A stretch of DNA of 61,170 bases from an uncultured Erysipelotrichaceae bacterium (GTDB taxonomy: Bacteria; Bacillota_I; Bacilli_A; RF39; UBA660), in the NCBI GenBank assembly GCA_902801685.1, contig CADCIZ010000003.1, positions 1 through 61,170 of the forward strand, written 5' to 3'. Positions 1 to 61,170 of the stretch are shown piece after piece (the first letter of the stretch is position 1; each line of letters begins with the position of its first letter). Both the position numbers and the translations under genes were made by a program. A model generated the notes under the pieces. The model saw only the letters and a list, made by a program, of their open reading frames with translations, was not told where the DNA came from and searched no databases.

Positions 1-101
1 ATCCACAGGCGAGAGTTATTATAACTCAAAAAAATATAAATAGAAAGGATCAATCAAATAGATTAAAACTTCTATAAGATTGATTATACGAGGATGATAC
101 T

Positions 102-428
102 ATGAATAAAAAACTACCTAAGGTATTTCAAAATAAAATAGATAAAGATGTTAGTAACAACAATAAATTCTATTATAGCGTGAATAAAACAAATGAAAGT
201 GATGTTAAAGAAAATCTAAACAAGAAAGAAATTAAGCCTAAAAATATCAATAAGAAAATTAATGAAATATTTGCATCACCTACCTATGTATATAAAGCAA
301 ATGTTGAGATTACTACCAAAGATTCCACCATCACTACAAAAGTAATAGGAAGAAATAAAAGTTACTTAATTACTATGGATAATAAAACTATACCTATAGA
401 TAATATCATTGATATAAAATTAAAATAG
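102..428 (+). CDS. hypothetical small protein
   Basis: 108-aa ORF. The ATG follows a GAGGA Shine-Dalgarno (acGAGGAtgatactATG). No recognisable motif. Confidence 0.5.
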   Translation: MNKKLPKVFQNKIDKDVSNNNKFYYSVNKTNESDVKENLNKKEIKPKNINKKINEIFASPTYVYKANVEITTKDSTITTKVIGRNKSYLITMDNKTIPIDNIIDIKLK

Positions 429-454
429 CTAACTATCTAGCTATTTATTTTGTA

Positions 455-1024
455 TTAATAATCAGTTATAGTAATCTTATTTATATATCCTTTAGAGTCA
501 TAGTCCATAGATACTTCATATTTTTTAAAATCATCAAATTGTTTCTTTAAAGCAGTAACTTCATCAGAATTTGAAGTATTTGTACCATTATATGAAACTA
601 TAATTATATGATTTTTATTAGTTTTTAGTGATTTAGTAACTTCAGTTAGTAAACTATTAACTTGCGAACCACTTTGTGTCCCTATATACCAATCAAAAGT
701 CTGATTAAAATATGTTATTTCATGCTTTTTTGCATCATTATTAAAATCACTGCGCATTCCAATCATTTTTACAAAAACAAAACCAATGAATCCAAATACA
801 AATAGCATCATAATAATATAGAATATTAAATAACCAATACCAATTCTCTTAGCATATTTTAATCCTTTTTTAGCACCCATTTTTATTTTTTCTTGATTAT
901 CTTTATCATTAACATAATTTTTAAATTGGCCTTTTAATCCTTCATTAATACTATTATCAACATATTTCTCATCCTCTGGAACATATTCGTCTTGAATTCC
1001 TACATATTGTCCATCTTTTTTCAT
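455..1024 (-). CDS. hypothetical membrane protein (single central TM helix)
   Basis: 189-aa ORF. Hydrophobic stretch IGYLIFYIIMMLFVFGFIGFVFV. RBS aggaggaa lies upstream of the ATG at 1024. Confidence 0.6.
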   Translation of the reverse strand: MKKDGQYVGIQDEYVPEDEKYVDNSINEGLKGQFKNYVNDKDNQEKIKMGAKKGLKYAKRIGIGYLIFYIIMMLFVFGFIGFVFVKMIGMRSDFNNDAKKHEITYFNQTFDWYIGTQSGSQVNSLLTEVTKSLKTNKNHIIIVSYNGTNTSNSDEVTALKKQFDDFKKYEVSMDYDSKGYINKITITDY

Positions 1025-1039
1025 AAATTTAATTCCTCC

Positions 1040-1360
1040 TTATTCAATTACAACAGCAGTACCACTTACTGTAACCATTAACATAGAACCATTAGGTCCA
1101 ATAGTTTCTGTATCTACTTTAACTCCAACTATCGCGTTAGCACCTATTTTTGATGCTCTATCCATCATTTCTTTAATTGCATCTGCACGTGCATTTACAA
1201 CTTCTTCTTCATATTCTTCTACTCTACCACCAGTAAAATTAGTAATACTTGCACCAAAGTCTTTTAGAAAGTCAATACCACTTATAGCCTCACCGAATAT
1301 TACTCCCATATACTTTTTTATTATTTTACCTTCTAATGTAGGGGTTGTTGATATAATCAT
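1040..1360 (-). CDS. YbjQ/UPF0145 family protein
   Basis: 106 aa with the typical YbjQ pattern: TT..LEG..I..Y.G.I.GE...G...FKD..A...N..GGR...YE......R..A...M...A...GANAIVG...D. Confidence 0.85.
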   Translation of the reverse strand: MIISTTPTLEGKIIKKYMGVIFGEAISGIDFLKDFGASITNFTGGRVEEYEEEVVNARADAIKEMMDRASKIGANAIVGVKVDTETIGPNGSMLMVTVSGTAVVIE

Positions 1361-1432
1361 ATAATCACCTCCCGCTTATCTAACTGTACTAATATTATCA
1401 TAATTAAAATGTATTTGCAAATTAAAAAGGCA

Positions 1433-2830
1433 TTATTTTACTAATACCTTCACATCATCTACGTTATACCAACCTTCACCAATATTTTGCGTTACATTAT
1501 CTAAGCAATATGCAATAACATCATATTTTAATTTTTTAAGTTCAGCAATTTTTTCTTTATTATCATTTGATATAAGTTCAGTATCTCCCTCGCTATTTTT
1601 ATAGTATATAAGTGAAACTTCCCTTTCATCACTAATAGGATAATACGTAGTCATACTATTCTCTTTATTATAAGCATCAGTTGCATTAATATAAATGTCA
1701 TTTGTTGCAGATACTTTTGTTCCTATTGTAATTTCTTTATTATCTTCTTTTTCATCTATTTCAGCATCTATATTGCTATTAAAACTATTTGATGGCTGGG
1801 CATATTCTATTTCATTATCAACAGAATTTGATGTAATATCCTCAATAATATTTTTCTCTATATTAACTTTAACATCTTCATTAACACTATCAATTGTAGA
1901 TATACTTTTACTATTTATATTATCACTAATCTTTTTATCATAACCTGCAGTTATTGTAGATATTCCAATCATAGTAATACCTGCAAGTAATCCAGCAATA
2001 ACTTTACCAATATTCTTTTTTAATGATTTTTTTATCTTGCCCCATTTAGATGCTTTTCTTATTTTAGTAATTTTATGATTTTTCTTTTTATTTGACTTAT
2101 AATCATTAAAACAAATAAAATCACTATAATCATTATTTTCACTAATATCATAATCAATCAAAGCCTTTTTATCATCTTTAATTGAAGACATAAATATAAA
2201 ATCATTTGTATCTACTTCTTTGTAATCTTCATCTGTTTTCAATTTATTATTCTTTTTTAAATCAGTCTTATAATAATTTTCAATATCTAATAACTTATTA
2301 TACTCTTTTTTTAGTTTATTAGTATCTATATTAACATTTATATCTTTATAATCATAAAAAACTATACTATATAACTTATTCTTAAAATCACTTATTTTAT
2401 TTATATCCTCTATATTTTTTTCTTCATATATAATATCATAATTATACTGTTTTATAGTCTTATTAATACTATCTAAGTTACCATTATAATATTGAATATC
2501 TGATAATAATTCATTTAACTTATTCTTTTTTAAGAATACTTGATTTAATGCTGTCCCATATGCATTTATTAGCATCCTATAATTAGAAAGTGTTTTTTTA
2601 AAATATTCTTTATCACTAGCTAATGTATTATAATCATCTTTACTTTTCGATTTTTTTATTTCTTCATCAGATAAAGATACTAATTGTTCCATTAAATATA
2701 TTTCTTCTTTAATATTAATAATCTTAGATCTTAATGATTCGATTTTTTCATCATATATATTACTGATATCACTATTTATACTTATACGATATGAAAATTC
2801 TTTTACATTCAAATATTTTAATTCTTCCAT
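1433..2830 (-). CDS. hypothetical coiled-coil membrane protein
   Basis: 465-aa ORF. Lys/Glu/Asn-rich N-terminal half, one TM helix (VIAGLLAGITMIGISTITAG), and an extracytoplasmic C-terminal domain. Confidence 0.65.
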   Translation of the reverse strand: MEELKYLNVKEFSYRISINSDISNIYDEKIESLRSKIINIKEEIYLMEQLVSLSDEEIKKSKSKDDYNTLASDKEYFKKTLSNYRMLINAYGTALNQVFLKKNKLNELLSDIQYYNGNLDSINKTIKQYNYDIIYEEKNIEDINKISDFKNKLYSIVFYDYKDINVNIDTNKLKKEYNKLLDIENYYKTDLKKNNKLKTDEDYKEVDTNDFIFMSSIKDDKKALIDYDISENNDYSDFICFNDYKSNKKKNHKITKIRKASKWGKIKKSLKKNIGKVIAGLLAGITMIGISTITAGYDKKISDNINSKSISTIDSVNEDVKVNIEKNIIEDITSNSVDNEIEYAQPSNSFNSNIDAEIDEKEDNKEITIGTKVSATNDIYINATDAYNKENSMTTYYPISDEREVSLIYYKNSEGDTELISNDNKEKIAELKKLKYDVIAYCLDNVTQNIGEGWYNVDDVKVLVK

Positions 2831-2984
2831 CCTAATCCCCTCAACGAGTACATATTATAACATTTTTTTAATTAATTGCAAATTGAAATAGCAAAATTTA
2901 ATAAGAAGAATTATATTTACAAAATAATTACCAATATGTTAGAATAACTTTACAAGATTTTTATGAAATAACTAAGGAGGAAAT

Positions 2985-4178
2985 ATGAAATTACCAAATT
3001 ATAATTATCACTCTCACACATACAGATGTGGACATGCTACATTTGTTAATGATAAAGAATATATAGATAAATATATTAAAAATGGTTTTAAAAATATTGG
3101 AATATCAGATCATATGCCTAATACTAAATATCAGTTGCCTGATGAAAGAAGCAGAATGGATATAAATCACTTTAATTCCTACATAAAGAGTATTAAAAAA
3201 ATAAGTAAACGTAATAGAAATATCAATATACTAATTGGTTTAGAGTGTGAATATTCTAATATACTAGCTAAACATTTATGTATGTTAAAAGATAAATGTG
3301 ATTACTTAATACTAGGTCAACACTATATAGACAATATTAATCCTATATCAAATATAGAATATCCTTTAATATATGCAGAAAGTGTATGTGATGCACTCGA
3401 TACAGGATTGTTTGATTATATAGCTCATCCTGATTACTTTTTAAAGTACCGTGATACTATAAAAAAAGAAGATAGGGATGCTTATATTTCTAACTGTAAG
3501 AAATGTTTTAAAACGATATGTATCAAAGCAAAAAAACTTAATATTCCATTAGAAATAAATCTAAACTTTATAAACAATGTTAAAATCATGGAAGATAACG
3601 AGTATCCTTATCCACATAGTTTATTATTCGATATTGCAAGTAAAATAGGTAATAAATGTGTAATAGGAATTGATGCCCATAATCCAAATGTTATTGCAAA
3701 GTATAAAGATTCATTTTATAAAGTACTAAGAGATTTACCTAAATTAGATATCATTTATGATTATAATCCTATTAAATATAGAACTAAACTACTAGATAAA
3801 AAATATAATATATTTAAAAAAAATATTAAAAGTTTTGAATACTTTTACTTAAAGAAAATAATAAAAAGAATTCCTTATAATTCAAATAACGAAGAGATAA
3901 TAAATATGTTTAATAAATTAAAAATTAATCTTTCTAATAATAAAAATATAATTATTAACCAGCTATTAAAAGAAATTGATACGATTAATAATTCCATTCT
4001 AGATATCAAAGATAAAAATAGTATGATTAATAGAAAGAAGGAATATATTAAGCTTACTGAGAAAAGATATAAAGAACAAGACAAATTATTAACAAATATG
4101 ATAAAGATACTAAATAAAAATAAATATAAATACAATGGTCAAAAATTAATAAAGAGATTAAAAGAATACTACTTATAA
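2985..4178 (+). CDS. PHP-domain phosphoesterase (HisJ/histidinol-phosphatase family) with a long Lys/Asn-rich C-terminal extension
   Basis: N-terminal YHSHTYRCGHA metal-binding motif, then ISDH and AHPDY. Strong RBS aaggagga. Confidence 0.75.
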   Translation: MKLPNYNYHSHTYRCGHATFVNDKEYIDKYIKNGFKNIGISDHMPNTKYQLPDERSRMDINHFNSYIKSIKKISKRNRNINILIGLECEYSNILAKHLCMLKDKCDYLILGQHYIDNINPISNIEYPLIYAESVCDALDTGLFDYIAHPDYFLKYRDTIKKEDRDAYISNCKKCFKTICIKAKKLNIPLEINLNFINNVKIMEDNEYPYPHSLLFDIASKIGNKCVIGIDAHNPNVIAKYKDSFYKVLRDLPKLDIIYDYNPIKYRTKLLDKKYNIFKKNIKSFEYFYLKKIIKRIPYNSNNEEIINMFNKLKINLSNNKNIIINQLLKEIDTINNSILDIKDKNSMINRKKEYIKLTEKRYKEQDKLLTNMIKILNKNKYKYNGQKLIKRLKEYYL

Positions 4179-5738
4179 ATTGAGATAAGTAATATTCTTT
4201 TTATTATCCTTAACAATTTCTTTAAAGAATATTGACGGATTATTTAACTTTAATAAATATACTTCATTTTTTGATCTAGTAAGACTAACATAGAATAATC
4301 TTCTTTCTTCTGCATATTCATAATATTCTTTTGGATACACATAATCTATTATATCTGGATTCTTTATCTTATTTGGAAAACCTAAATCAGAATCATCTAA
4401 ATTAACAATAATTACACAATCAGCCTCCAACCCTTTTGCCGAGTGTACTGTTTTATATTCAATTTTATTATTATACATATTTGTAATTTTTTCAATCCTA
4501 TTTAAATTAATATATTTCTCTATATCTTTATTATTTCTACCTAATATAAGTATATTTCTTTTATTATTACTTAAACATACCAATAATTTATCTAAATTAT
4601 TATCATCAATAACAATAATTGGTTTAAGTATAGATTTGTAAGAAACTATATCTTTTCTAATTTGACTTTTATTCTTCATAATAAATTTACAAGATATATC
4701 TACAATCTCTTTACAGCACCTATAATTATTCTTTAAATATATAACTTTTGAATAGTTATTCTTAAATAAGTTTAAGTAGCATTCTAAATTACTTCCAGAA
4801 AAGCCATATATAGATTGATAATCATCACCTACTACTAATAATTTAGAAGAAGTATTATCTACTACTCTGTTTAACAATTTCATTCTAACTTTAGATATAT
4901 CTTGAAACTCATCTACTATTATATACTTATATTTTAATGAACAATTATCAACATAATCCGCTGCCTTACCAATTAACAAATTCAAATCTATTTCATATTT
5001 TGAATCTAATTCACTACTATATAAGTAATAAATATCAATTATCACTGATACTAACTTTTTATACTTTTTTATCTTCAAGAAATCTTTTATCTCTTTACCA
5101 TTAACTATAAATAATTCAATAAACTTTTTAATTGTATATTTTAAATAATCAAAATAACCATTATTTAGATAATATTCATATTTATTAACATTAACTTTAT
5201 CTATTAGATTAACTAGTTTCTTTTTGGTTTTATTACTATGAATTGCAATACCTAAAAAATATTCATTTATAACATAAGATAAATAGTTGTTATTAATTTT
5301 ATATTTATCACCTATTATATTTAAAGCCAATTTGTGAAAAGTCATAACATCTATATTATATTTAAGTCTATTTTTTAAATTATCTACTGCTTCATTTGTA
5401 AAAGATAAACATAGTATTTCATCTTCTTTAATATTACAATTATCAATAAGATAGTTAATCTTACCTACTATTAAAGATGTTTTACCAGAACCTGCTCCAG
5501 CTACTACTAAAGTTATTAATTCATCTGTATATATTGCTTTTAATTGCTCTTTATCTAATGAATAATTATTTACCTTTATTTTATTATTACACTTATCATT
5601 TACATATTTAGTATTATAGTAGTCTATAAACTTATTTAGTTTATAAACAAGTAAATAATTAAATAGTATAAATTTATACTTATATCTATTTAAATACAAG
5701 GCAATTATTACTATTCTTTTATTATAATCAATATACAT
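4173..5738 (-). CDS. UvrD/Rep superfamily 1 helicase (helicase IV / HelD-like)
   Basis: Walker A AGAGSGKT; IIVDEFQD (motif II); VVGDDYQSIYGF; NYRC; VHSAKGLEAD; RRLFYVSLTRSK. The N-terminal start is uncertain. Confidence 0.85.
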   Translation of the reverse strand: MYIDYNKRIVIIALYLNRYKYKFILFNYLLVYKLNKFIDYYNTKYVNDKCNNKIKVNNYSLDKEQLKAIYTDELITLVVAGAGSGKTSLIVGKINYLIDNCNIKEDEILCLSFTNEAVDNLKNRLKYNIDVMTFHKLALNIIGDKYKINNNYLSYVINEYFLGIAIHSNKTKKKLVNLIDKVNVNKYEYYLNNGYFDYLKYTIKKFIELFIVNGKEIKDFLKIKKYKKLVSVIIDIYYLYSSELDSKYEIDLNLLIGKAADYVDNCSLKYKYIIVDEFQDISKVRMKLLNRVVDNTSSKLLVVGDDYQSIYGFSGSNLECYLNLFKNNYSKVIYLKNNYRCCKEIVDISCKFIMKNKSQIRKDIVSYKSILKPIIVIDDNNLDKLLVCLSNNKRNILILGRNNKDIEKYINLNRIEKITNMYNNKIEYKTVHSAKGLEADCVIIVNLDDSDLGFPNKIKNPDIIDYVYPKEYYEYAEERRLFYVSLTRSKNEVYLLKLNNPSIFFKEIVKDNKKNITYLNL

Positions 5739-5792
5739 ATTACCACCTATAATATATATACAACAAAACTTTTTAAATTCCTTCTTTCTAAG

Positions 5793-5816
5793 AAAAAAAT
5801 CAACCTTTTCGGTTAA
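5793..5816 (-). terminator. rho-independent terminator after rubrerythrin
   Basis: Minus strand reads UUAACC-GAAAA-GGUUGA followed by UUUUUUUC. Confidence 0.6.
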
Positions 5817-5819
5817 TTT

Positions 5820-6359
5820 TTAATAATTTTCTTTCTTAATTTCAAAGTATGATTGTGGATGATTACATACCGGACATACTTTTGGAGCAGATGAACCAAT
5901 TACAATATGTCCGCAATTACGGCATTGCCATATTCTATCACCATCACGTGAGAACACTAATTCTCCTTTGACATTCTCAAGTAATTTTCTAAATCTTTCT
6001 TCATGATGTTTTTCAATATTTCCTACACTCTCAAATAGAAATGCAATACGGTCATATCCTTCTTCTTTTGCAGTTTTAGCAAACTCATCATACATATCTG
6101 TCCATTCGTAGTTTTCACCTTCAGCAGCAGCAAGTAAGTTGTCCTCTGTACTAGGAATACTACCGCCATTTAATTCTTTAAACCACATCTTAGCATGTTC
6201 TTTCTCATTATTTGCTGATTCTTCAAATATTTCTGCAATTTGTTCATAACCATCTTTTCTTGCCTTGCTTGCAAAATATGTATATTTATTACGAGCCTGG
6301 CTTTCTCCAGCAAATGCAGTTTGTAAATTTTTATATGTTTTACTTTCTTTAAATTCCAT
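5820..6359 (-). CDS. rbr: rubrerythrin
   Basis: [29 protein letters not shown] ferritin-like N-domain with EE.EH motifs, plus a C-terminal rubredoxin-like CRNCG...CPVC. The internal ATG at 6359 with GGAGGA RBS is preferred over the ORF-track start at 6413. Confidence 0.92.
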
Positions 6360-6416
6360 ATATATCCTCCTTCTAACCAACTTAATTATAGTAAATATTA
6401 AACCAGATTTCAAGTA

Positions 6417-9290
6417 CTAATTACATACCTGTCTCTTAGATGTATTATATTCATTATAACAGTAAGCTCCATCTCTTATACCACCTTTAGGACAGCTTTC
6501 CTTATTAGAACCATACTGTCTCTTAGCAGCCTTCTTACATTTATTACCATCTAACCATTCACCATTACTAGAATTACAATTTGCATAGATTTTTCTATTC
6601 CACTTATCAGTATATAGATATGTTGCAGAATATACACAATATCCATCTTTAGTGTTAGTGAATCCTTTTTCACATTTATAAACAGTCTTCTTAGCCTCAT
6701 ATAATTTTTCATGGCAATATGCTGTTGGTCCTGATCCAACAATTGAACCTCTTGTACAATAATACTCTGTAGAACATGCATTCTTTTTCCAAACAGCATA
6801 CATCGTAACTACTTGTCCTGCTGGAACAGTTTTCGCAACTTTAGCTCCATTTGAATATGGATCTTTACCAAAAGAGCATTTTGCTTGTACCATCCAAGTA
6901 GAATTTTGATGACTAGGATCTGTATAACATAACCATTCATTTCCCTTTTTAGCATACCATTCTTTAAACTTATAACCAGACTTACTAAAACTGTTGCTTT
7001 TCAATTTCGTAGGTACACCATAGATTATTTTTTGTTCAGACATTGAACCATAACCACCATTGGCATCATATCTTACAGTAAATGAATTTGTTTTCCATTG
7101 AGCAACCATCTTTACATATCTTCCAGGATTTGCTGTTTTTGCAACATACTCTTGATTACTATATATTACATAACCGAAATTACACTTAGAAATACTCATC
7201 CATTCTGTTCTTTGTTTTCCTGGATCTGTATAGCATAACCAAGTACCATCATCTCTTTGAGCATGCCAACCTATAAAATTATATCCTGATCTTGTAAACT
7301 TATTAGCAAATAATTTCGTAGATACACCATAGGTTATCTTCTGATCACTCATCGTACCAGTACCACCGCCAGAATAGTATTTTACGGTAAACTGAGATGA
7401 TTTCCACTGTGCATGCATTGTTACTGATGTTCCAACTGGAGCTGTCTGTGCTACCTTTTCTCCATCATTGTATTTTACATAGCCAAAATTATTACACGTA
7501 TTTTTATTTGTCCAAGCCGTTCTTTGTTTTCCCGGATCTGTATAACACAACCAGGTGCCATTCTGTCTTTGAGCATACCATCCATCAAATATATATCCAT
7601 TCTTTTTAAAGTTATTTAATCTAAGCGAAGTAGATTTTCCATATTCAATTGTTTGACTACCCATAATTCCTGTTACTCCTGTTGCAGAATAGTTAACAGT
7701 AAAAGAATTTAATTCCCACTGAGCATACATCGTAACACTCTCATTTACATTAACAAGTTTTAATAATTTTTCTCCTTTTGCAAACTTTACATAACCATTT
7801 TTTTTACAAACACTTTCATTTTTCCATTCTTTTAAACTCTTGTTACTATTTGTATAACAATACCATAAATTATCATTTCTTAAAGCATGATATCCTGCAA
7901 ATTTATAGTACTGTTTTTTAGGAGTTATATTAGATAAATTAAAATATTCATTATAATTAACAATTTGATTGTTAATGCTAGTATTGCTATTAGTTTTATA
8001 ATAAACCGTGTATTGACCAGAAACATTATTACTTGAAGTATTATTCTTTTCCCATACAGCCTTTAATAGAACACTAGAACCATATGGAATATATGCAAGC
8101 GTTCCACCATCCCTTAATATGAGAGCATTAGTAATACTACATTCTACATTTGGAACACTTAATTCCAAATATTTTTTATCACATTTTTGAATATCATAAT
8201 ATTTACTATCAGATTTATATGTATAAACATTCCATCCTTTAAAAGTGTATCCTGTCCTCACAATTTGTCCATTATTAGCTTTTATAATGGTATTTTTGTA
8301 AAACTGAAAAGTACTATCAGATGCTTTATCACCAGCATTTTGAACATCAATACTACCAATACCACCATTGGCATCATACATAATAGTCAAAGGAATACTG
8401 TGTGATTTCCATTGTGGATATATTGTAAAAACTTGACCAATTTTATTATTAAAATATAAATAGTCTGAGATGAGTGGTTCATCGATAAAAGAATGAAAAG
8501 TTGTTGATAAATCATTCGGATCATTAACTTCAGTGTTAACTGTTGTAACCCATTTTTTTGTATCATTATCATAGATTTTCCAACCATCAAATTTATATCC
8601 ATCTTTGTAATAATCACAATTCGGAAGACTAATAGTAGTAGTTAATGTACTAATTTCAATCGGATACATATATCCACTTGTTGCACCATTAGAATCAAAA
8701 TTAATCGTTCTTTTACCTTCCCACATTGCAATAAGAACTAATGTGTCCCCAGGTCTTACAAATTCAAAATCTTTTTCAAGACCATTAATAATACTAGAAA
8801 GTGAAGAACAATCTTTAATAATTGCAATTTCTTCGACTTGCTTCTTATTACCCATATTATATATAAATGAATCATCATAATAATATCTTTTTTCTTTATC
8901 ATCATCAATTACATTACCATGACTATCCGTAGAACCATAAAAAACCCATAAATATTTTTTTAATCTTTTATTATAAATAGCCCAGCCAAAAAAATTGGAA
9001 TCATTATAAGGACCTTTAAATGTATTTTTTTTAACAGCATCAGTAGAATTTATCTCCACTGTCTGCGGAGTCATACTTCCACTTCCTCCATTAGGATTAA
9101 ACTCAATAGAAATTGTATTATTAGTATCAGCTGTAACTGAATTTCCCATTAGTTTGTTTAAACCACCCATGGCAAACAATACTACACCAATAATAATTAA
9201 TAAAATTGGAATTATAACTATCAATATTCTTTTAATTTTTGTATCATTTTTATCTGGTTTTATACCAATATAATTTTTCTTTTTAAACAT
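6417..9290 (-). CDS. N-terminally membrane-anchored surface protein with about 7 Listeria-Bacteroides (InlB B-repeat/Flg_new-like) repeats and a Cys-rich C-terminal module
   Basis: 957 aa. TM helix at residues 22-41. Repeats of about 100 aa fit F.V.Y..NGG.G.M..Q.I.YG....L..N.F...GY.F.GW..., each closing with a W(K/E) motif. The last 120 aa contain 14 Cys. Confidence 0.8.
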   Translation of the reverse strand: MFKKKNYIGIKPDKNDTKIKRILIVIIPILLIIIGVVLFAMGGLNKLMGNSVTADTNNTISIEFNPNGGSGSMTPQTVEINSTDAVKKNTFKGPYNDSNFFGWAIYNKRLKKYLWVFYGSTDSHGNVIDDDKEKRYYYDDSFIYNMGNKKQVEEIAIIKDCSSLSSIINGLEKDFEFVRPGDTLVLIAMWEGKRTINFDSNGATSGYMYPIEISTLTTTISLPNCDYYKDGYKFDGWKIYDNDTKKWVTTVNTEVNDPNDLSTTFHSFIDEPLISDYLYFNNKIGQVFTIYPQWKSHSIPLTIMYDANGGIGSIDVQNAGDKASDSTFQFYKNTIIKANNGQIVRTGYTFKGWNVYTYKSDSKYYDIQKCDKKYLELSVPNVECSITNALILRDGGTLAYIPYGSSVLLKAVWEKNNTSSNNVSGQYTVYYKTNSNTSINNQIVNYNEYFNLSNITPKKQYYKFAGYHALRNDNLWYCYTNSNKSLKEWKNESVCKKNGYVKFAKGEKLLKLVNVNESVTMYAQWELNSFTVNYSATGVTGIMGSQTIEYGKSTSLRLNNFKKNGYIFDGWYAQRQNGTWLCYTDPGKQRTAWTNKNTCNNFGYVKYNDGEKVAQTAPVGTSVTMHAQWKSSQFTVKYYSGGGTGTMSDQKITYGVSTKLFANKFTRSGYNFIGWHAQRDDGTWLCYTDPGKQRTEWMSISKCNFGYVIYSNQEYVAKTANPGRYVKMVAQWKTNSFTVRYDANGGYGSMSEQKIIYGVPTKLKSNSFSKSGYKFKEWYAKKGNEWLCYTDPSHQNSTWMVQAKCSFGKDPYSNGAKVAKTVPAGQVVTMYAVWKKNACSTEYYCTRGSIVGSGPTAYCHEKLYEAKKTVYKCEKGFTNTKDGYCVYSATYLYTDKWNRKIYANCNSSNGEWLDGNKCKKAAKRQYGSNKESCPKGGIRDGAYCYNEYNTSKRQVCN

Positions 9291-9309
9291 AAATACTCCC
9301 TAATTATTA

Positions 9310-9780
9310 TTACTTTTTCCAATCAGCATATAAATATACAACACTTCCTGGTTCAACAAGATTATAAATATATACATTATCTTTATATAATACATAGCCA
9401 TATTTATTACAGTAACTCTGATTCGTCCATGCAAAATTTGTTTTAGTATTATCTATATAACACATCCAATTATTATCACTTCTTTTTACACGCCATCCAT
9501 TAAATGAATAACCATCGAGTGTAAAATGATTTTTCTTTAATTGGACTGATTTACCATAGATAACCCTCTGATCATCCATTTTACCAGTTCCGGTATTACT
9601 GTTGTATTTAATTAAATAACTATCTTTAGATACTGAATTACCCATAAGTTCAGGAGTAATTCCAATTGTTAACATCAAAACAAGTGCACCTAGTGATACA
9701 ATTGTTATTTTTACTGGAGTTAAATGTAAATTTTTTCTACCACCAATAGTTTTTACTTTCTTCTTATTATCTTCTTTCAT
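9310..9780 (-). CDS. N-anchored single-repeat paralogue of the 957-aa protein
   Basis: 156 aa. One TM helix, then one repeat (IKYNSNTGTGKMDDQRVIYGKSVQLKKNHFTLDGYSFNGWRVKRSDNNWMCY...CNKYGYV...YADWKK). Confidence 0.75.
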   Translation of the reverse strand: MKEDNKKKVKTIGGRKNLHLTPVKITIVSLGALVLMLTIGITPELMGNSVSKDSYLIKYNSNTGTGKMDDQRVIYGKSVQLKKNHFTLDGYSFNGWRVKRSDNNWMCYIDNTKTNFAWTNQSYCNKYGYVLYKDNVYIYNLVEPGSVVYLYADWKK

Positions 9781-9796
9781 ATATATCCTTTCTTAT

Positions 9797-10030
9797 TTAC
9801 TTATTTACATTATTATAATAATACATTTCTGATAGTTCTAGTGAAACATTTTCTAACTCATCATTACTAGAAGAATTTAAAATATTCTCAAGATAATAAA
9901 TAAGTTCATGATTACTTTTAAATTTAGTAACATCAATACCATTTTTATTAAGAATATCCATTTGATAATCTGTTAAAACTAGATTCCCAACTTGTTTATA
10001 ATAGTTGTCTTCACTAATCATTATTACCAC
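9797..10030 (-). CDS. hypothetical small acidic protein
   Basis: 77-aa ORF packed within the operon, overlapping the upstream gene by 17 nt. No motif recognised. Confidence 0.45.
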   Translation of the reverse strand: MVIMISEDNYYKQVGNLVLTDYQMDILNKNGIDVTKFKSNHELIYYLENILNSSSNDELENVSLELSEMYYYNNVNK

Positions 10031-10658
10031 CTAACTGTATTATCTTGTATACTCTTACACTTTCTTTTGGAAATGTATTATTTTTTTTATCATATTTTTT
10101 AAATCTATGACTTAGTATTACAAATCCTAAAAGTATATAAAGTGATGAAAACAATGCCATTGAAATCTGTAAAAGAGTTAATATTGTTGAATCTGAATAT
10201 AATTTAACCTCACTTGTTATATCTATTTTTTCACTTGAAATAATTCCTATTATCATAATAAATATAAAATCAACTATAATAGTTATTATACTAGCAATGA
10301 TTTTACTACTTTTATAAACTTTCTTACTTATTACGTGATATATAAATGTCGCATTAATAATTATAAGCATAATTATATAAATACCTAAATTAGGAAAGTA
10401 TAGTGCTTTTAATAATATTTCTATAAAAGAATCTATTACTTTTAATATAATATTAAAGTACTTTATAACAAAGAAAGTAATCAAAAATATTCCACTTACT
10501 ATATAGATAATCTTACTAAATTTTTTATGCTTTTTAATATCAATAATCATAAACACAATAAGTAATAATCCAACAAGTGCATATGCAATAAAAAAAGGTG
10601 TAGAAACAGCAGTACTAAAAAATAGTTTAATTTTTTCAACTATAGATAAATCTGCCAT
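10014..10658 (-). CDS. hypothetical polytopic membrane protein
   Basis: 214 aa with about 6 hydrophobic helices. Lies directly downstream of the sortase. Confidence 0.6.
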   Translation of the reverse strand: MADLSIVEKIKLFFSTAVSTPFFIAYALVGLLLIVFMIIDIKKHKKFSKIIYIVSGIFLITFFVIKYFNIILKVIDSFIEILLKALYFPNLGIYIIMLIIINATFIYHVISKKVYKSSKIIASIITIIVDFIFIMIIGIISSEKIDITSEVKLYSDSTILTLLQISMALFSSLYILLGFVILSHRFKKYDKKNNTFPKESVRVYKIIQLGGNND

Positions 10659-10670
10659 TTTTTCACCTTC

Positions 10671-11345
10671 TTATTTTTTTTCTTTATTTACAAGTTCAAA
10701 TATATATACCGTCTGTTCTGTATCACTATTATGCGTACAAGTTATTAAAGTTAATACCGTCTTATTGGGATCACGTTTAATTTCAACCTGTCCAGTTTTA
10801 GGAACGTTATATACTGTCTTTAATGTATATGTATACTTATAACCATTATATGTAACTATAGCTTTATCATCTATTGATAGTTTATATAGCTTATCAAAAT
10901 AGCATACCCAACAGTTTCCAGAATGAGCAGCAAGAATTAAGTTTCCTCTATCAATATCAGGAAATGTTGAATGTTCTATTACTGTTACATTCCTATTTAC
11001 ATTGTTATAAGGCGATTCAATGTTTAAAAATCCTCTTTTTATATTAACAGCTGGAACTTCAAGAGTACCTATATAACTATAACTTATACTTTTATCTTCT
11101 TCACCAATATTAGCGAGTCTTTCAGGAACATTCTCTTCCACAGTTGTTGGATTAACGGTATCTTCCTTTTCAATAGTCTTAGGAGTTTCATCTTCATAAA
11201 GCAATAAATTCATCGATGAATAAATCTTTTCTTTTTTAGCAACTAAATAATTATAACTAATTAAATAAATGCCAAAAATAAATAACACTAAAGAAAAAAG
11301 AAGAACAGTACTAGTTCTAGGCTTTTTTCTTTTTCTTTGTTTCAT
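10671..11345 (-). CDS. sortase family transpeptidase (atypical)
   Basis: N-terminal TM anchor, LILAAHSG (His), and TLITC catalytic Cys motif. The ATG at 11345 (MKQRKRKK) is preferred. No Arg follows the Cys. Confidence 0.8.
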   Translation of the reverse strand: MKQRKRKKPRTSTVLLFSLVLFIFGIYLISYNYLVAKKEKIYSSMNLLLYEDETPKTIEKEDTVNPTTVEENVPERLANIGEEDKSISYSYIGTLEVPAVNIKRGFLNIESPYNNVNRNVTVIEHSTFPDIDRGNLILAAHSGNCWVCYFDKLYKLSIDDKAIVTYNGYKYTYTLKTVYNVPKTGQVEIKRDPNKTVLTLITCTHNSDTEQTVYIFELVNKEKK

Positions 11346-13236
11346 AGAATAATACACCAGTACCAAGACCTACCAATACTAATCCAGAAATCATCGCAAT
11401 TATATTTTGCATGTTAAATGTATCAGGTACATCAATAATTGTTGCATCCTTCATTACTAATGTATTAGCATCTCTATCTTTTAATTTACCATTTTCAATA
11501 GTAAATGGAATAGATTCTGCAACAGTATATCCTTGAGGAGCAGTAGTCTCCACTAAAATATAATTACCATCTGCAAGTCCAGTAATTTCCTGTGGCTTAT
11601 CAGTTGATACCCAACTCCATCCAGTACTTGTTTCATTTTCATAGAATATTTCTAAGTGTGCTCCTGGAATCTCCTTTGATGAATTTATATCTTGTTTACT
11701 TACTTTAAATGATGAAAGACTGTTCTCAAGAGTTACAGTATTGTTACCTGCTTGAATAACTATTGTTGCAGTCGCTTTTTTCATAACATAAGCATCGCTT
11801 GGAGCTTCTTCTTCTTGAACTGTATATGTCTCACCAACAATTAAATTTTCAACAACCTTTGGTGTTTCGCCACTTTCAAAAACATAACTATCACCAAATT
11901 TTACATACTCAGGTACATATATACCTTCATTATTCTTAACTACTCTATACACTTTTATCTTTGCACCAGCAATGTTGTTTCCAGCCTCATCAACTTTGTT
12001 TATTGTAAGTTGACCAGTTTGTTTAGTATTTACAACTGTAACTTGAGCGCCCGTTGTACAATTATTATCATCAATAGTAAATGTTGTTTCCCTAGTTTGT
12101 ATACTATACCCTTTTGGAGCCGCAACCTCAACCAACTTATAATTTCCCTTTTTCAAATCAGTTATTTCATATGTTCCATTATTAGTTATAGTGAAAGATT
12201 CAAGAGTTTCTGTGCTGTCACCTTCATACAATTCGAATTCTGCTCCATTTAATGCATTTGTTCCATCCGTTTTATTAATTACTGCTTTACACAAACTTTC
12301 CGCATTTGTATATTTTGCAGTAGCTGTACTAGAAAGTGGTTCAGAAGTGGTTCTAATAATATTAGGAACTAATCTTTGATATGATCCACAATCATATTGT
12401 TCAGAAACATTGTATTCATAATTGCTCTTTGCACTAAATTTTACACTAAACTGGTTCCCACTTCCTGCCGCTTGAGCTATGTCAGTAATATCAGCAGAAA
12501 GAACTGTCTTGTCCGTTGTAGAAGAAGTCACATTTAAATCTTTTGTTGTTGAACCTGAGGTTAATTTTTTCTCTGTAAGTTCACACTTTATCTTATTTCC
12601 ATCAGCATCAGTACATATAGCAGTAACAGTTGCAACAGCTGATGTGATACCAGAGCCATTATTAACCACACTTATTTTTGCGTTTGATAATTTTAATTTT
12701 GCATTTCCATAACTATTATATGCAGCACCAGCAGCAGCCATCATTTGTTGATAAGCACTCGCACTTGTAATAGCAGACCAGTTACTCTTACTTACTAAAG
12801 CAGCCATGTTATTATCAGCTTGCCCTCCATTATTCTCATACAAGAATTGATTTATAGCCATCTCTGCATATAAATAATTTGTCCAATTTATTCCATCAAC
12901 ATCAGTTGATAAATCTCTTGCTTTTTTGATAATCGCCGCAATACCTGATGCCAATTTTTTGTTCTTAGTCGCATCAGTTGTCCAATCTGTTAAACTACAC
13001 TTAGTACCAGTTGGTGGTACTTTTCTAGCAAAAGTTGAACATATTGCTTTTCCTGAAAAAGTTCCGCCAGTATATTCTTTTTTATATACCTTTGCATTCC
13101 CAACAGATGTCATCGTCCCCAATTTAGCGGTTATCGTATCTGGAAAATCAGAATGCAGTTTAGTAGCCGCATCTATACTTCCTATTATTCCAAACATAAC
13201 AGCAAATAAAATCAATAAATTTAAAAATTTCTTCAT
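11317..13236 (-). CDS. cell-wall-sorted adhesin with SpaA/CnaB-type (prealbumin-fold) domains
   Basis: Signal peptide (MKKFLNLLILFAVMFGIIGSIDA). Repeated ..K.D....L.GA.F.L/Y......GY motifs. C-terminal sorting signal VPDTF + hydrophobic helix + KKKKKA. Confidence 0.85.
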   Translation of the reverse strand: MKKFLNLLILFAVMFGIIGSIDAATKLHSDFPDTITAKLGTMTSVGNAKVYKKEYTGGTFSGKAICSTFARKVPPTGTKCSLTDWTTDATKNKKLASGIAAIIKKARDLSTDVDGINWTNYLYAEMAINQFLYENNGGQADNNMAALVSKSNWSAITSASAYQQMMAAAGAAYNSYGNAKLKLSNAKISVVNNGSGITSAVATVTAICTDADGNKIKCELTEKKLTSGSTTKDLNVTSSTTDKTVLSADITDIAQAAGSGNQFSVKFSAKSNYEYNVSEQYDCGSYQRLVPNIIRTTSEPLSSTATAKYTNAESLCKAVINKTDGTNALNGAEFELYEGDSTETLESFTITNNGTYEITDLKKGNYKLVEVAAPKGYSIQTRETTFTIDDNNCTTGAQVTVVNTKQTGQLTINKVDEAGNNIAGAKIKVYRVVKNNEGIYVPEYVKFGDSYVFESGETPKVVENLIVGETYTVQEEEAPSDAYVMKKATATIVIQAGNNTVTLENSLSSFKVSKQDINSSKEIPGAHLEIFYENETSTGWSWVSTDKPQEITGLADGNYILVETTAPQGYTVAESIPFTIENGKLKDRDANTLVMKDATIIDVPDTFNMQNIIAMISGLVLVGLGTGVLFYETKKKKKA

Positions 13237-13301
13237 TATCTCTACCTCTCAATCTTAATTAAATTATAGCACACAAAAAAAAAGTTAGCAAGATACTTTT
13301 G

Positions 13302-14540
13302 CTATTTTTTTAAAATATTATTTAGAGCCTTAATTAAGGCAATTTTTCCATAATGATAAGTAAGACCACCTTGTTGGTATGCTACATATGGTTCTTTTAT
13401 TGGCCCATCACAAGATATTTCTATTGAACTACCTTGAATAAAAGAACCTGACGACATAATTATAGAGTCGCTATATCCTGGCATAGCATAAGGAATAGGA
13501 GCAACATTTGAATCAATTGCTGATGCACTTTGTATACCCTGACAATATTTAATAAGTTTATCTTTATCCTTAAATATAATACTTTCTACTATATCAACTC
13601 TTTTTTCATTATACTTAGGTGATACATTATATCCAAGTTCACTTAATACTTTACTTGTTAGTATTGCAGTTTTTAAGGCTGAGGCAACGACACTAGGTGC
13701 CATATATATACCTTGTAGGAATAATTTATTCATATTCATTGATGGACCAACTAATTTCGCTTCTCCAGCTACATTCAATCTTTCACTACATAAATGTATA
13801 AGTTTTTTTTTACCACATATATAACCACCATTAGGGGCAATTCCTCCACCTAAATTTTTAATTAAAGAACCTATTATTATATCTGCTCCGACTTCAAGTG
13901 GAGTCTTCTTTTCTACAAACTCACAATAACAATTATCTACCATTATAATTATATCTTTATTAATTCTTTTAACTAATTCAACTACCTTCTTAATTTTATC
14001 GATACATATACTTCGTCTAAGACTATACCCCCTAGATCTTTGTATATAAACTACTTTAACATTATGCTTATTTAAAAAACTTACTATCTTATCATAAGCA
14101 AAATCACTATCTACTAAATCTATTTGTTTATAATTAATACCAAAAGATTTTAAAGAACTTGCATTTTCTTTAATACCAATTACTTCTTCTAAAGTATCGT
14201 ACGGTTTGCCACTAATAGATAAAATAGTATCATTTGGTCTTAGTATTCCAAATAAAGCTGTAGATATTGCATGAGTACCTGATATAATTTGACTTCTAAC
14301 TAAACTATCTTCTCCACCTAATATATTACTAAATATATCTTCTATTTTATCTCTACCAGCATCATCATAACCATAACCAGTAGTACCATTAAAGTCTGAT
14401 TCTGATACCTTATATTTATTAAAAGCATTTAAAACTTTTAAACTATTATATTCACATAGTCTATCTACTTTATCAAATTCTTTACTTAGTTCTTTCTCAC
14501 ACTTTCTTACTAATTCAACAACTTCCATTAGTTCCTCCAT
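13302..14540 (-). CDS. YnbB / aluminium-resistance family PLP enzyme (Met_gamma_lyase-like)
   Basis: N-terminal pattern ...E.L...F..VD.....N..KVL.AF......ES.F.G.TGYGYDD.GRD..E..F is typical of this family. Confidence 0.8.
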   Translation of the reverse strand: MEELMEVVELVRKCEKELSKEFDKVDRLCEYNSLKVLNAFNKYKVSESDFNGTTGYGYDDAGRDKIEDIFSNILGGEDSLVRSQIISGTHAISTALFGILRPNDTILSISGKPYDTLEEVIGIKENASSLKSFGINYKQIDLVDSDFAYDKIVSFLNKHNVKVVYIQRSRGYSLRRSICIDKIKKVVELVKRINKDIIIMVDNCYCEFVEKKTPLEVGADIIIGSLIKNLGGGIAPNGGYICGKKKLIHLCSERLNVAGEAKLVGPSMNMNKLFLQGIYMAPSVVASALKTAILTSKVLSELGYNVSPKYNEKRVDIVESIIFKDKDKLIKYCQGIQSASAIDSNVAPIPYAMPGYSDSIIMSSGSFIQGSSIEISCDGPIKEPYVAYQQGGLTYHYGKIALIKALNNILKK

Positions 14541-15243
14541 CTACTCTAATAATACTATTATTTATATAACTTGCATATTCACTAGCAAGAAAATATATGA
14601 CATTGGCAATTTCTTTAGGTTCTGCAAATCTACCTAATAGTATGTTCTTACATTCATCATTAATATAATCATCATCTAACTGTTTATTCATATCAGTATT
14701 AACCCAACCAGGACATATTGCATTAACTCTAATATTAGGGCTTAACTCTGTTGCTAAATTATGAGTTAAAGATATAACGCCAGCCTTTGATGCATCATAA
14801 TCAAGACTATATGGATAATACTGATTAAGTGCATTAGTAGATGAAATATTTATTATGCTTCCATTTTTCATATGTTTAATTACATATTTACTAACCAAAT
14901 AAGTTCCAATTAAGTTTACATCAAGAACTCTTTTAAAATCATCAACATTTTTTTCAAAAGGCAGAGTATCATTAGCAATACCAGCATTGTTAACTAAGAC
15001 GTCTATTGAACCAAACTGATTAACTATATCATCAACCATATTTTTTACTTCTTCTTCATTAGATATATCACACTTACATAGTAAACATTTAACACCATAT
15101 TTATCCACATTTTCCTTAACTTTATTCGCTCTATCAGTATCACTATAGTAATTAATAACAACATCATAACCATTCTTAGCAAATTTTAGTGCAGTAGCCT
15201 CTCCTATCCCTTTAGATGCACCTGTAACTAATACAACCATCAA
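14515..15243 (-). CDS. short-chain dehydrogenase/reductase (FabG-like)
   Basis: VLVTGASKGIG cofactor motif, NNAG, and catalytic S...Y..SK (YDASKAG). Confidence 0.85.
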   Translation of the reverse strand: MMVVLVTGASKGIGEATALKFAKNGYDVVINYYSDTDRANKVKENVDKYGVKCLLCKCDISNEEEVKNMVDDIVNQFGSIDVLVNNAGIANDTLPFEKNVDDFKRVLDVNLIGTYLVSKYVIKHMKNGSIINISSTNALNQYYPYSLDYDASKAGVISLTHNLATELSPNIRVNAICPGWVNTDMNKQLDDDYINDECKNILLGRFAEPKEIANVIYFLASEYASYINNSIIRVDGGTNGSC

Positions 15244-15308
15244 ATCACCTTTTTTCTATAAATATTTTATCACATTCTATCAGAAAAATAAATCATTTTT
15301 GTAATTTC

Positions 15309-15349
15309 TTAGCACTCACACTTGACAAGTGCTAGGATTTGAGTATAAT
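15309..15349 (+). promoter_or_regulatory. sigmaA-type promoter overlapped by a CIRCE-like inverted repeat (HrcA operator)
   Basis: TTAGCACTC-N9-AAGTGCTAG at 15309..15335, against the consensus TTAGCACTC-N9-GAGTGCTAA. TTGACA (15322..15327), 16-nt spacer, TATAAT (15344..15349). Confidence 0.7.
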
Positions 15350-15371
15350 GGTATATAAGGAGGGGATAATT

Positions 15372-17492
15372 ATGAATATGAATAATCCTTATGAACAAAA
15401 TTTAGAAAACGCTTTAGAGAAGTATGGAAGGGATATAGTTAAAGCTGTTAAAGATAATAAAACTGATCCTGTTATTGGTAGAGACGAAGAAATTAGAAAT
15501 GTTACTAGAATTCTTTCTCGTAAGACTAAAAACAATCCAGTATTAATTGGAGAACCTGGCGTTGGTAAGACCGCTATTATTGAAGGCCTCGCCCAAAGAA
15601 TAGTCAAAGGGGATGTTCCTAATAGTTTAAAGAATAAAACTATCTGGGAACTTGATTTAGGAGCATTAATTGCTGGTGCGAAATTTCGTGGTGAATTTGA
15701 AGAAAGATTAAAAGCTGTACTTAAGGAGATTAAAGAATCTAATGGTGAGATCATTCTTTTTATTGATGAGATACATATGATAGTAGGAGCAGGGGCAGAA
15801 GGAGCTATGGATGCTGGAAACTTACTTAAGCCAATGCTTGCTAGAGGGGAAATACTATGTATTGGAGCCACCACTTTAAATGAATATCGTAAGTATATTG
15901 AAAAAGATGGTGCTTTAGAGAGAAGATTTCAAAAGGTACTTGTTAAAGAACCTACGGTAATGGATACAATTACTATACTTAGAGGATTAAAATCTAGATT
16001 TGAAGTATATCATAAAGTAAGTATTAAAGATAAAGCATTAGTAGCTGCTGCAACTTTATCAAATAGATATATAACTGATAGGTTCTTACCTGATAAAGCA
16101 ATAGATTTAGTAGATGAAGCATGTGCGACTATTAAAGTCCAAATGGAATCTGTTCCAACGGAAATAGATACATTAACAAGAGAGATTATGCAATTAGAAA
16201 TTGAAAAAGAAGCTTTAAAGAAAGAAAAAGACGATATTTCTAAAGCTAGAATTAACGATATCAACAATAAACTTGATGAACTAAAGACTAAAGAGGCTAA
16301 TCTTAAAGCTGATTGGCAAGAAGAAAAAGAGATTAATACGTTAATTAATAAAAAGAAAGAAGAAATAGAAAGAGCAACTATTGAATTAGAGAAAGCGGAA
16401 GATGAATATGAACTTGAGAAAGCTGCAATCTTACGTCATGGTACACTTCCTAAATTAAATAAAGAATTAGATGAGTTAAAGCAAAGAAGTAAGAATAAAA
16501 TACTTAGTGATTCCGTAGATGATGAAGATATCGCAAAAATAATTTCTAAATGGACTAACATTCCAATTAGTAAATTAGTTGGGGGAGAAAAAGAAAAACT
16601 TATTAATTTAGAGAAGAACTTAGGTAGAAGAGTTAAAGGGCAAGATAATGCATTACATATTGTAAGTGAAGCCATCATTAGATCTCGTGCAGGAATAAAA
16701 GATCCGAATAGACCAATTGGTTCATTTATCTTTTTAGGTCCTACAGGTGTTGGTAAAACTGAGGTTGCTAAATCTCTTGCTGAAGAATTATTTGACGATG
16801 AAAGACATATGGTAAGAATTGATATGAGTGAGTATATGGAATCTCATTCAGTTGCACGACTAATTGGAGCTCCTCCAGGTTATGTTGGATATGATGAAGG
16901 TGGACAATTAACTGAGGCTGTTAGAAGAAATCCATATAGTATAATTCTTTTTGATGAGATTGAAAAGGCTCATAAAGATATTTTCAATGTTTTACTGCAA
17001 ATACTTGATGATGGAAGAATTACTGATTCACAAGGAAGAACGGTCGATTTTAAAAATACAATTATCATTATGACATCTAATATTGGTAGTGAATATATTC
17101 TTGATAATAATGAAAACTCTAAAAAACTTATTGAACAAGAATTACATTCAACCTTTAAACCAGAATTCTTAAATAGAATTGATGAGATTATTACATTTAA
17201 TCCACTTAATAAAGATATTCTATATAAGATACTTGATAATCAAATATTAGATATAAATAAAAGGTTAATAAATAAACATATTATTATTGAACTTACTGAT
17301 AATTGTAAGAATTCAATTATAGATAATGCATATAATCCAGTATATGGAGCTAGACCTCTTAAAAGATATTTAAGCAAAAATATAGAATCTTTGATTGCTA
17401 ATGCTATTATATCTGATACATTAAAACCTAACTCTAAAATATTAATAAATATTGTTAATAATGAATATGTAATAAAAGACTATGATAAATAA
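15372..17492 (+). CDS. clpB: ClpB disaggregase lacking the N-terminal domain
   Basis: Two AAA+ modules ([18 protein letters not shown]), a coiled-coil M-domain, and [11 protein letters not shown] from residue ~30. The ATG at 15372 with GGAGGGG RBS is preferred. 706 aa. Confidence 0.92.
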
Positions 17493-17513
17493 TTTTTATC
17501 ATAGTCTTTTTTT
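17478..17513 (+). terminator. rho-independent terminator of clpB (possibly bidirectional)
   Basis: Perfect 12-bp stem GACTATGATAAA / TTTATCATAGTC overlapping the stop codon, followed by T7. Confidence 0.8.
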
Positions 17514-17524
17514 AATATTTGTAA

Positions 17525-18727
17525 TTAAAATATAACAGTGAGCGGATATGACTTGTTCTTTTCATCAAGTGGTAATTCATCGGGATAAAAACATAAGATA
17601 CCACCGTTACCTACATTTAATTTAGTTTTATCTAATATTTTAAAATTACTTATCATATTCTTTGTAGGATTAGCAGTCTTCTTTATCTCAAATGGATAAA
17701 TAGTATTATTCATTTCTATTATTAAATCTATTTCTTTACCATCTTTATCACGATAAAAATACATATTATAATTAATATCTTCGCTACTATTTCTTTTGTT
17801 TTTTATAAGTTCACTGATAATAAAATTTTCTAAGAAATGTCCTGACTGTGATGAATACATTAAATTTTCATGACTACTCCATCCACACAGATAAGAACAT
17901 AAACCAGTATCTAAAAATACAATTTTAGGTGTCTTTATTGCTCTTTTTAATTCAGTAGAAAAATATGGTTGTAATAAGTAAATGATATCACTAGCCTCTA
18001 ATATAGATATCCATTTTTTTACCGTTTTTTCATCGATGTCCGCATCTTCTGCAATTGATTTATAATTTAATATCTCTCCACATCTTGCAGCAACCGCTAT
18101 CATAAACTTTCTAAAACTTATTAAATCTCCGACTTGCGCTAAATTTCTAACATCTCTTTCTAAATATGTAAGTAGATAATCATTGAAAAATTGATTTCGA
18201 TTTAATTTATCACTTATATATTCTGGCATACCACCCTCGAAAATGTTTTTAAAAATTTCATCTTCAGATAAAGTAAAATTATATTTAACTTTTTGTGGTA
18301 AAAAAAGTTTTGATTTGAAACCTTTCTTTTCTGCATAGCTTAACGATGACATTTCTACTATCGATATTCTCCCAGCCAAGGTTTCTGATACATTTTTCAT
18401 TAATTCAAATCTTTGTGAACCTGTTAACCAATACTTTCCTTTTTCAGCATTTTCATCTACATCCATTTTGATATAAGAAAATAAATTTGGCGCATATTGT
18501 ACTTCATCAATAACAATTGGTCCATTATAGTTCATCAAAAATAATTTAGGATCATTTTGTGCCAAATCTCTAATCCTTAAATCATCTAAAGTTATGTATT
18601 TTCTATTTTCTTCTTTAACACTCTTTATAAAAGTAGATTTTCCGACTTGCCTTGCCCCTGTAATGAGAATAACTTTTCTACTATTAGCTATATTTTTAAA
18701 TTTTTTTTCAATTTCCCTTTTAATCAT
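17525..18727 (-). CDS. AAA-family ATPase (AAA_14 + DUF4143 architecture)
   Basis: Walker A ITGARQVGKST, Walker B IVIDEVQ, and a C-terminal region typical of DUF4143 proteins. Confidence 0.75.
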   Translation of the reverse strand: MIKREIEKKFKNIANSRKVILITGARQVGKSTFIKSVKEENRKYITLDDLRIRDLAQNDPKLFLMNYNGPIVIDEVQYAPNLFSYIKMDVDENAEKGKYWLTGSQRFELMKNVSETLAGRISIVEMSSLSYAEKKGFKSKLFLPQKVKYNFTLSEDEIFKNIFEGGMPEYISDKLNRNQFFNDYLLTYLERDVRNLAQVGDLISFRKFMIAVAARCGEILNYKSIAEDADIDEKTVKKWISILEASDIIYLLQPYFSTELKRAIKTPKIVFLDTGLCSYLCGWSSHENLMYSSQSGHFLENFIISELIKNKRNSSEDINYNMYFYRDKDGKEIDLIIEMNNTIYPFEIKKTANPTKNMISNFKILDKTKLNVGNGGILCFYPDELPLDEKNKSYPLTVIF

Positions 18728-18811
18728 GAATAAGCACCTCTTGCTAGTATTATACTACTTTTCAAGTAAATGTCAATGACTATTCCGGACCGTTTTCCAT
18801 TTTTGCCGTAT

Positions 18812-20116
18812 TTATCTTACAACAACTGCCATCGAACCTACCGAACTATATAAATTACTTATTTTATTTTTAGATAGTGTAAACTGATATTGTCCAGATG
18901 TTCTGGTCCATGGATCTTGAATAATAAAATCTCCAGTTAGTTTATTATAACCAATAACAAGTTGGACGTGTATGTTTTTAGGTGCTCCATTAGACAAATT
19001 ATATGGATTATTATAAGCATATGTTAAATAGATAATAACTGGATTTCCATTAATAATCTCATTAGCAATATCATCAATACTAGAGCCCGATATATTTACT
19101 ATATTACTATATCCTGATGATGAAATACCATATTCAACCAAAGGATTAGGTGCGATCCAGTGAGCAACATCAAGGGGTTCTTTACCAAATATGTCAAGAT
19201 AAAAACCAATGTTTGGATCATCACTCTTAGGCATATTAGTAGCATACGTACGTAAATCCATACTTCCTAAATAGCCTTTATATTGCAGAGCCATAAGCAT
19301 AGATGAAGCCTCGCACCCATTTAATACTCCGTTTTTATTTTGACTAATATATGGTACATTTAATTTAACCCATGACTCATTAATCGCTCTTCTTCTTTCC
19401 TCAGCTTCTCGCGCAATTCTTTCTCTTTCTAATCTTTGTTGCTCTCGTATTTTTGCTTCTTTTTCTTCAACATACTTAAGAACGATATTCATCTTTTCAT
19501 TTAAATTATTCTTTATATCTTCCTCTTTTAAAGAATTAACCATCTCTTTAGCTGAATCATAACTATCTCTATCAATATCATCATTAACTAAATCATTATC
19601 ATAATCACTAAATAAGTTATGAACATTGCTTTGTGCATTCTTAATATTGTTATACTCACTAGTTAATTCATCAATATTACTTTGAATAATACTTTTATAT
19701 TTTTCATCTAATTTCTTATTATCCTTACTTATAGTATCAATTTGTTCAAGAGATATACTAGATATAACAACACCATTCTGATAATAATTATTGACTTTAT
19801 CTTTAATATTAATATATTCTTTTGCACTATATACATCATTCTTAATACTAATCACACTATCTTTATCATATACTAACTTTGTTTTATCTAAACATTCATC
19901 TAAGTTCTCTATAGTAACAGTATCCTTTGCAATTCCATTTTCAAAGAGTGAAGAACAATAACTAACCGCACTTTCATATATTTCTTTTCTTTTTTGAGCT
20001 AGTTTTATTTTATCATCTTCCATTTTCTTATATATCATATAAATCAATAAAATTAAAATTGATATGACTAATAAAATTGTAATTATTATAATCAACCATT
20101 TTCTATTTTTTATCAT
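18812..20116 (-). CDS. membrane-anchored peptidase C39-like (Peptidase_C39_2/BtrH-like) protein
   Basis: N-terminal TM helix, a coiled-coil region (EQQRLERERIAREAEERRR), then VPYISQN...NGCEASS (Cys) and H.QLVIGY (His). Confidence 0.7.
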   Translation of the reverse strand: MIKNRKWLIIIITILLVISILILLIYMIYKKMEDDKIKLAQKRKEIYESAVSYCSSLFENGIAKDTVTIENLDECLDKTKLVYDKDSVISIKNDVYSAKEYINIKDKVNNYYQNGVVISSISLEQIDTISKDNKKLDEKYKSIIQSNIDELTSEYNNIKNAQSNVHNLFSDYDNDLVNDDIDRDSYDSAKEMVNSLKEEDIKNNLNEKMNIVLKYVEEKEAKIREQQRLERERIAREAEERRRAINESWVKLNVPYISQNKNGVLNGCEASSMLMALQYKGYLGSMDLRTYATNMPKSDDPNIGFYLDIFGKEPLDVAHWIAPNPLVEYGISSSGYSNIVNISGSSIDDIANEIINGNPVIIYLTYAYNNPYNLSNGAPKNIHVQLVIGYNKLTGDFIIQDPWTRTSGQYQFTLSKNKISNLYSSVGSMAVVVR

Positions 20117-20166
20117 ATACTACTCCTACTATATAAAAGTATACTATAAATACAGAAAAAAAGGAA

Positions 20167-21300
20167 CTATCTTTTTTGTTCCTTAATTAATTTTGCTTGA
20201 ATAACAATTCTGTTACCATTATAGTCTAAACATGTAGATAACGTAAGTAATTTATCCTTAGTAGTTACCTTAATTCCAAAATCATAAACACTTCTAGATA
20301 ACATAGTATCTATGAATTTTTGATATGATTCATCATTTTCAAATGTATGAGTTAAATAATACGATTCCGATGGTATAGTATATATTGATACTATTTGCCA
20401 TAAAGTATTCTTCTCTTGTGTAGATAATTTAATAATTTGATTTTCTTTGTTAGTATACCATGATTCATCTAAAACTTTCTCTAAACTACCAAACATAACC
20501 TGATCAACACGCCCATGTCCATAGATAACAGTATTCTTTAAAAAGTTATCAAAATTAGATTTAAAATCAGCAAATAACCATCCGGCAACATTATATGATT
20601 TATCATAAGAGTGATTTAAATAAAACTCATTATCTCCACCCTGAACAAATGGATAATTAACATTAGTATTGTTAACATATATCCATCCTTTTGTATCAGA
20701 ATTAATTCTTTTAAGTTCATCAAAATCAACACTAATCATAGTTGTTTTCATATAATTCCAATAATCCTCACCATATTTATGATTCTCTGCGGCCTCGCCA
20801 GTCACATCTGGAATTTCTGTTGCAGTAAATGCAATATTCTCTTCTATTTTAGTATTTTTTAACACATTATTCATTAAATGATGAACATCTTGTCCTTCAG
20901 TGTACCAGTTAAATAATGTCACACCACCAAATATTAATGAGCTTATTGATATTAAAAGTAAGATAAAATATTTATTTAGTATTTTTACTTTTCTTTTAGA
21001 TTTCTTACCATAAATAACCTTATCAATAAGACTCTTTATTTGTTTTTCATTCTTGATATTTTTATTATTTAAATAATCTATAAAATTGTCTATTCTTTCC
21101 TTATTTTCATCATTAAGTTCAAAAACCTTAAGCCATCTATCATATGGAGTATATACATCTTTATCATTAACTATATCATGTTTAAAATATATATACTTAC
21201 TATTCTCTTTACATATAGTAAAATCATTGTCATTATATTTAAAGTTATATACTTTATTATATACTTTACCATTATATAAACATAAAGAAGCCATACTCAC
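20167..21300 (-). CDS. srtB: class B sortase with ~105-aa cytoplasmic N-terminal extension
   Basis: GWIYV.NT.V.YPFVQG.DN.FYL.H, TVIYGH, LLTLSTC, and NRIVIQAKL (Arg present). The TM helix is at about residue 110. Confidence 0.85.
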   Translation of the reverse strand: MSMASLCLYNGKVYNKVYNFKYNDNDFTICKENSKYIYFKHDIVNDKDVYTPYDRWLKVFELNDENKERIDNFIDYLNNKNIKNEKQIKSLIDKVIYGKKSKRKVKILNKYFILLLISISSLIFGGVTLFNWYTEGQDVHHLMNNVLKNTKIEENIAFTATEIPDVTGEAAENHKYGEDYWNYMKTTMISVDFDELKRINSDTKGWIYVNNTNVNYPFVQGGDNEFYLNHSYDKSYNVAGWLFADFKSNFDNFLKNTVIYGHGRVDQVMFGSLEKVLDESWYTNKENQIIKLSTQEKNTLWQIVSIYTIPSESYYLTHTFENDESYQKFIDTMLSRSVYDFGIKVTTKDKLLTLSTCLDYNGNRIVIQAKLIKEQKR

Positions 21301-21325
21301 ACCCCCTCTTTTTAACGGTGTTTAT

Positions 21326-21354
21326 ACTATCACAAATTTATGAAAATTGCAAAT
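21326..21354 (-). promoter_or_regulatory. candidate promoter of the sortase B gene, embedded in a palindrome
   Basis: Minus strand reads TTGCAA-17-TAGTAT with an upstream TG. The -35 box lies in the spacer of the 9-bp inverted repeat ATTTATGAA/TTCATAAAT (21338..21364). Confidence 0.5.
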
Positions 21355-21399
21355 TCATAAATGCATAATAAAAGCAAGTATTTCTACTCGCTTCATAAA

Positions 21400-22848
21400 T
21401 TATTTTTGATGTTTTAATTTGTAAATTGATAATCCAGCTCCAATTGCACCTAAAACCATAATAGACACAAAGAATACAATATTTCTATCTGCAGTATCTG
21501 GAGTCTTAGAGTTATACATAACAACTGTTGTTTCAACTTCTCCTGAATCTCCAACACTAAATTTAATTACTTCATAACTTAAATCATATCCGCTTGGTGC
21601 TTGAATCTCAACAAGTGTATATTCACCTTTTTCAAGTTCAAGATAATGTGGTTCTGTTCCTGATACCCATCTATCAATCTCTTCACCTTTAGAATTTTTA
21701 ACAATTAAAGTTGCCCCTGGAAGTTCAGCTTTAGTAGTAATATCTTGTTTACTAATTTTAACTTTATACTTATCTTTTAGAACATTATACATAACAACTT
21801 CAGTTACTTTATTATCTGCCTTTAATTCAAATTCAACAGTTTCCTCGCTTAACTTATACCCTTCTGGAGCAATAATCTCAGTTAAAGTATATTTACCTGG
21901 TTCTAAGTTTTCAACATAATGTGGTTTATCACCAGATACCCACTTGTCAACTTCTTCACCTTTAGCATTTTTAAGAATTAAAGTTGCTCCTGGAAGTTCT
22001 TTTTTATTAGCTAAATCTTGTTTACTAATTCTAAGCTTAGTAATTTTCTTTTCTTTAGTAATCTGTCCACTAATATCTGCATCTTTAGTCTTAGTAGATT
22101 TTTCTATATCATTTATAGTAATATTTTGGTTACCAGTACCACAATCATATTTTTTGGCAATACTTACACTCTTACTTGCACTTACCTTAACATTAACTGT
22201 AACTGTCTCACCATCTTTAACAGATGTACTTGGAACTTTTATATAAAAATCATTTCCAGACTCTTCATATGTAGCTCCTTCTACACCACTAATATTGATA
22301 CTATATTTATCACTACCAGATACAGTTACTTTATTAGAAACATAGTTATCTCCATTTAAAGTAAATGTTAATTTATCTGTACTTAAACTAATATCAAAGT
22401 CTTTCTTTGCTTCATTATAAGCCGCAACTGCAGCATCATAAAACTCCTGTACACCAGTCACACTTCTTACATTATTAACAGATGCTTTAGTTTCATAATC
22501 ATATAAAAACCTATTAATTGCAAGCTCTGCATTATAATAATTACGTACACTAGGTGCAGCATTATACTTTTCAATAATTGCTGCAATACCAGCTGCAACT
22601 GGATAGCTCCATTGATCAGCACTTAGTTTACAACTAGATCCAACACCCTGAACATAGAATGTAGTACAAAATACTACTCCATTACCATAAGTTTTATGAT
22701 ATAGTCTAGGACCACCATCATAACTTATTAAGCTTCCTGCATTAACCCCACTAATACTCTCCGGTAATGCATTAACACTTTTTGTACCTACTATTGATAC
22801 AATTCCTATTACAAATACTAGTAATAGACATTTTAGTTTATTAAACAT
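21400..22848 (-). CDS. cell-wall-sorted adhesin, paralogue of 11317..13236
   Basis: Signal peptide. Two near-identical SpaA/CnaB-like repeats (ISKQD...ELPGATLI.KN.KGEE.D.WVSG..PHY...L..G.YTL.EI.AP.GY). C-terminal TPDTA + TM + KLKHQK. The ATG at 22848 with GGGGGAA RBS is preferred. Confidence 0.85.
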   Translation of the reverse strand: MFNKLKCLLLVFVIGIVSIVGTKSVNALPESISGVNAGSLISYDGGPRLYHKTYGNGVVFCTTFYVQGVGSSCKLSADQWSYPVAAGIAAIIEKYNAAPSVRNYYNAELAINRFLYDYETKASVNNVRSVTGVQEFYDAAVAAYNEAKKDFDISLSTDKLTFTLNGDNYVSNKVTVSGSDKYSINISGVEGATYEESGNDFYIKVPSTSVKDGETVTVNVKVSASKSVSIAKKYDCGTGNQNITINDIEKSTKTKDADISGQITKEKKITKLRISKQDLANKKELPGATLILKNAKGEEVDKWVSGDKPHYVENLEPGKYTLTEIIAPEGYKLSEETVEFELKADNKVTEVVMYNVLKDKYKVKISKQDITTKAELPGATLIVKNSKGEEIDRWVSGTEPHYLELEKGEYTLVEIQAPSGYDLSYEVIKFSVGDSGEVETTVVMYNSKTPDTADRNIVFFVSIMVLGAIGAGLSIYKLKHQK

Positions 22849-22886
22849 ATATATTCCCCCTTCGCCATTTTTGGCTGACGGTTCAT

Positions 22887-22915
22887 ATGATATCACAAAT
22901 ATTTACTAATGTCAA
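22887..22915 (-). promoter_or_regulatory. candidate promoter of adhesin 2
   Basis: Minus strand reads TTGACA-17-TATCAT, preceded by TGA (extended -10). Confidence 0.55.
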
Positions 22916-22924
22916 TTTGAGAAA

Positions 22925-23809
22925 TTACTTTATTTTTAATACATTTTTTAACTCTAATACATGTTTATCTTCCATTTTAGTTAAAGGAAGTCTTAACTCA
23001 TCACTTTTAATTAAACCTAACTCATATAAAGCTCTTTTTATAGGTATAGGGTTAACCTCACTAAATAATACTTTGCTATATATTATTGCCTTATTGTTTA
23101 ATAAACTACTCTTTTTATAATCTCCATCTAAGTATGACATAATTAAATTATGAGTATCTTTTGGTATAACATTGGCATTTACAGAAATTACACCTACACC
23201 ACCAAGAGATAGTATAGGCAAAACCTGATCATCATTTCCAGAATATATATCTAAATCTATATCATACTTGCTTTTTAGATAACTAAGATATGCCACCTGA
23301 CTAATATTCCCACTTGCTTCTTTAATACCAACAACATTTTTATTGTCTTTACATATCTCAATTGCGGTTGTAGGTTCAATATTAACACCAGTTCTGCTAG
23401 GTACATTGTACATAATAATAGGTATACTTACATTATCACTAATCATCTTATAATGCATCTTTAATCCTTCTTGAGTAGCTTTATTATAATATGGTGTAAC
23501 CACAAGCAATCCATCAACTCCTAAGTTTTCTGCAATCTTAGATAACTTAACCGCACTCTTTGTACAATTAGAACCAGTACCTGCAATTACTTTAACTCTA
23601 CCATTAACATATTCAACACACTTCTTAATACACTCTATCTGTTCATCATAGGAAAGTGTTGCTGCCTCACCTGTAGTCCCGCAAATAATAATAGCATCAG
23701 TACCATTGCTAATTTGATATTCAATTAAATTCTTCATAGATTCATAATCAATCTTACCATCATAAAAAGGAGTAACTAAGGCAACACCCGATCCTTTAAA
23801 CAACGACAT
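22925..23809 (-). CDS. dapA: 4-hydroxy-tetrahydrodipicolinate synthase
   Basis: GSGVALVTPF, GTTGEA, and full-length DapA-like collinearity over 294 aa. Confidence 0.92.
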   Translation of the reverse strand: MSLFKGSGVALVTPFYDGKIDYESMKNLIEYQISNGTDAIIICGTTGEAATLSYDEQIECIKKCVEYVNGRVKVIAGTGSNCTKSAVKLSKIAENLGVDGLLVVTPYYNKATQEGLKMHYKMISDNVSIPIIMYNVPSRTGVNIEPTTAIEICKDNKNVVGIKEASGNISQVAYLSYLKSKYDIDLDIYSGNDDQVLPILSLGGVGVISVNANVIPKDTHNLIMSYLDGDYKKSSLLNNKAIIYSKVLFSEVNPIPIKRALYELGLIKSDELRLPLTKMEDKHVLELKNVLKIK

Positions 23810-23869
23810 AATACCACCTCACTATATTCTATGAAAAATTATTATTTATGCATCAAAAAAACTTGTGCA

Positions 23870-25759
23870 TTAATCTGCTACACAAGCTTTTATAGTTGCA
23901 TCATATGAATAATTATCTGGGCAACATACCATACCTGTTTTTTCATAATGGTAATTAGTTTTGCACAACGGTTTCTTTTCATATTTAGTTTTAATGCACT
24001 TACCGTTACTATATTTATAATCCTTAGGGCATGTTAAATTTTCACTACATTTTTTAACTCCTTCTTCATCTTCTTTACTAAGTGGTTCAGGTAGTTTATC
24101 CGCACTGCATATAGCCTCTTCTTCCTCAACTTCATCTGATTCTACCAAACACATTTCGTCTTGAATATTATCACACGCAATTGCATATTCATATTCTTTA
24201 GTATTCTTTTTAGTTTTAGTATCTTCTTTAGTAGTTATTTCATCTTTTTTTTCTTCATTATTTGTTTCCTCTTTAGAATCATAATTATTAGTTGCAGTAG
24301 TAACAGGTCCATCATAAGTATAAGATGCTTTTAATTTCTTACCATTTTTTACATCATTAATTAAATTATGTGCTTCTTCTATAGAACCCAATACTGGTTC
24401 CATTACAAATAATTTAGTATTTCCACCACTATATGTATAATTACTACTATTAACCCCTTGTAAGTTATATGTAGATACATTCCAAGAAGACATATCGTTT
24501 AATTGCATTTTTAATAATGATGTAATTTTATTAGAACTCATATTAGTTTGAAATTTTCCATTTAATGAATTAAGTATTGAATCATATTTTGTAATAATAC
24601 TCTTACTACACATTTTCTTAATTAACGCAGCAATCACCGCTTGTTGGTCTTTACCTCTTTGATTATCTCCCTCTAAAAAAGCCTTACGTTCTCGGGCGAA
24701 AGATAACGCTTGCTCACCATTCATATTATTATTACCTTCTGTAAAATGAACTCCATCTATTGTTGTAAATGTATAATCAGAATAAACTGTAATTCCACCT
24801 AAAGCATTAACTATATCTATAAGTGATGTAAAATTAACTTTAACATAGTAGTTAATATCAATATCAAGCAAATCTTCAATAGTTGTAATAGATTTATCTA
24901 CACCATATATTCCAGCATGAGTAAGTTTATCTTTAACACCAGTTGTCCCGTGTAATTGGACATAATAATCTCTTGGTATACTTGTTAATAACACTTGCTT
25001 TGTTTTAGGATTAACAGTTGCAACAATATTAACATCACTTCTAGATACTGAAGTAATCTCACCGTATGTATCTATACCAGTTATATAAATATTAAATGGT
25101 TTATTAGTAACATTAACATCTTTAGCTTTGGTTTTAGATTTTAGTTTTATTACAAACTTGTATATTACTTTAGTCTTAGTATTAAATTCTGGATTATCTT
25201 CATTAACCATAGACATTACTGAATCCTCTAACATTATTACTTTTATATCTCCATTTAACAAATCATTAGAAGCCTCATTTGCATCATCATAATCTTTAAA
25301 GTTAGCATCTATACTCTTTAATACTTTTTTATTAGCATCTTTAGCGCCTTCAGAATTAGAATAGTATCCGATATCTAAGTCTTTAATGTCTTTTATTTTT
25401 TTATACTTGCTATCTTTTAATACTATTACCGAATAGGTTTCTGTTTTATAATCTTTAGGTCCTATTTTAGCTAAAAACCCTAATGTATTTAATATGTAAT
25501 GTGCAACAAAACACATTACTCCTAGTACTATAATTGTTAAAAAACTAAAGAGTATTCTAAGACCTTTCTTAGCTTTTTTTCGCATTAAGAATATATCAAA
25601 GAATATATTAATAAAACATAAGCCACCTAATACTAAATATAAATATTTATCTGGAAGTAAATTAACTTTATAAACAATATATCCCATAAATAAACTTGCG
25701 ATAAAAAGCATTAAAGCAAGTATTTTATATATACTAAATTTTCTTTTTCTTTTATTCAT
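23870..25759 (-). CDS. LytR-CpsA-Psr (LCP) family protein with acidic linker and Cys-rich C-terminal extension
   Basis: N-terminal TM helices. LCP core (SIPRDYYV...LTHAGIYG...INYYVKVNF..L..IV..LGGI.V). About 105 C-terminal residues contain 14 Cys. Confidence 0.85.
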   Translation of the reverse strand: MNKRKRKFSIYKILALMLFIASLFMGYIVYKVNLLPDKYLYLVLGGLCFINIFFDIFLMRKKAKKGLRILFSFLTIIVLGVMCFVAHYILNTLGFLAKIGPKDYKTETYSVIVLKDSKYKKIKDIKDLDIGYYSNSEGAKDANKKVLKSIDANFKDYDDANEASNDLLNGDIKVIMLEDSVMSMVNEDNPEFNTKTKVIYKFVIKLKSKTKAKDVNVTNKPFNIYITGIDTYGEITSVSRSDVNIVATVNPKTKQVLLTSIPRDYYVQLHGTTGVKDKLTHAGIYGVDKSITTIEDLLDIDINYYVKVNFTSLIDIVNALGGITVYSDYTFTTIDGVHFTEGNNNMNGEQALSFARERKAFLEGDNQRGKDQQAVIAALIKKMCSKSIITKYDSILNSLNGKFQTNMSSNKITSLLKMQLNDMSSWNVSTYNLQGVNSSNYTYSGGNTKLFVMEPVLGSIEEAHNLINDVKNGKKLKASYTYDGPVTTATNNYDSKEETNNEEKKDEITTKEDTKTKKNTKEYEYAIACDNIQDEMCLVESDEVEEEEAICSADKLPEPLSKEDEEGVKKCSENLTCPKDYKYSNGKCIKTKYEKKPLCKTNYHYEKTGMVCCPDNYSYDATIKACVAD

Positions 25760-25811
25760 AATATCACGCTACCATTATAACAAATAAAATAATTACTGTA
25801 AATTATATTCA

Positions 25812-26933
25812 CTAATTTTTCATATTTGCTATTCTTTTATATTCTAAATTAAAATAATCATCAGTCATACCGGCAATAAAGTCAATAACTATTCTTGCAT
25901 TTGTATTATCTTTATAAGAACAATCTTTATAATTAAGATATACTTTATAAATTGGAGAATCTAGATTAGTATTTTCTAAGTCATTAGTGTAACTATTAAA
26001 TAATGTTCTAAACATTGACTCATAATGCTCAATATCCTCTTTACTATTTGCTTTAAGATAGATATTCTTATAATTAAAATCTTTAAGTTCTATTATTGAT
26101 TTGTAAATATTATCTGATAATTTAATATAGTTTTTATTATAACTATTATTAATTATATCCGTAACAATACTATTTACAATTTCTCTATTATTATTACCAA
26201 GATTCTTAACTATACTATCAGGAATATCACTCTTTTTAATAATTCCTACTCTAATTGCATCTTCAATATCTCTACCAAGATATCCAATTAAATCACTAAT
26301 TCTAACTACACATCCTTCTAAAGTCATAGGTCGCATATTGCGTATCACGCTGGCATCTTTATAACTATTATTATATTCTTCTAAAAATTCTTCTACTGAC
26401 TTACATCTTGGTTCATATACTCCAAGTGGTACTTCACCATTATGACACATAATCGCATCCAATACTTGAACTGTTATATTTCTACCACGACCACTATTTT
26501 CTATATTCATAAGAGTTCTAACACTTTGAATATTATGATTAAAATACCCTTCATTATTCTCTAAACTTATTTTATTTAGTATTGCTTCTCCCACATGGCC
26601 ATATGGAGTATGACCTAAATCATGTCCTAAAGCAGCTGCCTCTATTAAATCCTCGTTTAGATTTAAAGCTCTACCTATCGTTCTCGCAATCTTGCTTACT
26701 AATTGAACATGAATTATTCTTTTACTAATATTGGTATTTTCATTATTACTAAATACTTGTGTCTTATCTAAATATCTTGTATAAGATAATGAATATATTA
26801 TTCTATCTATATCCCTAAAAAAAGGAGTTCTAAAATCATTTTCTTCTTCTTTTAATCTAATTGCAGAAGAATCTTTACAAGCATATATAGATAATCCAGT
26901 ATCAAATTTAATCATATTTTTATCTATATTCAT
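25812..26933 (-). CDS. HD-domain dNTP triphosphohydrolase-like protein (dGTPase family)
   Basis: R..HVQLVS.IAR, AALGHDLGHTPYGH, and a C-terminal DFIAGMTDDY motif. Confidence 0.85.
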   Translation of the reverse strand: MNIDKNMIKFDTGLSIYACKDSSAIRLKEEENDFRTPFFRDIDRIIYSLSYTRYLDKTQVFSNNENTNISKRIIHVQLVSKIARTIGRALNLNEDLIEAAALGHDLGHTPYGHVGEAILNKISLENNEGYFNHNIQSVRTLMNIENSGRGRNITVQVLDAIMCHNGEVPLGVYEPRCKSVEEFLEEYNNSYKDASVIRNMRPMTLEGCVVRISDLIGYLGRDIEDAIRVGIIKKSDIPDSIVKNLGNNNREIVNSIVTDIINNSYNKNYIKLSDNIYKSIIELKDFNYKNIYLKANSKEDIEHYESMFRTLFNSYTNDLENTNLDSPIYKVYLNYKDCSYKDNTNARIVIDFIAGMTDDYFNLEYKRIANMKN

Positions 26934-26970
26934 ATATCTCCTTTAAAGTTATCCACATTTATGTTCATAT

Positions 26971-27960
26971 TTATTTTTTTATTGCTGTTGAATATTCAAC
27001 CATATCTGTTACTTTCATTTGTTCTAAATCAAATGTATATTCATATGCACCATATTTATATTTAATTTCTTTACTTGGGCAAAATCTAAGTACGTGTTCT
27101 AGATAATTTCCATCGCCATATTTTGATTCATTCCAACCAGATATATATAAACTAGGATTATCGTGTATTTCTTCTACCCGATTAATCCAAGATATATTAC
27201 CATAATCTTGTTTTTCTTTGTTAGCATCTAGACCATATAAGTCATTCATCAGCATATCTATCATACCCTGTCCATAGTTATGTGATTGAATAGCAAGAAA
27301 AACATTTCCACAATTTTCTTTAAGTTTATTTTGAAACATCATACAACCAATTTTTATATTTTTTTCAATATCACACGCATTATCCATAGTAACGTATTCT
27401 TTATCACACAGTCCTGTTTTATAATTATATGCAGTTATTTCTTCTCCACTAGGACTTTCAAGTTGCATAAGTCCAACACCATAACCCGAATACATATCAC
27501 CACCAGGAATACAAGCATAATGATTGAGTGTCGTTTCTTGCATTGCAATTGCAGCCATAATATTAGGATCCACTCCATATTCTTCAGCATATTTATAAAT
27601 ATACTGTCCGTCTGGCGACGCTAGAAAATCTATTACCATTTTCTTATCTGGACTATTTCCTACATTAAACGGATTACTAATTGATATCTTTTCATTAACA
27701 TTACTAACAATAGTGTTATCATCAATTAGATAATCAACATTTTTAAAATCTATAGAGTCCCCATTATCAATGGTTTCTATATGTATATCATTATTTATAA
27801 TCTCATCGTCTGCTTTAACTGTATTAAACGGAATCATATTTGTTGCAACTATCACAATTGCACCAAAAGCAGTACCAAGAACAACCCTTTTTAATACCTT
27901 CCTTTTTACATTCATCCTTCTATTACAATATTTATTATCTCGATATAATTTTCTTCTCAT
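26971..27960 (-). CDS. secreted lytic transglycosylase (SLT domain) protein
   Basis: N-terminal TM/signal sequence, AIAMQETTL (catalytic Glu), and GVGLMQL motifs. Confidence 0.75.
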   Translation of the reverse strand: MRRKLYRDNKYCNRRMNVKRKVLKRVVLGTAFGAIVIVATNMIPFNTVKADDEIINNDIHIETIDNGDSIDFKNVDYLIDDNTIVSNVNEKISISNPFNVGNSPDKKMVIDFLASPDGQYIYKYAEEYGVDPNIMAAIAMQETTLNHYACIPGGDMYSGYGVGLMQLESPSGEEITAYNYKTGLCDKEYVTMDNACDIEKNIKIGCMMFQNKLKENCGNVFLAIQSHNYGQGMIDMLMNDLYGLDANKEKQDYGNISWINRVEEIHDNPSLYISGWNESKYGDGNYLEHVLRFCPSKEIKYKYGAYEYTFDLEQMKVTDMVEYSTAIKK

Positions 27961-27961
27961 A

Positions 27962-29005
27962 CTAGCACTCCTTCTTTAAAGCGTGTAAATATTCAATTGT
28001 AGTTTTCTTTTCTACTTCTTTATTTTTGCTTGCTTTATATCTTTTATGATTACACTCATACCTTTTATATTCACCATATTTTTTCATGATCTCTTCTATT
28101 TCTTTAAAATCCATAATACCTTCATCATTATAACTTAAAAATATATATTTAAAATTTGCATTTTTAATTAATTCTTCAAATTCCTTAGCTACCTCATTTT
28201 TTTTATTATATTTAGATTTAAATTGATTAACTCTAACTCCTGCTTTACCACTAATTTCTGGATAATCACCATAAACAATTGTTTCAAGAATGTGATAATT
28301 TGTTGCATACTTTCTTGAGTTATATGGTGGATCTAAATATAAAATATCACCTTTTATTTCTTTAATTAATTCATTAGAATCTTCAATATATACTTTACAC
28401 TTACTATTTTTATTAATAACTATATCCAAAGGTTTTAACTCCATAGTCTTTTCTGCACTTTTTTTCATAGTTTTTAAGAAAGCTTCATACACTGATGCAG
28501 TATTCGCTACTTTATCCGCTGCTTCTAATAAGCAAGCTAGTAAATAGTAATATTCATATTTAGAAATTATTTCTTTTTTATACCATTTTTCTATTGTATC
28601 TCTAATTGAATCAATTTTAATGGCATTCTCACTACTGTAATAACACCTTTCATATTTACTTCCTAATGTACCTTCTAAAGTATAATTATGATATATAAAT
28701 CCTCTATAGTTATCTAAGGCATTTAAGTATATAAAAGGATCACTAATACCAATTAATTTTAATCCTGAAAAACTAGGTATACTATTATTTTCTAAATAAT
28801 GCTTATTAAGAACAAAACTATAAAATTGAGTATCATTTGCAAGAACATCAAAACCTAATTCTTTGAATCTTTTTCCAACTACACCAGTACCTGCAAATAT
28901 ATCACAAAAAACTTTATTATCTTCACCAGCAAAATCTATAATAGACTCTTCTATAAAATCAATTATCGAATGTTTAGAACCAATATAATTCATAAATCTA
29001 ATCAC
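27962..29005 (-). CDS. N6-adenine DNA methyltransferase (D12/Dam-like class), no adjacent restriction gene
   Basis: N-terminal YIGSK, DIFAGTG (motif I), and LDPPY (motif IV). Confidence 0.85.
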   Translation of the reverse strand: MIRFMNYIGSKHSIIDFIEESIIDFAGEDNKVFCDIFAGTGVVGKRFKELGFDVLANDTQFYSFVLNKHYLENNSIPSFSGLKLIGISDPFIYLNALDNYRGFIYHNYTLEGTLGSKYERCYYSSENAIKIDSIRDTIEKWYKKEIISKYEYYYLLACLLEAADKVANTASVYEAFLKTMKKSAEKTMELKPLDIVINKNSKCKVYIEDSNELIKEIKGDILYLDPPYNSRKYATNYHILETIVYGDYPEISGKAGVRVNQFKSKYNKKNEVAKEFEELIKNANFKYIFLSYNDEGIMDFKEIEEIMKKYGEYKRYECNHKRYKASKNKEVEKKTTIEYLHALKKEC

Positions 29006-29248
29006 CTATTTCTTTTATATATAAATTATACATTATTTTTAGTAAAAATAAAAGAAAATCAACGATTTTCTTAATATATTTCAAGTAGTATCTGACATTC
29101 AACTAATTTACCTATCTATATGATTAAAATTCAATAATTATTTGTTGAAATCATTGTGTATAACATTCATTTATAGTATAATTATTTAGGGAATATCAGT
29201 TGCCTGAGTGTCTACCTCTAATCTACATAGAGAGGAGGTTTGATAAAA

Positions 29249-29341
29249 ATGAAGAAGGTAATTTTTGTTATAAAGGTTCTTAGATATCTTTCTATCATTT
29301 TGTTACTCCTAATCATAATGATTATCGTAATAAAGAAATGA
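29249..29341 (+). CDS. candidate type I toxin, 30-aa hydrophobic peptide (copy 1)
   Basis: MKKVIFVIKVLRYLSIILLLLIIMIIVIKK. Strong SD GAGGAGG. Own promoter TTGTGT-17-TATAAT (29154..29182). The 5' UTR segment ACCUCU (29214..29219) is complementary to the SD GGAGGU (29234..29239). Confidence 0.55.
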   Translation: MKKVIFVIKVLRYLSIILLLLIIMIIVIKK

Positions 29342-29441
29342 CACTTAAGCATAAAGCTTAAATGTCCGCTTATATATAGGTAGCCATTCAACTCGCAAAA
29401 ACTGAATGTTCCCTTTTTTATTTTATGCAATATCTCTTGCT
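29332..29441 (-). ncRNA. candidate antisense antitoxin RNA (copy 1); ends approximate
   Basis: Convergent minus-strand promoter TTGCAA(29471..29476)-17-TACTAT(29448..29453) with TG extension. The transcript would run across the toxin 3' UTR to a hairpin plus U-rich tract that overlaps the toxin stop codon. Confidence 0.35.
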
Positions 29442-29533
29442 ACATACATAGTAACACATATTTATTTATTTTGCAAATATAACTATCACACTATCTGTAT
29501 ATATTTCTGTTATTGTTTACATTTATAATAAAA

Positions 29534-29558
29534 GAAATTCCATTTATCTTGGAATTTC
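29534..29558 (-). terminator. hairpin terminator next to the tRNA-Lys fragment
   Basis: Perfect 9-bp stem GAAATTCCA/TGGAATTTC, followed on the minus strand by UUUUAUUAU. Confidence 0.55.
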
Positions 29559-29570
29559 GTTGATTTCAAA

Positions 29571-29617
29571 TGGTGTCTCGCAGGCGATTCGAACGCCTGA
29601 CCCTTTGATTAAAAGTC
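29571..29617 (-). pseudogene. 3' half of tRNA-Lys(UUU), duplicated (att-like)
   Basis: 47 nt identical to 31037..31083 (CCA end through the anticodon loop). With flanking sequence the repeat is 68 bp (29550..29617 vs 31016..31083) with 3 mismatches. Confidence 0.9.
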
Positions 29618-29657
29618 GACTGAAAATCGTTGAAATTCTTCAGAATAATCGCTTGTT

Positions 29658-29678
29658 TGTAGTCTACCTGTAGTCTAC
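29658..29678. repeat. 2 x tandem 11-bp repeat TGTAGTCTAC(C)
   Basis: TGTAGTCTACC TGTAGTCTAC. The same unit occurs 3 times at 30911..30942. Confidence 0.9.
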
Positions 29679-29840
29679 GGAAACAGACGGAGGCAAACGC
29701 AGAGCTACATGTATGATTTTATCTGCTTATAATAAAAAAATATATTGCCTATGACATTCATCTATAATATAATTTATTCAGGGAATATCAGTTGCCTGAG
29801 TGTCTACCTCTAATCTACATAGAGAGGAGGTTTGATAATT

Positions 29841-29933
29841 ATGAACAAGAGAGTTTTTATTATAAGAATTCTTAGATACATTGCTATCATTTTATCGCTC
29901 CTTACCACTTTGGTAATAGCTATAAAGAAATGA
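29841..29933 (+). CDS. candidate type I toxin, 30-aa hydrophobic peptide (copy 2)
   Basis: MNKRVFIIRILRYIAIILSLLTTLVIAIKK. Same 5' UTR as copy 1, nearly identical from GGGAATATCAG to the SD. Promoter TTGCCT-17-TATAAT (29745..29773). Confidence 0.55.
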   Translation: MNKRVFIIRILRYIAIILSLLTTLVIAIKK

Positions 29934-30049
29934 CACTCATTCGTTAGAATAAGTGTCTCAAAATAAGCACCTTATGGCAATTGTTGGGTAGACATTCAAC
30001 TCGAGAAAACTGAATGTTCCCTTTTTTATTTTATGCAATTTCTCTTGCT
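29924..30049 (-). ncRNA. candidate antisense antitoxin RNA (copy 2); ends approximate
   Basis: Minus-strand promoter TTGCAA(30079..30084)-17-TATTAT(30056..30061), conserved in position with copy 1. A hairpin at the toxin stop codon is maintained by compensatory changes. Confidence 0.35.
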
Positions 30050-30230
30050 ACATACATAATAACACATATTTATTCGTTTTGCAAATTTTTACCAATCTGT
30101 TTCTATTTTATAAAAATTCAAAAATGATTATAGCCTACACAGATGAACAGAGAGCTACCTGAATAATTTATTAACAAAAAAATAAGCAATCACATTAATT
30201 AATTAGTTTTTTCTCCTTTTTTAAGTTCTT

Positions 30231-30752
30231 TTATAATTCTTTTATAATTCTTTTATATCTATCGCTCTGTTTGGCATAGATACCATTTGAAAATACAATC
30301 CCCTTATCTCTAAACATATTATAGTATTCACTTATGCTTTCATAATTATATTCCCAAACAAATTCTCCACAATAAATACTTCTTTCAGAGTTATATATTC
30401 CATAGCCATCTTCATCACATGCCGAATAAAAAATCTCAATTTTACCTTTCTTATAATTTCTTATAACATCACATCTACCAGCAAATTCACGATAATACTC
30501 TTTTATATAGCTATGACTTAAATCAATGTTTTTAGCTTTACAATATTCTTCTAATTCTTGTTCTGTTTCAAAATAATTACCATGTACACTATATACTGTC
30601 ATTTCAGGAATAGGCATTTCCTTAATAGGATTAATATTCTTAGGTTCTCCATCAATAATTCTTTTAAACATTGCACCCGCTCTTTTCAAATTTTCTTTAT
30701 CTAGCATTGCTTTTGTAGTTGCCTCTGAAACATTAAATACATTCTCACTCAT
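30231..30752 (-). CDS. hypothetical protein (islet cargo)
   Basis: ORF of about 173 aa (MSENVFNV...). No motif recognised. Lies between the two TGTAGTCTAC repeat blocks. Confidence 0.6.
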   Translation of the reverse strand: MSENVFNVSEATTKAMLDKENLKRAGAMFKRIIDGEPKNINPIKEMPIPEMTVYSVHGNYFETEQELEEYCKAKNIDLSHSYIKEYYREFAGRCDVIRNYKKGKIEIFYSACDEDGYGIYNSERSIYCGEFVWEYNYESISEYYNMFRDKGIVFSNGIYAKQSDRYKRIIKEL

Positions 30753-30910
30753 TATAATTACCATCCTATTTGCTTTTCTTATAAATTAATATCATCTCTT
30801 TTTACACCAATGTCTGTAATTTAATTCTATCATACTTTTCTACTATTGTAACTGAACCATTAACTTTTTATCATTTCAGGTTAAATTCAATTCCTTGTAT
30901 TCCAACAGGT

Positions 30911-30942
30911 TGTAGTCTATATGTAGTCTACCTGTAGTCTAT
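30911..30942. repeat. 3 x tandem 11-bp repeat TGTAGTCTA(C/T)
   Basis: TGTAGTCTATA TGTAGTCTACC TGTAGTCTAT. Confidence 0.9.
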
Positions 30943-30987
30943 GCATACTAATGGAGAGGCACATGTATGCAAATTTACGTTTTTGGT

Positions 30988-31024
30988 AAAAAATAAAGGA
31001 ATCCCTTGTAATCCTTGGAATTCC
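30988..31024 (-). terminator. rho-independent terminator of the tRNA operon
   Basis: Minus strand reads GGAAUUCC-11 nt-GGGAUUCC followed by UUUAUUUUUU. Confidence 0.7.
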
Positions 31025-31036
31025 GTTGATTTCTCA

Positions 31037-31112
31037 TGGTGTCTCGCAGGCGATTCGAACGCCTGACCCTTTGATTAAAAGTCAAATGCTCTACCTACTG
31101 AGCTAGCGAGAC
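31037..31112 (-). tRNA. tRNA-Lys(UUU)
   Basis: GTCTCGC acceptor stem, anticodon loop CTTTTAA, TTCGAAT T-loop, encoded CCA. 76 nt. Confidence 0.95.
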
Positions 31113-31129
31113 GTATAATTATAAAAAGA

Positions 31130-31204
31130 TGGCTGCCTCGGCTAGATTCGAACTAGCGCATGCCACAGTCAAAGTGTGGTGCCTTACCGCTTGGCTACGA
31201 GGCA
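31130..31204 (-). tRNA. tRNA-Gln(UUG)
   Basis: TGCCTCG acceptor stem, anticodon loop CTTTGAC, encoded CCA. 75 nt. Confidence 0.95.
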
Positions 31205-31217
31205 ATAACCTTAAAAG

Positions 31218-31301
31218 TGGTGGAGGGAGATGGATTTGAACCATCGAACCCGAAGGAACAGATTTACAGTCTGCCGCGTTTGACCACTTCGCTATCCCTC
31301 C
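31218..31301 (-). tRNA. tRNA-Tyr(GUA)
   Basis: GGAGGGA acceptor stem, anticodon loop CTGTAAA, long variable arm, encoded CCA. 84 nt. Confidence 0.95.
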
Positions 31302-31346
31302 AAAAGTGGTGCCGGAAATAGGACTTGAACCCACAACCTACTGATT

Positions 31347-31970
31347 CATACTACTATAGTTTTCACTACCACATTCGTGTTTGTAGTCTGGACTTTCTCT
31401 TAACCGTATCAATTGACTTAGGTTCGTCGTATAAAGTCTCTACACTCGAGTATTTTACTCTAGCTCGGGATTGCCATATAATGAGTATTTCTTTCTATCT
31501 TTTCTACCATTTCCTATATTTGCGCCTTTGTAAGTTGCTGTTAAGGAATGGCAATTTGGGCATAAAAGAATTAAATTGTCTTCTGAATTATTCAAATAAT
31601 TTCCATCTACATGTTCAATTTCTAGCGGTATCTCATTAGTATAAGGATTCCTAATGTTCCATCCACATCTTCCACATTTATTATCATACTTTTCAAATAA
31701 ATAACGTCTGATGTGATTAGAAATTTGATATTTTCCTTTTAAACCTGATTCAATACCATTTTTCCAATTATCAATGTATGATAAATATTGATAATTTTTT
31801 TGGCACTTATTATTACAATACTTGCCATTTGAACTTTTAAGTGGCATATTACAATACAAACAATTCATTGCAATCACCTCTTATGAAGGTTTCCCCGAAT
31901 TAGCGACGTCCACTTTATAAATTTCTTTATAAAGGTGCAAGATAGTTCAAAAGTATTACTACTCTATCCC
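31347..31970 (-). mobile_element. group-I-like intron in the tRNA-Thr anticodon loop (between nt 36 and 37)
   Basis: Follows an exon-terminal U and ends in G (..UAGUAUG). Core-like strings are CCUAAGUCAA, GUCCAGACUACAA and CUAUAGUAG. About 200 nt of non-coding core are split by an endonuclease ORF. Confidence 0.7.
31455..31868 (-). CDS. HNH homing-endonuclease-like protein (intron-encoded)
   Basis: N-terminal Cys4 ribbon (CLYCN..CNNKC). HNH core EIEHVDGN...N..LLCPNCH. The ATG at 31868 follows AGAGGTG. Confidence 0.85.
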   Translation of the reverse strand: MNCLYCNMPLKSSNGKYCNNKCQKNYQYLSYIDNWKNGIESGLKGKYQISNHIRRYLFEKYDNKCGRCGWNIRNPYTNEIPLEIEHVDGNYLNNSEDNLILLCPNCHSLTATYKGANIGNGRKDRKKYSLYGNPELE

Positions 31971-32025
31971 ACAAGTCAGTTGCTCTACCAGTTGAGCTAT
32001 TCCGGCAATATATTAAAAAAATAAA

Positions 32026-32102
32026 TGGTGGGCGATATAGGACTCGAACCTATGACCCCCTGCTTGTAAGGCAGGTGCTCTAACCAACTGAGCTAATCGC
32101 CC
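32026..32102 (-). tRNA. tRNA-Val(UAC)
   Basis: GGGCGAT acceptor stem, anticodon loop CTTACAA, encoded CCA. 77 nt. Confidence 0.95.
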
Positions 32103-32123
32103 GAAAACATTTGGACGTATTTA

Positions 32124-32152
32124 ACTATACCATGTAAAAGGTGGTTTGTCAA
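32124..32152 (-). promoter_or_regulatory. promoter of the tRNA operon
   Basis: Minus strand reads TTGACA-17-TATAGT with TGG extended -10, about 20 nt upstream of tRNA-Val. Confidence 0.7.
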
Positions 32153-32162
32153 TAAGTATTTT

Positions 32163-32519
32163 TTACTTTTTGATATTTTTTATACTATTTTCTATCCAAA
32201 TTGGCAAATGATATGCAAGTGTTTTAAAGCCTAGAGGTGTTTCTTTAATTTTCTTTCTTCTAATCTTATTTATATTTTTATAATCTATATCTTTAATACT
32301 TAATCTTAAATGTCCTAAATCATTATCAACATCTAAGATTTTAACACATATAATATCTCCTACTTTAACATAGTCATTAATATCTTTAACATATCCATTA
32401 GTTATTTCTGAAATATGTATTAAACCTGTATAATACTCATCTAAAGATACAAACACACCATAACTCTCAATTCCTGTTACAGTGGCTTTTACTATATGAT
32501 ACTTCCTATATTTAGACAT
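32163..32519 (-). CDS. S1 RNA-binding domain protein (YabR/GSP13-like)
   Basis: V.G.V..I..YGVFV.L....GLIHISE......D......VGD...VK.L.VD S1 signature. Confidence 0.8.
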   Translation of the reverse strand: MSKYRKYHIVKATVTGIESYGVFVSLDEYYTGLIHISEITNGYVKDINDYVKVGDIICVKILDVDNDLGHLRLSIKDIDYKNINKIRRKKIKETPLGFKTLAYHLPIWIENSIKNIKK

Positions 32520-32613
32520 AGACACCACCACTGAGAATTATATCATATTTTTTTGATTAAAAAAAGACTTTACAAAACATATCAACTAGACTATAATAAC
32601 ACTTGGTGATTTG

Positions 32614-32844
32614 ATGAAGAACGAAACAGAAAAAATTATAGAAATTATTAATAAATTAAAGCCATTTTTAATTAATGACGGAGGAAACATTGAATTTATT
32701 AAATATGAAGATGGAATAGTATATATAAGAATGATGGGAGCTTGCGCGAACTGTCAGATGTTAGATCTTACTCTAAAAGAAGGAATTGAAGCAGCTATTA
32801 TGAGTGAGGTTGAAAGTGTGAGAGGAGTAATTAATGTCGCTTAA
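32614..32844 (+). CDS. NifU-like (Nfu C-terminal domain) Fe-S assembly protein
   Basis: GGNIEFI....G.VY.R..GAC..C.....TLK.GIE motif with a CxxC pair. Confidence 0.85.
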   Translation: MKNETEKIIEIINKLKPFLINDGGNIEFIKYEDGIVYIRMMGACANCQMLDLTLKEGIEAAIMSEVESVRGVINVA

Positions 32845-32873
32845 TAATTAACTTAATTGATAAGTTAATTTTT

Positions 32874-33749
32874 TTATATTTTCATTAACCATTCAATCTC
32901 TGGCATTTGATACTTTATTTTCATATAAGCATATATTTCTTTTATAAACTCTTCATAATCGCTCACTTTATCTATAATTATATTAATCTTATTCTCACTA
33001 ACATTCCCTTGAATAATTTCATCATATATATCAAAATAGTAAGATGGATATAGTAATCTAGCTAAAAAAAGAGTGGCTTCATCATTAGATAGTTTTACAT
33101 AATCAATATAATTCTTAACATCTATTATTGGATTTTTAACATAAAAAAATTGTTGTTTAAAATATTCAGTTATATCTCTTACCTTTACATCTATAATCAT
33201 ATTAAGAGGATTATAAAAATCTAGATTTGATGAGTTTTTATATATTCTATTATGTTCAATATATGTATCAAACATCTTTTTATCTACCATACCTACCAAC
33301 ATAATTGCGCTCTCAGTCATTCCACAATAGTATTCAAAAGAACTATAAAGCATGGGATATTTCTTTCTAAATTGATTCATTTGATATTCATAGTAATCTA
33401 TTTTATTTATCCACAATTCTTTCCAATTACATTTATTCTTACCAAACATTATATTATAATTTGCAACATCTAAATAATTAATTTTATCTATCTTACAGTA
33501 TATTTTAATAAGAATATAATTACTATTTTCAATATTAGTAATATACGTTTTAGCTTTATTCAAAATAATTTCATGACAATATATATTGTGGTTAATTAAA
33601 TAATCATAAATATTACTTAATAAAGATATATTTCCATCATACTTTACTAAATAATATAAAGAATCATCTATAATTATTTTATAGTTTCCATTACTCTTAA
33701 TAATATCATTACAATATATATCATAATAGTATATTAAAGCATTTCGCAT
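32874..33749 (-). CDS. hypothetical protein (possibly CotS/YutH-like kinase fold; unverified)
   Basis: 291-aa ORF. The general layout resembles spore-coat kinase-fold proteins, but no HGD.H..N catalytic motif was seen. Confidence 0.45.
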   Translation of the reverse strand: MRNALIYYYDIYCNDIIKSNGNYKIIIDDSLYYLVKYDGNISLLSNIYDYLINHNIYCHEIILNKAKTYITNIENSNYILIKIYCKIDKINYLDVANYNIMFGKNKCNWKELWINKIDYYEYQMNQFRKKYPMLYSSFEYYCGMTESAIMLVGMVDKKMFDTYIEHNRIYKNSSNLDFYNPLNMIIDVKVRDITEYFKQQFFYVKNPIIDVKNYIDYVKLSNDEATLFLARLLYPSYYFDIYDEIIQGNVSENKINIIIDKVSDYEEFIKEIYAYMKIKYQMPEIEWLMKI

Positions 33750-33797
33750 AACTCACCTTCTTATTAAAAAACTAATAGTTTATTACAGCTATTAGTT

Positions 33798-34322
33798 TTA
33801 ATTTATTATATCTTTTATTAATTCTATCTTTTTATTTAATTCATCTATTTGTTGCTTCAAAGCAATATTTTCTTTTTGCAATTCTTCATAATTATTATTT
33901 TGAACATTAGTATTATTTATTGCATCATCATTATTGTTAAATATTTTATTATAAGTTTCAACTCCAAGTTTAAAAGTTCTATAATCCTTAATCTTTAAAT
34001 TATTAAGCATAGATAATTCTAAATATCTAACATATTCAGTATTATTCTCTTTATCATTTATAATAGTTGCGATATCTTTCTTTACCATGTCATACTCATT
34101 ATCATCATTAATCTTTAACCCAATTAAATACCCAGTTGGAGCAGGACCTTGTGCGCTATTTACAACCTCTTGTAATATCTTAACTATATAAAATATAACA
34201 TGACTATCATTATCTATTTCACCTTTTGTATAAATAAAATAATAATTATTATTACTAATATAGTATATGCCACTCACTTTAACTTTATTTCCATCAATAT
34301 CAATTATTTCAATATTATTCAT
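33798..34322 (-). CDS. hypothetical protein with C-terminal coiled coil
   Basis: 174-aa ORF. The C-terminus reads NNYEELQKENIALKQQIDELNKKIELIKD. Confidence 0.55.
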   Translation of the reverse strand: MNNIEIIDIDGNKVKVSGIYYISNNNYYFIYTKGEIDNDSHVIFYIVKILQEVVNSAQGPAPTGYLIGLKINDDNEYDMVKKDIATIINDKENNTEYVRYLELSMLNNLKIKDYRTFKLGVETYNKIFNNNDDAINNTNVQNNNYEELQKENIALKQQIDELNKKIELIKDIIN

Positions 34323-34382
34323 AATCTCACCTTTTTATTCTATATCCATTATATTTAATTTTATACATTTTTACAAGAAATT

Positions 34383-35123
34383 TTAATAATAAACGTCATT
34401 TAAATATAATCCACATGCAGGCGCACATATACCTGATGCAGTTCTATCTTCTTTAGCTATTATGTCAATAACATCAGAACTTTTTACCTTTCCTTCGCCA
34501 ACTTCAATAAGTAAACCAACAATGTTTCTTACCATATATCTTAAGAAACCATCACCAAGAAGTGATATAGTTACTCTATTAACATTTTTAGGATCCCTTT
34601 CTAATTTAGCCTGAATAATAGTCCTTACATAGTCATCCTTCTCTTCATTAGGTTTAGTAAAAGATTTAAAGTTATGTTTTCCTTCTAGATACTTAAGTGC
34701 CCTTTCCATCTCTGGAATATCTAGTCTTTTATTTAATTGATAAACATAGTTTCTCTCGATAGGATTATAACCATCTAAATTAATTTTATAAATATATTCT
34801 TTTGCCTTTACATTAAATCTAGCATGATAATCATCTGCTACTTTAGTAATACCTCTAACATAAATATCATCTGGAAGTAAACTATTCAAACTGTATTTTA
34901 ATTTGGATAAATCAAGTTCTTTATCTAAATCAAAATGAGCTTTCTGATTATAAGCATGAACTCCTGCATCAGTTCTACCTGATGCATGAATAGACACACT
35001 TATTTCCCCATTAATTTTAGTTAAAGCTTTTTCTATTTCTCCTTGAATTGTTCTTTCTTTAATTTGCTTTTGATATCCCGAAAAATTAGAACCATCATAA
35101 GAAAATGTCATAAAATATCTCAT
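34383..35123 (-). CDS. truA: tRNA pseudouridine(38-40) synthase
   Basis: F.YDG..F.G.Q.Q and GRTDAGVHA catalytic Asp motif. Its ATG overlaps the upstream stop (ATGA). Confidence 0.92.
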   Translation of the reverse strand: MRYFMTFSYDGSNFSGYQKQIKERTIQGEIEKALTKINGEISVSIHASGRTDAGVHAYNQKAHFDLDKELDLSKLKYSLNSLLPDDIYVRGITKVADDYHARFNVKAKEYIYKINLDGYNPIERNYVYQLNKRLDIPEMERALKYLEGKHNFKSFTKPNEEKDDYVRTIIQAKLERDPKNVNRVTISLLGDGFLRYMVRNIVGLLIEVGEGKVKSSDVIDIIAKEDRTASGICAPACGLYLNDVYY

Positions 35124-35953
35124 GCTTTACCACCTGACTTTTTCTCTATATAAAAATATATATCTTTAATTAAATCGTTAACATTGTCTCTATAATTTAG
35201 TTTTATTTTAGCTTTTTTCTCAAACAATTGTTGAAACTTTATTATATCTGGCACATAAATATTAGTATTCTTTAATTTATTACTAGTAAGTACATCATAC
35301 TTATTGCCATGTATCAATATCTTATTATCATTAATCACATATATATAATCTGCAACTCTAAGTATAAAATCTGTATCATTACCAAGTATTACTATAGTTT
35401 TATTGTACTTAAGTTTCATCATTTTAATTAATTTAAACAATTCATCTTTGTTGGCTTCATCTAAAAAACATGTTGGATCATCTAATATAATTACTTTCGG
35501 ATTAATAGAAAGAGTAGTTGCAAGAGCAACTTTAAATCTTTCTGAATCACTTAGTGTTTTTATCTTTCTACTAACAAAATTACTATTTAATCCAACCATT
35601 TTAAGCGAATCTATAATTCTTTTTTTACTTTTTTTATAGTTATATATAGTAAGTTGATACGCCATATGTTCTTCTACTGTTCTTTCAAAAAATGTTATAT
35701 CTGTGTTTTGAATAACCATACCAATATCAAATCTAAGTTGATTATAATTAACATCTTGCATATTTAAATCAAGAACATTTTTATCTATTATAATTTTCCC
35801 ACTTTTTGGTTTCCTTACAGTTGCGATAACCTCACCTATTATACTTTTACCACTTGCATTATCTCCTATAATAGCAGTTACCTTAGAATTAAAGATACAT
35901 AAATTAAGTTTCTTAAAATTACAAACATCAATATTACTTAATACTATTTCCAT
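35120..35953 (-). CDS. EcfA2-like ABC ATPase with degenerate catalytic motifs
   Basis: Walker A GDNASGKS, Q-loop VIQN, signature LSDSE, Walker B VIILDD (no Glu), and GND in the H-loop position. Confidence 0.75.
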   Translation of the reverse strand: MEIVLSNIDVCNFKKLNLCIFNSKVTAIIGDNASGKSIIGEVIATVRKPKSGKIIIDKNVLDLNMQDVNYNQLRFDIGMVIQNTDITFFERTVEEHMAYQLTIYNYKKSKKRIIDSLKMVGLNSNFVSRKIKTLSDSERFKVALATTLSINPKVIILDDPTCFLDEANKDELFKLIKMMKLKYNKTIVILGNDTDFILRVADYIYVINDNKILIHGNKYDVLTSNKLKNTNIYVPDIIKFQQLFEKKAKIKLNYRDNVNDLIKDIYFYIEKKSGGKA

Positions 35954-36696
35954 AATTCATCCACCAACGATTCCATATCTTTAATATTTTTATCAACAAG
36001 CCCATAGTATTTTAATTTATTAGTTATATCCAGTAAAAAAGGTAACTTTAAATGATTATCTTCAAATAACTTATTATCTTTAATTACCTCTTTAGTTTTT
36101 TTATTAAACACTAATTTCTTATCTACTAAAATAGTATAATCAGAGCCTATAGTTTCTCTAACATCACTCGCAAAATTAATAATAGTTATTTTCTTCTTCT
36201 TTAACTTATTAAAATAACTTAATACCTTTTCTTTCATCACTCTATTCATTCTACATAGTGCATTATCAAGTATTAGAATATCTAAATCAAGAACAAGAAT
36301 AGAACATAATACTACTAATTGTTTTTCTCCTAAACTAAGATTATAAGGATCCTTATCCAGAATACTATCTATTCCAAAGTAGGATACTATACTTTTAAAA
36401 CGACTAGATATTTGACGCTTACTATAATTATTCATCTCCATAAAGAACTTAATCTGTTTTTCTACTGTGCGTCCTACAATCTGTTTATCAGGATTAGTTA
36501 CAACATAGTTAATATTACCATTAACTTTAACTTTTTTATTTCCTTTTATAATTGTATTAAATAAGGTAGTTTTGCCACTTGAAGAAGGCCCGATTATCGT
36601 AGTATATGCACCACCACAAATGTTTAAATTTAGTTTATCATATATTACAACATTATCTTTTTTCAATATTAAATTTTTTATTTCTACCTTATTCAT
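35944..36696 (-). CDS. EcfA1-like ABC ATPase with degenerate catalytic motifs
   Basis: Walker A GPSSSGKT, VVTNPD (Q-loop Gln lost), signature LSLGE, Walker B ILILDN, and no H-loop His. The ATG at 36696 follows GGTGGG. Confidence 0.75.
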   Translation of the reverse strand: MNKVEIKNLILKKDNVVIYDKLNLNICGGAYTTIIGPSSSGKTTLFNTIIKGNKKVKVNGNINYVVTNPDKQIVGRTVEKQIKFFMEMNNYSKRQISSRFKSIVSYFGIDSILDKDPYNLSLGEKQLVVLCSILVLDLDILILDNALCRMNRVMKEKVLSYFNKLKKKKITIINFASDVRETIGSDYTILVDKKLVFNKKTKEVIKDNKLFEDNHLKLPFLLDITNKLKYYGLVDKNIKDMESLVDELWK

Positions 36697-36822
36697 AATA
36701 CCCACCTTTCTAAATATTATAATATATTAGTAGGTGTTTGTAAACAAAATTTGACAGAAAAAACGGTGATATTTTTAAAAAATAAGTGCAGAATTTAAAG
36801 AATTGTGATTAGCTTATTTAGA

Positions 36823-37698
36823 CTAGTCAGCAATCATTTTTTTATCATTATTATCATCTAGTAAATTATCATTTATATATCGACAACTTAAAGAATTACT
36901 ATCAGTTACAACAGTTCTTCCTAACTCCTTTTCTAAATTATCTTTAGTTATTTTTGCAATATTTCCCCCACGACGAGCAATAGTCTTATTCTGTTCAAGA
37001 CCCCTTGGCTTATGAACATTCGCAAGTTCTCTAGTAGCAAGTTCGCCTAAATCAGTTAACGCAACCTCAATATCAGTCATATTATCTCTAAGAGATTCTT
37101 TTCGAAGGCCTTTATAATTCTTATACTCTTTGGCAGTCATTCCAGACCACTGTTTATATATTTCATTAGTAAGAATTGCGTATTCTTTTCCTTCATTAAC
37201 TCCACAGTCTTTCCATACATCAGTTAATTTTTTTCTATCTTGAATCCCTTTCATTCTCTTTGAAATCCAAGACTCATCATAGCCTTTTGCTCTATATAAA
37301 TCTATTGCTCTTTTAGCAGCTCGTGATGGATCAAATACTTCATCAATCCTTTCACTGCCTAAATGAGCAAGCCACTGCTTAATAGGTTCAGCATTCTTGC
37401 TTGGAATTGACTCAATTATTCTAAACATACCTTCAATATCAACTACATCAGTCAAACGATACTTTCCATCTTGAGCTTTTAATTTCAACTGGTGACAATT
37501 TGTCACCGTTTCATTTCCCTCATCTTTAAGGCGTTGCTTTAACTTATTCCAATACTTTCTTCCATCTTTACTTTCAGATACAATTCCAACTATATCAACA
37601 ACACTTATATAGTATTTTTCTTCTTCTTTATCCCATACAGCTCTAATAGTATCATTATTAAATAACTTATTCACAATATACATCTTATCATTCATCAT
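36823..37698 (-). CDS. Bro-N domain protein (DinD / phage antirepressor-like)
   Basis: N-terminal F....IR.V.D.E...Y....DI..........YW..LK..L...G typical of Bro-N. The ATG at 37698 (MMNDKMY) is preferred over the ORF-track start. Confidence 0.75.
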   Translation of the reverse strand: MMNDKMYIVNKLFNNDTIRAVWDKEEEKYYISVVDIVGIVSESKDGRKYWNKLKQRLKDEGNETVTNCHQLKLKAQDGKYRLTDVVDIEGMFRIIESIPSKNAEPIKQWLAHLGSERIDEVFDPSRAAKRAIDLYRAKGYDESWISKRMKGIQDRKKLTDVWKDCGVNEGKEYAILTNEIYKQWSGMTAKEYKNYKGLRKESLRDNMTDIEVALTDLGELATRELANVHKPRGLEQNKTIARRGGNIAKITKDNLEKELGRTVVTDSNSLSCRYINDNLLDDNNDKKMIAD

Positions 37699-37855
37699 AT
37701 AATCATTCCTTTCTTTAATTTTGAGCAGATATATAAAAGATACTTTTTTTCTCTCTTGCACCGTTAGTATAACATACGTATATTCGCCTGTCAACGGTTT
37801 TCATTAAAAAATATCATTTTATTTATATACTTCATCACAAACAAAAAGAAGAAAA

Positions 37856-38593
37856 TTAATTCTTCAATTTTCTATCCTTCTTCTTAGATAATACCTTAGC
37901 CTTTTCTTCAAAGTAATCATGAACAATTTCAACATCTTCTTCAGAGTAGCAAAATAACACTTCTCTATCTAACTCTCCACTTTTATACATTTTTGTATAT
38001 TTTCTTTGATAATATCCAAATACTGATAATAAACTAACAAAACTATTGATTGAATTTATGTTAGTATCTTTTACCATCTTCAATTGATTATCATCATCTT
38101 TCTTATTTTTGTTGACAGTTTTATTATTATTAAGTTCTTTTAATTTTGTTTTTTCTCTTTCAAGTATTTTCTCAAGACCATATAATTTTGCTTCAACTCT
38201 TTTATAATGTTTTGAAGAAGAATACCTATTCACAAAACTAGCAACCGAATAAGACATTGTAGTCAAGGCTCCTATGGTACCTCCAACAAATTCTATAGCA
38301 ATTAATACCTTTGATGTGGAATACATACTCAAATTAATACTCATTATAGATGCAAATAATCCTAACAAAGAAATTATTGTAGGCATATATAGTTTTAGTT
38401 TATTAGAAGTTCCATATTTGTGATTTTCTTTTAAATAATTCTTTCTATCTATAATATCTTTTTCTATATTTTCAATCACATTTTCAGTTTCTAATATTTC
38501 TTCTATATTATCACTATAATCTATTTTTCTAATATTACCATTATCATCCATTACTTCTGCTTCTTTAAAGTTATGTGTATAAACGTTATTCAT
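37856..38593 (-). CDS. hypothetical membrane protein (two TM helices)
   Basis: ORF with TM helices LYMPTIISLLGLFASIMSI and VLIAIEFVGGTIGALTTM. Start ambiguous (38593 ATG or 38629 TTG). Confidence 0.55.
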   Translation of the reverse strand: MNNVYTHNFKEAEVMDDNGNIRKIDYSDNIEEILETENVIENIEKDIIDRKNYLKENHKYGTSNKLKLYMPTIISLLGLFASIMSINLSMYSTSKVLIAIEFVGGTIGALTTMSYSVASFVNRYSSSKHYKRVEAKLYGLEKILEREKTKLKELNNNKTVNKNKKDDDNQLKMVKDTNINSINSFVSLLSVFGYYQRKYTKMYKSGELDREVLFCYSEEDVEIVHDYFEEKAKVLSKKKDRKLKN

Positions 38594-38691
38594 ATAATTT
38601 CCCCAATCAATGGAATTATTATACAACAAAACTAATAAATATTCAATTATAAAATAGTAATTACTGGTAATAATAATCCTAGGTGATTAGC

Positions 38692-40152
38692 ATGAATTTA
38701 TATAAGAGTGTAGATAAGAATATTGAGTATATAAAAAATATTAATCATGAAAGCTGCGATATAGTATCTAGAGTAATTAATAATAACGGCAATAAAGTAG
38801 GTTATGTATATTTAGAAAGTGTAACTAGTGATGATAAAGTAAGTGAATTTTTAAATAAAAGTATTATTGGTAAAAATATAGATGAGTTTATTAGTTCAAT
38901 TGAGAACAATATCTATAATAGTCATATCAGTACTCTTAATACACTTGATGATGTATTTTATTATCTTGCATCGGGTTTTACAGTTATATTTATAGATAAT
39001 AATGATAAATGTATTACTGTTGAAACAAGGATGAGTTTAGATAGAGGAGTAAGTGAGGCAACAAGTGAACCTATAGTTAGAGGTCCTAAAGATAGTTTTA
39101 CAGAAAATCATGCTATTAATCTAGGTTTAATTAGAAAGAGAATTAAAGATAGTAACTTAATATTTGATGAAGTAATAGTAGGTAGGCGTACTAAAACAAA
39201 GGTAAGTATTGCTTATATAAAAGATATAACTAAGTTAAAAAATGTCATTAAAGTAATAGATAATATTAAAAAGATTGATATTGATGGAGTACTAGATAGT
39301 GGATATATAAGAGAGTTTTTACGTGATCAATCTAGCACTGTTTTTCCTGGTATGATTAGTACAGAACGTCCTGATCTAGCCTGTTCTTCTTTACTTGATG
39401 GCAAGATTGTAATTATTGTTGAAAATACTCCTTATGTATTAATATTACCTGGATTATTTGTTGATTACTTTCACTCACCAGAAGATAATTATGAGAAACC
39501 AATGAATGCAACTTTCTTAAGATTACTTAGAATGTTATGTTTCTTTATAACGATAAGTGTGCCTGCCTTATATGTTGCACTTATGACTTTCAATCCAGAA
39601 ATAATACCTGATGAATTATTAATATCTCTTGCTTTGCAAAGAGATGGAGTTCCTTTTCCAACTGCTATAGAGGTATTAGTATTTGTAATTGTTTTTGAAA
39701 TACTTAGGCAAGCTGATGTGCACTCACCAACAGTATCAGGTTCTGCAATGAATATAGTAGGAGCACTAATCCTTGGGGATGCTGCAGTTAATGCTGGAAT
39801 AGTATCTCCTATTGCAATAATAATAGTGGCTATAACTTCAATTTGTGAATTAGTATTCTATGATGTAGATATGATTAATGCTGTTAGATTCTGGCGTATT
39901 ATCTTTATATTTGCATCCCTTTTCTTAGGAATAATAGGTTTTGTATCTTGTATGTTTATCTTTATAACTAAATTATCAAGTATTGTTACATTTGATATAC
40001 CTTACTTAACTCCAATCAGTCCTCTATCTATTACTGGTATTAAAAACTATCTACTAAGAATAAAAAGAAACAAATTATATAATCGTCCTAAATACTTATC
40101 TGATAATACAAGAAAGATGGTGAATCATGAAGAGATTAATCTTACTAATTAG
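38692..40152 (+). CDS. spore germination receptor subunit A (GerA/GerKA family)
   Basis: Soluble N-domain plus C-terminal membrane domain with the characteristic ...TERPD.....L..G...I...N.P..L..P motif. Confidence 0.9.
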   Translation: MNLYKSVDKNIEYIKNINHESCDIVSRVINNNGNKVGYVYLESVTSDDKVSEFLNKSIIGKNIDEFISSIENNIYNSHISTLNTLDDVFYYLASGFTVIFIDNNDKCITVETRMSLDRGVSEATSEPIVRGPKDSFTENHAINLGLIRKRIKDSNLIFDEVIVGRRTKTKVSIAYIKDITKLKNVIKVIDNIKKIDIDGVLDSGYIREFLRDQSSTVFPGMISTERPDLACSSLLDGKIVIIVENTPYVLILPGLFVDYFHSPEDNYEKPMNATFLRLLRMLCFFITISVPALYVALMTFNPEIIPDELLISLALQRDGVPFPTAIEVLVFVIVFEILRQADVHSPTVSGSAMNIVGALILGDAAVNAGIVSPIAIIIVAITSICELVFYDVDMINAVRFWRIIFIFASLFLGIIGFVSCMFIFITKLSSIVTFDIPYLTPISPLSITGIKNYLLRIKRNKLYNRPKYLSDNTRKMVNHEEINLTN

Positions 40153-41302
40153 TTTAATTATAATATGTAGTGGATGTTTTAATTATAATGAGCTAAATAA
40201 TTATGCGATCGCAACAGGAATGGCTATAGATATTAGTAATAATGAATATGAAGTTAGTGTTTTAATATCTAATTCTCCTAAATCTAGTAATCAAGCAAGT
40301 GGTAAAAATTACACAACAGTTGTGTATAGTGGTAAAGGTAAAACTATTTATGAAGCAATTAAACAAATAGGATTAATATCTCCTAAAGAATTATATATAG
40401 GGCACCTATCTGTACTTATATTATCTGAAGATGTTGCTAAAGAAGGAATAAATCCTAGTATTGAATTTCTATTACAAGAACCTCGTTCTAAGAAAAACTT
40501 CTATGTTGCAATCTCTAAAGATAGCAAAGCAAAAGATGTATTATCAGTAACATCACCTTTAACAGATTTTCCATCACAAAATCTAGCTACTAATTTAAAA
40601 ACTACAACTAACTTACAAGGAAGTGTGAATGCAACAGACTTTAATACTCTTTTATATAAATTAGTTAATATTGGTATTGATTTATCTTTAAATGGTTTTA
40701 GTATTGTAGGTGATACTAAGAACGGAGTTAAGAATAGTAATATAGAAACGAATGTACCTAAAGCATATATTAAATTATCTCCACTTGCAATATTTAAAGA
40801 TGATAAATTAGTTAGTTGGACTACTAAAAATGAAAGTAGAGGTATTAACATCATTAATGATAAGATAAAAGAAATATATTTAAGGTTAGACTGTGATGGT
40901 GGTGATATTGTTGTTGATACTGAAGACCTAGAAACTAAAAAGACAATAGATAAGAATGGTAATATTACTCTTAAGACTAGTGGTAAAGCATCTATTAGTG
41001 AGATTTCTTGTGATATAGATTTAACTAAACAAAGTAATATTAATAAACTAGAAAAAAAGATTGAAAATAAAATAATAGAGTTAGAAAAAAGTGCAATTAA
41101 ATTAAGTAAGAGATATTCAACTGATATATTTGGGATAGGACTTATGTATTATCAAGATTATCCTGATAAATATTCTAAGATTAAAGATTATGATAAATTT
41201 TATAACAACATTAAATTCAAGACTAAAGTAGATATAAAACTTAATACACTAGGTTCTATTAAACAAACTCTAGAAAGGATAGAAAATGAAGAAGATTACT
41301 AA
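40127..41302 (+). CDS. spore germination receptor subunit C lipoprotein (Ger(x)C family)
   Basis: Lipobox LIIICSG|C. Family-typical CFNYNELN.YAI..GMAID start. Confidence 0.88.
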   Translation: MKRLILLISLIIICSGCFNYNELNNYAIATGMAIDISNNEYEVSVLISNSPKSSNQASGKNYTTVVYSGKGKTIYEAIKQIGLISPKELYIGHLSVLILSEDVAKEGINPSIEFLLQEPRSKKNFYVAISKDSKAKDVLSVTSPLTDFPSQNLATNLKTTTNLQGSVNATDFNTLLYKLVNIGIDLSLNGFSIVGDTKNGVKNSNIETNVPKAYIKLSPLAIFKDDKLVSWTTKNESRGINIINDKIKEIYLRLDCDGGDIVVDTEDLETKKTIDKNGNITLKTSGKASISEISCDIDLTKQSNINKLEKKIENKIIELEKSAIKLSKRYSTDIFGIGLMYYQDYPDKYSKIKDYDKFYNNIKFKTKVDIKLNTLGSIKQTLERIENEEDY

Positions 41303-42395
41303 CTTACAAATGGGTTCTATTATATACTTTTTAATGCATGCATACTTTATTGGTATTACTTTTAATTCCCTTACAACTATCTTAAGACAAGACTCTTATT
41401 TAGGGATTATACTAGGTTCTATTATAGGCTTAATACCTCTACTAATATACTTATATATATTTAATTATGAACCTAGATTAAATCTTAATGAAAAGAATAT
41501 TAAGTTGTTTGGTAAATATATAGGTAATATTATAAATATTATTATAAGTATATTTACTTTACTTATTATTACTATCTCATTTAGTAATCTAGTTACTATA
41601 ATACATTCTGATTACTTAAGTAAAACACCAATAATACTAGTTATTATTACCTTCTTAATACCTATATATTATTCAGTATATACTGGATTAAAATCTATAT
41701 GTAGAGCATCTTTAATATTTGTATATATTACTATTATATTAGTAATTATTTCTAATCTAGGATTATTAATACAGATAGATATAAATAATTTTAAACCATT
41801 CTTTTATAATAATAACAATCTATTTAATGGAAGTATTTACTTTGTTATTTATAACATTACTCCTTTATATTTAATTAACATTATACCTAAAAATGATATA
41901 GTTAATAATAACAAGACTAATAAGTATATAATAATATTTTATTTCTTATCTATATTATCATTACTTGCAGTAACACTTAATATTATAGGTATCTTTGGTA
42001 TTAAACTAACATCTTTATATCAGTATCCAGAATTTCAAATATTAAAACATGTATCTATTATAGGAATATCATCTAGAATAGATAGTATATTATTTATACA
42101 GTGGATATTTGATATATTAATATTTGTAATAATAGGACTATATTATGTAGTATCAACATCACACTCTTTATTACATGAAAAAAACAATATATTTCTTACA
42201 ATATATTGTATATTAATACTATCCCTTACACTAATAGTACCTAATGATTTATTTATTAATATTTTATCACTTAAATTACTACCACCTATAATAATATCAT
42301 TCACATTAATTATATTTATATTAATGTTTATTAAAATTAATTATACTAGACAAGTATCCCATAAAGTAAAGAGCACAGATAATACCAGCAACTAA
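41286..42395 (+). CDS. spore germination receptor subunit B (GerAB/APC-type permease)
   Basis: 369 aa with about 10 TM helices. N-terminal KIT..Q......L motif. Confidence 0.85.
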   Translation: MKKITNLQMGSIIYFLMHAYFIGITFNSLTTILRQDSYLGIILGSIIGLIPLLIYLYIFNYEPRLNLNEKNIKLFGKYIGNIINIIISIFTLLIITISFSNLVTIIHSDYLSKTPIILVIITFLIPIYYSVYTGLKSICRASLIFVYITIILVIISNLGLLIQIDINNFKPFFYNNNNLFNGSIYFVIYNITPLYLINIIPKNDIVNNNKTNKYIIIFYFLSILSLLAVTLNIIGIFGIKLTSLYQYPEFQILKHVSIIGISSRIDSILFIQWIFDILIFVIIGLYYVVSTSHSLLHEKNNIFLTIYCILILSLTLIVPNDLFINILSLKLLPPIIISFTLIIFILMFIKINYTRQVSHKVKSTDNTSN

Positions 42396-43163
42396 CAAAC
42401 AGATAATTATTGCGATAATTATTTTTTTCTTTTTACCCTTCTTTTTCGCAAGTAATTCATCAAAGTCTGCATCATCAAAATCAAATGTATTAGTAAAGAA
42501 TGATTTATCTAACTCTTTAGTATCATCCCTCTTCTCTTCTACTTTATCTTGTTCAATTACTTTCTTTATAGACGAATCTCCTACCATAGTATCAGACTTT
42601 AAAGAATCAAGTAATAAAGCATCATCCCCTATTTTATTTAAATTACTAGTATTATGAATAGATTTAATCATATCCTTAAGTTCTAACTCACTATTCTTAT
42701 ATTCCTTCTTACGTAAATTTAAACTATTCAAATCAGTATACTCTAAGTTCTTTAAATTTCTATTCTTACTATCAGACTCAGTATAATCATCCATTGCTTT
42801 ATTTAAGACATCCGATAAATCATAGTTCTTAACTTCTTCCTTAGTATCTTCAACATCAATCTTCTCGGGTTTTACATCCATAATATCATAAGAATCAACA
42901 CTATCATTCTTAGATGGAATATCTATATTAAGACTACTTTTTCCAATACTCTCTCGTAACTTGCGCTCCTTTTTAAAAGCCTCCCTATCACTTACAATAT
43001 TCTTAATTTTAGATAAATCAATCTCATTAGCCCTACTTACAGAATTAATAGAATCAATTCCTCTAGATTCATTATGAACCCTTTTATATAAATCCTTATT
43101 CTTCCTACTTCTTTCCATACCAGTATTACCACTCTTATAATACCTATCCATTCTACTTGCCAT
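42321..43163 (-). CDS. hypothetical tail-anchored membrane protein
   Basis: 280 aa. Charged, low-complexity cytoplasmic part with a C-terminal TM helix (IIIAIIICLLVAGIICALYFMGYL). The 3' end overlaps the gerAB 3' end by 75 nt. Confidence 0.6.
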   Translation of the reverse strand: MASRMDRYYKSGNTGMERSRKNKDLYKRVHNESRGIDSINSVSRANEIDLSKIKNIVSDREAFKKERKLRESIGKSSLNIDIPSKNDSVDSYDIMDVKPEKIDVEDTKEEVKNYDLSDVLNKAMDDYTESDSKNRNLKNLEYTDLNSLNLRKKEYKNSELELKDMIKSIHNTSNLNKIGDDALLLDSLKSDTMVGDSSIKKVIEQDKVEEKRDDTKELDKSFFTNTFDFDDADFDELLAKKKGKKKKIIIAIIICLLVAGIICALYFMGYLSSIINFNKH

Positions 43164-43231
43164 ACCATCACCTTAATTCTTACAACTAATATACCATAAA
43201 TTATTATTTTTTGAAAGTACCATGTGAAAAG

Positions 43232-44504
43232 AAACAGGATAAAATCATCCGCCTAGGAAAAATCGACATAGTATAATTATTTGTGACAAGAATATTGAAA
43301 ATTTATTTATATAAAGTTTTCAATATTTTTTCTATTTCATATTCGTAATCCATTGCAATACTAAATCTAATATCATTCATGCTAAGCTTTGTATTCTTCT
43401 TAAAAGCTTTTAACATAGATAAGCAAAACTTTCTTATTATATTAAGATTCTTCTGTGTATTTTCAACAAAGCAAGTATTTTTATCCTCTTGAAATACTGT
43501 ATCTAAGTAAAAATGTAATTCATTTTCAATACTCCATTCTTTTCTTATTCCACAGCTTAGTATTTCAATTTCCTTAGAATCAATATTTGATATAAAATAC
43601 CTCGTATCTGTTATTGTCTCATTGTTATCTACATAAGTTCTTTTTGCAATTCCAATTGATTTTAGCTTAAGCCATTTTTCTTTGTTAGGTAACCAATCTA
43701 TATCATTTGTGAAAATATATTCTCTTTTTTCAACTATTCCATGTGCTTTTTTACAACCATTTTATAACTTTCCTGCTTCGCTTCATTATATAACTTACTA
43801 TCAGAAAAATATTCTATAAGATTATTCTCTAATGTTTCTTGATTACCTTTTACGGGAGCAATATAGTATCCTCCATTTTTAGCAATATAATCGATAGTTT
43901 CTTTTTGAATACTTAGAGCATCAAAAGTAACTAAATTATTTTTTACATTAACCCTTTTAAGTAATTCAGGCCCGGTTGGTATTTCATTTGTTTTATCACC
44001 AATAAATTCAGTAGCTTCACAATTACCATTTTTTGATGATTTTCTATCAGAAGAATTTGCTGTTTTACCATCCATAGGCTTAATATCTTCAATTATTAAA
44101 TTATCACTTTTATATAATGGTTCATTATTCTTTAAAAATTTTCTCATTACACTTACACATAAACAAATGGATTTCTGTAAATCTATTACAATTTGCAATC
44201 ATAGCAAAAATTAATGTAAGAATAATACTTTCTAAAGAATACGTTATATGTTCTTCATCTCTTTTATCCACTACATAAATTGTAGTAGTTTCAATTTCAT
44301 ACACAAATTCACAACTAATATTAACACTTTCTATTTCGTTTTCATTAATTATATATTCATCAGTAATCACATTTGATAAACTATCAAGTACTTTAGATTT
44401 TCTAGCCATAAAAAACAATCCTTCCCTCAGTTTATTTCATGATACTAAAAAAAGGATTTTTTAGCAACATCCTCATTTTCACTAGGCGGATGATTTTATC
44501 CTGT
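43232..44504 (-). mobile_element. ISAs1-family insertion sequence (decayed)
   Basis: Perfect 23-bp terminal inverted repeats (43232..43254 ACAGGATAAAATCATCCGCCTAG vs 44482..44504). 1273 bp. No target-site duplication recognised. Confidence 0.85.
43313..44409 (-). pseudogene. ISAs1-family transposase split into three frames
   Basis: Three fragments: the N-terminal DDE_Tnp_1_assoc-like part (44125..44409), a middle part (43734..44198, ..VTFDALSIQKETIDYI...G.YY...VKGNQ), and a C-terminal part (43313..~43735, ..IRKEWSIENELHFYLDTVFQEDK..), each in a different frame. Confidence 0.8.
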
Positions 44505-44557
44505 GATTTTTATTGATTTTTTTTTATAAGTCATTTATAATTGTTCTAGGAGGTACT

Positions 44558-44752
44558 ATGAAAGTTAAAGTTGATAGAAATACTTGTATCGGATGTGGGG
44601 CATGTCAAGCAATTTGCAGTGATGTATTTGAATATGGTGATGATGGAATTATGGATGTAAAAGTTGATGTAGTTCCAGATGAATTTACTGATGATGTAAT
44701 GGATGCTAAAGATGGATGTCCTGTAGATGCTATTAAAATAGAAGAAAACTAA
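44558..44752 (+). CDS. small single-cluster ferredoxin
   Basis: 64 aa. CIGCGAC..IC ... CP motif. The ATG at 44558 follows AGGAGG. Confidence 0.85.
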   Translation: MKVKVDRNTCIGCGACQAICSDVFEYGDDGIMDVKVDVVPDEFTDDVMDAKDGCPVDAIKIEEN

Positions 44753-44826
44753 TTCGCACTTGAATTAGTTTTTGTTTTATACATTTGTTTTACATAATTA
44801 TCATTAATTTTCGATATTATTACCTT

Positions 44827-45546
44827 TTAATTATTCTTTGCCTCGTTATATAATCTCTTTACTTCGTGGATTGATAACAATCTATAATCACCTGAAGATA
44901 ATCCTTCTACTGTTAAAAATGATATGCGCTCTCTTTTAAGCTTAATAACACTATATCCTAATGCTTTAAACATATTCTTAACTTGATGATTACGTCCTTC
45001 ATGGATTGTTAATTCAACTATTGATGTATTACTCTTTTTATCTGCTTTTAATATTTTGGCTTTGCTTTTTGATGTTTTCTTACCATCTATAACTACACCA
45101 TTTTCTAATGTCCTAATATTTCCTTTAGTAATTAATCCTTCTATTTTAGCAATATATACTTTATCTATATTATTTTTAGGATGAGTAAGAAGATTTGCAA
45201 GTTCTCCATCATTAGTAAGTATTAAAAGCCCTGTTGTATCATAATCAAGTCTACCTACTGGATAAATTCTAGCGTTTGTATCTATTAAATATATTACTGT
45301 TTTTCTACCTTTATCATCAGTTGTACTTGTAATAATTCCACGAGGTTTATTTAAAAGATAATATACTTTATCCTGTTTTTCACTTATTGCATTTCCTTCT
45401 ACTTCTATATAATCATTACCACTTACTTTATGTCCCAAAGAAATAGTTTCACCATTAACACTAACTAGTCCTTTTTTTATTAATTCTTCTGCTTTTCTTC
45501 TTGAACAATAGCCTGAAGCCGCAATTACTTTTTGTACTCTTTCCAT
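44827..45546 (-). CDS. rluB: 23S rRNA pseudouridine synthase, RsuA/RluB family
   Basis: S4 domain (R.QK.IA..G..SRR.AE.LI..G.V.VNG) and GRLD.DT.GLL.LTNDG. Confidence 0.88.
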   Translation of the reverse strand: MERVQKVIAASGYCSRRKAEELIKKGLVSVNGETISLGHKVSGNDYIEVEGNAISEKQDKVYYLLNKPRGIITSTTDDKGRKTVIYLIDTNARIYPVGRLDYDTTGLLILTNDGELANLLTHPKNNIDKVYIAKIEGLITKGNIRTLENGVVIDGKKTSKSKAKILKADKKSNTSIVELTIHEGRNHQVKNMFKALGYSVIKLKRERISFLTVEGLSSGDYRLLSIHEVKRLYNEAKNN

Positions 45547-45587
45547 CTGCATCACCAAGAAGATTATACATTAAAATGTAAATAGTG

Positions 45588-46139
45588 TCAAAACAGAATA
45601 TTAGTTATTATAATGCTAGCAATTATACCTATTAAATCTGCACATAAACCTGCCCAAAGAGCATATCTTATTTTTTTTATTCCAACACTACCGAAATATA
45701 GGGTTATTACATAAAGAGTAGTATCAGTAGAACCCTGCATAACAGATGCGAGCAATCCAACAAAAGAATCCGGTCCGTGGTTATCATAAATACTATTTAA
45801 TATAGCAAGTGATGCACTACCAGAAATTGGCCTAATGGCTGCAAGTGGAAGTATTTCTAAAGGTATATTTAGCGTACTAAATATAGGTTTAAATAAACCC
45901 AAAACAAATGATAAAAAACCACTATTAATAAGTATATTAACACCTAGTATCATAGCTAAGAATGTAGGAAACAGGCTCATAATCATACCTACTGAATCTT
46001 TAGAACCTTCTAAAAATGTATCATAAACTGGTACTTTTTTTCTTATTCCATAAATTATTATAAATAATACTATTAAAGGAATTATTAAATTAGATATATA
46101 TTTAATGATGATACCACTTTGTAAATAGTTTATCCACAA
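45588..46139 (-). CDS. spmB: spore maturation protein B
   Basis: Nucleoside-recognition (Gate) membrane protein directly after spmA, in the conserved dacB-spmA-spmB arrangement. Confidence 0.8.
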   Translation of the reverse strand: MWINYLQSGIIIKYISNLIIPLIVLFIIIYGIRKKVPVYDTFLEGSKDSVGMIMSLFPTFLAMILGVNILINSGFLSFVLGLFKPIFSTLNIPLEILPLAAIRPISGSASLAILNSIYDNHGPDSFVGLLASVMQGSTDTTLYVITLYFGSVGIKKIRYALWAGLCADLIGIIASIIITNILF

Positions 46140-46692
46140 ATATTCCTCCTATTGTTGAACAAGCAGTTCCTATAATACAGGCTAAAAGTATACTAGTAGG
46201 ATTTATACTATGATACATCATACGCATTGATATTATAGTTGTTGGAACTAATGTTACTCCACTAGTATTAATAATTAGAAATGTAATCATAGAACGACTA
46301 GCTGTATCTTTCTTTTTGTTTAGTTTTTGAAGTGAATCCATTGCTTTTAAGCCAAAAGGGGTAGCCGCACTACCTAATCCAAATACATTGGCAATAATAT
46401 TGCTTGCTATATAACTTAATGATTCATGCCCTCTAGGCACCTCTGGAAATAACTTGGTTAGTACTGGTGATATAAAATTAGAAAACTTATCTAATAATTT
46501 AGATTTTTCTGCAATATTCATAAGGCCCATCCAAAGAGCAAGTACAGGAAATATTTGCATAATCATATCAAGGCTAGTTTTAGAGCTTTCCATAATAGTA
46601 TTATTAACTACATCAACATTATTAGTAAATATAGCATATATTATTCCACAGGCTATAAATAATGTCCAAATTATATTTACCATAGATGCCAC
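46102..46692 (-). CDS. spmA: spore maturation protein A
   Basis: MVNIIW... N-terminus and Gate-domain membrane protein downstream of dacB. The start may be 46683. Confidence 0.8.
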   Translation of the reverse strand: MASMVNIIWTLFIACGIIYAIFTNNVDVVNNTIMESSKTSLDMIMQIFPVLALWMGLMNIAEKSKLLDKFSNFISPVLTKLFPEVPRGHESLSYIASNIIANVFGLGSAATPFGLKAMDSLQKLNKKKDTASRSMITFLIINTSGVTLVPTTIISMRMMYHSINPTSILLACIIGTACSTIGGIFVDKLFTKWYHH

Positions 46693-47729
46693 TTCTTCTT
46701 ATTTTTTGCTTTAGCTTTAACATATATTGGTTCACTATATATCAATTTATCCCCAAGATTAACTAATACACTACCTACTTCTTGTCTATCTCTTACATTT
46801 CTTATCTTTTTAATTTTATATTTGATATTAACAGATTCTTTCTCACTATCATCTAAAATGTATTTAAAAGATTTTTTTATATATAGATTATAATCTTTAT
46901 AATAATTCTCATCATAGATATTAATAGTTCCTTTTTTTAATATTGTATAACTTTTATAATTATCAAATCCATAATCAAATAAATTCATGTGATCTTTAAA
47001 ATCATTGCCATCGTTAAGCGTTACCACAACAAGATTTGTATTATCTTTAGATGCAGTTGTAACTAGTGTTCTTTTCGCAATTTTAGTAAATCCTGTTTTT
47101 CCACCTGTTGTATATTTATATAATCTAAGCAATTTATGCTTATTATGCCATATATAAGTATTTTTATTTGTTTCCAACTTATACTCTTTTGTTTTAACTA
47201 TATCTTTATATTCTTTTAATTTCATTGCATAACTAGTTAATATTGCCATATCATAAGCAGTAGAATAGTTACCTTTTTCTTCATCAAGGCCACTAGGATT
47301 ATTAAACTTAGTATTCTTCATACCTATTTCTTTAGCCTTATGATTCATCATTGTAACAAAGTTATCAACATCCCCGCCTACAAAGTCGGCAATGGCAAGA
47401 GCTGCATCATTCCCACTTCTAAGCATTAGTCCATATACTAAATCTCTTAACTTCATTTTTTCACCTATTTTAATATACACTGCAGAACCATATGCTTTAT
47501 TAATAGAGCTATTTATTTTAACCTCTTTATCTAGCTTACCTGACTCGACTGCTAGTACTGCCGTCATTATCTTAGATATACTTGCAACAGACCTTACTTC
47601 ATGAATATTCTTAGAATATATTATTCTATTATTATCTGTATCCATTAGTATTGCAGAAGTTGCAGAAGAACTTATACCTTTTATGATAAAGGGAATAAAT
47701 AGAATTATTATTAGTATTACTTTTTTCAT
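46677..47729 (-). CDS. dacB: D-alanyl-D-alanine carboxypeptidase (PBP5*-like)
   Basis: Signal peptide, SISK (SxxK), SGN and KTG motifs. Confidence 0.88.
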   Translation of the reverse strand: MKKVILIIILFIPFIIKGISSSATSAILMDTDNNRIIYSKNIHEVRSVASISKIMTAVLAVESGKLDKEVKINSSINKAYGSAVYIKIGEKMKLRDLVYGLMLRSGNDAALAIADFVGGDVDNFVTMMNHKAKEIGMKNTKFNNPSGLDEEKGNYSTAYDMAILTSYAMKLKEYKDIVKTKEYKLETNKNTYIWHNKHKLLRLYKYTTGGKTGFTKIAKRTLVTTASKDNTNLVVVTLNDGNDFKDHMNLFDYGFDNYKSYTILKKGTINIYDENYYKDYNLYIKKSFKYILDDSEKESVNIKYKIKKIRNVRDRQEVGSVLVNLGDKLIYSEPIYVKAKAKNKKKWHLW

Positions 47730-47766
47730 ATTTCACCTATAAAATTGTATGAAAAAAAGGTACTTA

Positions 47767-48456
47767 TTATGCCTTATAATAATTAATTAATACCTCACTT
47801 ATATTTTTAGCAATCTTTTCATGGTACCATTTTTGCCTTAATAAATATCTATCGTTAGAATTAGATAGAAATCCTATTTCAATTAATACTCCTGGTATAG
47901 TTATTTTTCTATTTAAAAGCATAGTTTTTATTTCTTTAACTTCTCTTTTCGTATTAAGATTTTTCTTAAAATGTTCTTGAAATAAATTTGCTATCTCAAT
48001 ATTTTTATCATTTACATCATCATAGAATACTTGAGCTCCATGCCATGTAGTAGATGTTACTGAGTTTAAGTGTATTGATATATACATATCAGCATTTGAT
48101 TCATTAATTATTTTAGCTCTATTATTTAAATCACTTCTTTTTCTTGCTCCCGTTCGCATGTAACTTAAATCATAGTCACCATATCTTGTCATATAAACAA
48201 CTGCCCCTAGACTTTCTAATTTTTCTTTTATTGCAAAACATATATCTAGATTTATGTTTTTTTCATATATATCTTTATAAATAGAACCTGGATCCAAACC
48301 ACCGTGCCCAGGATCAATATAAAAAGTATGCCCAAATAAAGGAAGAGAAGTTGCTTTTATTTTATATAATCCCCCTAATAATACTAAAAAAATAAACATA
48401 ATAAAAACATATAGTTTGTTAGGCTTGTTTTTATATATAATCATACAATCACCCAT
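47767..48456 (-). CDS. cwlD: germination-specific N-acetylmuramoyl-L-alanine amidase
   Basis: Amidase_3 motifs IDPGHGG.DPG, SIHLN and E.GF. Synteny with rplM-rpsI as in Bacillus. Confidence 0.85.
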   Translation of the reverse strand: MGDCMIIYKNKPNKLYVFIMFIFLVLLGGLYKIKATSLPLFGHTFYIDPGHGGLDPGSIYKDIYEKNINLDICFAIKEKLESLGAVVYMTRYGDYDLSYMRTGARKRSDLNNRAKIINESNADMYISIHLNSVTSTTWHGAQVFYDDVNDKNIEIANLFQEHFKKNLNTKREVKEIKTMLLNRKITIPGVLIEIGFLSNSNDRYLLRQKWYHEKIAKNISEVLINYYKA

Positions 48457-48471
48457 TTAACTATATGTCTT

Positions 48472-49230
48472 TTATCTTAATCTTTGATAATTTTGTTCAT
48501 TATAGTATTGTTGATTTTGTTCTATTTTAATTTCTTCCAATTCTTTATTAGGGCTAGCAAGTGAATCATCAATCGTACCATCTTGTATCGCTTGATACAT
48601 TTCTCTTTCTTGATTAATATTATCTGATGACTGATCAACCTGATATGAATATTGCTTATTCTGTTCAATTACTTTTTGGGCTTCAAGCCTTTCTGATACT
48701 GTGTGAGCAATAAATGAACCAGCAACAATTGTAAAACCTAATATTGTACATAGAACTATTTTACCCTTTTTAGTTTTTAATGCCTTTCTTATACTTGGTT
48801 TATACATTGTTCCTTTTATAGTTTTTAAATTTGGTTTATATGTTTGATTCAATGTATCATTAGTCTGAAAATTGCTTATATTCATAATATTATTATTAGT
48901 TACCTTTGCATTTGTTGATATATTCTTTAAAATATTAATTACCATGTCATACATTTTCTTATTTCTTCTTTGATAATCAATATCTTTTGAAAGAGAAATT
49001 TTTATTACAGAATTCATTTGTTCAGACGATAGTCTATATACTGTATTATTAGGATTATTAATAATTTCAAAAACTTTAAATTTAGAATTATTTAAAGTTG
49101 CAACCAAACGATACATATCAACTATTTTACCGTTATAGTTTTTAAATAAAGGAAATAGAGCTGTATTACTAAGTTGATTAATATTTATAGCATTACATCT
49201 TCCTTCAAATTTTATTTCATATTCTTTCAT
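48472..49230 (-). CDS. hypothetical membrane-anchored protein
   Basis: 252-aa ORF with one TM helix (IVLCTILGFTIVAGSFIAH). Confidence 0.6.
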   Translation of the reverse strand: MKEYEIKFEGRCNAININQLSNTALFPLFKNYNGKIVDMYRLVATLNNSKFKVFEIINNPNNTVYRLSSEQMNSVIKISLSKDIDYQRRNKKMYDMVINILKNISTNAKVTNNNIMNISNFQTNDTLNQTYKPNLKTIKGTMYKPSIRKALKTKKGKIVLCTILGFTIVAGSFIAHTVSERLEAQKVIEQNKQYSYQVDQSSDNINQEREMYQAIQDGTIDDSLASPNKELEEIKIEQNQQYYNEQNYQRLR

Positions 49231-49308
49231 ATAATCACTACCTTTACTATATCTAATCTACTATGAATTTCTCTAAAAGTCAATATAAAAATGTCAACGT
49301 TGACACTT

Positions 49309-49959
49309 TCATTTAAAAATATTAAAGGGATATCTATCTGGCAAAGATATTGAATATATTAATTTTTCTTTAGTTATAGGATGATTAAAAGATAAACTTT
49401 GAGCAAACAACGCAATTTGAGAATTCTTCTTACAATTCTTATTATATCTATGATCACCATATAATGGATATCCTCTTGATGAAAACTGAACTCTAATTTG
49501 ATGAGAACGTCCTGTTTTTAAGTTAATTCTAACTAATGATAAGTTATCTTTATAACCAACTTTTTCAAAATATAACTCTGCATCTTTACCATTACTATCT
49601 ACCTTTACAGTGTTTGTACATCTATCTTTTAACAATTTATCCTTTAATAATCCGTTTTCAAATATATTACCTTCGACCACAGCATAATATACTTTTTTAA
49701 ATCCTCCATTTCTTATTTGCTCACTTAACCTTGATGCACATTTACTAGTTTTAGCAAACACCATCACTCCACCTACAGGTCTATCTAATCTATGTACTAA
49801 TCCTAAATACGCATCTCCTGGTTTGTTATACATCTTTTTTAAATAATTTTTTAATAAAGTTAATAAATCAGTATCCTTACTTGAATCTGATTGAACTGGA
49901 ATATTTATCGGTTTTTCTACTACTAATAAATGATTATCTTCATATATTATTTTAATCAT
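49309..49959 (-). CDS. RluA-family pseudouridine synthase (no S4 domain)
   Basis: LLVV.KP, HRLDR.VGGVMVFAK (catalytic Asp), and GR.HQIRVQ. Confidence 0.85.
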   Translation of the reverse strand: MIKIIYEDNHLLVVEKPINIPVQSDSSKDTDLLTLLKNYLKKMYNKPGDAYLGLVHRLDRPVGGVMVFAKTSKCASRLSEQIRNGGFKKVYYAVVEGNIFENGLLKDKLLKDRCTNTVKVDSNGKDAELYFEKVGYKDNLSLVRINLKTGRSHQIRVQFSSRGYPLYGDHRYNKNCKKNSQIALFAQSLSFNHPITKEKLIYSISLPDRYPFNIFK

Positions 49960-50830
49960 TTGATTGATACCTACCATATATACCACATGGTAAAACTAAA
50001 TTATTAGTAGTTATAGGAAGCCCTATATCACCAGAATCAACAGTACCATTTGGATACTTCTTTAAAACAGTTGTCTTAAGTATATTTTCTAATACAACAC
50101 CTGATACACCTGTTGTATATGAATTTATTAAGAAAAACAATGGATTATCAGATAATATATCCATACATGCTTCAATTAACTTATATATATTATCTTCAAA
50201 CTTCCAAACCTCTTTATTAGGTCCCCTTCCATAACTAGGTGGATCCATTACTATCGCATCATATTTATTACCACGACGTGCTTCTCTTTTTACAAATTTC
50301 AAACAATCATCTACTATAAATCTAATTGAATTATTCTCTAGATGAGATAGTTTCATATTTTCTTTAGCCCATTCAGTCATACCTTTTGAAGCATCTACTT
50401 GTACAACATCAGCTCCTGCTTTTGAACAAGCCATAGTTGCCCCACCAGTATAGGAAAACAAATTAAGAACCTTTATTTTTCTATTACTATTTTTTATTTT
50501 ATCCATCATAAAATCCCAATTAACGGCCTGTTCTGGAAATAACCCAGTATGTTTAAAACCAGTTGGACTTACTTTAAAAGTTAATCCTTTATAATCAACA
50601 GTCCAAAAATTATCTAATTTAGAAAAAAATTCCCAATTGCCACCACCTGATTTACTACGGTGATAAAATCCATCAATCTTATTCCATTTAGAATCTACAT
50701 CGGTATACCACATTGCTTGTGGATCAGGACGTCTAAGTATAACATTACCCCAACGTTCTATTTTTTCTCCATTACCTGCATCAATGCATTCATAATCCTT
50801 CCATTCATCACTTATTCTCAAAACAATCAC
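49952..50830 (-). CDS. class I SAM-dependent (rRNA) methyltransferase, RlmI/YbaJ-like
   Basis: VLNLFSYTGG (motif I), VDAS, and DAIVMDPPSYG (motif IV). Confidence 0.8.
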   Translation of the reverse strand: MIVLRISDEWKDYECIDAGNGEKIERWGNVILRRPDPQAMWYTDVDSKWNKIDGFYHRSKSGGGNWEFFSKLDNFWTVDYKGLTFKVSPTGFKHTGLFPEQAVNWDFMMDKIKNSNRKIKVLNLFSYTGGATMACSKAGADVVQVDASKGMTEWAKENMKLSHLENNSIRFIVDDCLKFVKREARRGNKYDAIVMDPPSYGRGPNKEVWKFEDNIYKLIEACMDILSDNPLFFLINSYTTGVSGVVLENILKTTVLKKYPNGTVDSGDIGLPITTNNLVLPCGIYGRYQSND

Positions 50831-51540
50831 TTCCTAATTTCTAATATATTATCACATATAAAATTATCACAATAATTATTATATTTTTTTATTTGACTTT
50901 CTTTTTTTATTGTCCAACCAATAATAGGTTTAGTCTTTCTTACTTTTTTTATTTGTTTATTTGGTAATCCCTTGATATTATAACATATAAAGTCCGGATT
51001 AGTAAATTTATTAAATAGCATGTACTTATATATACCGTTAACTATAGAATTATAGTTATATGTATTCGTAAGTAATTGTCCTCTTATATAATTAGGTCTA
51101 TTCTTTTTAAACCAATATATAATAAAAGGACTAAAACTCTGTATAGCAAAATAACCATTATAACCATCTAATAGTTTAACTACCTCTTTTTCTATTTTAT
51201 TACCTTTAGTGTAAGGTTTAATTTCAATTAATAATGGAACTTTTCCTGAAACTAGTTTTAAAACCTCTTCTAAAGTGACAAGTTCGTGACAAACATTTTT
51301 TAATTCTTCATATCTATGGTTACTTATTATAAAGTTTTTATTTCCACATTTGATAAAATTATCATGACATAGTATTACTACATTATCTTTAGTTAAGGTA
51401 ACATCTAATTCAACAGGATAATTCTTCATAATAGACATATCAATTGCAACTAAACTATTTCCTTTAATATATTTATTATGTATTCCTCTATGAGCGATTA
51501 ACTTATTTAATAATGGTTTTAAATCTTTCATACATTTCAC
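50827..51540 (-). CDS. glycerophosphodiester phosphodiesterase family protein
   Basis: IAHRG, E.DV..T.D....HD, and LIEIK motifs. Confidence 0.8.
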   Translation of the reverse strand: MKCMKDLKPLLNKLIAHRGIHNKYIKGNSLVAIDMSIMKNYPVELDVTLTKDNVVILCHDNFIKCGNKNFIISNHRYEELKNVCHELVTLEEVLKLVSGKVPLLIEIKPYTKGNKIEKEVVKLLDGYNGYFAIQSFSPFIIYWFKKNRPNYIRGQLLTNTYNYNSIVNGIYKYMLFNKFTNPDFICYNIKGLPNKQIKKVRKTKPIIGWTIKKESQIKKYNNYCDNFICDNILEIRK

Positions 51541-51576
51541 TATTATATTTTATGTTTATTAGCAAATAAGATGTGC

Positions 51577-51600
51577 AAAAAAAGTCCGTAAACACGAACT
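51577..51600 (-). terminator. rho-independent terminator after rpsI
   Basis: Minus strand reads AGUUCGU-GUUU-ACGGACU followed by U7. Confidence 0.75.
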
Positions 51601-51625
51601 TTCTAAATACTTTAAATAAGTAAAA

Positions 51626-52036
51626 TTATCTCTTACTAAATTGTGGAGCACGACGTGCAGCTTTTAAACCTGGTTTCTTACGTTCTTTACTTCTTGGGTC
51701 TCTAGTTACAAAACCAGCTCTTTTTAAGATTTTTCTATAACTGTCATCATTATCTTCATTAGCTTCATCATAAGCAAGTAAACAGCGAGTAATACCTAAT
51801 CTAATTGCACCAGTTTGACCACTAGCACCTCCACCGTTTACTTTAACTTCGATATCAAATGTCTTTTCGTTATTTGTTGCAACTAAAGGTTGCATTAAAT
51901 CCATTACATAAGTTTCATGTGGCATGAATTCTCTTACATCTCTACCATTAATTGTAATTTTTCCTTTACCTGCAGTCATTTTAACTTGTGCAACTGCAGA
52001 TTTTCTTCTACCTGTAGCAGTAAATACCTTTGCCAT
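51626..52036 (-). CDS. rpsI: 30S ribosomal protein S9
   Basis: GRRK.A.A.V, GGG..GQ.GA...GI.RAL, and a C-terminal ...R.PQFSKR. Confidence 0.95.
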   Translation of the reverse strand: MAKVFTATGRRKSAVAQVKMTAGKGKITINGRDVREFMPHETYVMDLMQPLVATNNEKTFDIEVKVNGGGASGQTGAIRLGITRCLLAYDEANEDNDDSYRKILKRAGFVTRDPRSKERKKPGLKAARRAPQFSKR

Positions 52037-52045
52037 ATATCCTCC

Positions 52046-52480
52046 TTATTTAACTTCCATTACAGATGGCTTTTGTGCCATATGTGGATGACTTTCCTCT
52101 GCATAAACAAATAATTTTTTTGACATTTGACGACCTAATCTATTATGAGGAAGCATACCTTTAATAGCTCTTTCAACCATTTCTACTGGATATTTTTCTT
52201 TCATTTCACGAGCAGTTCTTTCTCTTAAACCACCAGTATATCCACTATGGTTATAATAAATTTTCTTATTTAACTTATCACCAGTTAAATTAACTTTTGA
52301 AGCATTAATAACAATTACAAAATCTCCACAATCAACATGTGGTGTATAAGTTGGTTTATGTTTTCCACGAAGTACAGTTGCAACTTTAGTAGCTAAACGT
52401 CCTAAAGATATACCTTCTGCATCAATAACATACCAATTACGCACTACATCTTCTTTTCTTTGCATAAATGTATTTTTCAT
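52046..52480 (-). CDS. rplM: 50S ribosomal protein L13
   Basis: R.WY.IDA....LGRLA...A..LRGKHKP.YTPH.D.GD. The ATG at 52480 with AAGGAGAAAGG RBS is preferred over the ORF-track start. Confidence 0.95.
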
Positions 52481-52556
52481 ATTTTTTTCCTTTCTCCTTA
52501 ATTTTAATAAGTCTTCCCACAACTTATTAAATTGGGAATTAAATGTACCAATTAAG

Positions 52557-52585
52557 ATAATACTAAAAATATCTTTAAATGTCAA
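52557..52585 (-). promoter_or_regulatory. promoter of rplM-rpsI
   Basis: Minus strand reads TTGACA-17-TATTAT, about 75 nt upstream of the rplM ATG. Confidence 0.6.
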
Positions 52586-52621
52586 CAATTTCTAGGCACT
52601 TTTTTACAAAAAGAATAACTA

Positions 52622-53074
52622 TTAATTATCATAGTTATCCTTTTCAACTTTTACTACTTTTCTTTTTTCTTCAAGCATATACTCACTTACTCTATTTTGT
52701 ATTTCTGCAAGTGATCTTTTATCAATATTATTAATAATTACTTGTTCTTTAATTGTATCAATAAATACCTTTCCCCAAAGTATTCCAGATTGAACAGATA
52801 AATCATTAAACATTTCTGGAGTAATTGAAATAAAGTAATACCCAAATAACAATCTCTTTTCCGCAACTAATATTCTTTTGTTAGTTAAAGCAACTAAATA
52901 AGTTGAAAACATATCCCAAATGAATGGACTTTTCTGACCAGCAAATACATATAGTATTGCTTCATCTGCTGATAAATGTTTTTTAATTACCTCACTATGT
53001 TTTTTTAATCTCCACGCAATTGTAGTTGGATACTTCTTTTTGAATTCTATTGCTTGTTCACATATATAATTCAT
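52622..53074 (-). CDS. bacterial PH-domain (YokE-like) protein
   Basis: 150 aa with an ...E.IL.V..G........LT.KR.L pattern. Weak assignment. Confidence 0.5.
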   Translation of the reverse strand: MNYICEQAIEFKKKYPTTIAWRLKKHSEVIKKHLSADEAILYVFAGQKSPFIWDMFSTYLVALTNKRILVAEKRLLFGYYFISITPEMFNDLSVQSGILWGKVFIDTIKEQVIINNIDKRSLAEIQNRVSEYMLEEKRKVVKVEKDNYDN

Positions 53075-53083
53075 ATATTCTCC

Positions 53084-53923
53084 TTATTCAGTAATAACAC
53101 CATACTTCTTAAATTCACGAGTGAAATAACTTGGAGGATTCTCTCCTTCAATAGAACCTTCTAGATGATTGTTCTTAGTTATAAGTGTAAGAGGTGTACC
53201 TAAGTTATCTGCATCAGCATATCCAATACTTTTTAAGTTTTCAATTAACTCAGATTGTTCATCTTGACTCATTTCAGTTAAATTTAAATAATTAATAGTT
53301 ATATTATTATTACCAGCAACCCTACTTAAAACAGGTTTTACTGCTATACAATGGCTACATGTAGTTTGACCAATAACGATAACATTTAAAGTATCTTCAC
53401 TTACTAATTCTTTATATCTATTAAAATCAATAAATGTTAAATTTTCTTCAGGCTTATATGTTGCTTCTTTATCTAAGATTTTATTTTTCTTTAAAAATTC
53501 TACTGTGGTCTTACCATCCATATAACCAACATTAACATCAACTACATCATCGTTTTTAACAACAGCAATTGTTGGTGTAGAACCTTCAACATCCAATACT
53601 TTAAGAATTTCTTTTTTATCTTTTTCTGACAATTTAGATGCATCAATATATAAATAATCTATTTTATAATCCTCTTTAATTTGCTTCATAATAGGTGTTT
53701 GAAGTGAACAATAACTACAAGTAGAGCTTCCATAATAAATAACTGTTTCTTCTTTTTTTCCCATGTACTTATAAAAACTATCTAACATCTCTCCTGAATT
53801 CTTATTTTTATTAGTAACCTTTTTATCACCCGTTACAATCATACCAACAATAAGTCCAATTACCGCAATAACAGATACTGCAAGCATTGCAATTGTTTGT
53901 GCATTAAACATTTTTTTATTCAT
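53084..53923 (-). CDS. membrane-anchored protein with two thioredoxin-fold domains
   Basis: N-terminal TM helix and two CxxC motifs (CSYC, CSHC), each in a thioredoxin-like context. Confidence 0.75.
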   Translation of the reverse strand: MNKKMFNAQTIAMLAVSVIAVIGLIVGMIVTGDKKVTNKNKNSGEMLDSFYKYMGKKEETVIYYGSSTCSYCSLQTPIMKQIKEDYKIDYLYIDASKLSEKDKKEILKVLDVEGSTPTIAVVKNDDVVDVNVGYMDGKTTVEFLKKNKILDKEATYKPEENLTFIDFNRYKELVSEDTLNVIVIGQTTCSHCIAVKPVLSRVAGNNNITINYLNLTEMSQDEQSELIENLKSIGYADADNLGTPLTLITKNNHLEGSIEGENPPSYFTREFKKYGVITE

Positions 53924-54042
53924 AATAATCCTTCTTTCTCAACAACTTAATTATAAACTATTTAAGCTATTTTTGCAAACATTTACTATGCTTTTTCAAC
54001 AATTATTCACATAAAATAAAACCGAATACATAAATATCCGAT

Positions 54043-54195
54043 TTATTTTTCTTTCTTTTCTTCTATTTTTGTATCTTTAGTTTTCTCTCCTATAGTATTT
54101 TTCTTTTTATTTTTAACATATAAAATACCGGCAGCAGTTGCACCAGCAGCTAAAGCACTTCCAACACCAATTGCAATTTTTGTACCCTTTTTCAT
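54043..54195 (-). CDS. small membrane peptide (50 aa)
   Basis: MKKGTKIAIGVGSALAAGATAAGILYVKNKKKNTIGEKTKDTKIEEKKEK. RBS GGAGGA, followed by a hairpin and U-tract. Not in the supplied ORF track. Confidence 0.5.
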   Translation of the reverse strand: MKKGTKIAIGVGSALAAGATAAGILYVKNKKKNTIGEKTKDTKIEEKKEK

Positions 54196-54271
54196 ACATC
54201 CTCCTATCTTAAGATACCCTTTGTATCTATCACAATTATAACATCAGTTATATGTCTTATCAATATATATT

Positions 54272-55195
54272 TTAAATTTCACCTTTATATTTATATAATT
54301 TTTTTACAATTTGACAATACTTTACATCTGATAAATCCACATTCTTCTTTTCTGCAATATATTTTGTTAAATACATACTTTGTATAAGCATTTGATAATC
54401 ATCTAATATTTGATCTTCATATTTTGAATCTATAGTAATAATTCTACTATAATATTTTTTTAATTCCTCTAACATCATTCTATCAAATTCAGTATTTCTA
54501 TTATAATAAATCGCTATAGCATTATAATTAATACCAAGCGGGCTTCTTCCATGACAATAAGAATATTTATCATGAACTATAGGTATTCCTATTCCTGATT
54601 CAACCATAGTTGATTCTAAATATTTTGATGCTGTACTTGTATCATAACCACTAAATATTTCATAGACATCACTTCCTAAATCAAAATCAAATGATGTTTC
54701 TTCTATGCAATCCAACATAAGACTATTCTTTCCATTTAAATAATAATCCATTAGTATGCTAGTTGGAATTAATGTTGCACCTAGTGATATAAAACTTCTT
54801 TCTTTATCAATAGTAGTGCTGTATTTTAAGTAAGTTATATCATTATCATCAAATGAATTGTTAGATAATAAGTATTTTCTTAAATTTTTTAAGAAAGATA
54901 ATTCTACTCCATAATTATTTCCACTATAGCTACATGCTACTACATTTCTAAACGCACTATTGTTCCTGTATAAAAAATCTCTTGGTTCACTATTAACTGA
55001 AACTATGCCATTTTTAGCATTAATAACCTTAGCGCCAAATTCACTTACTACACTTGATCCTCCAACTCCACTAAAAAGTGTTGGTTCGCTTAATTTAGAT
55101 AATTCATTTCTTATAAACTCTAAATCAGTATTATCTAATGAATTTACCACCCTTTCTTTTAAAAAATCAAAATTAACTTGCATATTCTTTTCCAT
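54272..55195 (-). CDS. uncharacterised protein with two SIS-like (sugar-isomerase fold) halves
   Basis: FSGVGGSS........G........VACSYSGNN in the N-terminal half, with a second similar half. RBS AAGGAG. Directly downstream of the WYL regulator. Confidence 0.55.
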   Translation of the reverse strand: MEKNMQVNFDFLKERVVNSLDNTDLEFIRNELSKLSEPTLFSGVGGSSVVSEFGAKVINAKNGIVSVNSEPRDFLYRNNSAFRNVVACSYSGNNYGVELSFLKNLRKYLLSNNSFDDNDITYLKYSTTIDKERSFISLGATLIPTSILMDYYLNGKNSLMLDCIEETSFDFDLGSDVYEIFSGYDTSTASKYLESTMVESGIGIPIVHDKYSYCHGRSPLGINYNAIAIYYNRNTEFDRMMLEELKKYYSRIITIDSKYEDQILDDYQMLIQSMYLTKYIAEKKNVDLSDVKYCQIVKKLYKYKGEI

Positions 55196-55246
55196 AAAAA
55201 ATCTCCTTTCAAGTTAAATATAACTCAAAATGAGGAAATATTTCGT

Positions 55247-55849
55247 CTACTCATATTTTTCATCTAATAATTCATATTTTATTATTCTTTTTAACTCAAA
55301 ATGTCTAATATCTTGTTTCTTTTCACAAAAAGCAGCACAGTACCAACCATCTTGAAACAAAAACATTTCTGCCGGATCTATAACTCTTTCATTTTCACCC
55401 TTACCATAAGAATAATATAATATTTTAACTTTTCTTTTTTCTTTTATAGCTCTTGTTAATAAATTATATTTCTTACCTGTTTCATCTTTCAAATTTAATT
55501 CTCTTTCTTCTTGCTTACTTCCTATATATATGCCTTTAATTTTATCTTGAAGTAATATAAGCTTATCTTTTATATCCTTATCTTTTTCACTTGTTATGTA
55601 CTTATCTAATAATTTTGCATCTTTCATTTTAAACTTTCTAACAGGCATACGAACCGATTGATTTAATACATATCCTCCATATGGTCCCATTATTGTATCT
55701 ATATAAATACCTGCTTTTTCTAAATCTTCTTTATACACTCTAATCATTCTATCAGTTACTTCAAGTTCATTTGATAATTCACTTATGCTATATTTTCTTC
55801 CAGACTGTAAAAGTTGTAACATTGTTAATACATTGGATATCTTAGACAT
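55247..55849 (-). CDS. HTH + WYL domain transcriptional regulator
   Basis: N-terminal winged HTH (YSISELSNELEVTDRMIRVYKEDLEKAGI) and a C-terminal WYL-like region (V.ILYYS......RVIDP....F.DGWYC.A.C.......F.L.RI). Confidence 0.75.
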   Translation of the reverse strand: MSKISNVLTMLQLLQSGRKYSISELSNELEVTDRMIRVYKEDLEKAGIYIDTIMGPYGGYVLNQSVRMPVRKFKMKDAKLLDKYITSEKDKDIKDKLILLQDKIKGIYIGSKQEERELNLKDETGKKYNLLTRAIKEKRKVKILYYSYGKGENERVIDPAEMFLFQDGWYCAAFCEKKQDIRHFELKRIIKYELLDEKYE

Positions 55850-55996
55850 AAAACCACCCATATAGATTATATCATATTTTTTATCTTTCAAAAATGACTG
55901 GGAAAAGGTATCTAAAGTGAATTTATTATTATTTTTCGCAATTTTTTAGTAAAGAAAAAGCTCGTGTTTTCCCATATTTTATGTGGGATTGCGAGT

Positions 55997-56173
55997 TTAT
56001 TTACCACAACATTGTTTATATTTTTTACCACTGCCGCAAGGTAAAAAAATAAAACAATCAGGTAATTTTTTCCTTTCAAATTGGTATTTTTTATTTAAAA
56101 CTAATAATTTTTTACTCAATAATTGTAAGTTTTTATTCAACAACGTATCTAATAGCGTATCTAAAAAATTGAT
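55997..56173 (-). pseudogene. start-less SEC-C-motif gene tail (copy 1) plus terminator
   Basis: Open frame ending ..LPCGSGKKYKQCCGK*. No ATG. Followed by hairpin CTCG..CCCA..TGGG..CGAG and a T-tract. Confidence 0.6.
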
Positions 56174-56177
56174 TTAA

Positions 56178-56600
56178 TTATTTTATTAAACTTAGATCTC
56201 CATTTATAATAATCGGATCAAACCCTTCGATTTCATCAAATAACATTCCATTTGGAATATTATTATATAAATATATTTTTTTACCTAATTTAAATGCATC
56301 ATACATTTCTAAGAATGTTGCTCCGCCTATAAAATTTTTAATTATTTCTCCGTCTTTTTCTTTATCTAAATTTAGTACTAAAACTGCATCCATTTCTGAT
56401 ATTGTATCTTCACTTTGTTTGTACATTTTAGCTTTAAATTTTTGATGTTCTTCTTTACCTAAATCCCACATTCTTTGTTCAGTAGCGGGATCATCATAAC
56501 AATTAGGTAAAAACACTTCATTATTTTTCTCTTCTAAAATTTTCTTTACTTCTTCTATTTTTGAATAAAATTTTTTACTGCATATCATTAATATTTTCAT
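56178..56600 (-). CDS. nucleoside 2-deoxyribosyltransferase-like (Rossmann/flavodoxin-like) protein
   Basis: MKILMICS first strand, DAVLVLN, and IGGATFLEM..A..LGKKIY, resembling the D.GT..E.G.A...GK signature. Confidence 0.5.
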   Translation of the reverse strand: MKILMICSKKFYSKIEEVKKILEEKNNEVFLPNCYDDPATEQRMWDLGKEEHQKFKAKMYKQSEDTISEMDAVLVLNLDKEKDGEIIKNFIGGATFLEMYDAFKLGKKIYLYNNIPNGMLFDEIEGFDPIIINGDLSLIK

Positions 56601-56757
56601 ATATTATCACTTCCTTTTTAATTATACCATATGTATTCCTATTTAAAGCTAAAATAAATAAAAAAACGTATCTAAACGCCTTTTTTAGTTCAAAATTACC
56701 TAAAAATCACAATCATCAAAAAGCCCACAATTCCTTTATTTATGCGGGTATGCAGGC

Positions 56758-56814
56758 TTATTTGCCACAACACTGTTTATATTTCTTACCACTGCCACAT
56801 GGCACTTTGAAACC
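56758..56814 (-). pseudogene. start-less SEC-C-motif gene tail (copy 2)
   Basis: GFKVPCGSGKKYKQCCGK* immediately after an in-frame TGA, with a terminator-like hairpin downstream. Confidence 0.6.
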
Positions 56815-56953
56815 TCAATTCCGATAACTTTCGGCAAATTAAATAATATATAAATCGCTTTAAATCGTTGTTAAATCTCGTTAATTCTAATTTTTTGAAT
56901 TATTGATAATTTTGTGTTTTTTAATAAAAATGTAGACAAATGTGTAGATTATT

Positions 56954-57262
56954 TTACTTTTTTATATCCTTACAAGTATCTATCACTATATCTCTTAACA
57001 CATCCTGATTATCAACATCATCTACTAAATACATTGGTTTCGCCCCGTTATATGGAATAGCTTCCTGCATATTATATTTTTTGTTACTATCTACAATCTT
57101 TACAAGTAATCTATCATCGTATATTCCACCAAATAATATATTATTGTAATAAAGCAAATATTCCCCCATCATAGTTTTACAACTTATATTCTCTAACAAA
57201 TTTAATTGTTCTAAAATGAAATCTCTGTAGTCTTTAGTAGTTGCCATTTTATCAACTCCCAT
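56954..57262 (-). CDS. TfoX N-terminal domain protein
   Basis: ..L..........MMGEY.LY......GGIYDDRL.VK pattern. The start may be 57247. Confidence 0.7.
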   Translation of the reverse strand: MGVDKMATTKDYRDFILEQLNLLENISCKTMMGEYLLYYNNILFGGIYDDRLLVKIVDSNKKYNMQEAIPYNGAKPMYLVDDVDNQDVLRDIVIDTCKDIKK

Positions 57263-58012
57263 TTATTTTAATAATTTTTCAAATGCATTAGCATTCAATA
57301 TTGTGTTTGAAATAAATTTTCCTTTATAAAAGTTAGCCCAATTATTAAACACACATGGTGCATTTTTAGCTTTTTCTAATGAATCTATTTTTACAAAATT
57401 TAATTTGATACCTTTATCTTTTGCATAATCAGATAATTCTTTTACTTCATATTCTACATAAGGGCATTCATTTGAATAGTAAATAGTGAAATCTTGACTA
57501 TCTATTTCCATCTTTCTAGCACTATCACTAAACTTAGGTGTTTCTTTATCATCAAATTGTAATGCCATTAATTCATAATCATTAATTGTATCTACTACTT
57601 TAAATCCATAGTGTTCAAAGAACTTCTTATCTCCAATAAATGGTTTCTTCTTTTGTGATACTAATGTACATACACCACTCATTTTTTTATTTTTTGCATC
57701 TTCAATAGCATATTCTAATAATTCTTTACCAATACCCTTTCCTTTAAAGCTACCTGCTACCCATAAGCAATAAATATGCATATAATTTTTACCGTTAATA
57801 GGAACCCAAGCCGTTTCTATTGGTTCATATTCAATAAAAATTTTACCTCTTGCATTTAGCTTTCTAAATACGTGTCCATCCTTTAATTTACTTTTAATCC
57901 ATTCTTTCTTTTTATCTACACCATCTTGATGTTTAGGATCTCCTATAGCACAACAAATATGCTCTTCATCAATATTCTTTTCATCTAAATTAATGTACTC
58001 ATTCATACTCAC
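57263..58012 (-). CDS. GNAT N-acetyltransferase with YoaP-like C-terminal domain
   Basis: CCAIGDPKH...W, the acetyl-CoA motif KGKGIGKELLEYAI, and a C-terminal CPY...E YoaP-like part. Confidence 0.8.
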   Translation of the reverse strand: MSMNEYINLDEKNIDEEHICCAIGDPKHQDGVDKKKEWIKSKLKDGHVFRKLNARGKIFIEYEPIETAWVPINGKNYMHIYCLWVAGSFKGKGIGKELLEYAIEDAKNKKMSGVCTLVSQKKKPFIGDKKFFEHYGFKVVDTINDYELMALQFDDKETPKFSDSARKMEIDSQDFTIYYSNECPYVEYEVKELSDYAKDKGIKLNFVKIDSLEKAKNAPCVFNNWANFYKGKFISNTILNANAFEKLLK

Positions 58013-58216
58013 ACCTCTATATTCATTATATCACAAATTTTTACTATTTTTTCACTTACTTGTTTGTTCGGAATATTACTATTTTACGAATTATATATTC
58101 CCTTATTTTACCTTTTAAAAATATGATGATCTAAAACTGATCTAAAGCCTTTCTTTGAATAATTTTTAAGGAAAGAAAAACTCGTGTTTTCCCTTTATTT
58201 ATCGGGCTTTACGAGA

Positions 58217-58372
58217 TTATTTACCACAACATTGATTATATTTTTTACCACTGCCACATGGCTTTTGGTATTTGGGATTTTGGGAACTTTTGGGAACACT
58301 TGGCTCGTTAATTCGGCGTTTGGTTGCACCCCAGAGCACTCCGTAGCACTCGGCAAACCTAGCAGAACTTAT
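58217..58372 (-). pseudogene. start-less SEC-C-motif gene tail (copy 3) plus terminator
   Basis: 51 codons after an in-frame TAG, ending ..KPCGSGKKYNQCCGK*. No ATG. The downstream hairpin is similar to that of copy 1. Confidence 0.6.
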
Positions 58373-58501
58373 CTAAAAACTTATCTAAAAAATTATATTC
58401 CTGCTATTGCCATTCCTACTTCACAAAGTAAATCACTATTATATATTTTATTAAATCCCACTAAATCAATTCGTTTAAGTTGACCATACATATTATTTAA
58501 G

Positions 58502-59386
58502 TTATTTTTGTATACATATTCTAATATGCTCTTTATTTGTAAATGTCAATACTAAAATGTACAAAAATGGGAATATAACTATGTACAAAAATGGGAATAT
58601 TATCAAATTGGCATAATAGGTCAAGAAAGGCCTATTAGTATCGTCACTAAGTTCTATTAAATCTTTAGTTCTATATGATTTACCTGTTATATTAAATACG
58701 TGACAGTGATGTAGTAGTCTATCTAATATTGCATTAGCTAATATTGGATCGCCAAATAGTTCAGACCATTTACCAAATGGAATATTAGAAGTAACTATTA
58801 TTGATTTCTTTTCATACCTTCTGTTAATAAGTTGGAAAAGCATATTAGCTCCATCTTTATCAATTGGTAAAAACCCCATCTCATCAATTATTAATATTTT
58901 ATATTTGTTATAGAATTTCAATCTGTCTTCTAGTCTGTTCTCACTGTGAGCCTTCTTTAAATTGTTTATTAAGTCATTACAATTAATGAAGTAAGTAATT
59001 TGCCTGTTTCTAGCTGCTTCTATTCCTATGGCAGTTGCCAGATGTGTTTTACCCACACCTGGACTACCAATAAATAGTATATTTTCCTTATTTTCCAAAA
59101 ATCTTAAATTTTTAAATTCTATTATTTTATCTTTATTTATAGATGGTTGAAATGAAAAGTCATAATCATCTAATGTTTTTATGTAAGGAAAATTAGCAAC
59201 TTTAACGCAACCTTGCATAGCCTTTTCTTCCTTCATATTTATCTCATCTGTAGTTAGTTCATACAAAGCTTGTACAACATCTATCTTCTTATCATTTATT
59301 AAGTTAAGATAATCATTAATATTTTCTTTAGTTTTAAGTAGTTGTAACTTTTCTAGGTTATTTAATAGTTTATTATAATTACTCAT
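58502..59386 (-). CDS. istB: IS21 helper ATPase IstB
   Basis: GSPGVGKTHLA Walker A, LIIDEMG Walker B, and RLLHHCHV. The reading frame runs through the IS terminal repeats and stops 36 nt outside the element. Confidence 0.85.
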   Translation of the reverse strand: MSNYNKLLNNLEKLQLLKTKENINDYLNLINDKKIDVVQALYELTTDEINMKEEKAMQGCVKVANFPYIKTLDDYDFSFQPSINKDKIIEFKNLRFLENKENILFIGSPGVGKTHLATAIGIEAARNRQITYFINCNDLINNLKKAHSENRLEDRLKFYNKYKILIIDEMGFLPIDKDGANMLFQLINRRYEKKSIIVTSNIPFGKWSELFGDPILANAILDRLLHHCHVFNITGKSYRTKDLIELSDDTNRPFLTYYANLIIFPFLYIVIFPFLYILVLTFTNKEHIRICIQK

Positions 59387-59633
59387 TTTTATAAGCACCC
59401 ACTTTATTAACGCAATCATTTACTTCTTTTATAAAATCAACCATTAAATTATTGAATATATGAGTTAAAATAATTGTTGATTCTTTATACTTAGAATCAG
59501 TATATAAAACATTATTACATAAGCTTTTATTAAAATCTATAAATATCTTTTCTTTGTTAAGTTTTTTCATTTTTCTTCTTTCTATTTCATTTATAAACAT
59601 TGTTGCGAAATCTATTTTTTTGTTATCTTCCAT
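59379..59633 (-). CDS. hypothetical small protein inside the IS21 element
   Basis: 84-aa ORF between istA and istB. Its stop overlaps the istB start. Confidence 0.45.
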   Translation of the reverse strand: MEDNKKIDFATMFINEIERRKMKKLNKEKIFIDFNKSLCNNVLYTDSKYKESTIILTHIFNNLMVDFIKEVNDCVNKVGAYKNE

Positions 59634-59843
59634 TGTTAAAATCTCCTTCCATACATTCTAATTCTATTATCAATTCAGATACAATCTCATCAATCATACA
59701 TATTCTATTAATATTGATTCGTAATCTTTCATTACAAGCGAGTGTTTGACAATCATCCAAATAGTCATATACTTGTTCAATTTTTTTCTCTACTTTTTTA
59801 AGTTTTTAATTATATATTTTTTATTCATTTGAATTCCTTCCTT

Positions 59844-61046
59844 CTATTTTGTTAATCTATCAAATAATTTTAAATTATCTATCGCAATACTTTCTATTTC
59901 ATCATCACTCTTATATGGCATAGTTGCCTTTAAGCATTCAATATAATCATTTGTACTGTACTGAATCTTTTTATCTGAAATATTATGAGTTGCGATTAAT
60001 TCCGTGTTATAATAAATCAGAAGTTTATTATCATTCTCTTGTAGTTTAACAGTTTGATTAATATACTTTATTGAAACAGAATATTTTGTGCCTTTATAGT
60101 AAACAAGACTTTCATTTGATACTTTGGCCGGTATCATATTACTAATATAATGATCAATTATGTCTTGCCTAGGTAGAGGTTTTAAATATTCTTTTTCTAT
60201 TTCAAAGAGAGTTATTGGTGGCATATTCGTAGTTGAATTTATTTCAGTATTTATCTTATCATTAAGTCTACTCATAATATCCATCAACTCTTCAACATTA
60301 TCAAACTCATTATCATATGGTAATATCCAACTTACAAACTTATTACAATTTTCAACTTTCCCTTTCGTTTGACAACGTCTAACTCTACATTTTTTAGGAG
60401 TAGTATCCATGTCCTTACAGAAAGCTTTAAATTCACTTACAAACTCATGTTCTGAATAATTAACTATACTTGACATATTATCAGTAAGTATTGTCTCAGG
60501 TACACCTCCAATCTTTTTAAATGAGTTAATAAGACACCTTTCAACAGTTTCTCTAGTCATAAACTCAGTAACTTCATATGTATGCATTCTTGAAGCACTC
60601 AATGTAGCCGAGAATACATAAAATACAACTTCATCTCCATTTCTATTATGCAAAGTTATTGGCCCTTTCCAGTCAAACTGTAATTGCTTGCCATAATCTG
60701 TTTCGTACCTTGGATGAACATCTTGTTTTTTAGGAATAAGTATATCTTTATATTTACAAACATACTTTCTAAAGTTGGAATATGAACCAATATTATCATC
60801 AATATTCATAATAATATACTCATATACTGCCTTCTTATTTACTCCAGGAATATTTAATTTTGTTTTAATCAAATCTTGATGCTTATCTAACTTAGATTCT
60901 TTTTTTCTTTTCGTTTTATTAGTTATTCCTAAATACTTCTTTTTAGCAGTTCTTCGATCAAGACCATACTGACGACCAAGTGCCGAAAAGTTAGGCTTAA
61001 GATTAGCTGTTTCCAAACATGTAATCGCTCCTTTCAAATTTCCCAT
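59844..61046 (-). CDS. istA: IS21-family transposase IstA
   Basis: N-terminal HTH and a DDE/rve-type core (..QFDWKG...., TDNMS..), 400 aa. RBS GGAGGTG. Confidence 0.88.
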   Translation of the reverse strand: MGNLKGAITCLETANLKPNFSALGRQYGLDRRTAKKKYLGITNKTKRKKESKLDKHQDLIKTKLNIPGVNKKAVYEYIIMNIDDNIGSYSNFRKYVCKYKDILIPKKQDVHPRYETDYGKQLQFDWKGPITLHNRNGDEVVFYVFSATLSASRMHTYEVTEFMTRETVERCLINSFKKIGGVPETILTDNMSSIVNYSEHEFVSEFKAFCKDMDTTPKKCRVRRCQTKGKVENCNKFVSWILPYDNEFDNVEELMDIMSRLNDKINTEINSTTNMPPITLFEIEKEYLKPLPRQDIIDHYISNMIPAKVSNESLVYYKGTKYSVSIKYINQTVKLQENDNKLLIYYNTELIATHNISDKKIQYSTNDYIECLKATMPYKSDDEIESIAIDNLKLFDRLTK

Positions 61047-61170
61047 TTGTTATCACCTCCAATTCCGTAATTAGAGTATAACAAAAGAATGTACTTTAGG
61101 GTTAATTTTATGTACAATTTTGTACATTCTTATTTTCCCTTTTTCGTACATTCTTATAGTATCATTTACA

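Follow-up and report, generated by a model that had tools for sequence, protein, structure and literature searches.

An IC3-type group I intron with a predicted HNH endonuclease gene in the tRNA-Thr(UGU) gene of an uncultured Erysipelotrichaceae bacterium: a probable composite mobile element

GNRA loops in L2 and L9 with receptors in P8 and P5 make up the Azoarcus architecture of group I introns. Self-splicing and structure of the Azoarcus-type tRNA-Ile intron are known from experiment (PMC3984707, PMC13168695), whereas we infer both for the intron described here, which interrupts a tRNA-Thr(UGU) gene on contig CADCIZ010000003.1 of an uncultured Erysipelotrichaceae bacterium, a gut Firmicute (the whole stretch analysed, 61,170 nt, is referred to as the window). 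The two introns share insertion after anticodon nucleotide 36, a P1 helix that draws on the three anticodon bases of the exon only, and a compact core with GAAA loops in L2/L9; CCUAAG/UAUGG-type receptor motifs in P5/P8 are a likely further common trait, with P5 of the window intron departing from the motif; an nhmmer profile of the window intron's family matches the Azoarcus-type Ile2.5Ug seed at 24.5 bits. The Azoarcus-type intron differs in being about 205 nt long, ORF-less, proteobacterial and GC-rich, and its P9 is a simple hairpin, while P9 of the window intron has two sub-hairpins and is nearer to the Arg.5Ug and Leu.3Ug types.

The initial annotation had equated the insertion site between nucleotides 36 and 37 with that of the Azoarcus intron, which is correct, and had regarded an HNH-carrying intron in tRNA-Thr of a Firmicute as unusual. 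Group I introns at this site of tRNA-Thr do have a precedent: a Thr.5Ug class stands among the 21 site classes of tRNA group I introns in a preprint (Williams, bioRxiv 2020, doi 10.1101/2020.01.27.920355). The window intron agrees with this class in isotype and loop position, would be Thr.5Ug by its naming, and hence is a new member of the Thr-site group I introns already listed in 2020. The published Thr.5Ug seed, Rba53 (exon boundary GGU/A with a GGU anticodon; GC-rich), barely matches the family of the window intron (12.9 bits) and therefore represents a separate lineage. The best matches to the family profile are the Thr.3Ug and Arg.5Ug seeds of Williams (76.5 and 74.5 bits, nearly end to end), followed by Met.2Ug (56.6 bits) and Leu.3Ug (42.1 bits). 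The Arg.5Ug and Thr.3Ug seeds share the P9/P9a/P9b layout with the window intron, and Arg.5Ug also its loop position; they differ in residing in other tRNAs or at other loop positions, and the chosen seeds are short and ORF-less. Introns of more than about 400 bp 'may contain' genes according to the same preprint, whose available text holds no analysis of endonucleases, alleles or free-standing genes. This preprint was the only report found in our search for literature on tRNA-Thr introns, HNH introns or tRNA introns of Firmicutes.

The review literature cites at least one endonuclease gene carried by a tRNA intron, that of tRNA-fMet (Bonocora & Shub 2001, reference B105 of PMC3984707). That cyanobacterial intron differs from the present one in tRNA, loop position and phylum. 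Its endonuclease is reportedly I-Ssp6803I of Synechocystis; I-Ssp6803I is an enzyme of the PD-(D/E)XK type, not of the HNH type. In collaborative homing, a free-standing endonuclease and an ORF-less intron share one target (PMC3984707, section 12), a situation resembled by the adjacency at 48 Clostridia loci described below and by the presumed target. T4 SegB in a phage tRNA region (PMC6409571; reference B83 of PMC3984707) resembles the HNH homologs found in tRNA arrays of phage-like contigs. These precedents concern phage protein-coding genes or a GIY-YIG enzyme, whereas here a cellular tRNA gene is involved and, unlike in either of them, the same enzyme family occurs both free-standing and embedded in the intron. 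The ORF of the window is of the embedded kind; the Clostridia-type adjacency is seen only in related loci.

The interrupted gene and its surroundings comprise the following features.

31971..32006, minus strand: 5' exon of tRNA-Thr(UGU), nt 1-36, with the anticodon UGU at its end (ARAGORN with introns allowed; equals the 5' part of the intron-less L097 allele)
31307..31346, minus strand: 3' exon of tRNA-Thr(UGU), nt 37-76, encoded CCA included (ARAGORN with introns allowed; L097 intron-less allele)
31347..31970, minus strand: 624-nt group I (IC3-type) intron (nhmmer profile of 44 ORF-less relatives; RF00028 match of the ORF-less allele; covariation)
31347..31347, minus strand: omega-G at the 3' end of the intron (G in final position throughout the 54 aligned introns; junction fixed by the intron-less allele)
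31037..32102, minus strand: tRNA array Val(UAC)-Thr(UGU, split)-Tyr(GUA)-Gln(UUG)-Lys(UUU) (ARAGORN, Rfam tRNA model)
32124..32152, minus strand: promoter-like site of the five-tRNA array, TTGACA-17-TATAGT preceded by TG (consensus match only, 11/12 positions)

Joining 32006..31971 (36 nt) to 31346..31307 (40 nt) yields a 76-nt tRNA-Thr(UGU) with the anticodon loop CUUGUAA and two G-U pairs in its T stem, the acceptor stem of this strain being GCCGGAA...TTCCGGC; ARAGORN, run on the joined exons, agrees with the initial annotation on this point. With introns allowed, the program calls tRNA-Thr(tgt) i(37,624) at c[31307,32006] and no second tRNA-Thr in the 61-kb window, while default ARAGORN and the Rfam tRNA model both miss the split gene. 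The 624-nt insert begins directly after U36 and has G as its last base, just as first read; it lies in the anticodon loop of a bacterial tRNA gene, and its spliced product would be a normal tRNA. The proposed five-tRNA array was recovered as well, with tRNA-Thr as the second gene of Val-Thr-Tyr-Gln-Lys, and the region's best promoter-like match is located about 20 nt upstream of tRNA-Val. Of 80 loci retrieved from other genomes, 70 are split at the same nucleotide; since, in addition, the intron-less allele of a near-identical strain consists of exactly the two exons joined, the split lies far beyond chance. The need for splicing hinges on the existence of a second tRNA-Thr(UGU) elsewhere in the genome.

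The intron-less counterpart just mentioned, whose existence in related strains had been raised as a check, is part of a set of three allelic states on contigs with identical flanking genes: an intron with the ORF, an ORF-less intron, and a precisely intron-less gene (624, 229-230 and 0 nt, respectively, among contigs with an identical upstream S1-domain protein). ENA samples ERZ28616782 and ERZ27280714 are among the sources of these contigs. In the empty allele L097, ...ACTTGT is followed directly by AATCAG... on an otherwise near-identical background. Outside of L5, the window intron equals the ORF-less allele L091 base for base, and its exons equal those of the intact allele; ORF-less alleles are common in the same population. 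The occurrence of these three alleles among closely related strains suggests that the element entered or left the site very recently, and the pattern could reflect loss as well as gain. A 177-aa ORF (30231..30764), which finds no match in Pfam or PHROGs, is linked to the ORF-plus allele.

The ORF-less relatives of the window intron measure 205-244 nt. An nhmmer profile of 44 of these relatives matches 31976..31882 (E 5e-19) and 31488..31347 (E 9.5e-37); the two flank matches are contiguous at model positions 97-99, and they are the sole ones in the whole window. A search with the Rfam model RF00028 in the absence of the ORF had been suggested by the initial annotation, and the natural ORF-less allele L091 does give a significant match that covers all 253 model positions (1-253; E 1.8e-8), but its 38.2 bits stay below the 50-bit gathering score, as do the 40.7 bits (E 3.3e-9) of the relative L028. 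Because these matches (38-41 bits) appear only in small 331-nt searches with the laxest filters, we take the Rfam evidence as supportive, not as decisive. With the ORF in place, the window yields no RF00028 match at the gathering score or at E <= 10, since the 414-nt ORF in L5 breaks the model; 20 related loci searched at the gathering score and 12 searched at E <= 0.01 likewise gave none. None of the RF00028 seeds of the time was bacterial, according to the available text of the preprint (Williams, bioRxiv 2020, doi 10.1101/2020.01.27.920355).

Comparison of 54 introns yields a complete group I fold, whose elements map to the window as follows.

31936..31973, minus strand: P1, formed by exon UGU and intron GGGAUAG (31973..31964) with the internal guide CUAUCUUGCA (31945..31936) as partner (10/10 pairs standard; 4/10 compensatory)
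31913..31934, minus strand: P2 hairpin, 9 bp, GAAA tetraloop (compensatory changes in 8/9 pairs, 54 introns)
31893..31909, minus strand: P3 5' strand ACGUCG, J3/4 CUAAU, P4 5' strand UCGGGG (P3 4/6 pairs covary; P4 invariant; RF00028 P3/P4 alignment)
31869..31892, minus strand: J4/5, P5 5' strand CC, start of L5 with Shine-Dalgarno GAGGUG (31880..31875) (sequence; the ORF-less allele diverges from here)
31465..31480, minus strand: P5 3' strand UAUAUGG, J5/4, P4 3' strand UCCCGA, inside the ORF 3' end (fold, covariation, L091 RF00028 alignment)
31444..31464, minus strand: P6 (GCU/AGU) and P6a hairpin (5/7 pairs covary)
31424..31443, minus strand: R element, P7 5' strand G-A-GACUU (bulged A), J7/3, P3 3' strand CGACGA (P7 invariant; P3 covaries; RF00028 R alignment)
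31403..31423, minus strand: P8 with CCUAAG...UACGG tetraloop-receptor-like motif (4/6 pairs covary)
31390..31401, minus strand: S element, J8/7 AAGAGA, P7 3' strand AAGUCC (invariant; RF00028 S alignment)
31350..31387, minus strand: P9 domain, P9 (ACUAC/GUAGU), P9a (CAC-GAAU-GUG), P9b (GUAGU-GAAA-ACUAU) (8/13 pairs covary)

The proposed P1-P9 fold consists of 12 helices and 65 pairs. In the window, 64 pairs are standard, and P3 contains an A-A pair. Across the 54 introns, 98.0% of the cells pair, compared with 34-40% when the partners are slid, and double changes affect 34 of the 65 pairs (356 cells); none of 500 shuffles reaches any of these measures. P4 and P7 are invariant (P7 in 54/54 sequences), and the comparative data back the core P3-P8 including the P3/P7 pseudoknot, so that the foldable P3-P7 core on which the first proposal had been made to depend is present, with covariation. 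U36 pairs with the G of CUAUCUUGCA in a U-G wobble at the 5' splice site, found in 50/50 aligned sequences, and L1 carries an extension hairpin (AGUA-GUAA-UACU). GUGUAGAGACUU constitutes the R element and AAGAGAAAGUCC the S element; CCUAAGUC forms part of the receptor-like motif of P8, and GGGGAAACC corresponds to P4/J4-5/P5. True P7 pairs G-GACUU (31440, 31438..31434) with AAGUCC (31395..31390). The initial annotation had assigned R/P7 and S otherwise and taken ACUAC/GUAGU for P7; this helix lies 3' of the S element and covaries as P9, while the RF00028 alignment puts P7 at AGACU/AGUC. GAAA occupies both L2 and L9b, and the last three bases of this tetraloop do not vary within the family. The window intron keeps all family-invariant positions and ends ...GUAGUAUG with omega-G as the final base. 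Its P5 (CCUUCAUAAG...UAUAUGG) departs from the CCUAAG...UAUGG receptor consensus of most relatives.

Some other mobile cassette might have produced a split gene of this kind, be it an IS-like element, a repeat-flanked HNH gene, or an intron of archaeal type or group II that by chance entered the anticodon loop. The lack of any Rfam match on the window even at E <= 10 would suit such a cassette, as would HNH genes that stand free in tRNA arrays. We nevertheless regard it as scarcely credible, as the flanks are homologous to ORF-less RNAs of 205-244 nt that match RF00028 full-length and to classical IC3 introns, covariation backs the complete group I fold, all copies retain the U-1/omega-G rule together with the U-G wobble, and there is neither a reverse transcriptase nor a transposase, the size also being wrong for a group II intron. 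IC3 homology, the full-length sub-threshold RF00028 match, covariation throughout P1-P9 and the precise intron-less allele collectively support the view that the insert is a bacterial IC3-type group I intron, apparently encoding an HNH endonuclease, in tRNA-Thr(UGU) at position 36/37; the group I-like intron first suspected there is borne out by homology to ORF-less relatives and IC3 introns, by covariation and by the empty allele.

An intron of this type need not be active. Were it to have lost the ability to splice, decoding would fall to another tRNA-Thr(UGU) elsewhere in the genome, with the split copy reduced to a pseudogene, a scenario to which the deviant P5 and the A-A pair in P3 lend some substance. 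Against it stand 64 of 65 intact pairs and the retention of every family-invariant position, identity to the ORF-less allele outside L5 and of the exons to the intact allele, and preservation of the same arrangement in conserved arrays of at least 70 species-level genomes; we thus judge it very unlikely.

The coding part of the intron is a single feature.

31455..31868, minus strand: HNH endonuclease ORF within L5, 137 aa and a stop codon (PF01844 24.2 bits; phrog_1271 E 1.7e-19; 2328 homologs; AlphaFold model)

In accord with the initial annotation, this 137-aa ORF passes the Pfam HNH cutoff (PF01844, 24.2 bits versus 21.4) and has its own ribosome-binding site, a GAGGUG Shine-Dalgarno sequence 6 nt upstream of the ATG; among phage HNH PHROGs it matches phrog_1271 (E 1.7e-19). 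The 5' non-coding part extends 102 nt to the ATG; the 93 nt given previously apply only if it is measured to an in-frame GTG that falls within the Shine-Dalgarno sequence. The last seven codons and the stop (GGC AAU CCC GAG CUA GAG UAA) double as P5', P4' and the start of P6. The 2328 homologs are conserved over their full length with an invariant CxxC...H...N...CxxCH motif; in 16 diverse members, C65, C68, H86, N98, C103, C106 and H107 are invariant. The AlphaFold model (pLDDT 80) is confident over residues 1-109, and the nearest folds in Foldseek are HNH domains of the McrA/Cap5/Cas9 type, which are weak matches (best E 6.7e-3). Neither a PDB sequence search nor Foldseek returned a solved homing endonuclease close to the protein, and NCBIfam gave only partial HNH-domain matches (IscB, ZorE) far under the cutoffs; no characterised relative was found by these three routes. 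With its zinc and catalytic residues intact, the product is by prediction a small zinc-HNH nuclease.

It is highly probable, in our judgment, that the tRNA-Thr(UGU) gene carries a composite mobile element formed by an IC3-type group I intron and an HNH homing-endonuclease gene in its P5 loop, although self-splicing, endonuclease activity and endonuclease target of this element are what we infer from sequence. The five-tRNA array would be transcribed as a single precursor, in which P1 would arise by pairing of the guide CUAUCUUGCA with U34-G35-U36 of the anticodon and with intron bases 1 to 7, U36 being held in the U-G wobble. The core would fold into P3-P8 with the P3/P7 pseudoknot, and, by analogy with the Azoarcus intron, receptor-like motifs of P8 and P5 probably accommodate the GAAA loops of L2 and L9b. 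Free guanosine would then attack after U36, the terminal G (31347) would take the place of the guanosine in the P7 pocket, and ligation of the exons would restore the loop CUUGUAA in a 76-nt product reading ACUUGUAAUCAG. As the end of the ORF doubles as P5', P4' and P6, a ribosome on its last codons and the folded ribozyme would exclude each other on one RNA. The HNH enzyme, in turn, would nick or cut intron-less tRNA-Thr(UGU) DNA near position 36/37, and repair would copy the intron in (homing).

The element had been considered unusual, yet members of its HNH family were found in no fewer than 570 species-representative genomes. The same intron is present at the same site in Bacilli, Clostridia and phage-like contigs, and at least 70 species-level genomes retain the split gene within conserved Val-Thr-Tyr-Gln-Lys or Lys-Glu-Thr arrays. 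Complete genomes are among the carriers of the element, for instance OZ006978.1 (1.7 Mb). In Bacilli the HNH gene lies within the intron, whereas in Clostridia it is a separate gene a short way downstream of an intron that lacks the ORF. Homologs are also present in phage tRNA arrays, where they adjoin uninterrupted tRNA-Thr genes. At the 48 Clostridia loci, the free-standing gene lies by a tRNA-Thr with an ORF-less intron, mostly on the same strand with its start codon 54-140 nt downstream; a few are convergent. Two Clostridia loci, L061 and L062, differ by the presence of the intron. In L061, an intact intron-less tRNA-Thr adjoins a free-standing HNH gene in which the otherwise invariant GRK motif is GTK, an arrangement that is awkward if that enzyme acts on the 36/37 site. 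ARAGORN labels 'tRNA-Tyr i(39,58x)' in L101, L103 and L104 are wrong, their sequence being tRNA-Thr(UGU) split at 36/37, and L031 was rejected as a free-standing case, as it has core motifs on both sides of the ORF. The anticodon-arm DNA of the intron-bearing alleles is almost invariant.

These loci bear on the question whether the intron splices while its HNH protein is not, or is no longer, a homing enzyme and is instead decaying, helps in splicing or cuts elsewhere, in which case ordinary recombination, or loss and gain at the RNA level, would account for the presence/absence pattern. The family has no characterised member by PDB sequence search or Foldseek; the ORF is dispensable to the intron, given that ORF-less alleles are common in the population; and both L061 and the phage arrays keep an HNH gene beside an uninterrupted tRNA-Thr. 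Such a role for the protein is nonetheless rather unlikely in our estimation, considering the invariance of zinc and catalytic residues in the 16 diverse members, the full-length conservation of all 2328, the near-invariance of the anticodon-arm DNA, and the attachment of the gene to tRNA-Thr(UGU) 36/37 in three arrangements (inside the intron, 54-140 nt downstream, and convergent).

With homing as the preferred role of the HNH protein, the data permit the tentative proposal, which we put forward with some reserve, that one HNH family and one IC3 family at tRNA-Thr(UGU) 36/37 preserve each stage of a pathway from collaborative homing to a composite mobile intron. The first stage may be represented by free-standing genes in phage tRNA arrays, which form the deepest branches, the second by a free-standing gene beside an ORF-less intron (Clostridia), the third by a gene lying within intron loop L5 (Bacilli, phage-like contigs), and the fourth by full, ORF-less and empty alleles inside a single population. 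Phage tRNA arrays would serve as vehicles that move the element between Firmicute classes, and a short-range transfer into the adjacent tRNA-Tyr gene, whose site (GACTGT|AAATC) has the exon triplet UGU in common, would amount to retargeting by guide-sequence pairing.

Since tRNA finders miss the gene and the Rfam cutoff misses the intron, at least 570 species representatives of gut and rumen Firmicutes may be scored as lacking tRNA-Thr(UGU). Alleles with intron and ORF, with the intron only, and without either on one background offer a compact system for the homing cycle in a cellular tRNA gene. If specific for the tRNA anticodon arm, the HNH enzyme of about 130 aa would be a new minimal homing endonuclease scaffold. 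The model in which a free-standing endonuclease and an ORF-less intron give rise to a mobile intron is so far based on two phage systems (PMC3984707), and the Clostridia and phage relatives of the element would allow a test of whether mobile introns arise when these two components converge.

When introns were allowed, ARAGORN called a tRNA-Thr(tgt) i(37,624) at c[31307,32006], and its analysis of the joined exons bore out the initial annotation, in which two minus-strand parts had been read as one 76-nt tRNA-Thr. Default ARAGORN and the Rfam tRNA model had both missed this split gene in the window.

Split tRNA gene and its open reading frame
32006..31971 and 31346..31307, minus strand: exons of tRNA-Thr(UGU), together 76 nt, anticodon loop CUUGUAA
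31868..31455, minus strand: 137-aa ORF inside the 624-nt insert, above the Pfam HNH cutoff

As had been proposed, the insert starts immediately 3' of U36 and has G as its last base, and its HNH ORF possesses its own ribosome-binding site (Shine-Dalgarno sequence GAGGUG, 6 nt 5' of the ATG). Across the whole window the same ARAGORN run found only four other tRNAs (Val, Tyr, Gln, Lys), all in the same array, which thus comprises the five tRNAs originally described. A single transcript for all five would fit the best promoter-like site of the region, located about 20 nt upstream of tRNA-Val. The neighboring genes are cellular (truA, ECF-type ATPases, NifU, an S1-domain protein). Among the matches listed, the named genomes nearest to this locus come from gut and rumen and are those of uncultured Bacilli, Mollicutes-type bacteria and Erysipelotrichaceae.

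The insert of the window itself gave no Rfam match, even at E ≤ 10, and we therefore looked for relatives. Homologs of the HNH protein numbered 2328 in the protein collection, with at least 570 matches in species-representative genomes, and in 70 of 80 fetched genome loci ARAGORN found tRNA-Thr(UGU) split at the identical nucleotide. Bacilli-type loci carry inserts of 615-660 nt with the ORF inside, most Clostridia loci inserts of just 205-244 nt without it. The comparison with RF00028 in the absence of the ORF, suggested in the initial annotation, could be made on natural ORF-less introns: an ORF-less relative (L028) aligned over all 253 positions (40.7 bits, E 3.3e-9) and a natural ORF-less allele of the window intron (L091) scored 38.2 bits (E 1.8e-8), significant values that nevertheless both lie below the curated cutoff of 50 bits. 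Since these matches also vanish when many loci are searched together, Rfam alone is not decisive for group I identity.

A nhmmer-type profile built from 44 ORF-less introns produced exactly two matches in the 61-kb window, at 31976..31882 (model 1-99, E 5e-19) and 31488..31347 (model 97-240, E 9.5e-37). The two abut in the model, and hence the ORF sits at a single model point, the P5 loop. Against the seed alignment of bacterial tRNA and tmRNA introns of Williams (bioRxiv 2020, doi 10.1101/2020.01.27.920355), the profile scored 76.5 bits with Thr.3Ug, 74.5 with Arg.5Ug, 56.6 with Met.2Ug, 42.1 with Leu.3Ug and 24.5 with the Azoarcus-type Ile2.5Ug introns. We drew a full P1-P9 structure, in which 64 of 65 pairs of the window fold are standard, and then counted covariation on an alignment of 54 introns. 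Pairing occurred in 98.0% of the cells, versus 34-40% when partners were slid by 1-3 columns; two-sided changes affected 34 pairs (356 cells), and none of 500 shuffles attained any of five covariation measures. P4 and P7 are invariant across the aligned introns. Every one of the 50 sequences with letters at the 5' splice site keeps the U-G wobble there. With U-1 in this wobble, an internal guide, omega-G, the P3/P7 pseudoknot and the R and S elements, all hallmarks were found that identify the insert as an IC3-type intron. The group I assignment made at the outset is thereby upheld; we regard it as almost certain and, judging from the sequence, consider it very probable that the intron splices.

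Elements of the intron core (all minus strand)
31973..31936: P1, exon UGU and GGGAUAG paired with CUAUCUUGCA
31934..31913: P2, 9-bp hairpin with GAAA
31909..31904 with 31429..31424: P3, ACGUCG / CGACGA
within 31903..31893, with 31470..31465: P4, UCGGGG / UCCCGA
within 31892..31869, with 31480..31474: P5, CC / GG, enclosing the ORF
31464..31444: P6/P6a
31440 and 31438..31434, with 31395..31390: P7, G-GACUU (bulged A) / AAGUCC
31423..31403: P8
31387..31350: P9, two sub-hairpins
31347: omega-G

A P7 formed by the strings first labeled R/P7-like (GUCCAGACUACAA) and S-like (CUAUAGUAG) was rejected, because these represent the end of P7 plus P9. Overall, the initial observation is confirmed, and its interpretation is supported once the core map is corrected in this way.

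The 3' end of the ORF serves twice: its final seven codons plus stop (G N P E L E *) also supply P5', P4' and the first part of P6. Embedded HNH proteins end in ...NPEL(G/E) and free-standing ones stop earlier, because the ends of embedded ORFs overlap these core elements. Some embedded homologs are translated on through P6 into P7, yielding the tail ...SVETL... (AGU GUA GAG ACU UUA). Embedded HNH proteins of 150-158 aa, whose frame runs through P4', P6 and P7, comprise P0070, P0072, P0088 and P0090 and those of loci L017, L019 and L029; their conserved tail ...NPE...(S/C)VETL... results from translating the invariant R element AGUGUAGAGACUUUA. In another ORF-bearing intron (locus L031), the P3-J3/4-P4 motif (GCTAATTCGGGG) occurs twice, at 1426 and 1462, 36 nt apart, a small internal duplication that probably caused ARAGORN to fail on that gene.

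Contigs encoding an identical upstream S1-domain protein revealed three alleles of tRNA-Thr, with the remaining sequence almost identical.

Alleles of the tRNA-Thr gene
Intron with ORF, 624-nt insert: window, L092, L093, L095, L099
ORF-less intron, 229-230-nt insert: L091, L094, L096, L098, L100
Intron-less, 0-nt insert: L097

Comparison with intron-less alleles of related strains had been suggested as evidence for homing, and the junction of L097 (...ACTTGT|AATCAG...) matches the predicted exon joint exactly. The two intron alleles differ solely in L5, where a few bases in the ORF-less form replace the ~400-nt stretch with the Shine-Dalgarno sequence and ORF; the empty allele has a few substitutions in the spacers adjoining tRNA-Thr and 5' of tRNA-Lys. 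The Clostridia pair L061 (without intron) and L062 (with intron) presents a similar contrast. Such a series is the pattern expected for intron gain, endonuclease loss and intron loss, and would be compatible with either direction of change. Contigs with the ORF-plus allele also carry ~1.5 kb of extra DNA between tRNA-Lys and a D12-class methyltransferase gene (27962..29005), in the region 29006-31036 of the window; this DNA is absent where the allele is ORF-less or empty. It includes a 173-180-aa ORF (window: 177 aa, 30231..30764) that returned nothing in Pfam and PHROG searches; either co-conversion or merely strain lineage may tie it to the ORF-plus allele.

The HNH protein matches phage HNH families (phrog_1271, E 1.7e-19), and its family conserves two CxxC pairs and the H-N-H residues without exception. 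Its structure model is confident for residues 1-109, followed by a disordered basic tail. Sequence and structure searches of solved structures placed McrA, Cap5, DotN and Cas9-type HNH domains nearest, weakly (best E 6.7e-3), with no homing endonuclease among the matches listed, so that activity and target are deduced from context. We find it reasonably likely that the protein drives homing at the tRNA-Thr 36/37 site. The anticodon arm is almost invariant among intron-bearing alleles, and the stems of this arm differ in phage tRNA-Thr genes adjoining free-standing homologs; its invariance would be compatible, short of proof, with the arm being the HNH target.

In 48 Clostridia loci, a free-standing HNH gene of the same family adjoins an ORF-less intron, in 44 of them with the same orientation and in 4 convergently; most of these genes start 54-140 nt downstream of tRNA-Thr. 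In the one pair read at sequence level (L061/L062), a terminator-like hairpin precedes it. Of these near-identical relatives (L061:1265-1890, L062:1087-1890), L061 has an intact tRNA-Thr(UGU) and still carries the HNH gene downstream, its protein having GTK in place of the otherwise invariant GRK; this may reflect an endonuclease decaying after intron loss, or a free-standing enzyme that does not cut the tRNA-Thr site.

In some Bacilli the neighboring tRNA-Tyr(GUA) is likewise interrupted by an intron of the same family, 226-238 nt long and without ORF (L018:2100-2331, L026:2051-2293, L075:2052-2291, L087:2031-2274, L031 ~2410-2650); the tRNA-Tyr of the window (31218..31301) has none. The insertion site follows U35 (CUGU|AAA), and the guide UUGCA is that of the tRNA-Thr intron. 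In L018, L026 and L087, identity of the Tyr intron to the Thr intron of its own genome is 94-95%, versus about 80-84% to copies of the other lineage, which points to a local hop or to gene conversion involving the two neighboring genes.

Among IMG/VR contigs, 261 HNH relatives lie within tRNA arrays, most of them free-standing genes next to a tRNA-Thr(UGU) or tRNA-Lys(UUU) that is uninterrupted (for example, L107:1501-1971 and L119:1501-1994). The homologs in the phage-like arrays L101-L180 share 47-70% identity and mostly lie 0-50 nt from such a tRNA. Four of these contigs embed the HNH gene in the same intron at the tRNA-Thr(UGU) 36/37 site (L101:~1390-2048, L102:~1400-2010, L103:1399-2060, L104:1399-2060); ARAGORN made no call for L102, and its label tRNA-Tyr i(39,...) for the other three is wrong. 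In a neighbor-joining, midpoint-rooted HNH tree without support values, phage free-standing copies make up all the deep branches, and the crown sets 55 free-standing Clostridia copies against 27 embedded ones.

Further interrupted tRNAs occur on phage-like contigs (L103:2321-2612, L111:2345-2614, L171:401-1165, L180:402-1167, L175/L177:1179-2149). The types seen were tRNA-Leu(UAA) i(36,206) and tRNA-Arg(UCU) i(35,197), with intron-profile scores of 56 and 80 bits, a 'tRNA-Stop(UUA)' whose 677-nt insert matches weakly (24-26 bits), and a tRNA-Lys(UUU) whose 895-nt insert encloses an HNH homolog and has no match to the intron profile. A locus filed under a Clostridia MAG (L044:1271-1890) is also listed as viral (L106, 95,989 bp in IMG/VR); its tRNA-Thr(UGU)-like gene is AT-rich and uninterrupted, and its HNH frame as parsed (191 aa) begins within the tRNA gene, with an N-terminal extension of ~60 aa.

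Williams (bioRxiv 2020) catalogued 5292 bacterial tRNA/tmRNA introns, sorted into 21 site classes; Thr.5Ug and Tyr.4Ug are among them, and a group I intron at tRNA-Thr 36/37 is therefore not new. The Thr.5Ug seed, a GC-rich tRNA-Thr(GGU) intron, is barely matched by the profile of the window family. Intron ORFs lay outside that analysis. In the literature searched, we found no paper on an HNH gene within a tRNA intron, on a pair of free-standing and embedded HNH genes, or on phage tRNA genes that contain group I introns. In a 2014 review (PMC3984707), the phage introns then known were all in protein-coding genes, with none in a phage tRNA gene. HNH genes in mycobacteriophage tRNA clusters have been described elsewhere (PMC6409571), without this family or its link to the intron. 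Beyond the known kind of intron, the newer part would be the evolutionary series that surrounds it, a still unproven proposal.
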